Assembly (NCBI GenBank): GCA_951406725.2
Contig: OX597815.1
Coordinates: forward strand, 156,860,001 to 156,924,000
Source: Octopus vulgaris
Taxonomy: Eukaryota
Direction of reading: 5' to 3'
Length of the DNA stretch: 64,000 nt
Part shown: positions 1-64,000 of the stretch, one piece after another
Position numbering within the stretch: the stretch's first letter is position 1
Layout of the letters: each line of letters begins with the position of its first letter
The notes under the pieces: generated by a model
The model's input: the letters and a program-made list of their open reading frames with translations, nothing else
Databases searched by the model: none
Told to the model about the DNA's origin: nothing
Translations under genes and position numbers: made by a program

Positions 1-307
1 GCCATGAAATTATTGCAAGTAACGTGTGTGAGTCTCTATGGAGTTGCTCAACCGGATAGATATAGCAACAGAATTACCCTCAATTCATGCTAAAGTATAT
101 ATGAATCAAAAATGAAAAGGTTAAAAATAGAACGCCTTGGAACATAGATTTCATTGATTGAGGCAGATCAATAAATACTTTCACACACACAAACAAATAC
201 GACGATCTTCTTTCATTTTCCGTCTACCAAATACACGGTGGGACTGAACCCAGAATCATGTGGTTGAGAGGCAAGCTTCATACCCTACAACCACGCCTTC
301 GCCTATG

Positions 308-339
<32 letters not shown>

Positions 340-342
340 CAT

Positions 343-694
<352 letters not shown>

Positions 695-719
695 TGATTT
701 GATTCAGTGATTGGTCGAA

Positions 720-970
720 GCTTATTTGCTGAAACGCTAGGTTACAGATATATAAACAAACCGACAGTGGTTGCCAAGCGTTGCAAGGAATAAGCAATAA
801 CATACACACACACACACAGGCACACACACACACATACTCAACACAGTTTCCATCTACCAAATTCACAAGTCATCGATCGGCTCGAGTCTATAGTAGGAAC
901 ACTTGCCCAAGGTGGCGCATAGTGAAACTGAATCCTAAGCCACGTGGTTGCAATATGAGCTTCTCAATAA
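720..970 (-). mobile_element. Degenerate copy of the abundant tRNA-derived SINE (family of 16545-16968)
   Basis: Reverse-complement similarity to parts of the 16.5-kb SINE (cagtttccatctaccaaattcac, acacttgcccaaggtggcgca). A similar deleted copy lies at ~181-305. Confidence 0.55.
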
Positions 971-1734
971 CACAGTCATGTCTTCTCTTTAATAAGTATT
1001 TTTGCTGTTTTGCTCTTCTTTCCAAGAGCCCGCAGCAAATGAACTAAATAGCAGTAAATTGCTGGAATTTTTTCAATCGTATGTACCTATTTCCAAATTT
1101 GTAGAATTGTGTTGAAAGTAGAAATCTCTATTATTAGGGTTTTATTCTCATCCTTGTACTCAAGTTTTTAAAACTAATTGCCAATTTAAACATCATTCAG
1201 TTTCACAACTTTCACAGCTCCAATGATTTATATTTTCTACTTTGTTCATCAAATGCACACGAACATACACATACGTATACAGACACACGCATTTGTATAT
1301 GCATATATAAATACACACACACACATACACACAAACACATATACCTATATGAACACCTACATATGCATGCACTCTTTTTCTCTCTCACACACAAACGCAC
1401 ACAAACACTTATGCACACGCACATGCCCACATGCACACAAACACTTATGCACACGCACACACACACACATGTATATTTGAATACCAATGTCTTGCAAGTT
1501 GTCATATTTTTCCGTTGCAAAACTTGTATGATTCCAAAGCAGACAGCGTGAAAATATCATTGGGGAATAACTGACAAGCAAATAATCAAATACTAATGGT
1601 CTATTGTATTGTGTTTCTAGCATCATGGCTATTACATCACATGACATTCTCAACATTTCGCAAACCAAGACTAGGTACATACATACATACATGCACACAT
1701 ACATATTTATTTATTTATTTAATTTATGCGCTCT

Positions 1735-2010
1735 TTTCAAGCCTAGTCAGGCCCGGTTTCCCGGTTTCTATGGCATGCGTTTCCCCCCACCACCACCACC
1801 ACCAGCTGGACGAGACGCCAGTCCATCGCAGCGTTACTCAAGAAACAGGAAAAAAAAGCGAGAGCAAGTTGGGCGAAATAGTACAACAGGGGTCACCGTC
1901 ACCCCCTGCTGAAGTCTCGTGGAGCTTTAGGCATTTTCGCTCAATAAACACACACAACGCCCGGTCTCGAAATCGAAACCGCGAGTCCGCTGCCCTAACC
2001 ACTGGGCCAC
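1735..2010 (-). mobile_element. tRNA-derived SINE (head type A, tail type X)
   Basis: The minus strand begins GTGGCCCAGTGGTTAGGGCAGCGGACTCGCGGTTTCGATTTC (A box/B box-like). It has the same head as 17588 but a different 3' tail (CGATGGACTGGCGTCTCGTCCAGC...AGAAACCGGGAAACCGGG). Confidence 0.7.
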
Positions 2011-2019
2011 AAATATATG

Positions 2020-2061
<42 letters not shown>

Positions 2062-2128
2062 GTGCATCAGCATGGCCGCAGCTCTGAACTGAACCTAAAA
2101 AAAGAAAACATATACATACTTATCTATC

Positions 2129-2178
<50 letters not shown>

Positions 2179-2612
2179 TATGTTTTTCGTCTCTCTATGT
2201 GTTCGACGTCCTTTGGTGTCCTGTACACATATATGCGTGTATATGTACATGTAGAGGTAGGTACGTACATACATGTTTATATATATGCATATATTTTATT
2301 AACATATTATACGACTAAACGCACGCACCCTATTAAGTAAGATTGTTCTGTTTATCAAGTTCGCCTTGATATTAACTCTCACGCGATGCATCTTTCTTTC
2401 TTTCTCTCCCATTCCCTTTTCGTCCTTTTTCCCTCACTTAACTTGTCTCTTCCTCTCTCTCCCTCACTGTTCTATGGTCTCCTCGCACCATTCCCCTTTC
2501 GCGACTGAAGAAGGGGATTTTTCGTTGTGCTTATTGTCCTGTATCTCCTTTTTTTGCTTGTCTTGTTCCTTGGTTTGTGTCACGTATCTATCTATCTATC
2601 TATCTATATATA

Positions 2613-2660
<48 letters not shown>

Positions 2661-2832
2661 CTCTAATTGTGGGACATTCCCTTCCTGTGCACTGAAATGA
2701 AAATCACAAAGATTTTGCTTCCCGCAGTGCTGTTCCCTCCGGCCATATCGAGTAGTATTGAATCTACTGTGAAAAGTCCAAACTCTTTTTCCTTAGACTC
2801 TAGCAGGCTTTTCTTGCTTCTCAGTTGTCTGT

Positions 2833-3062
2833 TTCTTTAAAACCCACAAGGGGTTAAACATAGAGGGGACAAACAAAGACAGACAAACGGATGAAGTCGA
2901 TTACATCGTCTCCAATGCGTAACTGGTACTTAATTTATCGACCCCGAAAGGATGAGAGGCAAAGTCGACCTCGGAGGAATTTGAACTCTGAACGTAACGG
3001 CAGACGAAATAAGGCTACGCATTTCGCCCGGCATGTTAAGGTTTCTGCCAGCCCGCCACCTT
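2833..3062 (-). mobile_element. Nin/Deu-domain-type tRNA-derived SINE
   Basis: Minus strand reads GGTGGCGGGCTGGCAGAA...GAGTTCAAATTCC-GAGGTCGACTTTGCCTCTCATCCTTTCGGGGTCGATAAATTAAGTACCAG, which resembles the Nin/Deu SINE core. Many further copies occur in the window. Confidence 0.7.
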
Positions 3063-4884
3063 CTGCTTCTTCAGTTATCGTAGAAGTTATCACAATTCAC
3101 TGGGTAGTGTATATGCAGTACATGCACGAAACAAAGATTAGAAACATATCTCAACTTACGTGGTTTTGTTAAAACATTACTGAAAAACCAGAACTCAGCT
3201 TCTGTTAATTTACATCGGTCTCACCGAACATATTAAAAAGTATGTAAATATTTAAAACACGTAAACACCCTCAAGTGGAAAATCATATGGAATACTTTGG
3301 AAAATAAGTATAAATCATTTATTGAAACTGTTATGAAATAATAAATAGCTTTTTAATGTTTTTTATGTCATATCATTCTTAGAGTTAAGTTGCATGGAAC
3401 TAAAGGACGTAGTTGATAATATAGTTGAAAGTGCAATATGTGTAAAATAACACGTGATCGTCATGGTTAGAATTTATATTTTAATTACGCGTCTTCCTGA
3501 CCATGGCTAAGCTGAGTACGAATATCTACCTATCTGTATTTACTTTGTTCTTTTACGAAATCAAAAGATTTGAGATTTCATTTGTGCATTGAAAATCCTT
3601 TTGCCAACAAGAATTAGTGGTGCTGGTGGATCTCCGTTGTTCGACAAAGAGAATTCAGTTGTTCAATAAACTGAATTATCTATTCCTGAGTGAACGTATA
3701 TGAAGCTGAAAATTCCACAAGCACGTATACTCTTAACGTAATTCCTAGGCAGAATCAATGTGACACAGTTTCCAGCGACACAATTTCACTCACAAAGATA
3801 TAAGCCAATGTGGAGCTGTAGAAAACAGATAATTGCCTAGGGTGCTTCATTGGCATCAAATATGGAACCTTGTCGATTTACTAAGCATTCGACTATACAG
3901 CGCCTAACAAGTACTTGTTAGAGGCTTCTTGTTCTATCTTCATAAGATCTTATTTTGGAACCATAAGTAGGACGTGAAATCATAAGACGTCATCACTAGG
4001 AATGTACCTTTAAGCAATGTAAACTTTTCGGTAACGAAACTGCCTGAAACGTATATGATATCGTGCTAATTTATTGCAGCTGCACTCAGTGCCACACACA
4101 CACACACACACACACATTTGATGACAACAACGAATACAATGAAGATGACGATGGCGACGACGATGATGAGGAGGAGGGGAGGAGGAGGATCGCGGTAGTG
4201 GAAGGGGATGCGGTGGATGCGGTGGAAAATGTTCCCTTTCGATGACGGCAAATGGTTGCTTAATAAAGGGTATAATTCGATTCATAAAAGCTAATAGTAA
4301 CTATATAGAGAATAGAATTGATTAAATTTTGTTGAAATACCTCATAATCGAAAGAAGTTGCATAAAACTAATACAACTAATGAAAACAAATTTGAAATTT
4401 AGTTAAATGATAGTAACTGACAGACTCTCGTCTGAGCCAGGAAAGACGTCTTTCTCTCTCACCTCCCCAATGAGGATACAGATATTAAATTTTCCTCGTT
4501 CCTGTGGGGGTAAATGTTTTGCTCTTTCTTCAGCACAACATCCAAGCCATTTGCTGTCCACGAACACATAGCTTTAATACCTACAAGTTTAGCGGTGAAA
4601 CACAGTTGGATAGACCAATTTCCATATTTAAGCAATGTGTTTGTGTATAGTTAACGGGTTGAATGTGATCTTGATGAGAACACAATAACTCTTGAAATAT
4701 GCATATATACACACCCATTACCTGTTTTTATATCTTCAGTCGTAATTTTTTCATAGATGTATTCGTGTAGGAAACGTCGTAAGTTATCTATAGAGATGAA
4801 ATTAATAGTTCAATAGTTCAGCATAGGTGTTCTCTTTTTCACTGGTCTTCAGCTTTATGCTAGCATCCATTGGGCAACTAATTT

Positions 4885-5084
<200 letters not shown>

Positions 5085-5569
5085 AAACAGAACTTCGAAA
5101 ATTTAGAGAACTCGCAGGATTGTGTATTTCGGGAATTTCATATCATCTGGATTTTCGTTAATAAAGTAGTGATAGACAGGTCAATTTCCATAATTATTTT
5201 CATCGATGCCTCATCAGGTCTTATCTATCAAAATGAGGAATTTAAAAATTCAATAAATCAATACTTGACAAAAGTGTAAACACAGTTTTCATTATCAAGA
5301 AAGGGGCAAGAAATGTCGTTTGAATTCCTGTTTTAAAATGAACATCGGGAAAGAAAAATAGATTAAACAAGTGAGAGCAGCAGTCATTTTATACATATTG
5401 ATTATTTTAACTTAATAACGAAACACTTTCGTATAAAGTACGAATTACAAAATAACAAATAAATATTTATTTATTCATTTCTGTATCATGTGCTGTACAG
5501 TTTGTAGATTGAAAACCTGTAGCTTTTACTGCATCTACTGCGCCCTTTTACGCTTGTATTGATTTTTTT

Positions 5570-6050
5570 TCTACAACAAGGTAGTATACCTTCGTATATT
5601 TCCATGTTTATGACTTTCCTGTGTCATAAGATTGTTCTGAACTAGGTGTTCATGCATGATGTCTTGGAAAGGGAAGCTGTTGTTCGCTTCCACCTCTTTC
5701 ATAAACAATACAATGCAATTTGATGCAGTAGGCAAAGACATCAACTTTGTCACCTTCTTCACCAGATTTTTTTAAATAATTTTCTTCTATCTTCTGAGAA
5801 GACAGAGAATTGATATGTTGTGTGATTACTTGGCGAGTTGTATCCACGCGTCTATGTTAGCAATATTAAGTTTATATAGGAGGTTGACTTCAAGAGATAA
5901 TTTGACACTCAATCTGTTCTTGCAATTTGTACACCCTCTACTTTTCATGGAATCCTTTAAAAAGTCCTTGTCTTTATCGCACTCGATAGCTACAAAATCA
6001 CTTACTCCGTAACTTTTGCTACGCTCATAAAAATACTTTGACGGCACTCA
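5570..6050 (-). mobile_element. Decayed Penelope-like element RT fragment
   Basis: Minus-strand peptide LFMKEVEANNSFPFQDI resembles the PLE RT motif FTxExExNNxLPFLDI. Frameshifted. Confidence 0.5.
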
Positions 6051-7390
6051 TTGCAATCACGAGTGAAAATATTGGATATCTGAAGGTAAATGAGTTTAGA
6101 ATTCTCAAAGCTTAACTTCCCTACACATTATATTTCTAATAAAATCATTTTGTGGTACCATTCAAAGTTTCCCGTGACTTCTTTATCCTTGACTGAATCA
6201 GTGATATTACAGTTTGTGGTAAGGAGCACGCATGAATACTTTCCACATCAGACGCTAATTTTGATTTTTGCAGGATTTACAGTAGTCGAGAGATAGTAAA
6301 AACTCTATATTTTCCTAAAGTTGTGATGAACTGATGGACTGGAACTATGAACGAACCAATCGCAAAATATACTTCTGCTTTCCAAGCTTTATTACTGCTT
6401 AAATTACAGATAAGTACACAATTCTATGAGCAGTTTATGGGCACCGAAATTTGTCTCAAACCAAAAGCTTAATTTTAAGCTAATCAAAATCATTAGTGCA
6501 GGTAAGAATGATTGATCTTTAGTTAACATTGCATAATCTCATTCTTGGTTTCTGTTCTAAATTCTTGTAAGACAACACTTTCCCTAAGCTCTTATTTTCA
6601 CCAAAATTATAACTTTGATCTCCTGTGAGAACATACCTAGTTAGACTTTTCTTCAGTTATCGCCTATATTTTGTTGCTACATGTGTATCAACTGTGTTTC
6701 CCCCAGTAATATCTGTCAAATACCATGAAAAATTTTGAAATACTTGAGCTGCCTATCGGTAAATGTGCACGCAGATTCAGCGTTCACAAGCCCCTTAAAT
6801 ACTTTACAAGAGTCGGCACAGAAACTACACTATGTTCTAATGATTTAAAGTATATCATGCAACACGTTATCGGATTATTCTATTTCTGAGCGATAAATGA
6901 TTTTTTTTCCGGCAACTTTTCCCCAAGCTCAGATGAAGCTGTAAATTCTAGAATTTACAGTTTTCATTTGTTTTATATATCATAAATTGTAGCCTTTCTT
7001 ATGTAAAATTTAGGACACTACGTTCTAGTTTCATTTGTATTTCAAGTGCATCAACTCAATTTCAAAATGTTATTTCCCTTCACATAACGAATCTTATCTA
7101 CTTTAGAAGCCATTATTTATGGGCGTGTAAATACAAATGCAAGATATGGTTACGCGGCCACATTTTGTACATTTTACAATGACATCTGCTTGATTTCCGG
7201 TTGCCGCTGTTCGATTGTGGCGCTCATGCATGCACACTCAAAAGCTTGCTAAATTGATACAGAACTGCTAAGTTCCGGGATTATAAACACCCTAATGCCG
7301 ATTGTCAAGTGTGTGTAGGACACACACACACACACATATATATGTATGCATGTATATAAATATCTTAAAGTATTATTACCATTATTAAAT

Positions 7391-7468
7391 AGAAGAAGAA
7401 GAAGAAGAAGAAGAAGAAGAAGAAGAAGAAGAAGAAGAAGAAGAAGAAGAAGAAGAAGAAGAAGAAGA
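7391..7468. repeat. (AGA)n microsatellite
   Basis: Directly visible. Confidence 0.95.
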
Positions 7469-7476
7469 GGCAAAAT

Positions 7477-7648
7477 ATATACAAATAAATAAGGGTACTG
7501 AAATACCAACGTGCTAGAAATAGGAGTCGACATTCCTAAGCCACAAATCTCTCGCCACAAGTAAACACGTGCGGCTTATGCAGCGAAAAACAGACCCTAC
7601 CCTATTTCTAGCAAGCTGGTATTTCGGTACCCTTATTTATTTGTATAT
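7477..7648. mobile_element. MITE, ~172 bp, with ~48-bp terminal inverted repeats
   Basis: ATATACAAATAAATAAGGGTACTGAAATACCAACGTGCTAGAAATAGG matches the reverse complement of 7601-7648 with 3 mismatches. Both ends are TA-rich, so a TA TSD is possible. Confidence 0.8.
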
Positions 7649-7899
7649 CATTATTTCATTTTATGACAACCTCCAAATTCTGTTTTCTGACTGAGAAAAA
7701 ATTATCAAAATTTAAACCTCTGTAACTTGATTTAAAACGTTTCTGAAACAAGTACGTTAGGCCCTGAGATTCACACTGAATCTCAGGGTCTAATGTACTT
7801 ACATCAAAACACCCAGTTTGACAATTTTTACTTAATCTTAAAATTTCAAGAAATGCATCCAAACAGAAATGGTCCCAATACTAAAAATAAGAAGGCTGT

Positions 7900-9050
7900 T
7901 GGCTATTTAAGTAGCTTATAATTCTGAGAAAAAATGGACTTTTTGAATTGTTTTGGTATTTCTGCCTGTCCTCGCAGAGGTAGTGAGAGGAAAAGGGTTT
8001 TGGAATGTACATTTGCAAAAAAAAAATGTAGATGGCGACTTTGGAGAAGCAGAGGCAAATGTAGCGATACAAGAAACCCTCTAGCAGGTAGTGTTTGAAG
8101 ACTGTTAGAACATCAACTATAAATCAACGTGCTACTTACTGAAATATTTACCTCCCATTTTTTCAGCGTTTCTCCTGGCACAGTCAATCGCTGGTGAGGA
8201 GATGCATCACTGCTGTCTCTAACGGTCGAGTGTCAATAATTGACAAACCCAACAAGTTCGAAATCACATTATCTTGTGGTCTCGGTGCTGGAGGTAGCGG
8301 GGATTTATCTCCCTGCTAGCGATATAAAAGAAGAGTGCATTTTCCACAGAAAAAAGCCAATGTGAGAATTTCTTTCATGGTAAATACCGCAGTAAAGTTT
8401 GTTCTAATAAAGCATCCACGTTTAAGTGGGGATAAATATTACCTTACGACTACTGCTCTATGACTTATAATTTCATCCAGTGGCAGGGCCTTGTTCTGGG
8501 AATTTCGAGATTTTGAGGAATATGGAACCACGTCTTAGATACTTTTGTTTCCAAGTCACCTGTGACTCCGAGTAATAGCGCCTTTAGAGTAATAGCTACG
8601 GCTTAATTAGCATGTCACAGAATTTCCATTGGAACAAGGTTACCCACAGATACCACAACAGACCCAGGGCAGACGCAGCCCTTCTGCCCTTTAATTGCTT
8701 ATCTAAGATAATGTAATTGCATATAAATCCTCCGTCCTGATTACTATCGGGATCGTGATAATTGCTGCACCAAACTAATACAAGTCTAAAGGACGAAAGA
8801 GTGGGATCTGATCTGCACAAACCATGCCCATTCCAATAATAAACTGCTGCTATATTGTGAGGTAATTTACTAAGTGCTTAATAAAGGATAAAGGTGTAAA
8901 CCCCTAGAGAAAATCCGGTGGAATGGACCCAAAGGCAGATGTGTACGGTTATACGTAACTAATATCTGGCAAGCCATGTGGCTCAATTGATGCTGCGAAC
9001 GCATTGATTTGCCTTTCTTTCGAATTCATAGGTACAGAGATGGTAAGTAT
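7900..9050 (-). mobile_element. Highly decayed piggyBac-like transposase remnant
   Basis: Minus-strand peptides FTPLSFIKHLVNY, ALPLDEII...VRxYL and YRYICLCFSKVAI occur in the expected order for piggyBac (IVxxTN, SIDE...RQY, C-terminal Cys-rich domain). Many stops. Confidence 0.35.
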
Positions 9051-10088
9051 ATTTTAGACGAGGATCTTACTTCTGAAAACATCCCAACAACAGCAAAGGC
9101 AGTTAAGTTATCGTTTCTGCAGCATCGTCAACCGAAACGTAAAAGGCCAAGAAAGTAGGACTAAAGCATCGCATTCGACTTTTAGCAGTCGATAAAAAAC
9201 TGGTAAGGAAGGATGCAGTGACTTGTCTATAGTATAACCCTGTGTCAGTAAAAGGAATATATTTATACAGATATACATACATACATATATAATACACACA
9301 AACACACAAATATTTCTTCGGTGCACACATACACTGATATGTAAGCTATAGGATAATCCAATCTGCATATCCATCCTAAAAGAATTAGGAAACTATAATC
9401 GCCTTCCATAAATATTTTGAAGAAGCCAAATATTTTTCTTTCTTTCCCATTTATATTTTCCGAATAATGGATCGCTTAAGTAGCCGCCATCTTCCTGAAA
9501 ATGACGGAGATTATTTTATTCGTCCCTCACCCATAATCGATCCATCAATAAGAATATAAATAAAAATCAATCAACCGTCAGTAAATGGTGAAAACGATTA
9601 CATTCTCATTCTATAAACAAAATCGATCTTTACAGACCCATTAAACGCAAAAAATCACGAAATTTCTGATGAACACGAATGCCTTGCTGCTGGTAGAGAG
9701 AAAAAAAACAAGTGATTTTCTCTGATATTTTTAACATTAGCTGGTTAAGTTTGCTTAAATCCACCAGCTTTTTCCTCGTTATTTCAACAGTGCCATACAT
9801 CGCAATGATTTCAATATAATATATGCTCAAAGCCTTTTTAGATGCCATGAATAGGAGATCCATAAAAATAATCCGTGCATCGCCGTGCCGATATATTTAT
9901 GTAGAATATTTATGGAAAAAATAAACACACACACATACACATACACACACACGGTCATACACGTATCTTCATATAAATACATACTTCTACATTGAGATAT
10001 ACGTTTTTTTTATAAACATATGTATATACTTACACACACACACACACACATACATACATATATATATATGTATGTGTGTATGTTTTTG

Positions 10089-10120
<32 letters not shown>

Positions 10121-10171
10121 CATATATATACACGTGTATGTATGTAAGTATATATATATATATATATATAT

Positions 10172-10222
<51 letters not shown>

Positions 10223-10505
10223 TATAGATAGATAGATAGATAGATAGACAGATACATACATATATACACGTGTATTTGGCAATAATAATAATAATAATAA
10301 TAAATAAAATGACGATCTCGAAATACAACAATATATATACATGTATGTGTATTTATATTCATGTACACACACATGTATACATTCATACATACATCAATAA
10401 ATAAATATATACATATACACATATATATATACACATATACATATATATATATATATATATATACATACATACATACATACATACATACATACATACATAC
10501 ATACA

Positions 10506-10541
<36 letters not shown>

Positions 10542-10976
10542 GTGTGTTATTTACATTTCGTGTCCCTCCGTAGGAGATGATCAAATCACAAATAGAAAGT
10601 GAGTCAGTTGAGGAGGGCTAGTATGGGAATGATGATGAATGTCTCATGGTCAATCTGACCCAAAAACATCGCTTCCCGCTATCTATTTCCCTCCCATTCT
10701 CAGTGTTCCATTCATTCTAAGGCACGCGTAAATACATGTAAACACACAGACATACTTGTATATGAGTGTGTGTGTGTGTTTCTGTGTTGTGCAGTACAGA
10801 GTAATGTAAGCGTGTATGTGCGTGCTGATGTACATATGTATGTATTTGCAAATTCGCAATCAAAATTAGAAATATATTTCTGTTCGTAGCCAAAAAGACA
10901 CTGTCTGTATAAGATCATTTAAGTCACAGGCTCTCCGCATCTCTCTTTCTTTCTCTCTTTATCTCTCTTTCTCTCT

Positions 10977-11028
<52 letters not shown>

Positions 11029-11187
11029 CGGTCGTGTTATTCTTTGCTCCGCAGTGAAAGATTGTTTTTGTGCTGAAAAGTTTGAAAATTTGCTGTTTTG
11101 GTTGTCGAGGCCACTTCTTTTCTGCTATTGCAGCAGAGTTCTGCTGTTTTTCCCCCTTGTTTCAAGGGGGAAGTGACGAAAAAGACA

Positions 11188-12797
11188 TGAATTTGCAACC
11201 AGTCTCCTCCGAGTCGGAGGAAAACGTTGAAAATTTGTTTGAAGGCATGAAGGAGAAAATGCGGGAGGAGGAAGGTAGAAGTAAAGAGACGTCTCACGCG
11301 AGCGTCACAAAAGCAGACGACAATATGTCTGGCGAAGCTAGTAAACGACAAGAAAAGGCAAAAATAAATTTTGCGAGTGCAGCAACTCGCCCCTGTGAAA
11401 ACATCGTTATTAACAAAGAAGGATTAAAGAAGTACCAAAGTTTATTAAAAAAAGAAGGTGATAATGTGAAGTTGTTCCCTCCCAGTGAATTAATTTACGC
11501 GACGGAGAGAAAAACTGTAATTTACAAGACTTATAATGTCAAAAATAAGAAAATTGACTTCGTACAGAGAGAAGCCATTGAAAAATGTTTGAGGCCGATA
11601 TGGCAACAAACAAGTTATATAACAAGGGGTAGTCGCTTCGGCACGGTAGAGGTGCGTTTCCCTAGCGAAGAAATAGCTAGGGAACATTCAACAAGAACGT
11701 TGAAGTCGGAAGAGGTAGTTCTTTTACCATTTTATTTAGGAATGAGAACTAGTAGAATAACGGTTACGGACATTCCGCCCGAAATAGATAAGGACTTCAT
11801 AACAGCAGCGATTCTCTTAGGCAAAGAGGAAGAAATTGCCATTCTTCAGTCTAAAAGATATCGCCCCACAACCTGGTATGGACAGGACTTAGAGCTTGTG
11901 ATCCAAGCGAACCCCTCGGACTTGGAAAAATTGCCAAGCACCCTCACCATTGGAGATACCACCTTGATGGTAATAGTCGAGGGAAGAAAACCGAGATGCT
12001 ATAAATGTGGCGAGAAAGGCCACATACGGTCGAGCTGCAAGAAGACAGCGAAAGAAAATACTACAGAGGCAAGCACGACGCCGAAAACAACTTCACAGCT
12101 AGAAATAGCAGCCACGTCGCGCACCCCAATTGCCGAAATTCAGCCGACAACGGGAGAAAACAACGACAACAACGGTGACAACAACATCAACAACATCCAG
12201 GAGTGGGTCAACGTGGAAGCTTCAAAAGAAGACGGAAACGGAAAAATCCACCCTCTTCGGATACACAGGACTATACTCTGACACAGACAAGCACACCCAC
12301 ACCCACAAATACAGTCGCAAACACACACGTAGCCAAAAAAACACACACACTGGAAAAAGCACACACAACACTCACACACCTACCACAAGCACGCACACAC
12401 CTACAAACACCCACGCTTCTACAAGCACACACACACCCACAAACACACACACACACACCCCTCCACAATCACCTAAAAAAAAAGAAACACCTTCACGGCG
12501 ATAAATAAAAACAATAACCCATTAAGGGAAAAAATTAATTTACTGAAATCGGCGAAAAAATATATCGCAACAGATATAAATAGTATTATATCCGAAAATG
12601 TAGAATTTTATACGATAGATAACGAGGATTATTTTGAAATTAAAAAATCTTTTGCGGAGGACGTAGGCCCGTTACAGATGAACTTTTCAAGCCATCTGTA
12701 CAAGCAATTCGCAAAAAAACTGACCTCGCAAAACACAACACTCACAGACAGAAAAGATGAGGGTGAAACTACACCCTCTCTTCTGTTAAAACAGTAA
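11188..12797 (+). CDS. Tx1 ORF1 (gag-like, zinc knuckle), broken by three apparent 1-nt deletions in the Thr/Pro/His-rich linker
   Basis: First ATG at 11188 (MNLQPV). CYKCGEKGHIRSSC is a CX2CX4HX4C knuckle. The reading continues through frames 12203.. (SFKRRRKRKNPP) and 12130.. (TPPQSPKKK), then returns to the original frame (INKNNNPLREKINLLK...SLLLKQ*) with TAA at 12795-12797. Confidence 0.8.
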
Positions 12798-12816
12798 GTT
12801 TTAAACATTCAACTAA

Positions 12817-15800
12817 ATTTTCACATTCTCGTTTAAACTCGGTTGTATAAATATTCGCGGCCTGGGGTCGTATTGGAAGCAAGGCTACCTCCTTAACGAC
12901 CTTAGGTCGCATCGTTTGGATGTAGTGGTAATTACCGAATCCAGACTGAGTGGGCTGCAGGCTTTTTCGCCCCTTCTAAACGGCTACGAGAAATACGTTT
13001 CTCCCTGTCGACCTGGAGGGGGAGGAGGAGTGGCAGTGCTGGTCAGGAAAAACCTGGATTTAGAGATTAGAACTGTCTTTATAGATCCGGAAGGCAGGTT
13101 GGTCGTTTTGGATGTGACGCACAGCAGTGGTAAAGTGTTCAGGCTGGTCGCTGTCTATGCTCCCTGCGAAGGAAAAGCCGGGCAGAAAGAGTATTTCAAA
13201 AGCCTAGAGAATTTTCTTGGCACGTCGAACACGTTAGTATTGCTTGGTGACTTCAACATAATTTGCGATGCAAGCGTAGATTATGTTGGCTCAAGAAAGA
13301 ATACGAGGGGATTACCTCACCTCAACGATATGCTAAGTCGTTTCGAATTGGCAGATAGATTCAGACTGGACCATCCAGACATTCCAGAGTGGACCTGGGC
13401 AAGAAACGACGGGTCGTCCAGATCTTATATCGATAGAATCATAACTAGAAGGAAAGATAAGAAAATACTTAGCTGTCCACAACACCATATCGTCAGCTAC
13501 AGCGATCACAAATTAGTGACCTGTACGCTCGACATAGATAGCATGTGTAGACGAGGTACCGGCTACTGGAAGCTAAACAAGTCACTATTGGACTGTGAAG
13601 CCTACAGGAATCGGATTAAACAATTAGTAATGAGGGCGTTAACCGGATCCATTATCAACAATAAATGGTGGTACGCCCTGAAAAGAACCATCAAATTTGA
13701 GTCAATTAGGTTTAGCAAAGAACTAGCTAGTGCTAGAAACAAAGTAGAAAAGGAACTAGTTAAGGCTATAGAGGAGGCAATGAGGTCAGGCTGTGCATCG
13801 AAAGTGTTAGCGGCGAGGTTAGCACTAGACCAACATCTCCAAGCTAAACATGAAGGGTGCATTATTAGGGCTAAGATCCGTGCAATGAGACAGGAAGGGA
13901 TCAACGCAGCCGGATGGGCCCGGGTGGTAGAGGGCCAGCGTGGCAACAACTCAACCATTCGATCCTTGACGGGCCCAAATGGTCGATTAGTAAACGAACC
14001 CGAGGAGATGTGCAAGGTGTTTCATGATCATTTCGCCCAGCTATTCGGGAGGAGCGGCGAGCTGGAGCGCGGGGAGAAGCTCGCAGACTTCCTAGCCGGT
14101 TCGCCGCGTCTATCGGGGCCGGACGCGGAATCTTGTGAGGCGCCGATCACAGCCAAAGAAGTCGAGGATATGTTGGCAGAATGCGGCGGGGACAAATCGC
14201 CGGGACTCGATGGTCTGCCTTACGAACTCTATAGTAGCATGCCAGACTTGTTTGGGCACCTACTTGCATGCGTGTACACCAACTGGCAGCAGAACGGGAG
14301 AATTCCTAAGTCTGTGAGCCGAGGGGTGGTAGCGTTGTTAAGAAAGGACCCAAACAAGGGGGATTTAATTGATAATTTCCGGCCTATCACTCTGCTTAAC
14401 GCAGAGTTGAAGATCTTGGCCAAGGTCTTAGCAAAAAGGTTGGCGAGGGTCGAGGGTGAACTTGTTGGCGAGGCGCAAACTTGCGCCATCCCTGGAAGGA
14501 CCATCCACGACAATCTCCACTTTCTACGCTATGCCTTAGAAAGGGTAAATAGGATTCCTGGCAAGGGTGGGGCTATGGTCCACTTGGACCAATCGAAAGC
14601 GTTTGATAGGGTGGACCATCAGTATCTGGCGGCGGTCCTCGCGGCGGCTGGCTTCGGCCCGACCTTCCGCGGATGGATCATCGCTTTATACAGCAACATC
14701 GAATCGGTAGTTCGGGTAAATGGTTTCCTTTCGGAGCCGTTCAGCATTGAACGTTCGGTACGTCAAGGGTGTCCTCTCTCCCCGCTTCTCTACGTTTTGG
14801 CCCTCGAGCCGTTGCTGAGGAGGTTGGAAACTATGAGAGTCACCCCGCAAGATCTAGGGTGCGGAAAGTCAGCTTCGGCGTATGCGGACGACATCACCGT
14901 CATCGTTTCCCGAGTCGAGCACCTACAGTGGGTGGGTGAGGCCTTAAGGGACTACGAAGCGGTGGCAGGAGCGAAAGTCAACCGGGATAAATCGGTCGGC
15001 TTGCAACTCGGCACCTGGAGGGGCAAGTCGATGTCTTCCGACAGCGTCGTAGGACATTGGACGGAAGGACCGGTGAAAATGCTTGGGATCTGGTTAGGTC
15101 CAGATCTCCAGATAGAGAAGAATTGGAGCGAGGTGGCGAGAAAGGTGGCTCTCCTAACTCAGACATGGTCTGAACGGAATCTGTCCTTGAAAGGGAAGGC
15201 GGAGGTTGCAGAAGTGTTTATCGCCTCTGTAATCACTTACCGCCTAACCGTAGTGCCTTGCCCCGATTCGTGGCTGAACAAACTGGAACGCATGCTCTTT
15301 CGCTTTTTGTGGAGGGGCAGCAGACCTCTTGTAAGGCGCTCTATTTGCTGCCAAAAGCCGCTGAACGGTGGGTTAGGGATGTCGTGGCTAAAAATGCGCA
15401 GACATGCGCTCAGGCTTAGGCACCTCTGGATTTACCTGGACGGTGAGCAGGTGTGGTCTCCGTTTGTCAAGCTGTTATTTCCACAGTTCACATCGTTTAA
15501 CGAACTGAACCCATGGATCAAGTGTAGACCGAGGTTGGGCATGTGGCATGCAGAGTGCTATCAGGCACTCGTGCTTCTCTCCCAGTCGGGCAACGCCGGT
15601 GGCGGGGCTACTACCGCGTTCTTCTATAGAGGGTTAGTAGAGTTTAAGTGTGACGACGTCCTAGGAGAAACTCTGGGCTTCGACGAAAATCAACTGGCCA
15701 GCCTGTTCCAAAGAACATTCGGTCCGGGGCCTATGGATAATTACCAAAAGTCCCTGGCCTGGCAATGTTACAGAGGAGCTTTACCGGTTCGAGATAAGCT

Positions 15801-16233
15801 CTTTAGACATGGGTGTGCACCTTCGCCGGTTTGTGCAAGATGTAAGAGGGACAGTGAAACTGTCCTGCACGCGATTGTGCAATGCCCCAAGGTGACTGAA
15901 CTCTGGACTTATGTCGAACACCTGCTGTCGCATTCGAGAAGAGTACAACTGTCGAGCGAATCTGTAATTAAGATAGTTCCGCCGACCTTCCTGAATAGGG
16001 AGGAGCGAGCCTGTTTTCTTTCGGTAGTTGCTATGGCGAAAGAAGTAGTGTGGAAGACGAGAGTAAAAGGAATTGCAACAGGCATGTTTATCTCCAGTCT
16101 CGAGCTAATCGACTTTTTCGTTTTCCACATGAAACGGAAAATAAGGCTGGAGAAGAAATGCCTGTCGCAAAGTGTGTTTCGTAAAAGATGGAAGTCTATA
16201 GCAAGTATGTTGCGAGTGAAAGAACCTATTTAA
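12817..16233 (+). CDS. Tx1 ORF2: AP-endonuclease, reverse transcriptase and C-terminal CCHC domain; uninterrupted, no AUG at the N-terminus
   Basis: Frame is open from 12817 (IFTFSFKLGCINIRGL). APE motifs: ITESRL, VYAP, GDFN, YIDRI, SDHK. RT motifs: KSPGLDG, FRPITLLN, KAFDRVDH, RQGCPLSP, YADD. C-terminal CARCKRDSETVLHAIVQC. Confidence 0.93.
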   Translation: MFTFSFKLGCINIRGLGSYWKQGYLLNDLRSHRLDVVVITESRLSGLQAFSPLLNGYEKYVSPCRPGGGGGVAVLVRKNLDLEIRTVFIDPEGRLVVLDVTHSSGKVFRLVAVYAPCEGKAGQKEYFKSLENFLGTSNTLVLLGDFNIICDASVDYVGSRKNTRGLPHLNDMLSRFELADRFRLDHPDIPEWTWARNDGSSRSYIDRIITRRKDKKILSCPQHHIVSYSDHKLVTCTLDIDSMCRRGTGYWKLNKSLLDCEAYRNRIKQLVMRALTGSIINNKWWYALKRTIKFESIRFSKELASARNKVEKELVKAIEEAMRSGCASKVLAARLALDQHLQAKHEGCIIRAKIRAMRQEGINAAGWARVVEGQRGNNSTIRSLTGPNGRLVNEPEEMCKVFHDHFAQLFGRSGELERGEKLADFLAGSPRLSGPDAESCEAPITAKEVEDMLAECGGDKSPGLDGLPYELYSSMPDLFGHLLACVYTNWQQNGRIPKSVSRGVVALLRKDPNKGDLIDNFRPITLLNAELKILAKVLAKRLARVEGELVGEAQTCAIPGRTIHDNLHFLRYALERVNRIPGKGGAMVHLDQSKAFDRVDHQYLAAVLAAAGFGPTFRGWIIALYSNIESVVRVNGFLSEPFSIERSVRQGCPLSPLLYVLALEPLLRRLETMRVTPQDLGCGKSASAYADDITVIVSRVEHLQWVGEALRDYEAVAGAKVNRDKSVGLQLGTWRGKSMSSDSVVGHWTEGPVKMLGIWLGPDLQIEKNWSEVARKVALLTQTWSERNLSLKGKAEVAEVFIASVITYRLTVVPCPDSWLNKLERMLFRFLWRGSRPLVRRSICCQKPLNGGLGMSWLKMRRHALRLRHLWIYLDGEQVWSPFVKLLFPQFTSFNELNPWIKCRPRLGMWHAECYQALVLLSQSGNAGGGATTAFFYRGLVEFKCDDVLGETLGFDENQLASLFQRTFGPGPMDNYQKSLAWQCYRGALPVRDKLFRHGCAPSPVCARCKRDSETVLHAIVQCPKVTELWTYVEHLLSHSRRVQLSSESVIKIVPPTFLNREERACFLSVVAMAKEVVWKTRVKGIATGMFISSLELIDFFVFHMKRKIRLEKKCLSQSVFRKRWKSIASMLRVKEPI

Positions 16234-16449
16234 TCGAGAATGTAAAAAAGGATAAAGCAAAGTCTTCAGTGTGAGTATGTGGTTTGTGGGGTCGACCGCG
16301 TCCTCCGCTTCATTTTTTGTTAATCACTCATTCTCATTTAATTGTATATATATATTAATTGTTTGTTTATTCATGTTTCGTCTCATTCGATACCCTGACC
16401 CCAACGTTTGTTTTGTCCCCTCTTTTTCTCAACCTTATGGTGAATAAAG

Positions 16450-16486
<37 letters not shown>

Positions 16487-16544
16487 TTTTCTCTCACTTT
16501 CTGAATGTAGCCTTCATTTACACACCATATATATATATATCATA

Positions 16545-16968
16545 GACGCAGGAGTGGCTGTGTGGTAAGTAGCTTGCTAACCAACCACATGGTTCCGGGT
16601 TCAGTCTCACTGCGTGGCATCTTGGGAAAGTGTCTTCTGCTATAGCCTCGGGCCGACCAATGCCTTGTGAGTGGATTTGGTAGACGGAAACTGAAAGAAG
16701 CCTGTCGTATATATGTATATATATATATGTATGTATGTGTGTGTGTGTTTGTGTGTCTGTGTTTGTCCCCCCAGCATTGCTTGACAACCGATGCTGGTGT
16801 GTTTACGTCCCCGTTACTTAGCGGTTCGGCAAAAAGAGACCGATAGAATAAGTACTGGGCTTACAAAGAATAAGTCCCGGGGTCGATTTGCTCGACTAAA
16901 GGCGGTGCTCCAGCATGGCCGCAGTCAAATGACTGAAACAAGTAAAAGAGTAAAAGAGAGTAAAAGAG
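16545..16968 (+). mobile_element. Full-length tRNA-derived SINE with internal (TA)/(TG) microsatellite and (GTAAAAGA)n tail
   Basis: A box-like TGGCTGTGTGG and B box-like GGTTCAGTC, with a tandem short 3' tail. Other copies at ~44821-45215(+), 50404-50715(-), 35420-35815(-) and 28105-28254(+). Confidence 0.8.
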
Positions 16969-17092
16969 TATATATATATATATATATATACCTTACATAT
17001 ACACGCAGAGACCCACAGGTAGATTGATAGATACAAAGATAAAGAGACAGACAAATAAATAGACAGATAAATTAATAGACAGATAGACAGAC

Positions 17093-17186
<94 letters not shown>

Positions 17187-17214
17187 GCAGATATTGATAT
17201 AAGCATATAGATAC

Positions 17215-17590
17215 TCGTGGTACTCCGTCGGTTACGACTACGAGGGTTCCACTTGATCCGGTCAATGGAAGAGCGGGCTCGTGAAATTAACGTGCAAGTG
17301 GCTGAGCATTCCACAGACACGTGTACCTTTAACGTAGTTCTCGGGGAGATTCAGCGTGATACAGAGTGTGACAAGGCTGGCCCTTTAAACTACAGGTACA
17401 AGAGAAACAGGAAGAAAGGGTGAGAGAAAGTTTTTGCGAAAAAGTACAGCAGGGTTCACCACCCCCACCTTCGAAAAGCTTTAGGTGTTATCGCTCAATA
17501 AACACTCACCACGCCCGGTCTGGGAATCGAAGCTGCCATCCTACGACCGCGAGTCCGCTGCCCTAATCACTGAGCCATTGCACCTCCACT
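17215..17590 (-). mobile_element. tRNA-derived SINE (head type A, tail type Y)
   Basis: Minus-strand head GGAGGTGCAATGGCTCAGTGATTAGGGCAGCGGACTCGCGGTCG...TTCGATTCCC. The tail is shared with 17597-17760. Confidence 0.72.
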
Positions 17591-17596
17591 AAAGGC

Positions 17597-17897
17597 GTAC
17601 TCCATCGTTACGACAACGCGGGTCCTAGCTAATACGATCAACGGAACAGCTTGCTCGTGAAATTAATGTGCAAGAGGCCGAGCACCCTTAACGCAGTCCT
17701 CAGGGAAATTCAGCGTGAGACAGTGTGACATGGCTGGCCCTTTGAAATACAGGTACAGCTCATTTTGCCAGCTTAGTGGACTGGAGCAACGTGAAATAAA
17801 GTGTCTTGAACAAGGACACAACGCGTCGTCGGGAGTTGAACTCACAAACGTACAATCGTAAGCCGAATACCATAACCATTAAACCACGCGCTTTCAC
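17597..17897 (-). mobile_element. tRNA-derived SINE (head type B with CORE-like GTGTCCTTGTTCAAGACACTTT, tail type Y)
   Basis: Minus-strand head GCGCGTGGTTTAATGGTTA...GAGTTCAACTCCC. The tail is homologous to 17219-17400. A head-B remnant also occurs at ~24060-24190. Confidence 0.68.
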
Positions 17898-18344
17898 ATA
17901 TAGATATATGCATCACGAGTAGACATATTTAATATATAATTAACATATGTGGATGCATCTTACATTTACATGAATATGAAGTTTCTTATTTTTTCTAAGA
18001 AACTATAAAGCAGTCATTTCATCGAATGAAGTTCGTGGGTGTATCTGTACGAGTGTGAGTTTGTTTGTATGTATACGAGTTTGTGAGCGTCTCCGTGTTT
18101 GTATGCGCGCTTACACTGCATATTTTCATATTTTGAAAGGCAAAATATGAAATTTCAATATAAATACTTTCAAAAATCTACGAAGTTTCCAAATTTCTGA
18201 ATGCGAAGCATATTACAATCTCTATTTTGAAATGAATGTATTTTTCAATTATAACTATATTTCCTCATCGTTTTGAATACATTTAAGTGTACTGCATATA
18301 TATAACTGTCAATGATCACAGAATATGTACAGTAGTGTACATAT

Positions 18345-18417
<73 letters not shown>

Positions 18418-18552
18418 CAGAAAGACGTGGCTCGAAGGAAGTTACAAAATACCGCACAAGCACACAGTTCAGATTGTAATGCTTCTTATAACAAAAGCAG
18501 CAGTAAGGTTATGATAGTCATTACATAACTCCAGTTCTCTTGTCACTCATTC

Positions 18553-18742
18553 CTTTCCACTAAAGGAACAAGGCCTGAAATTTGGTTGGAAGGAAGAAGT
18601 TGATTACGTTGACCCCAGTGTTTCATTAGTACTTAATTTATCGACTCTGAAATGATGAAGGGCGAAATCAACGTAACAACGGGCAAACTACCGCTAAGTA
18701 TTCCGTCCAGCGTGCTAACGATTCTGCCAACTCGCTGCCTTA
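18553..18742 (-). mobile_element. Nin/Deu-type SINE copy
   Basis: Homologous to 2833-3062. Further copies at ~25808-26012(-), 32285-32419(-), 35960-36095(+), 45915-46135(+), 52334-52553(+) and 54713-54826(-). Confidence 0.62.
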
Positions 18743-19229
18743 ACTTTTGTCATTCATTAATTGATATTATGATGTGTACTCATATGACGCTTCACCCTAA
18801 AGCGTCATAAAGTTTATTATTATTCTAATAACTGGTTCATAAAATCGCTATTCTTATACGAAATCATAAAATGTATGTATGTACGTCTACACACACATAT
18901 TCTACGACGGAACGGCGTCCCGCCCAGGTGAGCAATGTATACGCCACAGAATCACGAGTACGCAGCTGAACACGGCAAATATATATATAGCCAGCTCGGA
19001 GTAGTAGAGGCCACTGTAACTCGCTAGAAGAAGGAAAAGGACAGAAACAACATAGGTGCCCTCGATTTCAGACCAGATAATCAAGGAGGCATTTTTTGAG
19101 TTATGATCTAAGATGTCTGTCTCTGTATAGCAGCGAAAGTGTGGTGATATATCATGATTTTTATACACACTGTGATTATGGTTGTGAACTTTATATATTA
19201 TCCATATGACTGCAGACACGTATATATAA

Positions 19230-19262
<33 letters not shown>

Positions 19263-19377
19263 TGTATGTATGTATGTATGTATGTATGCGTACGTATGTA
19301 CCTATGTATGTATGCATGTATGTACGTATGTATGTATGTTTGTATGTATGTATGTGTGTATGTATGGATATATGTAT

Positions 19378-19930
19378 GTATGAGAATGAATGATGAAAGA
19401 CTTCCTAAGCAACTTTTGTATGGTGAGCTGTTAGATGGTAGAAGGCCAGCACGTAAACCCAAAATGAGGTTCAAGAACTGCCACAGAATTTCAGTTGTTG
19501 ATTGGAAGAGAGAGGCACAAGACGGAAATGGGCGGAGGTAAAGAGTGTACTGTGGTTTTTCGAAGTTTGGAAGAAACGAAATGAATCACGAGAAGATCAA
19601 GAGAAGGCTTAGAAAGAATGAACCTGTGGAAAATGGGTTTATCTGTCGGAGGAAGTGCTTGAGTCGTGCAAGCCTGGTCAACCACCAGAGAACTCACATG
19701 AATCAATCTCTTGTAAATTGTGATACGGCTCTTGTTCACAAAAGAACCTGTGCAATCTGAGGATAGGTGTGCCTTTCAATTGGGGGATTGAAAGGCATGT
19801 CAAAAGAGTTCATACTGCGGCACCGGCTCGTTCTGCCAAGCAGCGCAGCTGTGCATTATGCAATACAATGTGCAAGTATTTCACCGGGATCAAGAATCAT
19901 ACAAGGGCCTCACATTGCATATTCAATGAC
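19378..19930 (+). mobile_element. RTE-clade LINE 3' fragment with degenerate C2H2 zinc fingers
   Basis: RMNDERLPKQLLYGELLDGRRPARKPKMRFKN is a typical RTE post-RT motif. It is followed by ICRRKCLSRASLVNHQRTH and further CxxC...H repeats. Confidence 0.75.
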
Positions 19931-20169
19931 TCATTTCAATGATATATACATACGCATATATGTAGGCATATATGTATGTATGTATGCATGTAAGAACGCA
20001 TGTATGTAAGTATGTAAAGGAACACAAAACGTAATTGGCATTTTATTGTTTATATAACCTAGACGTGCCTCAGTTAGCCGACCACCCATAATACCCTAGC
20101 CGGTAGGCTCTATTACACAACATAATAGAGTCGACTCATTCCGTCAGCATTGTTAGCAATAATACTATG

Positions 20170-20855
20170 TACACTAGCCTATCTAAGTCGTATTTTGATG
20201 AGGATGGCTGCGATACCTGACATGTCGTATTTTGTTATCACCTTACAGCTACGAATATGGTCACTCGGTTTTATTTTGGAGATACTACGGAAACATCGCA
20301 TATGAAAAGCGTCTGAAATTCATCGCATATGAAAAGGGTCCGAAATTCGGCACCACTAAACAATGATGTCAAAACCACCAACTTATATACATCGACTTTC
20401 ACCTTCAACGATAAGTCGCGGCTGTTCAAAAGCCTGTAATAGAGTTTACCGAAAGTGGAACTAGCTTTCCCGGTACTGGACTCAATTTCTATATCTATCT
20501 TAGCATCATTAGAGGCAATGGAATCTAGGTAAGTGAAGGAGGAAACACTGTTTAATGCTTTACCATCAACATATACAGTAGGGGCAACATTGAGAGGATT
20601 GTCACGAATGGACTGATGTCCAGTTATGTTGATGCTGATGGTCAGAGCAAAAATCTTCGAGAAGGTGTTTAGAATCCATGTATGTTCTCAAATGTGTGTG
20701 CTACAAGTGCACAATCGTGTGCGAAGAACAAATCTCGAACTGTTTTGCACCAAAATCTTAGTTTTTGCTGTTGGTTGAGCAAGCCCCCGCCGGTTCTGTA
20801 CTGAAATTTTACTCCTTCTTTAACACCCTCGAACTCTCGTTCCAACCTGCTGGAG
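20170..20855 (-). mobile_element. RTE-clade LINE RT fragment
   Basis: GVKFQYRTGGGLLN...VRDLFFAHDCALVAHT (FADD-like), ending ...SGIAAILIKIRLR*AS (the RLRWAGH motif). Confidence 0.75.
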
Positions 20856-20936
20856 AAATATAAAAAACATACATACATACATACATACATACATACATAC
20901 ATACATACATCATACATACATACATACATACATACA

Positions 20937-21083
<147 letters not shown>

Positions 21084-21934
21084 TGGAAGATGGAATATAT
21101 GAGAATGCTTTCTGATCACTACAATTGTTCCGACCCATCTAGCATCTTCCGTCTCTCTCATTAATCAAAAACCCAACGAACACTGAGAAAATGAACGTGC
21201 TTCACCGGTAAACTGTCTGGTCTATACCAAACGATTTATTAACTAATATATGTGTGTGTGTGTGTGTGTGTTTGTGTGTGTTCGTGTGTGTGTATGTATG
21301 TATATATGCATGTATTTATGTATGTATGTATAAATGTATGTATGTATATATGTATACATGAAACGAACAAATTGTGCGCTTTTTATATCAAATGCAAACT
21401 TTTGTGGCTCATCTTCTCATGTAGTATGCATATCATATTTTGTTTATATTCCTAATATTTTTCTTACTTTATGTTTTTTTTTTAACGCGTATGGCATATT
21501 AAGAGAAATTTGAATAAAATTTAATCGAAAATAAAATTAATGAGATGTTTTCCCGAAATAATCTATTATCAGTTTTAAAGTAAGCATGAAAGAATGTTTT
21601 AAAAGCCGAATATATATTTTATGATAAGCCGTCTTAAATTATCATACGACATATCTGGCCCTTTACGTATTTTATTTCATATTATTTGGAAATTTATATA
21701 TAACTTCATATACTCATTTATTCTATTGTTATACATTCCATTTACCATAAACATTTCTGCCATTTATAAATCATATGGAACATCAGATGCTGCATTAATA
21801 ACAAAATGGAATTTATATATTATACATGTTATATGGGGCTTTTAACATCGTATCTTAGATGTTGTGATAAATATTTTAATAACATTTTATTATATGATGT
21901 TATACTTTATATGATATCTTATATGGATTTTACG

Positions 21935-22800
21935 ATATCGAAGATGACGTCACAAGCTTACAGCGGGACCTAAATTCAATATGCAAGTGAGCCTAAATAA
22001 ACAACATGCGGTTTCATGCTGGGAAATTTCAAGCACTGCACTATCAACTCACGAATACAGTACAATCTACATATACATGATCTGAAGGCAGTACAATTCC
22101 AGAGTCACAGGCAGTGAAAGGCTTGGGGATCAGAATGTACAATGATGCATCATTTTATATGCACATTAGCAAGATGGCAGCAAAGTGGAGACAACTGGGA
22201 GGATGGATGCTGAGGTCCTTCAAAACAAGAGACCAAGATACTATGTTGACGCTGTGGAGAAACTTTGTTCTCAGCCGCCTGGACTACTGCTCCTAGTTGT
22301 GGTCATCACATAGTACCAAATTAACAGCGGAGCTTGAAGTAGTCCAACACCATTACACTAAAAAGATTGAAGCAGTGCAGCGGATGACCTACAGGGATAG
22401 GCTGAGAAAACTACAGTTTTATTCCATGGAGCGAAGGAGTGAAAGAAAGGCAATGATATGCATATGGAAAATACGAGAAAGGTTAGTATTTAACTGTGGC
22501 ATTATACAAAGGCCAGAACTGGCCACAGTTGTATTGTGGTACCATCACAAAGGTACCATCCACTCCATCTAACTTCAAGACCAGCCACTGCAATAGTATA
22601 GGATTCAAAGGTCCACAGCTCATCAATGCCCTGCCACAAAATTAAGAAATTTGCGTAAGATGGAAGTAGATGTTTTAAAACAGGAACTAGCCAACCTTTT
22701 CTCTCCCAAATAAGGGATGGAACAACAGCCCGACATCAGGTACAGACGAGGGCAGCGGAATCAAACACCCTTATACTCCAAATATACCAACAGCTGGGAC
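21935..22800 (+). mobile_element. CR1-like LINE 3' fragment (decayed)
   Basis: LQRDLNSI...NNMRF, LGGWMLRSFKTRDQDTMLTLWRNFVLSRLDYCS*LWS, LEVVQ, YRDRLRKLQFYSMERR: the CR1 RT C-terminal signature, with stops. Confidence 0.75.
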
Positions 22801-25027
22801 AAAGGCACACACAGGAGTGTTGATGCGAAACACCCAGACTGAGGAAGTCAGAAAGACCATAGTGGTGCTCAAGCATGAACACGACTGCATGGCTGAAACG
22901 AGTAAGAGATTATATATATATATATATATATATATGGTTGAAATTTACAGAAAGACGAAAGACGAAAGACAAAGACATGTGTTTAAACAACAACCAGGTG
23001 TATTAGTTTGACGCTAAGGTAAGAAAGTCTTTTACGTTTCGAGCCTACGCTCTTCAAAAGAAAGGAACACGTTGAAATAAACAGCGAGAATATTATATCG
23101 TCAGTAGATCATAAATCTCCAAATGAAGTAAACTCAAAGTTGTAGAGTGGTAGAATATTTAGACCGGCTATAACTATCTTTATCTACATATATGTGAGAA
23201 AAGTAAGTTCAAAAAAAGAAATTCAAACATTTTGGGGCATCCAAAAAGAGAGAAAAGGTGATTTCTAATAAGGATTTATCATGTTCATGAAAATCAGCCA
23301 AACAGGTAATGAGAATATGAAAATAATATTTGAGGAGATTCGTTATAGGTATAAGAATATACCATAAACAAGTATTAAAAAAAATGGAGAGATGTTGAAT
23401 CAGAAATAGATTTATTATAAAACTGGATTCAATGCATACGTACGTTTCGAAAAACAATACAAAAAATTGAAGAAAAATTTTAATCATAGTGATTATAATT
23501 ATAATTGGAAATAAACAATTAATAAATTAGAATTAAGAATGACATTAAAATGAAATTTAAAATTTAATTTATGCATTGTCATTCTCATCAGTGAAGAATC
23601 TTTTTAAGGACATCAAAGAAGTTTAATAAGATGAAGTAAAATGAGATAAAAATAAAATAAAATGAAAATATAAGATACAATAAGAGAACAGATGGGGCAA
23701 TAAGGGAAATCTGGTAATTTACAACCCAGTGAAAAACCCTTCCGTTATAGCCTCAACGTTTTACAAATCCATATATTACACTAAACATTTTATGTGTGTG
23801 TGTTTGCGTGCGTGTGTGTTTGCGTGCGTGTGTGTATGTATATATAATTGTATGTTTGTACGTACGTATGTATGTATGTAATGTACGCCGGCACTCAGAA
23901 TCATGAACGATTAGGTAGAAGGTACTATGCTTTTGTTGATTTTTTTTCAGATGTCTATATAATTGCAAACATATATAGACCTCTTCTCTGCTCTTCCACT
24001 TTGACCTTGCTGAATATCCAGTATGTGACTGTTTGAGGAAGAGAAAACTACAGCAGCACACAGCTGGAGTTACTTGAGTGCACAGAAGAAACGTGAAATA
24101 AAGTTCTTGCTCAAAGCGTTATATGGTCCAGCAATGAATCCACGACCTTATGATAAGCTCAACACCGTAACCACTAACCTATGCTCTTTCACCTGTTGCA
24201 TATATCATCTTCTTCAACAATGAACTGTCAAACAGACAACTACGTTATCTAAACTAAGAATGTAAAGAGAGTTAACTAATGTCTTTTCTCTGATTTCCAC
24301 AATAAAGTTATTCGAGCAGTTTAATATTTTTGAGGAAAAAACAACAGAAGGTAAATAAATTTCAGACATTATTGAAATATGAGCTGGCATAATAAACATA
24401 TTCAGTAGATTTTAAGGATGAACAGATGATGTACTAACTTAGAAATAAGAAAGTAAATTTAAATTTAGATGATGAAAAAAGGGAGTCATCTACTATAGTC
24501 TTCTGAACTACTGTAGCTTAGATTGATGCTTAACCTAGTTTTCATAATCAGATAAAAGGTTAATCTCACGTGCATATGAATAAGTTGCTGCTATGGTTCT
24601 TAGTATTTATCTCTTACGGACAGGTGCGTAAAAAAAAAACAGCTAAACAAACACTTACATTAAATTCGAACTCAATAAAATGCAATTGACAGTCGGATAC
24701 ATTATATGTTTAATCATTTGTCTCACACTTAATAAAGAAGATCGTCTTCATAAATCCTTCCCAAGGACAATATATTTTCAGCAGATTTAACGAGGAGATG
24801 GTTATAAAGAAAGCACAAAAGACTATTAACGCTATTAATGTAGTCCTCTCTTTTTTCTCTTCTCACTTCTGTAGAAACTTGACAAACGACTAATTGACTA
24901 AATGAATCTAATCAGGAAAAGGCAAATCCTGTATTGGATTCATCGCGTGCACACATACTCTCTCTCACACACACACACATACACACATCTACACACGCGC
25001 ACTCACACATTCATGCATACACTATGC

Positions 25028-25106
<79 letters not shown>

Positions 25107-27564
25107 GCTCACTCGCACACACATACGCACACGTGAATACATACATACATACATAAATATATACATGCATACATATAGGCACACACACGCACTCGTGTTC
25201 ACATCCACATTCACTCTCTCTCTCTCTCTCTCACACACACAATTAGGACTTTTTATCAAAACTAATAAACTGATAATTATTGTAACATAGAAATATGAGA
25301 AATTAGTTTGATTAATATTGTTCCGTTTTATATTCAGCTCACTTGTAATGCATCTGTGCACTTGAGTCAAGAGGACAATACACTCCGAATGAATAACTTA
25401 TGATTGAACACAATCACTCAAGCATATTCCCGCACGCACATACATACGCAAGCGATCGATCACACACTCATACACATGCAATGCGTGTCCATGCATGCAC
25501 GTAAACTCATTTATGCGCGCATGTATGCATATGTATTTACGCTCGCCCGCAACAATCCGCCATTATATTTTCAAATAGCTGTGTCTACAGCTCAGATTTC
25601 ACAATTAATAAAGAAAAAAATAACCTACGTGTTGAGGAAGATCAGCAGGTAATTGCCTTTCTTGAATAGCGTTAATTTTCGGTGAGAAGATTCCCTCCAA
25701 TACTTTCATTGATTTATGTTGTTGTTGGTGTTGTTTTTATGTTTAACGGCGGGCATTTCTATTAAATTAATTTGCTTTAGCAGACTAAATGTCGTTTGTT
25801 TTATTATTCTTTCTAATTTTGACACAAGACCATCAATTTTAATAGCAGGGAACAAGTTGATTTTTAGCGACCCTAACACCTAACTGGTACCTTATTTCAA
25901 CTACCTGGAAAGGATGAAAGGCAAAGTTGATCTCAGTAGGATTTGAGTTCAAAATGTAAAACGCTAAGTATTTTGTCTGATGCGTTATCCTTTTGACCAG
26001 CTCACCGCCTTCCTTTGTTTTATAACAAACGGAAACTCATTACTAAATGAAAATGTGAAAAGTGCTATAAAAATACCTCCGAAGCCTCTTATACTTGATA
26101 TATTGATTTCCGACATTCACATACGGATAAATTTTCACGCACCGTTCAGATGTTTAAAGTAGTACCAGTGTTTTATTTATCAACTGCGGAAGGATACAAA
26201 AGGAAATTGACCCTTTTACTCTAAAGCGTAAATGACCGTAACTAAATAACCCAAGGAATTTTGTCCGCACCTTTATCGACACTGCCACTACGTCGTGTTG
26301 AAAATATACTATCACGAACATTCCTTGAGTAGTGGATTTTCAGAGCCGGTGGAGCGTCGGGTGGCATACTTTGCCGTGTTTTGTTAAATATATTTGTTTG
26401 ATGAGTTTGAATCCAAAAAAAGTCGACATCTGTCTTACTTCTTCCTGGAAAATTATGACTACCAGTGGTTTTTGTAGTTATTTAACCTCAAACCCACACC
26501 GACCCAACCGTGTTATAACAGTCTTTCCATGACTATACTGCCTTTATAGACAGACAGTTTATCTTAAGACTAAGTTAGCCAATATATCTTTCCTTTTGTT
26601 ATGATTATACGAGGAAACTTGCTTAGTATTATTTCTTGCAGGTTAAAAAGGCCAGGTAGAAGTTTCTACAGTGTTTCGTTAAAACCAGTCATATAATGTG
26701 CTCAACTGCAAGCCTTCTCAAATGTCTGACCTTTGGTTATGTTAGTCAATATTAGGAAATCTTATTAATCAAATTAAGAATAACATCTTAGCTGTTTACG
26801 CCTAAGTTATGTCACTTCAATTCATTGCATATAAAATTAATTTAGTATTACAGATGATCTCAGATATCCAGTCCTGTATGAAATTGTTCTAGTATCAAAC
26901 GTAATCCTATATAATTACCTAAATTATATTGCAATGAATAATATATGATATGAGGAATAATTAATTTTTAATTAATCTAAAGGTTAGGATCTAAAGGATA
27001 GGATCAGAACACATGGCTGATGACTGAAGTTGTTTCAGATGTTGATTAACGTTTTTTTTTTTTAATGAGAATATCTTATAACGCAATGTGTTTGACACTC
27101 TGGTCACTCTATAATAGGCCAAGTAAAACGTCGAAGAAGTGAGAGTGAGTGACAGTCAGAGATACAAAATCTAAGTGAAAAGCTGTAAGAGATTATATAT
27201 GTAAAAAAAAAAATAACAAGCTAAGAAATAACTCGAAGTGGTCAATACCAATACCAATAACAACGAAGACGTCTGCAGAGACAGTTGGCTCAACAACCAG
27301 CCAGCTATTGTTTAGAAATCTGGGACGACATTACTGTACCTTGCGAACAGGATTTAAATAACATATGCGTTAATAAAAATTGGCCTCTTCTGGATTTTAC
27401 CAAACGGTGAGACCATGCATCTTCAATCGCATCGTCATTTATAAAATCATTGACAAAGACAGTAACATCGATACCAATATCCAAGAATATGTTGGTCTTG
27501 GTGTACAAAGCCCTCAACGCAAATTGACCAATCATCAAAACAATCCATAATTTTCTTGGGGTCA

Positions 27565-27960
27565 ATGGAAAAATATATCTTTGAAAGATGGATGATATTA
27601 TTGAGGCGTCAATTGAGTAAGACTCCACTCGGCGACTTAGTTATTCCAGGCACTTCTAATAGTGCATCTTTTTCTATATCACCAAATAGTACTTTAGTGG
27701 AAAAACTTTGGATTTCACGAGTTGCTTTGACTATTCAGTGACTATTTCAGCTCGTGGGCTAGAGAACATGATGACGTCTTGATTTACGAATCGCCTTGAT
27801 ACCAAATGGAGGATTTTACTGTTGGCATGGAATATCTGGAGCGGCCATTGAGTCTCGCTAATTTTGCGCAGAGAATCCAGGAGATATATGTTTGAATAAA
27901 ATAAACAAATACCAATATGTCAAATACCACACAACAAAACTTATTGATTTATGAAAATTA
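27565..27960 (+). pseudogene. Degenerate phosphatidylinositol-specific phospholipase C X-domain (PLCXD/PI-PLC-like) sequence, intronless over this span
   Basis: A single frame reads RWM...TPLGDLVIPGTSNSAS...ALTIQ*...RLDLRIA...FYCWHGISG...FCAENPGDICL. This matches the PI-PLC X-domain motifs IPGTH(N/D)S, RYLDLR, HG and FLxxHPxEIV. There are several in-frame stops, and the first catalytic His position is Ser. Confidence 0.7.
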
Positions 27961-27999
27961 TCTCCACTTGTACAGGATGTAACAAAATTACCTAACGGG

Positions 28000-28082
<83 letters not shown>

Positions 28083-29809
28083 CATATATACATCACAGTT
28101 TGATAACCGGTGTCGGTGTGTGTAGGTCTCCATAAATTAGTGGCTCGGCAAAAGAGTCCGATAGAATAAGTACCGGACTTTGAAAGAAATAAGTTCTGGT
28201 GTCGATTTGTTCGACTGAAAGTCCTACAAGACTAAATGCCCCAGCATGGTCGCAAAAAAATTGATATATATATATATATATATATATGTATTTAATATAT
28301 TTATAAATGTGTGTATAAATATATGTTGTGTGTGTTTCATTGTCTCCTTACGTTGACATCGTGCGACAGTTGTAAGCGAGTGTCACTGTCTGCGATCTTA
28401 GGTGAAAACATGTCTGGGACTCGAGAAGTATTACCTTAGTTGGAAATAGGTGAATGCGGGTAATAAAAAAGGCAACCGGTACAGGACGTCACCAACTGTG
28501 TAAACAACATGAAGTACGAAAACAAACGAGTTAAATACTTTAACAACGATAGAAAATGGAAAACAGGACACTTAAACACAGAGAACGATCCTTCATCAGT
28601 TGTAGGCTGTCTATCTACTCCTCATTTCGAGCATTCAACGACCATATGAGTCTTCAAAGACAGCTGCTCCCATAAATTCCGAAATAAAATTTTGGATTTA
28701 TGGAGGGTCAAAGTTGGAAACAAAAATAGGATAGTGGAGACATACAAGGAAACCGAACGGAAACAAACATGGTGGGGTCGTTAGACAAGAACAAGGGGAA
28801 AATAGTGAACACTGGGAGAAATATTTTCTTTGAAAAGAGAAAAGATAGAAGAGCGAGAATGAAAACGTCATGCCCTTAGAACGTCGTGCAGAAAAATAAA
28901 GATGGTCACGTAAGGAAAGGAAAGAGGGATGATGGTCACGTGTGAGCAACGAGAGAGAGAGAGAAAAAGAGAAAGAGGGGGAGAAAGATACGTCCCCAAG
29001 TATACCTTTACTAAATGCACAATGCCTCACCAGTCAGTACTACTCCAAATACTTGCAATCAATCCTTCCTCCCCTGCACCGTCACGGAGAACAGTTCAGT
29101 TGAATACACTAAGCAGCAAGAATACTGCATAATTGATGAATGTTTCATTGCTTTGCAGTCATGAACCGCTTCAAGGACATTAATGAGTAGCGAATAAAAA
29201 ACGACCACAACACAAATAATAATGACACTAACAACAACAGGAACAACAACAACAACGATGACGAATATGATAACGACAAAACGGCAACAACCTCAATGAC
29301 TGCCACGCCTACGAGAGTTACAAAATTAATGACAACGACATCTGAGACAACGATAAAAAGAAGAAGAAGAAGAACGACAACAACAACGATGACGACGACG
29401 ACGACGACAACAACAACAGCAACAACAAACTTATGTAAAGAAATAGCAGCTAAATCACTCGTATACGACATGACTTTAAGTGATTTGACACATTGAATAA
29501 CATGTTAGTATGTTTCTTGTAACAAAGGAGAAAGATGGAGTGTTTACATTATCTGGAAAATATTCAGTCATAAATATATTTCATCGGAGCTGATCTTAGG
29601 TCAACAACAACAACAACAACATCAAACCAATAGAGGAGCTTCAACTCGGATCGGTAGTCAATACTACTCTTAATCATTACCCTTAAAAAATAAAATGTCA
29701 CGTCGGGTAACATCTTGGATACAGCTTTCAAAACAAGGGCGCGGTTGATTATCATTGACCTGGGTTAAGCGACGGTGACAATAATAGTAATAATGATAAT
29801 GATAATAAT

Positions 29810-30230
29810 AAATCGAGGCTAATAGACTGGATATAGTTGTCAGCGATATACAAGAAAAAGAGATGTATTTTAATCAATGTATCAATACCAACAGATAACA
29901 AAGTTTCTCTAAGTAAAATGCAAACTTTCAAAATACAAAATTCTAGAATAAGAGGTAACTCGAATGTGGAGCCTAAAAACAGAAACTGTTCCTATCATAG
30001 TAGGCGCATTAGGTGCGATAAAAAATATTCAAACAAATACATAACAAAAACACCATTTCTAACAAGTATATATAAGAGATAACGGCACTACTAGTCACCG
30101 CACACATCCTACGTAAAACACTTTCAATACAGTAAAAATAAGAGCGTCACAACAAACCACAGCACATACCCAAGGTCCACAGCGCTGCCCTCGTTAGTGT
30201 AGTGATACACGTGATAAAAATAAGACTACT
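29810..30230 (+). mobile_element. R4/Dong-like (restriction-like endonuclease) LINE 3' end
   Basis: ANRLDIVV / KKKRCILINVSIPTDNKVSL / TRMWSLKTETVPIIVGALGAIK is the PD-(D/E)xK RLE C-terminus. It is flanked by (AAT)/(AAC) repeats. Confidence 0.72.
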
Positions 30231-30252
30231 GAACAACAACAACAACAACAAC

Positions 30253-30324
<72 letters not shown>

Positions 30325-30558
30325 TACATATTAAGAATATTAGAGCTGCTGTTATGCTCGAAGTGATCCACATGCACAGCACTGTTGGGAACAGTTCGCA
30401 TTTAAGGAGAGTATCGTCGCTTTGAGTTACAGGAGAAGGCACAACCTGAAACTTTTGGTGATTTGTTATTGCCTTGTTTCAAGTGAAGAATAATCGGTAA
30501 GTATGAACTATCCGAGAGTCATTCAAAATAGCAACAATAATAATATCAATAATAATAT

Positions 30559-30632
<74 letters not shown>

Positions 30633-30639
30633 ACAATAA

Positions 30640-31695
30640 TTCGGTATGGAGCGGGAATTATAAAATAGCAAAAGAGAGAAATGAAGAAAATGGATAGCAA
30701 GACCAGAAAAATATTGACAGTACGCAGAGCCTTCCACAGTAAGAGTGATACCGATAGATTGTACTTGTCCGGAAGAAAGGGTGGTAGAGGTTTAATCAGT
30801 TGCCAGGATTGTATCAAAGCAGAGAAGAACAGGTTAGGGTGGTATATAAAAAATGCCGTGGAGTCACTGTTGAAACACACGAAGAACGCCAGCGCCATAA
30901 AAACTGAAAATTGTGTGTATAAAGATAAATGTAAACAAGAAATGAACAAAAAAATAGAAAAGGCATAGAAAGAAAAAAATGTATGATCAGTTTGTAAGAA
31001 ATGTGACGCCAAGACAGATGCAGAGGAGTGATGGCTATAGATGAGGAGGAGTGATCTGAAGATAGAGACAGAAGCACTCATATTCACTGCTCAGGAACAA
31101 GCGTTAAGGACCAATTATATGAAGTGCAGAATTGCCAACATTACCGTTTCCGACAAACGCAAAATGTATGGTGAGTGGAGGGAAACGGTATGGCACATCA
31201 TTATTGAATGCCTGAAATTGTCACAACGCGAACACAAACGACGCCATGACAATGTGGCAAGAATGATCTATTGGGAGCTCTGTGGAAATCACGGCCTACG
31301 AAGAGCAAAGACGCGGTATGAACAAGCCCCAGAAGGAGTAACTGAAAATGAGAACTGCAAAATTCTATGGGATGTAATGATCCATTGCGATCACCTGACC
31401 AGGCATAGGAAACCCGACAATGTTCTGGTAAATAAAAAGGAAAGAATATGTATGATTATAGACATAGCATGCCTCGGTGACAACAGGATGAATGTGAAAG
31501 AAGAAAATATAAGCAACTAGAACGATTTATAATGGGAAATACGAAGGTTGGGGATCAATGAAGAGAGTAGACGTGGTACCAATAGTAATCGGTGCACTTA
31601 GAAGTATCAGCACTCAACTATCAACATGCTGCAAGTGTGAATATAGAACACCTTCAAAAATCAAAAATCAAAAATCACATTTCTTGGAACTGCAT
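30640..31695 (+). mobile_element. R4/Dong-like LINE fragment (post-RT region, CCHC, RLE)
   Basis: KMDSKTRKIL...HSKSDTDRLYLSGRKGGRGL, LKIETEALIFTAQEQALRT, ETVWHIIIECLKL...RRHDNVA, ILWD...RKPDNVLV...IIDIAC. Confidence 0.8.
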
Positions 31696-32148
31696 AAAAG
31701 ATGGGCTACAGCAAATATTTTGCTCAATACCACAGATTTGCTCGTTAGTTGTTTGACCTTAACCAGTTGAGCATGTCCCTTAGTGGCTGACCATATGTGC
31801 ATCTCTGATTACGAGCAGAGGTAGTGGGAGAGCATCATAGTCATGTGTTGAGAGGGATTCTTTGAGGTTTGAATAATTCACCTCTGGAAACATGAGTGTT
31901 TCGTTCAACATCCTTAAGCAACCCTTATTCGGGGACCTTTTGAGCGGGATGGGTTACTCGACCAGAAGAAAATTCTAACTAGGTTCCACCTGCAAGGTGA
32001 GATCACCATGTCGCGCACAGATGGTTACGATGCATGTGCCTAGTGTACCCCTATCAGCCTGGTAGTCATGATGGGTATATTGGGCTTCGTATATTTTACC
32101 CCAGTGTCACTTTGATGGCATGCACTGCTCTCTCACTCAATAATGCTG

Positions 32149-32212
<64 letters not shown>

Positions 32213-32238
32213 TGATGATGATGATGATGATGATAATA

Positions 32239-32282
<44 letters not shown>

Positions 32283-33007
32283 CGTTTCTGTTATAGGTAA
32301 AAGCCTGAAATTTAGGGGTAGGGGATAGTCGATTAGATCGACCCCAGTAACGCAACTGGTACTTAATTTATCAACCCCGAAAGGATGAAAGGCAAAGTCG
32401 ACCTTGGCGGAATTTGAAGCCGGAATAATGATAATGATGATAATAATACAGTACCAAGCAGTGGCCTTCATGGCTTCTGATCTTAACTCATTGGAAGTGT
32501 TATCATGTACATTGATTTGTCTTGGTATAAAAGATGGGCTACAGCAAATATTCTGCCCAATACCACATATTTGCTTCTCAGTTGTTTGATGTAAAATAGT
32601 TGGGCATGTCCCTTAGTGGCTGACCATACGTGCATCTCTGATCAGGAGCGGGAGTAGTGGGGGAGCATCATAGCCATATATTGAGAGGAATTCTTTGGGG
32701 TTTAGATAATTCACCACTGGAAACATGGGTGTTTCATTCAACATCTTTTCATTCAACATCCTTAAACAACCCTTATTCAGGGACCATTTGAGCGAGATGG
32801 GCTATTCAACCCGAAGAAAAATCTCACTGAGCCCCACCTGCAAGGTCATGTGCTGTTTATCTTGATATCAGATCACCATGTTGCGTAGATATGGTTGTGA
32901 TGCATGTACCTGGTGTACCCTTATCAGACGGGTAGTCATGATCGGAATACTCGTCTTCGTATATTCTACCCTAGTGTCACTTTGATGGCATGCACCACTC
33001 TCTCACA
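31696..33007. repeat. Two diverged direct copies (31696-32138 and ~32450-33007) of a ~0.5-kb dispersed repeat, each ending in (AAT)n
   Basis: Shared blocks include aaaagatgggctacagcaaatatt and gtgtcactttgatggcatgcac..ctctctcac. Possibly a LINE 5' UTR in minus orientation. Confidence 0.7.
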
Positions 33008-33023
33008 TAATAATAATGATAAT

Positions 33024-33072
<49 letters not shown>

Positions 33073-33074
33073 AC

Positions 33075-33126
<52 letters not shown>

Positions 33127-33719
33127 CTATCAACAACAACAACAGAAACAGCAACGCACTTCACAAACTTGACAATATGTCTGTATGATATCGCAGCAGT
33201 AAGCAGTGATACAAGTAATTCCACATCATTATTGCCGCTAATGAATACAGAAAAACAGTACCTAAATCAGATTTCCTATTTCTCTTTTCACAAAATACAT
33301 TTCTTTTCTATCTGTTCTAAATTCATGCAGTGTTTTACTTCAGTGCCTAATTCTTCAACACATTAACAGCAGTCGCTACATCTCTGAGATCCTATTTATA
33401 TCAACAATTTAATTTGTTCTAATATAAAGTATCACATTTGTATATTTAATGTGTATACGTGCGCATACATATACGTATGTAAGTGTGTGTGTGTGTGTGT
33501 TCGTGCTCGTGAGAGTGTGTACGAGTGTATGCATACGCATCGTTACAAATTGGATTTGGTATATGGATATATGTATACCTAAAATTAACTGTATTACGCC
33601 AATTAGTTTTAAGTTGCATATAAATTGAATTTACATGTGTGTGATATTAAACACACAAATATGCGTGTATGCGTGTTTACTTGTGTTTGTATATATGTAG
33701 ATATCTATGTATTTCTCTG

Positions 33720-33768
<49 letters not shown>

Positions 33769-33820
33769 GTATCTATCTATTTTTCTGTCTATCTATTTTT
33801 CTGTGTGTCTGTCTATCTAC

Positions 33821-33850
<30 letters not shown>

Positions 33851-33851
<1 letters not shown>

Positions 33852-34473
33852 CGGGAAGGAAGAGCTATTTTCATCATCCTTGTGGCTATGGCGAAAGAAT
33901 GTATCTGGTGGACGCGTCTGAAAGGATTGGAGACAAACACTTTCCTCTCTGGTCAATCTCTCATCAACTTCTTCAAGTACCACTTGAAAAGGAAAGTGAG
34001 AGTAGAGAGGCAAGTTTTGTCTAGCGAATGTTTTAAAAAAAGATGGGTGAATGTAGCAAGAATGGCACGTATGAATGACGAAGCCACCTTGAGCATGATC
34101 CTATGAACCCAGAAATTGAAAACAGAGAGTTGCTTATTTGCAAAAAAAAAAAAAAAGAAATATAACATGTGACTCCATTGACCGAGGTTACCGTGGTCTT
34201 TTCCGTAGGCTTTTCTTTCCACGGGTAAACCTCACCTGTCCTCCCCTTTACACTTCATATTGACATTTCTGTGATAACGATCCCTATTGATCAATTTTTT
34301 TTCCTCTCCCCCTTTTTTTAACCCCCTTTTTTTGTCCTCTTTCTCTCCTTTTACGATCCCTTTTGATCGAAACTCCCCCTTCCTTTTTTTTTTTTTTTTA
34401 ACCTTCAAAAGAAAAGCTCTACCTTGTAATTTGTTCTATCTGTGTGCAGCCCTGTGTGGCTAATAAAGAAACA
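33851..34473 (+). mobile_element. 5'-truncated Tx1-group LINE (second family) inserted in (TATC)n
   Basis: [25 protein letters not shown]...[26 protein letters not shown] aligns with the ORF2 C-terminus at ~16000-16230 (REERACFLSVVAMAKEVVWKTRVKG...FFVFHMKRKIRLEKKCLSQSVFRKRW). Stop at 34104-34106. The 3' end is AATAAAGAAACA followed by TATCTATC. Confidence 0.85.
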
Positions 34474-34505
34474 TATCTATCTATCTATCTATCTATCGAT
34501 CCATC

Positions 34506-34595
<90 letters not shown>

Positions 34596-34716
34596 TCAAA
34601 ATTACGATTTTTATAATTAAGATAATTTTAATAATAATTATTACTTTTGAAGGTTTTTATTCCCATGCTGGCCACTTGATAAGATCGATAATTAAATTAA
34701 GAATCTTATCTTTATT

Positions 34717-34805
<89 letters not shown>

Positions 34806-36129
34806 CAATTTATAGATACATGCATACATACATACATACATACATACATACATACATACATACATACATACATACTATATGGATGGGTGGATGGATGAAC
34901 GGATGGGTGGATGGATGGATGGATGGATGGCGGACAGACAGAAAGACAGATAGATAGATAGAAAGACAAACTGAGACATACATACACACGTGCACGCACA
35001 CGCATACTCTTATGTATCTATTCTATTATGATATAATCTACCTTGCTGATTTTTAAGGGAAAAAACAGAAGCATTTTAGAAAGCCTGATAGGAAAATATT
35101 TGAGAAGTGTGCAAACGAAAAATATCACTCCATAAAAGACTACGGAGAGAAGAATAGCTTATTGACGTCAGCAGTCACGTGCAGGATGCGCTGCGAAGTA
35201 AACAATGCAATTCGGTATGGCTGTTTAGAAATTGCAATAATCCATTTGCTTCGATAACGTGGAACCAGCTAAAGACATATTTTCACAAGCAGCAACAATC
35301 AGACTTACCATTCAACTCAGAGTTCTGTATGGATGTGGCGTTCATTGCTTTCTTGTTATGAAATGAAAGGAAACTAACGCAGTCTGCACAAGGGATGCGA
35401 TATTTTTAATTACATTTTTTTCATCTTTTACTAGTTTCAGTCGTTGAACTGCGGCCACGCTGGAACACCACTTTTAAGACTCCAATCGATCAAATCGAAC
35501 CTCATTTTGTCAAAAGGTGCATGGTGGGACAAGCACAAACACAAATATAAACACACGTGTTCGCGTACACACACACACACACGTATGCGTGTATGAATAT
35601 ATGTATGTATGTATGTGTATGTATGTATGTATGTGTGTTTGTATGTATGTATGTATTATGTATGTATATGACGGGGGCTTTCACACAATTTCCATCTATC
35701 AAATTCACTCACAAGGCATTGGCAGCTCCGGAACTATAGTTGAAGGCTGTTGCCCCCGAAAATCCCCTAGAGTGAGACTGAACCCGAAACTGCGTGGCTG
35801 CTAAAGGAGCTTCTTCACGATAACCATTTTTTTTTCCAGCATTCTCCTTTTATCAAGTTGAGCAGTGTTACGACACCTAATGTAAGGAATATAGTGTGAA
35901 ATGGTTGTACGCCTGAGAACAGACAATATACAGGTGTTATAAGCTATTAATTAATTCAACTTAATTTAATGAGTTCAGATCTCACTGTGATCAACTTTGC
36001 CTTTCATCCTTCCGGGCTCAATACAATAAAGTAATTTACTTGATATAATCAACTGTTGGCGCCTCAAATATCTCTGGCCTTGTGCATATGTATGAAATCA
36101 ATTTAGTCTTATATATTTTTACATATTTA

Positions 36130-36760
36130 AAGAGACGGATCAGCTTGGCTCTTTTTAACAAGCAACTCGATTTTTGTCTTTGATAGTCTTGCACGAAATT
36201 TATTCTATGTAACAAACATTGCTGAAGTTTCTTGTTCACAACGACAGGCAGATGGGAAAAGCAAAAGGTTCAACATACGTTTTCCAGATGCACACACTTG
36301 CGTTTGGACAGTTGTGATTATTTCAAAATTCAATTGCTCTTTTACAAACATCACACAACTCTGCAATTCTTCTTGCTTACTTTTGAGTCTATTTTCACTC
36401 ATGCAAAGCTAGATCATTTGCAATGGGAACAGCGATTCCGTTTACAAGGCCACGAATGTTTCTGTTGTTGTTTCGTCTCAAATGAAACCTAGCCTTGTGG
36501 ATTTATAATCAAAGACGTTGCAACCACGAACAGCAATATTAATAATGTAGCTGCAGATTTACTATTCCAGTGTTGTAGTCCTTGTTTTGAAACAATAAGA
36601 TATCATTTGAATGAGATATGGTTGCTATTTCTATTTCTAGCAAGCACATCGACTGCTTAGAAACTGTCTTGCAGACACCAAGCTTTATGCACAAAGTAAA
36701 TACTCTGACTGAAGCTTCAAGGAACGAAACAATGCAGATAGCATAAAACTTCATTTTAAA
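36130..36760 (-). mobile_element. hAT (Charlie/Buster-like) transposase remnant
   Basis: KRMLNLLLFPSACRCEQETSAMFVT*NKFRARL resembles the hAT C-terminal dimerisation motif LLPFxSTYxCExGFS...KxKxRxRL. Confidence 0.6.
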
Positions 36761-37371
36761 ATGTTACTGAATTAGATAACTTGTAAAGATAAATTAACTA
36801 ATTAAAGTAAAAGTAAGAATAGGCAATGATATGATGCCATGATAAATAAACCTAATTATTTTCCATAATTAAACCTTTTAACTAAATATAAATTCCCTAA
36901 GTAAGGGATTCTTAACTAATTATAAATGCACTAAATAGAGGACTCGGATAATCAGAAAAGTTGAATCTTATAATACCAATGTGACGCTAAATTGATATTG
37001 GAGCGTTGTTTGTCGTCGTAGTCTCAAATGAAGGAAATTGTCCTTGCTGTCGTCGATGGTGTAATCTTTGTCTTTGCTATCGTCGTTGTTTTCCTCATCA
37101 TCAACGCTGCTATCAGTCGTCTCATCTGATTGCAATAACAAGCAAATTACCCCAAATTACACATTTCTGCCTATTAAATATGCATTGGCAACAGCCATAT
37201 CAGCTGCTTGCCCATACAAAGTTTAAAGAGTATTCCTGTAACAACGGATCTCCCAACTGTTATTCAAATCTGCCACATGTGACTTTGGCATTCGTCTCCT
37301 AGTCTGGTGTTGAGCTCTCATTCTAGTTCGGCATTAACGTGTATATATATATATACGTTAATATATATAAA

Positions 37372-37405
<34 letters not shown>

Positions 37406-37428
37406 TTTATCGATTCTGGTGAATCAAC

Positions 37429-37465
<37 letters not shown>

Positions 37466-37478
<13 letters not shown>

Positions 37479-37831
37479 GGCAGTTTGTCTGTGTGTGTTT
37501 CTGTGTGTCTGTCAGGTTGTACCCTCACCCTGACCACGGCTTTCAACCGATTCTGATGAAACTTGACACACACATAGCCCAATGTCATAATTCAAAACTA
37601 ACGCAGCGAAAATTTTGAAAAGTTCCCCCAGTTCTGAAAAAAATCGATAAATTCGACATGGGGTCGAGAATCAGAAACACAAACAACAGACTGTCTAGGG
37701 GGCGCAACTCGACCTTTTTAACTAAAAAAATTTACCATCATTTTTTTTTCCATTTTTTGGCTATAACTCTCTAAAAATGCTTTATAGTTATTTCCCTTAC
37801 AAACCCGAGCAACGCCGGGTGATACTGCTAG
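37466..37831 (+). mobile_element. Non-autonomous Helitron (~366 bp) of the same family as the adjacent autonomous element
   Basis: The 5' ~245 bp match the 5' end of the autonomous Helitron (reverse complement of ~43743-43988). The 3' end has the hairpin CCCGAGCAACGCCGGG and terminates CTAG|T. The expected 5' TC reads as TA within the microsatellite. Confidence 0.85.
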
Positions 37832-37971
37832 TATATATATATATATATACTAGCAGCATAGCCCGGCGTTGCCCGGGTCTGTAAGAGCCCCTAGTAGGCA
37901 ACGACTAATCCCAATGTAGTCCTTTCCCTCCAGGGAACGAAGGTGCATGTGGACGTTGCAATGTCTTGTCT

Positions 37972-40900
37972 TCACTGGAATACTTCTGTATATACGATGT
38001 TCCTAGCTGTCCGTTTGGGCGAAAACATGAAAACATCATTGCGCCTCCCAACGCGTGAACAGCCCACGTAGAGTTGACCGTGGGCGAAGCACTGTTCGCC
38101 CAAATGTAACCCAGCGACTTGTAGCGTTTGGCCTTGGGATTTATTGATGGACATTGCGAAGCAGAGTTTAACAGGAAACTGAGAACGCCTGAAGTGGATT
38201 GGTAGGTCAGCGCCCGACGGTTGAAGGTGCATCCGTGGAATGAAGACGTCCTCTCCCTTCCCACAACCGGTAAGTATTGTGGCCGTTATTAAATGTGGTG
38301 CCAAATGTTTCACAACCAAACGTGTGCCGTTGCACTGTTTAGGTGGAACCAAATTCCTGATGAGCATAATGGGCGCACCGACTTTTAACTTCAGGATGTG
38401 TGGTGGCAGGCCTGGCGGTTCAAGTGAATTCAGGAATTCAACAGGATAATCGGCAAGCTGGGCGGGGTCTGCTGTCCTATCTATAGATTTGTAGATGTGG
38501 ACATCACCAGGAATAGCTTCAAGTAGCTGGATATTGATGGAGTTGACGGTTGTATTTTTGGGTGCGAGAATAGCTCTGCCTGCCAGCCATTTTAGGTCGC
38601 GTAAATTGTTTTGTAGGTCGTGGAAGACAGCGTCCCGGAGGATAGCAGGGGTGTCGACAATGGTGCAAAGTGAGTCCAATTGAACGTAGCCATCCGCATC
38701 AGACAGCATCCTATTTTCACCGAGCGATAAGAGGTCCCTGGAGAATGCAGCGGATCCGCTGTCACCAATTAACTGCGCGCACATGTTAGCTTGGAGGTGC
38801 AAGGGCCGCACATGTGCCCAAAGAGCTGACGACTTAAGGCACGCGCGCACGGCATCGGCACGGGTTCCTTTTGGAATAACAGGTAGAGTCTGCCTGAAGT
38901 CTCCTGAAAGAAGTAAAGTTAATCCTCCCATGGGGGCCGTAGAGTCTCTGATGTCTTGCAGGGACCTGTCCAGTGCCTCAAGGGCGCCTTTGTGTGCCAT
39001 AGTGCACTCGTCCCATACGATGAGTTTGCATCTGCGCAGAATGTCGGCCTGTTCTGAGTTCTTGGCGATGTTGCAGATAGGTGACTCGGACTTTGCCAGA
39101 TCGAGCGGGAGTCTGAAGGCAGAGTGGGCGGTTCTGCCACCCGGAAGCAACGTGGCCGCGATACCAGAGGAAGCTACAGCCAGGGCAATGTCCGTGTTGT
39201 GTCTGACCTCTGCCAGAATTAGTTTAGTGACGAAGGTTTTGCCAGTGCCGCCGGGTGCATCAAGGAAGAAAATCCCCCCACGTTGCTGTCTGACAGAGTC
39301 TACGATGGTGTTGTAGGCTATGCGCTGGTCTGGAAGCAGCCGTGGTTCATTATCTTGGACGTAATGGTGCAGTTCCTCAATGCAGTAGGAAGTTTCGCGT
39401 AACAATTCAACAGACATAACATTGGCGTGTTCACGTGTGGGTGGTGGAAGGCCGTACTCTGTTAAAGCAGACCCACCCATATCGATGACAGCGTCTTCGA
39501 GTTGAATGAGCGCAAAATTGTAAATGAAGTTGGTGAACGTGATCTCGGCGGAAGGGCAGTGTTGCTGAGCCGTACGTAAGAAGTCGTGCGACATGTCATC
39601 CCTGTATTTCATCCAGAGACTTAGTGGATCACTAAGCTGACATTTTTGAAGAAGGATTGCGAAAAGATGTCGTAGGGCCGAATGCGTTTGCAGTAAAGCA
39701 CCCTCTGCCATCGTGGCGTCCCACTGGGAGTCATCCTCTAGAAGGCCAAGTCTCATACATGCTTCCCTGAAGGTGTCGCACAGAACCCCATTGACGGTAC
39801 GTATATTGGCGAAACCTGTTGGACCAGTGACCTCATGTAGAAGGAGACGGAGGTAGAAGCATTCTTGTTGGTTTGGCGGGATGTTGTAAACTCGACCCAG
39901 GCAGGAGTCAAACTTGACGCCTGGGAAGCTTTCGACGTTTTTGCCGGATTTCCGTCGAACCCAGGTGTTTTTAGACCACACGAAGTACGATGGGACCTGT
40001 GGGTACAAAAGCGTTCGAGCGAAGTCATCACGTTGGCATAATTTGAAGAAACCAGTCAACGTTGTGTCTTTAGGGCTGGTGGCTATCTGCACAGCACTTT
40101 GCTCTGTGAAGTAAATCCGCTGTCCATTTTCCAAGTGTACAGCAAGCTGCACCACAGCCGGGTGTCTCTGATGGAGCGGGAAGCCGTAAATGCGCCAAAA
40201 CGCTTCGTTGCTGCTGAGGTACCGGCCAGCCAAGTAGTTGGACACTTCGTCGCGACTGGTGGTCCTCTGGATGCTGAACATGGCAGCATCGCTGCCTTTG
40301 TTGATATATTTGCAGACATATTGTATTGACCTGATGGAACTGCAGAACTCAACGTTGACGTGGGCTTTGAATATCTTCGACAGGAGAGGACAGTAGGGGA
40401 CAATGTAGCTCTTGTCCACTTGATGTCGCCCAACCGTAATCGTGCGGCCTCCATTGGCTGGACTCCTTCGTTTGTACAGCGGATACCCATCGCCGCCTGT
40501 TTGAGTCTCCAAAGTGAACCGTTTAGGGAATCCCTTTGAGCAGGCTAATCCGTTTTTGTAGCATGGTGTGTTGGCGTAATTTGGTCCACAGGGCCCGTGT
40601 ACCATGGTAGTGCGGACAATTTCGTAGAGTCCGGGGTCCTCATCGGGGTCAGGAATCTCGGCGGAAATGAATTTGTCAATGTCATTAGTCTCGATTTTAT
40701 GAGTGAGCCAAATTAAGATGTGAGCATGTGGCAAGCCCCTCTTTTGCCACTCGACCGAAAACATGTGGCACCTGACATGCCCGAAAATCTGACCCTTAAC
40801 TATCAAATCCTTCATTTTGCCCAAATTCAGACGGAAAACCCAAGCAACGATGTCGTGTCGATGGGTGTGAGATTGACCCGGGAGGCGTTCGCGAGTGATT

Positions 40901-42841
40901 TCGTCGCAGCTGGGATTGCACGTGTAGGTGATAAAGAGGTCCGGCCGGCCGTAAATGCGCACGTAGGTCAAGGCGTCTTGGGTCCTTTCACGCATATATC
41001 GCGGTCCTCCCGTGAAGGTGGAGGGTAGAATGCATGGCTTGCCGATGTTGCGAGGGTCATTTTCTTGTTGCAAACCGTCACGGAGATGAATGTAGGAGTC
41101 GGAGCGAAGTTTGGTCTGATTAAGTTTAATGTATAGCAGCCTTTCCGATTCCATTTTTGCGGCCATGTCGACGGCGAACTGGTTGAATAGCTGACGACAA
41201 CGGGGCAATAAGTTGAACTCACCCTCCCTGACCATGAACCGGTATGAGTAGAACGCCCTGTAGGAAACCGTCTTTGATGCCGCAGTAGTTTGATTGAAGG
41301 GCTGCCGTAAAGGAATTCCGAAGTGGTAGCCGTCTTCCCCATAAGGGAAAAGCAATGGATACTGAAGCGCGTCATAAGATCTGTGAGTCTTGCTGATCCT
41401 GTGTAGGTTGTTACCACGGGAGGAGATGATTATGTCACGGCTGTTGTGTTGCTCTCCGTGTATGACTGCGGCAATTTCGTTGCACGCAGGTGCGTTGAAA
41501 CGGCGTTCGTGCTCCCCGTGGGGTCGTTTATCAGCATCAATGACAACGGTGAAGTTTGGAGATGGAGCACTGTCCAAGGCATATCTGAAGCTGCAGACGT
41601 AGCTGTTGATATCATGAAGCATGGTTTGGAGACGGAGAAGAATGTCTTTGCGGGGAACATAGCTTGTACCCGGTATTATTCCAAGGCGTGCATCAACCTG
41701 GTGGTTGTAGTCGGCAATGAAGTATATTTGGAGGAAAGAAGACTGCTGAATCTCGTCTGGCAGAAGTGACCCAATAAGATGGTAGACCTGTCCCTGCACT
41801 TTGAAAGTAGGCATCCAGCCTTCTCTGGGAGGAATTTTGGCCCCGAAAGAGGTCATTTGGAATGAGCAGTTGTACTTTCGAATTATTTCAAGGAATTGTG
41901 ACGAATCGGGGGTTAAACCCGCCGCGAGATCCTTCAGTGGTTGAGGTGGTTCCCGTAGGGGTGGCAGGTCCACTTTGCCACCAGAGCAGCACAAACCAGG
42001 TGGCTCTCCGGGCCATTTCTTGGCTTTGCAAAACTGGCATACAATTGTCATTGACCCTATCTTGATGTCGTCACGCAAGGAGAAGTTAATTGTGGCGTCG
42101 TAGTTGAATGCTAGTGACAACCAGAAAGCGGGGGCAGGGGTACGTACACCACGAATGATATCCCGACGTTTGTTGATACTCTCAAGTCGAGTGCACCGTG
42201 CCTCAGCAGATTCAGATGCACGTGCGACAGCGGTAGCAGTGGCATCCCTTGAAAGCCTTTCAGCTCTCGCCTCAGCACCCTCTGAAGCCCTAGCAGAAGC
42301 AGTGCTAATGGCATGTCTGGATGTCCGAATAGTCCGTTGGTGTGGAGTTTCGGCAGATCGAGCCCTGGCTGTTTGCGGCGTTAGCAGCTTGGCGAGCTCT
42401 CCTCTGTTGAGGTGTTTTGGCAGCTTTGGCCATGGCTTTGTTTGCGGCGTCAGCACATTGGCGAGTTCTCCTCTGCTGTGAGGTTTCGACAGATCGTGTC
42501 CTGGCGGTGCTAGTGGCGTTAGCCGCATTCCGAATGGCCCTTTGTTCGGGGTTCTCGCGAGCTCTGCGGATGGAAGCACAGTAAGAAGCCCGCATGTTTT
42601 GGCTGGACTGTTGCTCTTTCGTCAACCTCGAGCGGAGGGAAGATCTGTACGCTGCGACCCTTGCAAGTCGGGTAGAACGGTCGCTAGTAGTTTCAGATGC
42701 CTGAGCAGCGGCATAACGGGAAGCTGTTTGCGAGAGGCGCAAGGCGGTTTCCTCGTGGGTCTCGCGTGCCCTTCTAGCCCTAGCAGCCGATGCCTTGGCC
42801 GTCCGAGGGCTGAGGAGGGTCCTTCTCTTCTTGGGTGGCAT
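37972..42841 (-). CDS. Helitron RepHel transposase (STPR repeats, Zn motif, HUH-Y2 Rep, PIF1-like SF1 helicase); intronless, one 2-nt frameshift near 42370
   Basis: ATG at 42841 (MPPKKRR, NLS-like). Motifs: CQFCKAKKWPGEPPGLCCSGG, VEWQKRGLPHAHILIW (HUH), YVCKYINK (Y2), DAPGGTGKT (Walker A), IVWDECTM (Walker B), GDFRQTLPV, SINKSQGQTL, HGQLYVGCSR. Restoring 2 nt joins the 42305-43111 and 37972-42579 ORFs into ~1623 aa. Confidence 0.93.
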
Positions 42842-42963
42842 TTTGGTGGATAGCAATGTGTTTGGCAAAGGTGTAATAAAAAGGAACACGTGGGGTAAGT
42901 ATTTTGGTGGATAGCAATGTGTTTGGTAAAGGTGTAATAAAAAGGAGCTCGTGGGGTAAGTAT
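42842..42963. repeat. ~60-bp tandem duplication immediately upstream of the RepHel ATG
   Basis: TTTTGGTGGATAGCAATGTGTTTGG(C/T)AAAGGTGTAATAAAAAGGA...GTGGGGTAAGTA occurs twice. Confidence 0.9.
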
Positions 42964-43985
42964 CCGAAAATGTATAAAAATGTACAAAAACGGCCAAAAA
43001 GCTGGCAGCAATGTGAGTGACAACAACGAAAAAGTCAAAAGTGATCAAACTGAACAAACGAAAGGAAAAGTTTTTTGATGCACACGACAAAAGTGGTTTA
43101 TAATAAACCAAGAGTTTGCAAGTAGCGTCCGAGGACCGTTAGGGTACGTCAAAAATTGAAGGTAAAACGTTTGGGGTGGTAGTTATAAAGAAAGTTTAAA
43201 CAAAAAAAGTATTCGAATAACTTGCGGCTGCAGAAGCTATTAGCAGAAGTGGCGGTGTTGGGGGTAAAGTCTCGAATGTAATTTCTTCCTGGTAGGAATT
43301 GGTTGGATCGAATTATCGATAGCTAAAAAGGTCAAGTTGCGTCCCCTAGACAGTCTGGTTTGTGTTTAATACACAAATTTGTTTGCTATGTGTGCCACAT
43401 ATGATTAAATTAACCGATTTTTTCCAATAATGTATCCTATTGGAATAAAAAGGGCTATATAGCTCCTTGGAGCAGACATGATGCTCGTTGTGAAAAAAAA
43501 AAGATTCCTGCCAATTTGTGAAAGATATTGTCGAAAATATGTCATCTTGAATTTGAACGCGATTTCCCAAAATGGCATGATTTTATCGATTGTTTCTGAT
43601 GGTAAGGTATTGCATGGAAAACTAAAGTCAGAATTGAGTTTCTTAGGGTAACATTAAGCTTCACCATGAGTTTGGTGAAAATCGATTGCAAGTCGTGAAA
43701 ACTACCATAGATAATGCGTTGCATAAAAAAAGCTTAGATTCTCGAGTTGCGTCCCCTAGACAGTCTGTGGTTCATGTTTATGATTCTCGACCCCATGTCG
43801 AATTTATCAATTTTTTTCAGAACTGGAGGAACTTTTCAAAATTTTCGCTGCGTTAGTTTTGAATTATGACATTGGGCTATGTGTGTGTCAAGTTTCATCA
43901 GAATCGGTTGAAAGCCGTGGTCAGGGTGAGGGTACGAGAAAACAGACACACAGAAGCACGCACAGACAAACTGCCGTTTATATAT

Positions 43986-44040
<55 letters not shown>

Positions 44041-45219
44041 AGGATAAATAGATAGACAGGCAGATAGATAGATAGATAGAGAGAGAAGGAGAGAGAGAGA
44101 GAGTGGGGAGGGAAGGGGGTGGGAAATAGAGAGTTAGGGAGAGATAGAGGAAGAAAGACAGAGAGGGACCAACGGACAGACAGTCTGCGTTAGCCTTGGT
44201 TGCTCATATTAGTTACTCACGCAGTAACTAATGTCTAGCTTCCCGTTCGGTATACGTCATATTATCTCGTTGATGAAGAGCCACTATGAATCTATTTTCT
44301 AACGAAATTAAAATGCACAGCTTAAACATTCACTCAGAAAATTAGTAGTAAGTGAATTATGTATAAAGTATAACAATTATAGAAATCCATCTGAAAAATA
44401 CATCAACAGTTCCACTAAATGTGTCAAAAACAATTTAAGCGTAATAATACGTAAGAAATATCAATACTTTTATTGCCAGAAACTGCAAAAGAAAGTTAAA
44501 TTAGACGTATGTCGTTAATGAAATATATTAACAACTTCAGTGAAACGAATTTACTTCAACGTTTTAAAGTGTTTCTTTAACTAGGTTAGACAAAACCTAA
44601 CGCTTGGAAATATATTTCAGTCATTACTACAAATTCCACCATTTGAAAAAACAAATTAATATATATTCCGATAATATTTTTATAACGAAAAAGGCAAAGT
44701 GGGCATAAATTAGGATACAGTTCATTTTCCGGTACTTAATACTTTGCTTATCAAGTTCATTCTTTCGCACCAGCGGTCTAATTTTTTTATAAAGTATGCG
44801 TTTTTTATTTTTTAAACAAAACGTAGCTTTGTGATAAGAAGCTTGCTTCCCGACCGCATGGTCTCGGGTTCAGTCCCATTGCGTGGCATCTTGGTCAATT
44901 TTGATTTTTTCTATAGCCTCGGGCAGACCAAAGCTTTGTGACTGGATTTGGTAGAGGGAAACTGAAAGAAGACCGTCGTACATATATATATATATATGTG
45001 TGTGTGTTTCAGTGTTTGCCCCTCACTTGACAACCGATGCTGGTGTGTTTAAGTTCCAGTAACTTAGCAGATCGGCAGAGACCGATAGAAAAAGTACTAG
45101 GCTTATAAAAATAAGTCCCGGGGTCGATTTCTTTGACTTAAAACTTTTTAAGGGGGTGCACCAGCATGCCCACAGTCTAATGACAGAAGCAAGTAAAAGA
45201 ATTAAAAAATAAAAGAACA

Positions 45220-45441
45220 TACGAAACGGGTGCTGAAAAATTCTGGTTTTAAGGGTGTCAAGAAAGGCCTGGTTGGAGGCCCAAACTTCCGAGTTCTTTT
45301 ACAGGGCTTAGAAAAACTGAAGGACTGCTGCAATAAGTATGTGAATCTGAGAGGGAAATATATTGGATAAAATCATAATTAACTGGTCTTCCAGTATTTT
45401 CTTTTACCCAAAGCCAAGAACTTTTCAGCACCACCTCATAT
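45220..45441 (+). mobile_element. Mariner-derived internally deleted element/MITE
   Basis: Imperfect TIRs (TACGA..GGGTGCTGAAAAATTCTGG / CCAAGAACTTTTCAGCACCACCTCATA). The internal sequence GLEKLKDCCNKYVNLRGKYIG* resembles a mariner transposase C-terminus. Confidence 0.65.
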
Positions 45442-47433
45442 GTGTTATTCGTTATTATACAAACTATCACGTTGATTTATATCACGAGTACTACTGATTA
45501 CTCCCGTTCTACAGAACAAATATTATATTCATTCGGTTCCACGAGAATCACCGGTGATGCACACGTTAAAAAAGTATTAAGATGTCCAGTATACATTCCT
45601 TCATTTATGACTTTTTTCATTCATTTTTTTTCTGCAGATTATATTTCAGATAATATTATATAATCGTTAATGACTTCTTTTTTCACAAAAATTATTTTAT
45701 GGAATCCAGCACTCCAGTGAAGAAAATGGATGTGACTTGAAATCTTTTGATATCTTCAGGTAGATCCCTTGAAAAACAAAGAAATACTGAAGCGTTTTCT
45801 GTACATCATCAAAATTCCAACACTGTAGTTTGAACTCTGGTAAAGTGACGCTTCGTGAAAAAAGACAACACAATTGAGAGATACGGATGACTACCATGGT
45901 AGGTAAAAATATTAAGGTGGCAAGCTGAAACAATCATTAGTGCATTGGAACCATAATGTTTTGCAGTATTTGTTTGTTCTGGATCTTTATATTCTGAGTT
46001 CAAATCCCACCGTGCTCAATTTTGCATTTGGTTTTCCGTTTCGATGATATAAAGTACCTGCTGTTTACTAAAGTCAACATAATCGGCTGGTACACGTCCC
46101 TTTAAAATTGTTTGCCTTGTTCTTAAGTCAGAAATTAATATATTTTCAAATACTTGCATCATTTGTCTGGAAGAATGTAATTGTAATCTAATTGTAATCC
46201 TGTGAAATCTTAGCTAATGATCATGTTGGGAACTCGTTTCTGATGCAGAAATCCATGACCATGTCTGACCATGAACTTCTAGAGGACTGTTTCTGTACAA
46301 GGCGCGCACCTGGGCTAAGTTTATTTTTATTTTTTCTTACCTTCTTTCGTTTTACTATCTTTCTTTTCTTTCTTTATTTTTCTTTCTTGAACGCTTGCTT
46401 TCGTTAATCTGATAATAAAATTTGCAGCATTCGTGCATGTTCTCTTTCTCACAATACCGATAATTGCAAAGAAAAAGGCAAGATGAATACGACTAGTGTT
46501 GTCACAGGTGCTGCCATCGAAATACACACAAAAAAAACAACCTTTTAGTAGCTCTGCTAATACGTCACCGTAGGTTGGCACATTTTTGCGACCATGAAAT
46601 GATAAATGTTTGAGTTTACCAGGGCGATATTTGAACTCACTGCACAAAGTGGCAGCACAAATTACGTGAAAATTTAGCCCACATCCTTACAACTCAGCCA
46701 ATTTTCAGCTTTCCGTTGGATGTGGAGAACCGTTTTTGTAGTACCAGGGACTAACTGAAAGTGTTTCCTAGTTTATCTTTTAATTTTACAAAGCCATAGA
46801 TAAAACAGAGCATCTGAAATTATTGTTTTGGTGTCAAGGCTTGAAACTTTGTTTCTTTTTTTACATCTCGGATTTTAGAAACTTCGACAGCAGATGGTTT
46901 CAAATTACAATATTAACAAAATTCCTTAGCGGACAAGGTTCAACGTCCCTACCCACATAATCAATCATTTTGCTATAATAGCAACCAAAATTCCACATTT
47001 TACTGATTTTACTGACTAACGCAGTCCTAGATTTACTATAAATTCCTCTCAGCCTCACTAGAAGCATGCCTAGAGCTATTTGGTAAACAGATTTAGCATT
47101 AGGAAAACTAGGTTAATGTCTTACCAAATAGTAGTAATTGGCATTGTAATGTGACAATCCTTTTCTATCTACCTAAATTTATTCATATGGAACTTTAACA
47201 TCTATTTCACCCCTATTTCTATAAATAGAAAATATTTCTTGTCTCCTTTCATTTGTCCATTCTTCTCAGAACCTTCTAGCAGTTCATAGCAACTGAATAT
47301 TATTCAGTCAGTTGATAAACTCCACTACCTTAAATGCTCTTAAAATTTAAATCCACATCTTTGTTTATATATCTACCTTCTCTATAATGTTATCACTTGA
47401 TATGAAAATTATGTATTAATGGAAAACCTCTAT

Positions 47434-47528
47434 TAATGACTGATGAGTGCTCAGCATTTTAAAACTGTTGTAATACTTACAACATTTAATGAAATGATGT
47501 AGTGCGAAACGATCGTACCAAATTACCG
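47434..47528 (+). ncRNA. Type I hammerhead ribozyme motif with long stem II and palindromic stem III
   Basis: CTGATGA (47440-46), then stem II GTGCT/AGTGC extended by CAGCATTT/AAATGATG and TGTTGTAA/TTACAACA, then GAAAC-GATC-GT-A (47506-17). Stem I is degenerate. Confidence 0.62.
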
Positions 47529-47972
47529 AAGTTATTCTTGTTGCTTATTTTGATTAGACGTGATATATATATATACACGCATACACATACACATACATAT
47601 GAGTGTATTCATATATATGTATAGATATGTGTGTATATGTATCCATGTGCATGTATATTTGCATGTACGTATTATTACGTATGTGTGCATGGATGCCTGT
47701 ATGTATGTAAGCACAGTAATTTTTGTAACGGCAAGTTTTCGGGCGATTCTTCCTAAGACTGTATCGCTCTGTTGGCAAGAAATAACAGGATAACCATACT
47801 AAATGTAATTTTTGCACTGGAAGACATTATAGATAACTATGATAAAAGTCATTCAATCATACATAATGAGCATTACGTAAAACTATTGAAGTCCAAATAA
47901 TTTGTAAGACAATAAGAAAGTTAAAAGGTCAAACAGTTCAAATAAAAGTCATGAATACTGTAATCAAAGAAC

Positions 47973-48073
<101 letters not shown>

Positions 48074-48171
48074 CTAAATCAATAGTCACTATTGGAATTC
48101 TGTGTTTCTCGTTATTTTAAAGATTTTGTTACATATTGGACTTAATAGTCTCAGAAACTATAATATACAGT

Positions 48172-48215
<44 letters not shown>

Positions 48216-48994
48216 TGTGTGTATGAAAAAAATGATATAAAAGATTAGAAAATAGTTACATACAAACATACAAACATGCATACACATACATACATACATA
48301 CATACATACATACATACATACATACATACATACATACATACATACATGCAAAGACCTTGGCAACATTTCTTACACTTAGACAAGACAATGGAACGATCTC
48401 CAATACCATAAACATTTCAAAGGAAATATTCCAAGGAGTTAGGCTCTGTGTTCATTTAGGCATTAAAATCCATTACATCCCTACTACAAAAGTCAAATGA
48501 CTACTGCTAGGGATATTAACATAACGCATAATTTCTTTATGGATAACCTCTAAATTTATACAAAAAATGTTAACTATGCCAAAAACATTTGAAATTAATA
48601 ACAGCATTTTCAGTTAACATAGAAATGGTCATGTTTAATGGTTGAATGGGGACAATCACTCCCCTAGACACAAAAATAAAGATGGAGTGACCCAAGACTA
48701 TTATACCAGAAAATATAGCAGTCAAAACTCTTCTCTTACAACAAGATAATATCCCACATTCCATTTTCAGTACTAGTGCTGATTCCAACATTTGGGATAC
48801 CTGACTGATCTGCAGAAGAAATCCACTCTATATACGTTAAAACCGGTAAGTTTCTGATATCAACTGGAAATTTCCACAGAAATAGTAATATCGACAGGCT
48901 CTGCTTAAGAAGAGATAAAGGAGATAGAGCTTTGAGATCAGTGTCGACAGCCTTTGAATGTTGCATAGACTCTTTCTCTTACTCTCTCTCTCTT

Positions 48995-49036
<42 letters not shown>

Positions 49037-49351
49037 ACAGCATTTGTTAAACAGCAGCAGAATTATATACATTAACTTAGTGCTGAAAAGTGAAGAAAAT
49101 AATATTCTACATGTCTCTTTCCGATGACTTCCCGTACAAATCCAAATCAGCTGGAAAATCATACCCCAAAAGAGACCTGGAAGTGAAACGCTCAGCATCC
49201 CCGAAACAGACCACTAATGGGTATGTTTCCCGAACACTTGAAGAAGACAGAAACATTGACATGAAGCGAAGCCTCTCTTGGACTCGTGACTGTTACATCA
49301 CATCGCACTTCGAAGGCTATGGATTTATAGTCGAAAAACAGATTACTGTAT

Positions 49352-49797
49352 TGTAAAGTATAGAAGCCATCTTATCATGGCTAACCACATTGGGGAGGGG
49401 GTTGTTACTGTAGCTTTATAGCCCCAAGAGATCTTCGTCTCTAGCTGGCTCTAAACACAATATCTGTGTCTTTGGAGTATTTGCAAAGGGAGGCCATCCC
49501 TTCCTCGCAAGCCTGAGTGATACGCTCGAACTAGTTTCGGGATGGTTGTCCCTCGTCAACGGGCGGTAACCACCAGGTAGCGATGAAAGTGAAGGCTCCT
49601 TTGCAAATAGATATAAGTTTTTCTAATGGCGTCTGCCACTGATGTCGAAAAACGAACAGTAAGCATAATTAAATCTCAGAATGAGATTGAAACAGTAATC
49701 GCTCGATAATGTAAAGTATAGAAGCCATCTTATCATGGCTAACCACATTGGGGAGGGGGTTGTTACTGTAGCTTTATAGCCCCAAGAGATCTTCGTC
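49352..49797 (-). mobile_element. Retrozyme-like element: 358-bp monomer plus an 88-bp direct repeat, carrying a hammerhead ribozyme
   Basis: 88-bp direct repeats at 49352-49439 and 49710-49797, nearly identical. No long ORF. Contains an internal hammerhead and interrupts an older LINE ORF. Confidence 0.72.
49523..49565 (-). ncRNA. Type I hammerhead ribozyme (minimal/dimer type)
   Basis: Minus strand: CGCCCG-TTGACGA-GGGA-caacca-TCCC-GAAAC-TA-GT-T-CGAGCG. Stem I pairs at 5 of 6 positions, stem II is 4 bp and stem III is the palindrome ACTAGT. Core C3 is U. Predicted cleavage between 49529 and 49528. Confidence 0.78.
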
Positions 49798-51358
49798 ACC
49801 TAATAAACAAAGGGGACAGTTTAACCCTTGGTGTTCCAAGATACAACAGAAAATGTAGGTTATGTCATATTTCTGTGGAAAGCATTATACGTGTGATTAG
49901 CGTGTGCCCAATAATGCAATCAAGGTACTAACTCACTATGCGACGCAACGTTGTCGCAAAAACAATATACAATGTTATTTGGAGAAAAAGAGACTCTCCT
50001 GGAATAAATATAGAGAATCCCCTTGTTATTGAATATGTACTCAAAGACCAGCACAAGGAATACTGGTGGAACATTGCCATCAAAACATCTGTCAAGTGTA
50101 AGCATAATATACCGGGTAATGTTGCTTGGGACGGACATAGAGGTCAGTTGTCCTGCTGATGTAAATATCTCTTTGGAAACCAAAAGGAAAGGAAATAATT
50201 ATGGACAATTACTTCAAAACTTCAGGCTCCTATGTTCAGATTATAAATTTACATTTATTACATTTATACCAATAGTAATTAGTGCACATCATATTGTATG
50301 TAAATGCCTAACTGTCAACGTGGATAAGCTTGGATTTTCAGAGAGAGAATTCAACTGATTCGCATATTACGAATACAATCTGTAAGCAGAAGAGTAAATA
50401 TATGCTCTTTTGCTCTTTTACTCTTTTACTTGTTTCAGTCATCAGACTGCGGCCATGCTGGAGCGACGCCTTTAGTCGAGCAAATTGACCCCAGGACTTA
50501 TTCTTTCTAAGGATAGTATTTATTCTATCGATCTCGTTGCCGAACCGCTAAGTTAAAGTTACGGGGACGTAAACACACCAACATCGGTTTTCAAGCGATG
50601 TTGGGGGACAAACACAGACACACAAACATATACACACACATGCATATATAAATATACATACATTCGACGGACTTCTTTCAGTTTCCGTCTACCAAATCCA
50701 CTCACAGGCTTTTCTCAGTTTTAAAATATGAAATTCTTTTCGTCATCTACATTCTAACTATGGAGCTTTGCATCTTTGTTAGAGAATATCTCTTTCTTCA
50801 AAGGAGTAATTTAAATAATGAAAAACAGAAAAGAACGCATAAAATACGGAAATGAGCTGTATATATTGCAAACTGCCTGTTCAAAATCTTATAAACCACT
50901 GAGATACATGTAAGATGGGCACGAAGATATAGATAAATACGAAAAGAAACGAGATGCAATATGTAAATATGACGCAGCCAAAAATTAGTTGAAGAAAATA
51001 TTTCAGAATAGTGCTGTGAATTAGGTTGATCCAACAGAAAAAGAAAGGAAAAACTGTTTATTAGTTTGAGTTCATTTATTGGTATTAATAGAGATAGAAA
51101 ATTTTCCATGATCCGTGTGGACAGAAACCAATATGCATGTTACCCCTTGAAGGAAAATAACTCCTTTACAGAGTAGAGGACAATTATAACCTAATATGGA
51201 AATGCTTTAAATCTAAATTAGATTTTCGCCTCATAATTAGCTAAGTTTAAAATGTACGGTAATGCTATTAGCAACGATGGATGAGTTAAAAAAATATTAA
51301 TTAATGGATTCAATACTTACTATACCAAAGGAAATGTGTTATAAAGATATATATATAT

Positions 51359-51417
<59 letters not shown>

Positions 51418-51599
51418 CGCGCGCGTTGATGGATGGTAATACATTATTTTTTTTTACATTACGCAAAGATATATGTGTTTTCAGTGTGTGTTAGCAAAAG
51501 ATGGGCTAAATACTGTCTTAAGTAGAAAAGTATTCGTAACTGAGAATTTAGAATGAATTAAATAAACTAATAATAAGATTAAAAGTAAATATAAAATAC

Positions 51600-53470
51600 A
51601 AAAGAAGATATAGATTATGACATTTAATGATAATCAAATTTTCAGGCACGTAGCATTGTGAAAGTTAAAGAAGATCAATATATAATATGAATGAGTAGAA
51701 TACAGAAGTGAGTTATAAAGATATATAACTGTAAATATATGATCGCCAGTGGTTTGGATAGCAAGGGTATCGTGTATATGTTGCAAGAATAGTAAGGTGG
51801 TTCATATTATGCGATTTGATCGGCATAGTCTAAAGTTGGGGTGATTTATCATGTATGAAGCTTGTGGTGAGGTAAATATGATATTGAAGCACAATTTAGT
51901 AAAATTAATTTAAATAGAAAGCAAATTGATATTTGCAGACAGTTTTTAAGTATAGGTTTGCACAGTGCATAACAATATATGCAACTAATATGACGCTTTG
52001 ACTCTATAGGGAATATATCGAATTAATACATTTCCAGTTCCAATTGAGTTTCACCCAACAAGTTCAGATCAGGTTGTTTTATCCATTCAAATAAGAGATT
52101 TTTATTCTACTCATATTCAGTAATTGTGTCGTGAGAGTAATTTCAAAAGGAATTTAGATGGTAAGGTAGCAAAATTTACGTTAAATGGTGGTGGTGGGGT
52201 TGTTATATTAATTACTATTACTTTTCTTATAATTATTTCTATAAGAGGATGATCTCGAACTCCCCGCAATTGCCGCAAGAGAAATTATTAACTCCGCAAC
52301 CATTCCACGCGTCATCATCCTTCCCTGGAAATAAGGCAGCATGCTGGAAGAATCCTTACTACACTGGACTAAATACTTAAGGGCATTTCGTCCGTCTTTA
52401 CATTCTAAGTTCTGATTCCACCGAGGTCATCTTTACCTTTCATCTTTTCGGAATCAATAAAATAAGTAACAGTCGAATACTGGGATCAATTTAATCGACT
52501 GGCCACTCCCACAAAAATTTCTGGCCGTGTATCTATATCAAAAAGAATTATTCTTTCCTGGAAACATCTGTTTACGAAGCAATCACCAGAGAGTTTATAT
52601 TCCTTTGTTAGCTTTGGTTTTTCTATTAGTCTGAATGTTTTTTAGAGTAGCAGGACAATGGGTTTAACAGTTAAGCGGAACGGATGTTTCAGACTTTTAT
52701 TCTTCGTTTGACGGTGGGTAAATTACAGAAAACGGGGTCGTATATGCTGCAAGGTGGCATAGGCGGAAGCAGTTGTTTCATTTAATTTCCAAGGCGATTG
52801 AATTTTTAGACTAGCAGTAATGTTGTGTGAGACACCTACTCACAAATCCTATTCAAAGTCTTTTCACTCGCTATCCCTGAAATAGTACAATATAGTTCCG
52901 GGTATTCTCAACATACATTTAAGTATAGATAAAAATACTACATAATCTATTAGATATATTTGAAACTAAATTACTAGTAATAGTACTGAGACATTTAAAA
53001 TGTAGGTAGTTATATATTCATTTGGTTTAGTGTAAGAATATTCTAAGGAGTTAGCTGAAATTAAATTGATTTTGTTATGTTAGTTCCGGTGGTAATTAGA
53101 AATACGAATTTCTCGAAGACAAGTTCAATAGATTCTAATTCTATCTGTATTTTCAATGTTACATTTGTTGAAAGATTATGACTGTCATCTCTGTAGAAAC
53201 CGCCTTCGATATCAGGAAACAAGTTTTGGAGGTTGTGCAGTAAGTTACCACGCCTACGAGATTTCAACTTTGTTTAGTTTTGTTGCTTTTTTAGAATTAT
53301 CCTTTAATTTTCTGAAAGTTCTCATTCCCACAAGATATAATTCAATAGAATTTTCCTTTTTTTCCCTTCATTTGAAATTAATTGGTTGGCATAAGTATAT
53401 TATTTTCTTCGTCTAAGCCTTATCTCAGTTTCTCTTATCTTATTCAATTACGAGTTTAAAATGTTTACCG

Positions 53471-53502
<32 letters not shown>

Positions 53503-54360
53503 ACACTTTATTTTGGTGTCCTGATTCCGCTAATGAATATAGCTTCATCGTTAATCTTAACTTCTTTTCCATACCCTTACATACCTTTACGCTTACCAAA
53601 TTATTTAAACAAATCTCATTAAAATTTAAAGTATTAGTATATCACCTACTGTGAAAGTAATTATTATCTATCTACCAGTAACAATTGCTTTCCATCTATT
53701 GTTTCAACCGAAACCAATAAATGCTGCCTTGCTTTCTGTTGGATAGCTTTATTTAACGTGTTGGCTAGTAGATGTATCGAAGGTGGTAGAGACTTTGTTA
53801 ATCAAAGTTCATAAAAGAGGACGATAGGTTTGACAGTTAAGCGGAACGGATATGTTTCAGACTTTTATACTTCGTTTGACGGTGAGGAAATTACGGAAAA
53901 TGGGGTCGTATATGCTGCAAGGTGGCATAGGCGGAAGCAGTAGTTTCATTGAATGTCCAAGGTGATTGAATTTATCAAACTAAACTCTAAACAAATTAAG
54001 GGATTTGGGGAATAATTTAATTTGCATAAATTAAATTTACCTTATTCAGCCTATGTTATTTCTCGCATCTCTTTATTTGGATCGCCACTATCTTCCATCA
54101 ATCTTTAGCTTTATCTTCTTTAATTATTGCATCCATCTTTACCAAAACTTTTTATGTAATCTCATCTTCAAACAGTTTTTATTAGACTAAAACAGCTTTT
54201 AATCCGAAGTATTCATATTCACTAAGAATTTTTCATCAACACCAAATACATTGGATTGTTTATCATCATGACAGCCTAATAACTTTCTTGAACTTGAAGT
54301 AAATCTATGGGTATTTCGTAGCAAAATTATTTTGCGATACTATTAGCGAGTATTATTTCT
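51600..54360 (-). mobile_element. Decayed Penelope-like element (RT and GIY-YIG remnants), interrupted by a SINE and other inserts
   Basis: FPDIEGGFYRDD...ITTGTNITKSI is PLE RT of the YRDD type. A weak GIY-YIG-like region lies at ~51700-52050. Confidence 0.5.
52662..53973. repeat. ~145-bp direct repeat pair (52662-52805 / 53829-53973)
   Basis: ACAGTTAAGCGGAACGGAT..GTTTCAGACTTTTAT...GGGGTCGTATATGCTGCAAGGTGGCATAGGCGGAAGCAG occurs twice, ~1.17 kb apart. Confidence 0.85.
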
Positions 54361-56901
54361 CTTAAATTTAATTGTTCAATGGTTTTCAAGATGTTCTGTT
54401 ATATTTATTACCACCTCAGCCCTCTCCTTATCTTTCGTACTCTCTCAGGTATATATACATATATGGCTTCTGTTTGCATCAAAATCACTTTCGGCTTCCT
54501 TATTCACGAAGGAAAAGAGGTGGAATGAGTGTCAGAATTGCAGTGCAACTACTTCACTATCAGCGAGAGGAAAGACCTTGAATAAGATTTGTCAGTAGTT
54601 GTCAGTAGTTGTCACACAAGAAAATCTACTGCAATTATAAAAAAACATTAACATTAATGAAAAGATCTAAACTAACATGATTCTTTCGTAAACAGATATT
54701 TCCAAGAAAGAATAATTCTTTCTAATATAAGCACAAAGCCTGAAATTTTGAGGAAGGTGGCCAGTCGATTACATCAACCCCATTGTCCAGATCGTACTTA
54801 TTTTATCGACCCCGAAAAGATGACTGAAACAAAGAAAAGATAAACGGTAAAAGATAAATATGAAACATTGGAAGAGTATACAAAAGAGCAATGGATGGAT
54901 GAGAAGTCAACCGGATTTTAGTGACCCTCCGACAAAGACGGGTCAAGGAGACACTGTAACAAGATCCCTCTGAAGGTCTAAGATGTGTTCTTTTGCTCAA
55001 TGTTATTCTCCAATCTACAGCTGTATGCTTTGATTTGTTCTCTCCACTCTAACCATTTTCACCACTTTCAAGTACCTTTTAAGAAATACACTAGAGGAGA
55101 GTAATTTCATCTCTACGCTCAACTCATTTCTGAGTGCTACTGGAAAATATCGATGAAGCCTTGCCCGAAGTAGAAGAGTCAATAACAGATCCTTTCACCT
55201 TAGTCATTAAACAGGGGGAAATCGTCTTACTTAACGAGGTTAGATAGAATGATCTTTAAGATGGCTTATGTTCTGCACACATCATTACTACAAAGGTCAG
55301 CAATGTTTCGATACTGCACGAGGAGGGACAGAACGGTTTCGTCACTTTGCGTGCTCTGCGGACAGTTTGCTTGAAGGACACTTTTGTGCCTATAGACATT
55401 AACTAGAAGAGCCCTGCAGGGATTCTGGAATTTTTTCATATTTACCTGTGAAATTCCTCTTGAAAATAACAAGCAGTTTGTTCTTTGTTTAATCCTAAAA
55501 TTTCTCTTAGTACTTCGCTGCGCATACTCACCCCTAATCCTGTATATATATTGCTAAATTACTTCTGTCACCGGACGTATTGCTAAAGTGGTAGTTGGGG
55601 GTGAGAAGTTACGACATTTCACATCATCAAGTGCACAAGCCAAAAGTTTGTGACAGATAGGGTTTTTGACATCGGCTACAAATTGCGTATTTGAACAGTA
55701 ATTTGTTTTATCGATCATGAAAGCAGGAAAAGTGAAATTAACATCAGCTGTATTTCAATTCAGAAGGTAAACGACTGTAACTAATACAACAAAATCTAAT
55801 ATGAACCTCTTTTAAGTGTCATTGTTTTTCTTTTATTTATTTCATCACATTCAGCAGTTTTAATACAGAAATGGCATATTGGATAATATGAGCACGTATC
55901 CGTGATAGTTTTAAAATAAGACTGAATTATCATAACTGCAACACCTCTATCATAGATATTCTAATTTAGAGGTGATCTGTGAGTCCATTAAAAATAAATC
56001 ACTGACATCTAAGTTTGCAAAATAGAGTCTCTCTCTCTCTCTCTCTCTCTTTCTCTCCTCTCTCTCGCTCTCTTTCTCTCTCATTATTTCTACCACCATC
56101 ACACTTTCATTTTCTCACCAGCCAGCACATATAGATCTTTCAATGTCCGTCGATTATTAAGGAAAACAGATATATTTTTCAGCAGGTAATATATTAACAC
56201 TATCAGTAAAATTAGATTAAATATTTCCTATTTGCAAACTGTACACACTAAACTCGGAAGCTATTGGTTTAAAAAATAAATCTGTATTAAGATACACATT
56301 ATTATACATATGTACATACATAAACACACACATAAAGACAGTAACAACTATAGCAAGTCTGCTTATTTCTGTCTTGCCTGCTCTGTATAACGGTAATATA
56401 TAAAACCTAAGATATGAAGTCAACTTAAATAACTACGAAATATCCAAGACAATCTCTTGAGAGACGAGGACGATGAAAAGAATAACCTGCATATTGAAAA
56501 TTTGTGAGTGGTTTTGGGGGTGTTGGGAGGTGGGCTGCCCGCTCGGAACCGAGGAATACAGTCACTGACCATTAAGAATATTGTACACTCAGACAGATGT
56601 CTACTTTACACTTGTGATTCCGCTGGTGACTAATTAATCCAGTCCTTGATAAACATACACATCCGGAGATATTGCAGATCAAGCCTCCGCCATTCACTGC
56701 ACTGGCGATATATATGTCAAGCTATATCTGCCTTTACCTTTGCTTTGGATAATATCTGTACCGCGGAGAGGGCAGACAGGTATGTATGGGTGATTGCTAG
56801 TCTTCCATAAACAATGTTGCCCGGGCTCGTGCCTCGGAGGGTAACTTTCTAGATGCAAGCTCATGATCATTCATGACCGAAGGGGGGTTTTACCCTTACC
56901 C

Positions 56902-56934
<33 letters not shown>

Positions 56935-56951
56935 CTGTGTGTGTGTGTGTA

Positions 56952-57695
56952 ACAACATGAACAAGAAGGGAGAAAATCACAGATTGTTTTTATTATGCCA
57001 GCGTATTTAGACAGAAATACGCTGGCATTGTTAGTTATGCTCCATCGTACAATAATGCTAATTTTAAATGTTGTGTTTGCCTAGAGGAAATATATTGTAT
57101 AATTACCTTAAAATTAAAAATATTAAATTGTAGAATCAGTGTTACGTTGAAATATTCCCATAAATATAGAAAAGTATTTAAATACTTCAATAGTAAAAAA
57201 TGCCTTAATTGCTTTTCCTGTAATCTAATAAGCATAATTTTTCGAAGTTTTTTCAGTGCATTTAAAACATGATCAGTTGTTTTAATAAATAATAGTTTAT
57301 ATCTCGATGAAATAAAGTATATATACATCAATAACTAAATAACTAAGTAATTGATGTAGAATTACTATGTTTATTTTTTATTCTTCCTTTATCTAATGAT
57401 GGCATCACAAGTTTAAATACCACACTATTTTTTCCTAGAATATTATATTTCTACTTTTTCGTATGCGTTCATGTATTAGAAATATTATATCGGTTCACTT
57501 TGAAATGAACCTTTTTTGTATTACTTTGCTAATATTGTGTCAGCATTCATTTTCGGATATATTGGTTTGAATTGTATTTTGTACCTTTTTTTTCTATATC
57601 TAAATATGCTGGCAAAATAAAAAAAAAAACCGTCAGTAATGCATGATATTATCACCAATTACAGATGTGATTTTCTCCATTCTTGTTCGTGTCAT
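56952..57695. mobile_element. MITE/foldback element with imperfect long TIRs and an internal 14-bp perfect hairpin
   Basis: GAACAAGAAGGGAGAAAATCACA...TTTTTATTATGCCAGCGTATTTAGA is inverted at 57591-57695. Hairpin ATGCCAGCGTATTT-agacag-AAATACGCTGGCAT at 56995-57028. Confidence 0.65.
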
Positions 57696-57893
57696 AATAT
57701 ACACCGGATTTATTTGAATATGTTTTCAGAGATATTTGGATTTACTCATAATACACGAAGAATTAACTTGGATATTAATTCTATTCGAGTTTATTGATAT
57801 CTGATTGATCTAGTTAATCAAGTTCACTTAACAATGAATATTTTCTAGATACATACCTCGATTTATTTATCCTTTTACCTCTTTCTCTCTCTC

Positions 57894-57924
<31 letters not shown>

Positions 57925-59208
57925 ACGCGCGCGTGTGTGTGTGTGTGTGTGTATTACTTAGGCACAGCGATGCTTATAACTTGCTGTTAGAACTCACTAT
58001 ACATTATATACTTCATAATGAAGTATCAGTCGCGTTCAGAGGGGTAATAAATAGTTCAAATGGCAAAAGGAAAAAAATTATGTTATGATAAACTTCATTT
58101 ATCTAACAGCTATTTCTGGCATGTGATGCAGTGCATTGATATTTAAATGTTTGATTATCACCCTATAGCTTCATTGGAGCTTCAAACATGAATTGCATTC
58201 ATGCTGTAAACTACTGATATTTAATTACATAATTCTTTTTTTTCTTTTTCATTCCAATTTCTTCAATATCTGTACGCACACAAGCATTGTTAATCTAATA
58301 TATATTGTATTTTATTTTATGATCCTTTTAACGCTATTATTTTATAAAATCACAAATATTGTTTTGAATCTGCATTCTAAATTGAATTAATCTTTTGTAC
58401 TGCGCTGCAAGGAACTAAAGCTACAAACGTTGGAACCTCTGGATGATTTTACACTTTACACTTCCAAATGTGAAAAACTACCTTGATAAGGTCAGCCTAT
58501 CATGTTAGGTTTCATTTCGGCTTTGAGTCATTTGGGTTTAGAATTCTGGTAAAAAAAACATCGTCGTTTATCTTTAACATGAGATCACTAGGCTGCAAGT
58601 TAACGTCAATCCTGTTCAAAATTGACAGTCACACAAACAAATATATACAATTATATGTGTGTGTATTTTTGCATACCAGAGATTAAAACAACGAACAAAT
58701 GCTGCAATTAATTTGCCTTTCCGGGCTGTATGATACATAAGTGGCAACAGTAATCTATACTGCTCCAAAGCGGCTAATTGCAAAAGCCAGGGATTTTTGT
58801 AATCAGGTTCCCTACATCAGTTACGACGAATTTTGTCTCAACATGTAGTACAAGTAAGTACACGTTTCTGACAAAGCTAGCTCAAAGATGTAGAATTAAG
58901 CAGCAAACATTCTCACCAATGTTGGTGGACGATTTTCACCATCTATAGTTGAGATAGTTGTGTTATTAAACACAGTTAGTTCATAAGACATATTAATTCA
59001 GATTAAATATCGCAGTTAATTTGGGTTTTTTTTTCATGATGTCTTTACATTTAGTATTATACACAAGTGCCTATCTTAATCTAATACCGTCGCACGTAAC
59101 TGATGAATTATTATGTTTTTGTATAATCATCTATTTATTCTGTCGAATAAACTCTCCAAAGTATTATGTCAAATTTTGAATATGTTCACATGAGTATGCT
59201 CGCAATCA

Positions 59209-59243
<35 letters not shown>

Positions 59244-59659
59244 CCCACAGTCACATAATACACGACACATACACGCATGAACAAAAGGTGAAGCCCTTGG
59301 AGCCCAAATGAAAATGCCGATTATCTCATTACACACGTAATCAGCATCTGATCAAAGTACTAACCGAAGTACTAACTCCCAATGCAGTAGGATGTTGTTG
59401 CTAAAATATTATACAGTACCAAACCATCCGGAAAAATCTCCTTCTTAATAAATAAGTACATAAATATCAACACAAGGAACATTGGTCGATCATTCCCATC
59501 AAAATATCTATCGAGTGTAAACATAATAATCCGGATATTGTTGTATGGTATAGACAAGAAAACATATGTACCGTTATAGAAGAGAGCTCTCCTGCTGATG
59601 TGAATATGTCTTTGAAAATCAAAGAGAAAGAGGATATGTGAGAGAGAGAGCAAAAGAAA

Positions 59660-59905
59660 GAAGCCTGAGTTATAAAAAATAAGTCAAATCAAAGGCCTTC
59701 TTTCATTGTGCCAAAGGAACTTACTCAGTACGCTGCAATATAGGACCACTCTTCCAAAAGAATGGCTCCCTCACAGATAGTCTAACCAGGATCAGTGAGG
59801 TACTGAATGACCAGTTCAAAAGTGTATTAACCACCACGTTGGAACACAGACAAGTGAACGAACCAGTGGATTTCTTTGCCGCCTCACCTATAAGCTAGTG
59901 TACGT
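59660..59905 (+). mobile_element. CR1-like LINE ORF2 remnant
   Basis: IGPLFQKNGSLTDSLTRISEVLNDQFKSVLT resembles the CR1 inter-domain motif IGPL...LNxQFxSVFT. Confidence 0.55.
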
Positions 59906-60259
59906 TGTATGTTTACCTTCTTTCGCATGTTAGTCTGCACATGCTACATTTTATCATTTCGCAAATACACTCACACATAGGCTCGTACTTATATAATCAA
60001 TCACACATAGATACACCATTACATCTCTGGGCATCCCCATCCACACACACTCACGTAACGCACACACGGACTTTATTGTTTTGGTTTCTATTTTTTATTT
60101 ATATATATATTTATATGTGTCGGGGGTGCGTGTGTACATATATACAAATACATCACCCACACACTCCTACCGATCAACAAACACATGCACACCCATACAT
60201 ATACGCACTTATATTTATCTACTGAAATTAAGATACATAGTTATATTGTTGGACACTCC

Positions 60260-62030
60260 ATCTTAAGTACACACGACCCTATACAGAAGTGAAGACAGGA
60301 AAGGATGGGTTTAGTGAAATTGAATAATAGTTATAATTTGTATACACTGTTCCATCTGGAAAATGCATACTTGGCGTGGTTGTTACACCTTGGAATTTTC
60401 TCATCATGTTTGTTTACCAGGTTTTCCTTACTCAGCAATATACTCAATACTTCCTCAAGGCAAAGTTCACATTTGTCGGATAGCGAATTACAAGGGTGTG
60501 CATTTTTTTACCATTCCATATGATATTTTATTTTTGATTCTTTCAGTCACCATATGAGGTCTGCCAATGAGGTCTATTTATTTTTCGGAATGATGAGATG
60601 TGGTTTCAATAACGGACTTTGAATCGGTTTTCTGTGGCACCTATGTAAACGTTTTTATGTTGGGATGTGGAGATTGCGCATTTATATACCATGTTGTTTT
60701 GGACACATTGATTCAAGAGCAGAGAGGCGGATTTGCTACGGCTTGTGCACTTATTCGTATTCTTATTATATTCATGTTTATTTGGTGGTGTTTTGATTCT
60801 GTTTTCATGGTATCTGTTTCATTGCTAGTACCCGAAGCCTTGTTGAATCGACATTCTCTTTTGTTGCCACCATCTTTTACATTATCTGAGTTTTCGCAGT
60901 CTATCTGTTATATATTTTTGTTATTGGTAAATTCTGTGAAGCTTTTATTTGTTTGTTCTCTGCCAGCAGACGTTGTTTGCATGTTTGATTTCCAGTTGTA
61001 TTTATGTATGTAGTACTCCATGTTTTAAGATGTCGCATACGATATTTTCACTGTGTGCTTGTTGAATAAATGGTAGTATTTATGTTTTAGGGAAGCATCT
61101 ATTTAATACTGCTATGAACTGTTTACCAGTCTTGCACGATATTTGGAGTCCATAGGAATTCCGAATTTTTGTACCTTTAGTTTGGTTCCTTTCATCTATT
61201 TTGTGTTGTGATTATGTGCATCTGTATTCCAATTTTTTCTGTCCTTTTGGGTTATATCAGTTTTCGTGTTATCTGTATATTCTACCTTATTTGCGTCTGT
61301 GTCATTTGGGGTTTCGTTATTTTCAAATCCGACCCTAGTTAACGCTTCATCGTAATATGGTACATGTTGTTTGAATATTTCCTCCGTGGCTGTAATAATA
61401 GTGATATTCTCGTAACTACGCTCTTAATTATACCCTTGATTATGGAAAGCGGACGATTGGAATTGACATTTATGTGTCTCAAGCATTCATTACATGCCAC
61501 TTTCAAAATTAAAAATCGCATCTAAAAAATTTGCCTTACGGTAATTACTGTCTATGTGAACAGAAAGGCCGAAACGTCAAAAAATTTATGGAGTTCTTTT
61601 CTGTATCTTTCCTATCTCAATTTTAGTACAGTTTTTCAATAGGATAAATGCACCGACTCTGTACGGACCTCCTGTTATCTGCGGGAATTCTGATTTGACA
61701 TGGGATAATAGATAGATTGCAACGATATTCGATACTTGAGCCGAGTCACTCGATCCAATTGTTATGTCAAATGAATCATCCTATATGTTTCTCTTCCATA
61801 GTTTGTTGTCGTAACTAATAATAGTTTGACGAGCTGTTAAGATCATGTCCACGTCTGCGCTAGATAAACTAGAGCTTTTCATTGCGAAAATCAGAGCCTC
61901 ATTAGTACTATAGGATTAGTGGTTGAATAGTAACTATCTCTATCTAATTTTATAAGTTTGGATTTTTTTTGTTTTGTTTTTTTCTGCTCTTATAATCCTA
62001 TAACCTCCTGAGTGCAAGACTACAATGAAA
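60260..62030 (-). mobile_element. Penelope-like element (RT and GIY-YIG endonuclease), decayed
   Basis: SFDITIGSSDSAQVSNIVAIYLLS...GGPYR...ANFLDA (PLE RT) and YKCAISTSQHKNVYIGATENRFKVRY*NHISSF (GIY-YIG). Confidence 0.78.
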
Positions 62031-62093
62031 GTCCAATCATTAAAGAGCTGTCGAATCGTACTTCCTCTCGCATTTGACTCGATTTATTCTTTC

Positions 62094-62198
<105 letters not shown>

Positions 62199-62350
62199 GT
62201 ATATATATATATACATGCATATACATATATAAATATATACACACACACACACATATGTGTGAGCGTGTGTGTGTCTGTGTGTGTGTGTGTGTCTGTGTGT
62301 GTCTGTGTGTGTATGTGTGTGTGTGTGTTTGTGTGTGTGAGTGTGTGTAG

Positions 62351-62486
62351 TATCACCTGATGAAATTAATCAATGATGATGATCAACCGAATGCTACGGT
62401 TAATACGGAATATATAACATTAATCCTAAGGTTACCCACTCTGATGTCAAAGTGATGTAATTTGTGGAAACGCAAGTAGCGATGTG
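62351..62486 (+). ncRNA. Degenerate type I hammerhead-like motif next to the Penelope-like element
   Basis: TATCAC-CTGATGA-AATTA...TAATTT-gtg-GAAAC-GCAA-GT-A-GCGATG. The stems are imperfect. Confidence 0.4.
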
Positions 62487-62991
62487 AAAAATAGTTATAA
62501 ATTCCATCCTAGAATTATTGTTATTATTATATTTATCCTACAGTATATCGGTATAACTATGATGAAACCCCGAAAAGCTGACTCACTAATAAGTATCATT
62601 AGACGGTAGCCGGCATAATGAAATAGGAGCTTTATTTTACACACCTCTAACGTCACCATAAACGAATTTAAAAGATTTATTACATATATAGTTGTGTTTG
62701 ATAATTGCCAACGCACGAAAGTCTCGGCCTTAGGAGTCACTCGCTAACTTCGTCTAAATATACATAAATAAATATATACGTGTGTTTATGTATGTATTTT
62801 TATATCTACATGTATGTGCGTTTGTGTGTGTGTATTTGCATATGCTGTATTTTGTATACTTAAACTAACTCTTCGTTTTTATATAACTTAATTCAGTTTT
62901 GTAAATCCATATATGACATCTTTATTCTATATCTGAAATAAACTCTAATAACATAGTCTTTATCATCATCGTCGTCGTCGTTATCGTCATC

Positions 62992-63022
<31 letters not shown>

Positions 63023-64000
63023 ACCTCATCATCATCACCATCATAATATTATAACATACAACACAATTTTGATTCCTCCTCATATCATAAAGCAAAAGTA
63101 GGTTGTGTTTGTAAGACGAAATCACATTTTAAAGGAGATCATTACAATTTTAAGTCGTCTCTTCGTTCATGGATGAAGAAGCGAAGAAAATAGCGTCTTG
63201 CTGCTTGAATGATGCTGTAGTAGGTGATGAGATGTTGAACGTTTGTAAGAGTACAAATAAAAGCATATAGTTTTTTTTCCCGCATCTCCCATTTGCAACA
63301 GCAAAATCAGCAGCAACGTTTGCTGCATAACACCTTATCCAACTATGTTCCCAGTCTAACGTTTGCTACTTTAATTGTATCTGATTATCTCAACAAGCGA
63401 ACTGAAACTTAAAACCAATCGATGCATTCATTTCGCTTTTCTTACAGACTCCACTCGTCTCAACTACACTACTTTGCATTGTTAAATATATTTTATTCGG
63501 TTCTTCCTTTTACGATTATATCTCAATGAAGTACTTTTCGTTCTCGAATTCTCTCACTTTTAGCAAATCTACAATAAGAACTCTACTGCTATTCATATAG
63601 ACAAACTCATTCAGTTATCTGACCTTCACACCACCTGCAGCTTTCTCTTGAACTGAATTGTTTTGCTCCTCGTGATTCGTATTACTTGCAGGAGTTGAAA
63701 TATTGCTGATATTGTAAAAGGTGCTTCCTACTGCTGTTACTTGAAATTATGTCGCACTTTGTTAATCTGCTAACAGTCAGATTAATTCTGATTTCTTTAC
63801 TCAATATACAAGGATTAGAGTTTTCACCTGCCGATTTCTAGATAATGTATGATTTGGATTGTTTAGAATCTCTACTTGAGTGCATTTTTTTTTTTTTTTT
63901 TGCAATAAATATTCGTTCGTTTAAAAAACTCTTTGCTTGTTCTCTAAGTTTCGAATAGCAAAGGAAGTTAAACTGTATGTATATTACAGTACAAAATACC

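Follow-up and report, generated by a model that had tools for sequence, protein, structure and literature searches.

Nine STPR repeats in the RepHel transposase of an Octopus vulgaris Helitron: a candidate reader of the element's own left end

Among the canonical (HLE1) Helitrons, Helraiser/Helibat1 (7lcc) has TC...hairpin-CTAG ends, inserts at A|T without target duplication, and encodes a Cys motif, a Rep domain (HUH, two Tyr) and a Pif1 helicase in one frame. Its transposase requires a double-stranded donor (PMC5876387), and the N-terminal 489 residues are necessary for the binding and cleavage of single-stranded DNA (PMC4778049). The second system of relevance here is the STPR domain of FMBP-1 in Bombyx mori, the silkworm (PF21107; 5d23, 5d2q and 5d2s), which has four 23-aa repeats, covers 4 bp per helix and reads DNA mainly by shape (PMC4856987). 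STPRs have already been described in Helitrons, as HELIANO (2024) found them to be stable and almost exclusive to HLE1 elements and listed them among the domains of separate open reading frames; the available parts of the article and its preprint propose no role for them (PMC11417382). Insertion into microsatellites is a feature of other DNA transposons. Coates and colleagues reportedly described in 2010 a lepidopteran Helitron-like family that disrupts (GAAA)n microsatellites. MuTAnT is a Mutator element in TA repeats, of which 218 copies were examined (PMC4486113), compared with two non-independent copies of the Helitron presented here. No report of Helitrons targeting TA repeats was encountered in the available text of the literature searched.

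The stretch of 64,000 bp analysed here (hereafter the window) contains a full-length HLE1 Helitron of 6,139 bp, which shares the ends, the insertion mode and the domain order of Helraiser (Table 1). The 5' TC of the element lies at 43988 behind an A, and the 3' CTAG at 37850 in front of a T, so that the junctions read A|TC...CTAG|T, in agreement with insertion at A|T without target duplication, although a duplication would be indistinguishable from the array itself inside (TA)n. The features that define HLE1 elements are present, including the 5' TC terminus (43988-43987, minus strand; unreadable in the small copy), the HUH motif, the two tyrosines and Pif1 in a RepHel that lacks an APE endonuclease (Pfam Exo_endo_phos gave no match in the protein), and a 3' CTRR behind a palindrome of 16-20 nt, here a 16-nt palindrome, an 8-nt spacer and CTAG in both copies. 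The stems predicted for the 3' ends have z scores of -0.31 (large copy) and -2.01 (small copy). The small copy is a non-autonomous derivative that shows, over its first ~245 nt, 94% identity with the left end of the large element; the two lie tail to tail, 18 bp apart, in a single TA cluster, and a search of the window for other members of the family found none. Read depth at the element ends far exceeds that of the interior in 4/4 runs, as expected with many short derivatives, although depth does not give copy number. Furthermore, contigs from X10 and X12 link the 5' end (43988) to the element's own 5' region at 43678 and 43593 via four extra letters, which would represent derivatives, nested or in tandem, whose TC run is longer. 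Two internal repetitions were also observed, a 61-bp tandem duplication (42840-42963) that terminates at the RepHel start codon and a motif of ~40-50 bp present twice in the 5' region (43320-43367 and 43742-43780).

Table 1. Features of the Helitron locus (positions in the window).
Feature	Position	Strand	Basis or remark
Full-length HLE1 Helitron	37850..43988	-	sequence; reads over all 30 bins in 4/4 runs
Left end: TC, AT-rich 12-mer, degenerate TG-rich tract ~15-50 nt inside, period 2/4	43935..43988	-	candidate STPR site (inferred)
RepHel start, basic MPPKKRR segment, half repeat	42764..42841	-	same start in many homologues
Nine 23-aa STPR repeats	42145..42763	-	aa 27-233 (frame translated with X at the break)
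2-nt deletion in repeat 6	42369..42370	-	in the window copy, absent from the contigs spanning it best
Cys motif (zinc-finger-like), Rep, Pif1 helicase	37972..42144	-	Pfam, PDB matches, motifs
Right end: 16-nt GC palindrome, 8-nt spacer, CTAG	37850..37877	-	predicted 5-bp stem; z -0.31, by energy alone at chance level
(TA)9 separating the two tail-to-tail 3' ends	37832..37849	.	sequence
Non-autonomous derivative, 366 bp	37466..37831	+	right end with hairpin and CTAG; TA in place of the 5' TC
(TA)n array in the 5' flank of the large element, then TAGA and GA repeats	43989..44034	.	sequence
Compound TA-microsatellite cluster in the 5' flank of the small element	37342..37465	.	sequence

The RepHel frame (start 42841, end 37972, minus strand) contains a single break near 42370 and no further stops, and retains the HUH motif (aa 703-710), the two-Tyr motif (aa 842), Walker A (aa 1198) and Walker B (aa 1275). 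Its downstream part matches the Pfam families Helitron_like_N (2e-50) and PIF1 (7e-62) and the Helraiser structure 7lcc (E 3e-258 over aa 103-1447), and the N-terminal MPPKKRR segment is likely a nuclear localisation signal. The best protein match bears a cuttlefish name (55% over the 500 residues searched), and further matches include octopus proteins. The 2-nt deletion that the first-pass annotation had repaired in the N-terminus is independently confirmed by sequencing reads, as contigs of 4/4 runs examined (of 20) contain two extra letters behind 42369; by depth, these are present in all of X16, 380/432 of X14, about half of X12 and a minority of X10. The family frame is thus intact and the break is specific to the window copy, which rules out a programmed or family-wide frameshift. 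The 6,139-bp Helitron belongs to a multi-copy family, and this copy has been inactivated by the frameshift. In the frame between 37972 and 42369, 12 of the 15 listed differences between reads and copy (from part of 148 listed differences) alter an amino acid, as expected of neutral decay after insertion.

Upstream of the catalytic domains, the repaired frame encodes nine exact 23-aa units (ETHEE, ETTSD, LTKEQ, ENPEQ, ETSQQ, KTPQQ, ETPHQ, EGAEA and ESAEA), which start at 42763, 42694, 42625, 42556, 42487, 42418, 42351, 42282 and 42213 in the register given by the first-pass annotation. The BLOSUM autocorrelation of the RepHel N-terminus at lag 23 is 1.41, compared with at most 0.53 across 2000 shuffles. 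The R..R motif ascribed to most repeats is likewise present, with arginine at both positions 6 and 9 in 7/9 units, and the STPR signature is well represented (Glu1 in 7/9, Thr/Ser2 in 7/9, Arg9 in 8/9); a read variant at 42418 gives repeat 6 a Glu start. The profile comparison that the first-pass annotation had suggested yielded Pfam STPRs (PF21107) matches on either side of the break (E 5e-11 and 3.4e-9; 43.3 and 37.4 bits against a curated cut-off of 27). FMBP-1 (5d23) was the sole PDB sequence match of the upstream half (E 6e-4). A predicted model of residues 1-157, which covers repeats 1-6 only (mean pLDDT 91), consists of helices of 20-21 residues joined by linkers of 2-3 residues, and among 48,161 chains its best fold match is again 5d23 (Z 7.2, rmsd 1.4 A, 64/64 residues; next Z 5.6), although a Z of 7.2 is modest and in the usual range for helical models and the structure predictor may have seen 5d23. 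A Foldseek search with the N-terminal model gave no match. The repeats are STPRs, and in this family they are fused in frame to RepHel. They share with FMBP-1 the 23-aa period, the E1, T/S2 and R9 positions and a predicted 21-residue helix with a short linker, and differ from it in number (nine versus four), in the fusion to a transposase, in the replacement of most residues at positions M13, S14, Y16, A17 and L21, and in carrying arginine at position 21 rather than 20. In Helraiser, the first ~100 residues are basic and loosely repeated and align to the STPR part of the clade profile, in contrast to the nine strict units found here; with the window N-terminus alone as query, this stretch of Helraiser was not matched.

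Among the best 120 of 985 RepHel homologues, 94 contain at least one STPR repeat (range 1-16, median 4 among the 94), including 64 of the 67 with complete-looking N-termini, although the homologue query itself held about three repeats and hence favours repeat-bearing matches. The repeat profile found no matches in 107 shuffled N-termini and recovered 8/9 of the window units. At least eight repeats are present in 13 and at least nine in nine of these 120 proteins, with a maximum of 16. An array of nine is thus not unusual in this set, and the description of the array as expanded does not hold. A search for longer proteins with the N-terminal piece alone returned nothing at E 1e-5 among 5,032 candidates, which is weak evidence. 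In the window element and in the 94 homologues, the STPRs are located in RepHel itself rather than in separate reading frames as listed by HELIANO (PMC11417382). The window element is an ordinary HLE1 Helitron; the feature is real, and the kind of element is already known. Four homologues with particularly long arrays (P0041, P0087, P0060 and P0078, with 16, 13, 11 and 10 units, some near-identical inside the array) are better suited than the window locus to tests of length effects.

The occurrence of STPR arrays in many hosts across the RepHel clade points to a core function. Since Helraiser needs a double-stranded donor, an arm that binds dsDNA would have a task at the left end, and our preferred reading, to which we assign a probability of about 0.5 and which corresponds to the second option named by the first-pass annotation, is that the STPR arm binds the double-stranded left end of its own element to start transposition. 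The STPR helices would wrap this DNA and hold the left end while the Rep domain nicks it. Each helix would sit in the major groove over ~4 bp, amounting to ~36 bp for the whole arm, and would thereby cover the AT-rich 5' end and the adjacent TG-rich tract; the span of nine helices is similar to the length of the TG tract, a match that was noted post hoc. In the large copy this tract has a lag-4 match of 0.62 (p 0.008, 500 shuffles) and a lag-2 match of 0.58, i.e. it is nearly as 2-periodic as 4-periodic, and the respective values in the small copy are 0.75 (p 0.002) and 0.69. In metagenome loci, among the matches listed, a TG tract with 4-bp spacing lies behind 7 of the 34 sense 5'-end candidates, compared with 1/66 controls (p 0.002), and of these seven tracts five are 4-periodic and two mainly TG dinucleotide. 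A (CTGT)n tract has also been described near the 5' end of lepidopteran Hel-2 (PMC4344730). Counting against the left end as binding site, the silkworm STPR is weak on (acac)3 (3,879 nM), (acag)3 (6,110 nM) and (gaca)3 (5,423 nM), ~20-35x weaker than on (atat)3 (PMC4856987), so that the TG tract would be a poor site if the silkworm specificity had carried over.

Related elements in metagenome data provide information on target choice. A scan for the same 3' hairpin followed by CTAG gave at least 62 matches in at least 61 loci (L001-L061), of which we dropped one duplicate and 13 matches in loci with a GC content of at least 50% (mostly without T after CTAG, although the two in L012 and the one in L055 look real), leaving 48 junctions; three of these beginning with TCTA were omitted from the target profile, leaving 45. 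These ends are tied to the clade of the window element by the shared hairpin, and in L009 and L060 additionally by a RepHel that is 53% identical, with its N-terminus cut off. Among the matches listed, T follows CTAG (+1) in 43/45 junctions, and ATA(A/T) is present at +7 or +8 in 31/45, compared with 43/710 control AT sites (6%); this motif was selected once the data had been seen, and 16 ends come from a single family and are non-independent. The targets of that 16-copy family have A7 in 13/16, T8 in 12/16 and A9 in 13/16 of the listed copies, and A-T-A is likewise present at +7 to +9 of its own left end. Targets of this class of Helitrons have, 7-8 nt past A|T, an ATA(A/T) block that resembles Helitron left ends. 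In L009 and L038, two of the 48 listed junctions, and in the dropped locus L012, CTAG runs straight into what appears to be another left end, which would reflect either copies in tandem or the integration of one copy at the A|TC of a second. Viral contigs yielded no pattern matches and no related loci, and the sole match to the 5' motif in a bacterial genome proved to be unrelated sequence.

If the arm reads the left end, target choice would follow likeness to that end, i.e. A|T plus ATA(A/T) 7-8 nt downstream, via the same left-end-reading surface. Under this reading (TA)n would be hit often in this genome because it is abundant and agrees with 10 of the first 12 bases of the family's 5' end, and not through a longer array homing on microsatellites; for the rest of the window, toy models that reward likeness to the family's 5' end give expected (TA)n shares of 29-69%. 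Further observations weigh against the left-end reading. Both window copies do lie in (TA)n, and the +7 phase of the target motif, which accounts for 22/45 of the listed junctions, is out of phase with (TA)n, compared with 9/45 in the +8 phase, which is in phase. Furthermore, L015 and L041 have a left end like that of the window family, yet +7 targets, so that family-specific mimicry is not clean and a strict phase match of family left end to targets is weakened.

A possible but improbable alternative is that the arm is a low-specificity binder of AT-rich dsDNA, which adds affinity and scanning on donor and target and whose repeat number drifts by slippage without effect on specificity. The range of 1-16 repeats fits this explanation, as do the counts of 2, 8, 10 and 13 in four proteins labelled with one species (both among the best homologues). 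Likewise, strong conservation across the arrays is confined to structural and phosphate-contact positions (E1, T/S2, R9 and R21), and Helraiser favours AT-rich DNA within ~20 bp, mostly on the 3' side (PMC4778049). Against this explanation, the groove-side residues are uniform inside many arrays and different between families, and a tract with 4-bp spacing recurs at left ends.

The proposal of the first-pass annotation that the STPR arm binds (TA)n targets and tethers the transposase to them, resulting in microsatellite-directed transposition of the window family, appears unlikely to us. Its observation that both Helitrons are inserted at A|T in (TA)n stands with two corrections: A|T is readable at the large element, with TA arrays at 43989-44034 and 37832-37849, but the small copy has TA in place of TC, which leaves its 5' junction unreadable, and both copies share one cluster and are not independent loci. 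Elsewhere in the window, 474 of 6,025 AT sites (7.9%) are located in (TA)5+ arrays, or 12.8% when weighted by the target profile of the relatives; against this background, two of two copies that share one cluster are suggestive and no more. Among the listed relatives with the same hairpin, (TA)4 or longer is present at 1/48 junctions, compared with 140/16,791 AT sites of the same loci, and in the above-mentioned contigs from two runs the 5' end is linked to the 5' region of the element itself instead of (TA)n. Enrichment of the window family in (TA)n may well exist; enrichment alone would not implicate the STPR arm.

The DNA-binding data for the silkworm protein bear on tethering in both directions. 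Both (atat)n and (tata)n are within the best nine of 135 units, with Kd values for three units of 175 nM and 340 nM, respectively (PMC4856987, Table 1). Depending on length, the affinity of the same protein for (atac)n equals or exceeds that for (atat)n; it binds (atac)n, (atat)n, (aata)n, (tatc)n and (tata)n each at roughly 50-350 nM, with shape as the main feature read (PMC4856987). In FMBP-1, thymine methyls are held by M13, S14, Y16, A17 and L21 (PMC4856987), and the corresponding Met13, Ser14, Tyr16, Ala17 and Leu21 are found in 0, 1, 1, 1 and 0 of the nine window repeats, respectively. The consensus ATNTWTNTA, which the first-pass annotation had carried over from FMBP-1, is thus not transferable. 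In favour of tethering, the groove side of the window repeats also departs from the Helitron STPR consensus of Arg14 (70%) and Arg16 (76%), as 7/9 repeats have Ala14, a conservative stand-in for Ser14; arrays of this type make up 11/75, the best match from cuttlefish among them. More broadly, Helitron STPR arms might act as modular DNA readers of variable length, with 4 bp per helix and family specificity set by the groove-side residues, in which case the Ala14-type nine-repeat arm of this mollusc-related family would read (TA)n and direct the Helitron into microsatellites as a safe harbour, a scheme that we regard as doubtful.

That the flanking (TA)n arrays arose by growth or spread once the elements had inserted, with the TA-rich 5' end and an AT-rich site as seeds, and are hence uninformative on targeting, is very improbable as the main story, although such growth can coexist with binding of the left end. 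In its favour, the small copy has TA for its 5' TC, as would result from invasion of the end by the array, and the window holds 42 (TA)5+ arrays totalling 1,141 bp. Against it, the cluster reaches ~120 bp past the small copy and compound repeats extend beyond the large one, suggesting an older microsatellite, and the 3' ends themselves lack a TA seed. Two further elements in the window are associated with simple repeats. A near full-length LINE (11026-16454, +) encodes an ORF1 with a zinc knuckle and, in an intact frame of 1,138 aa, APE, RT and zf-RVT, is bordered by (TC)n on both sides, and in this respect resembles Kibi of the Tx1 clade, which inserts into (TC)n (PMC4494074), and a repeat with inverted termini (343-694) lies beside TA arrays.

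Recognition of the double-stranded left end by Helitron transposases, and their selection of targets beyond A|T, appear unsettled in the available text of the literature cited here. With 1-16 repeats and groove-side residues that differ by family, STPR arms provide a direct handle on both binding and insertion. If the arm were to set targets, it would offer a natural route to retargeting a rolling-circle gene-transfer vector. If, as we prefer, the arm reads the left end only, the window locus would be an ordinary broken Helitron, with two useful by-products: the STPRs are part of RepHel itself, and targets have an ATA(A/T) block like that of left ends.
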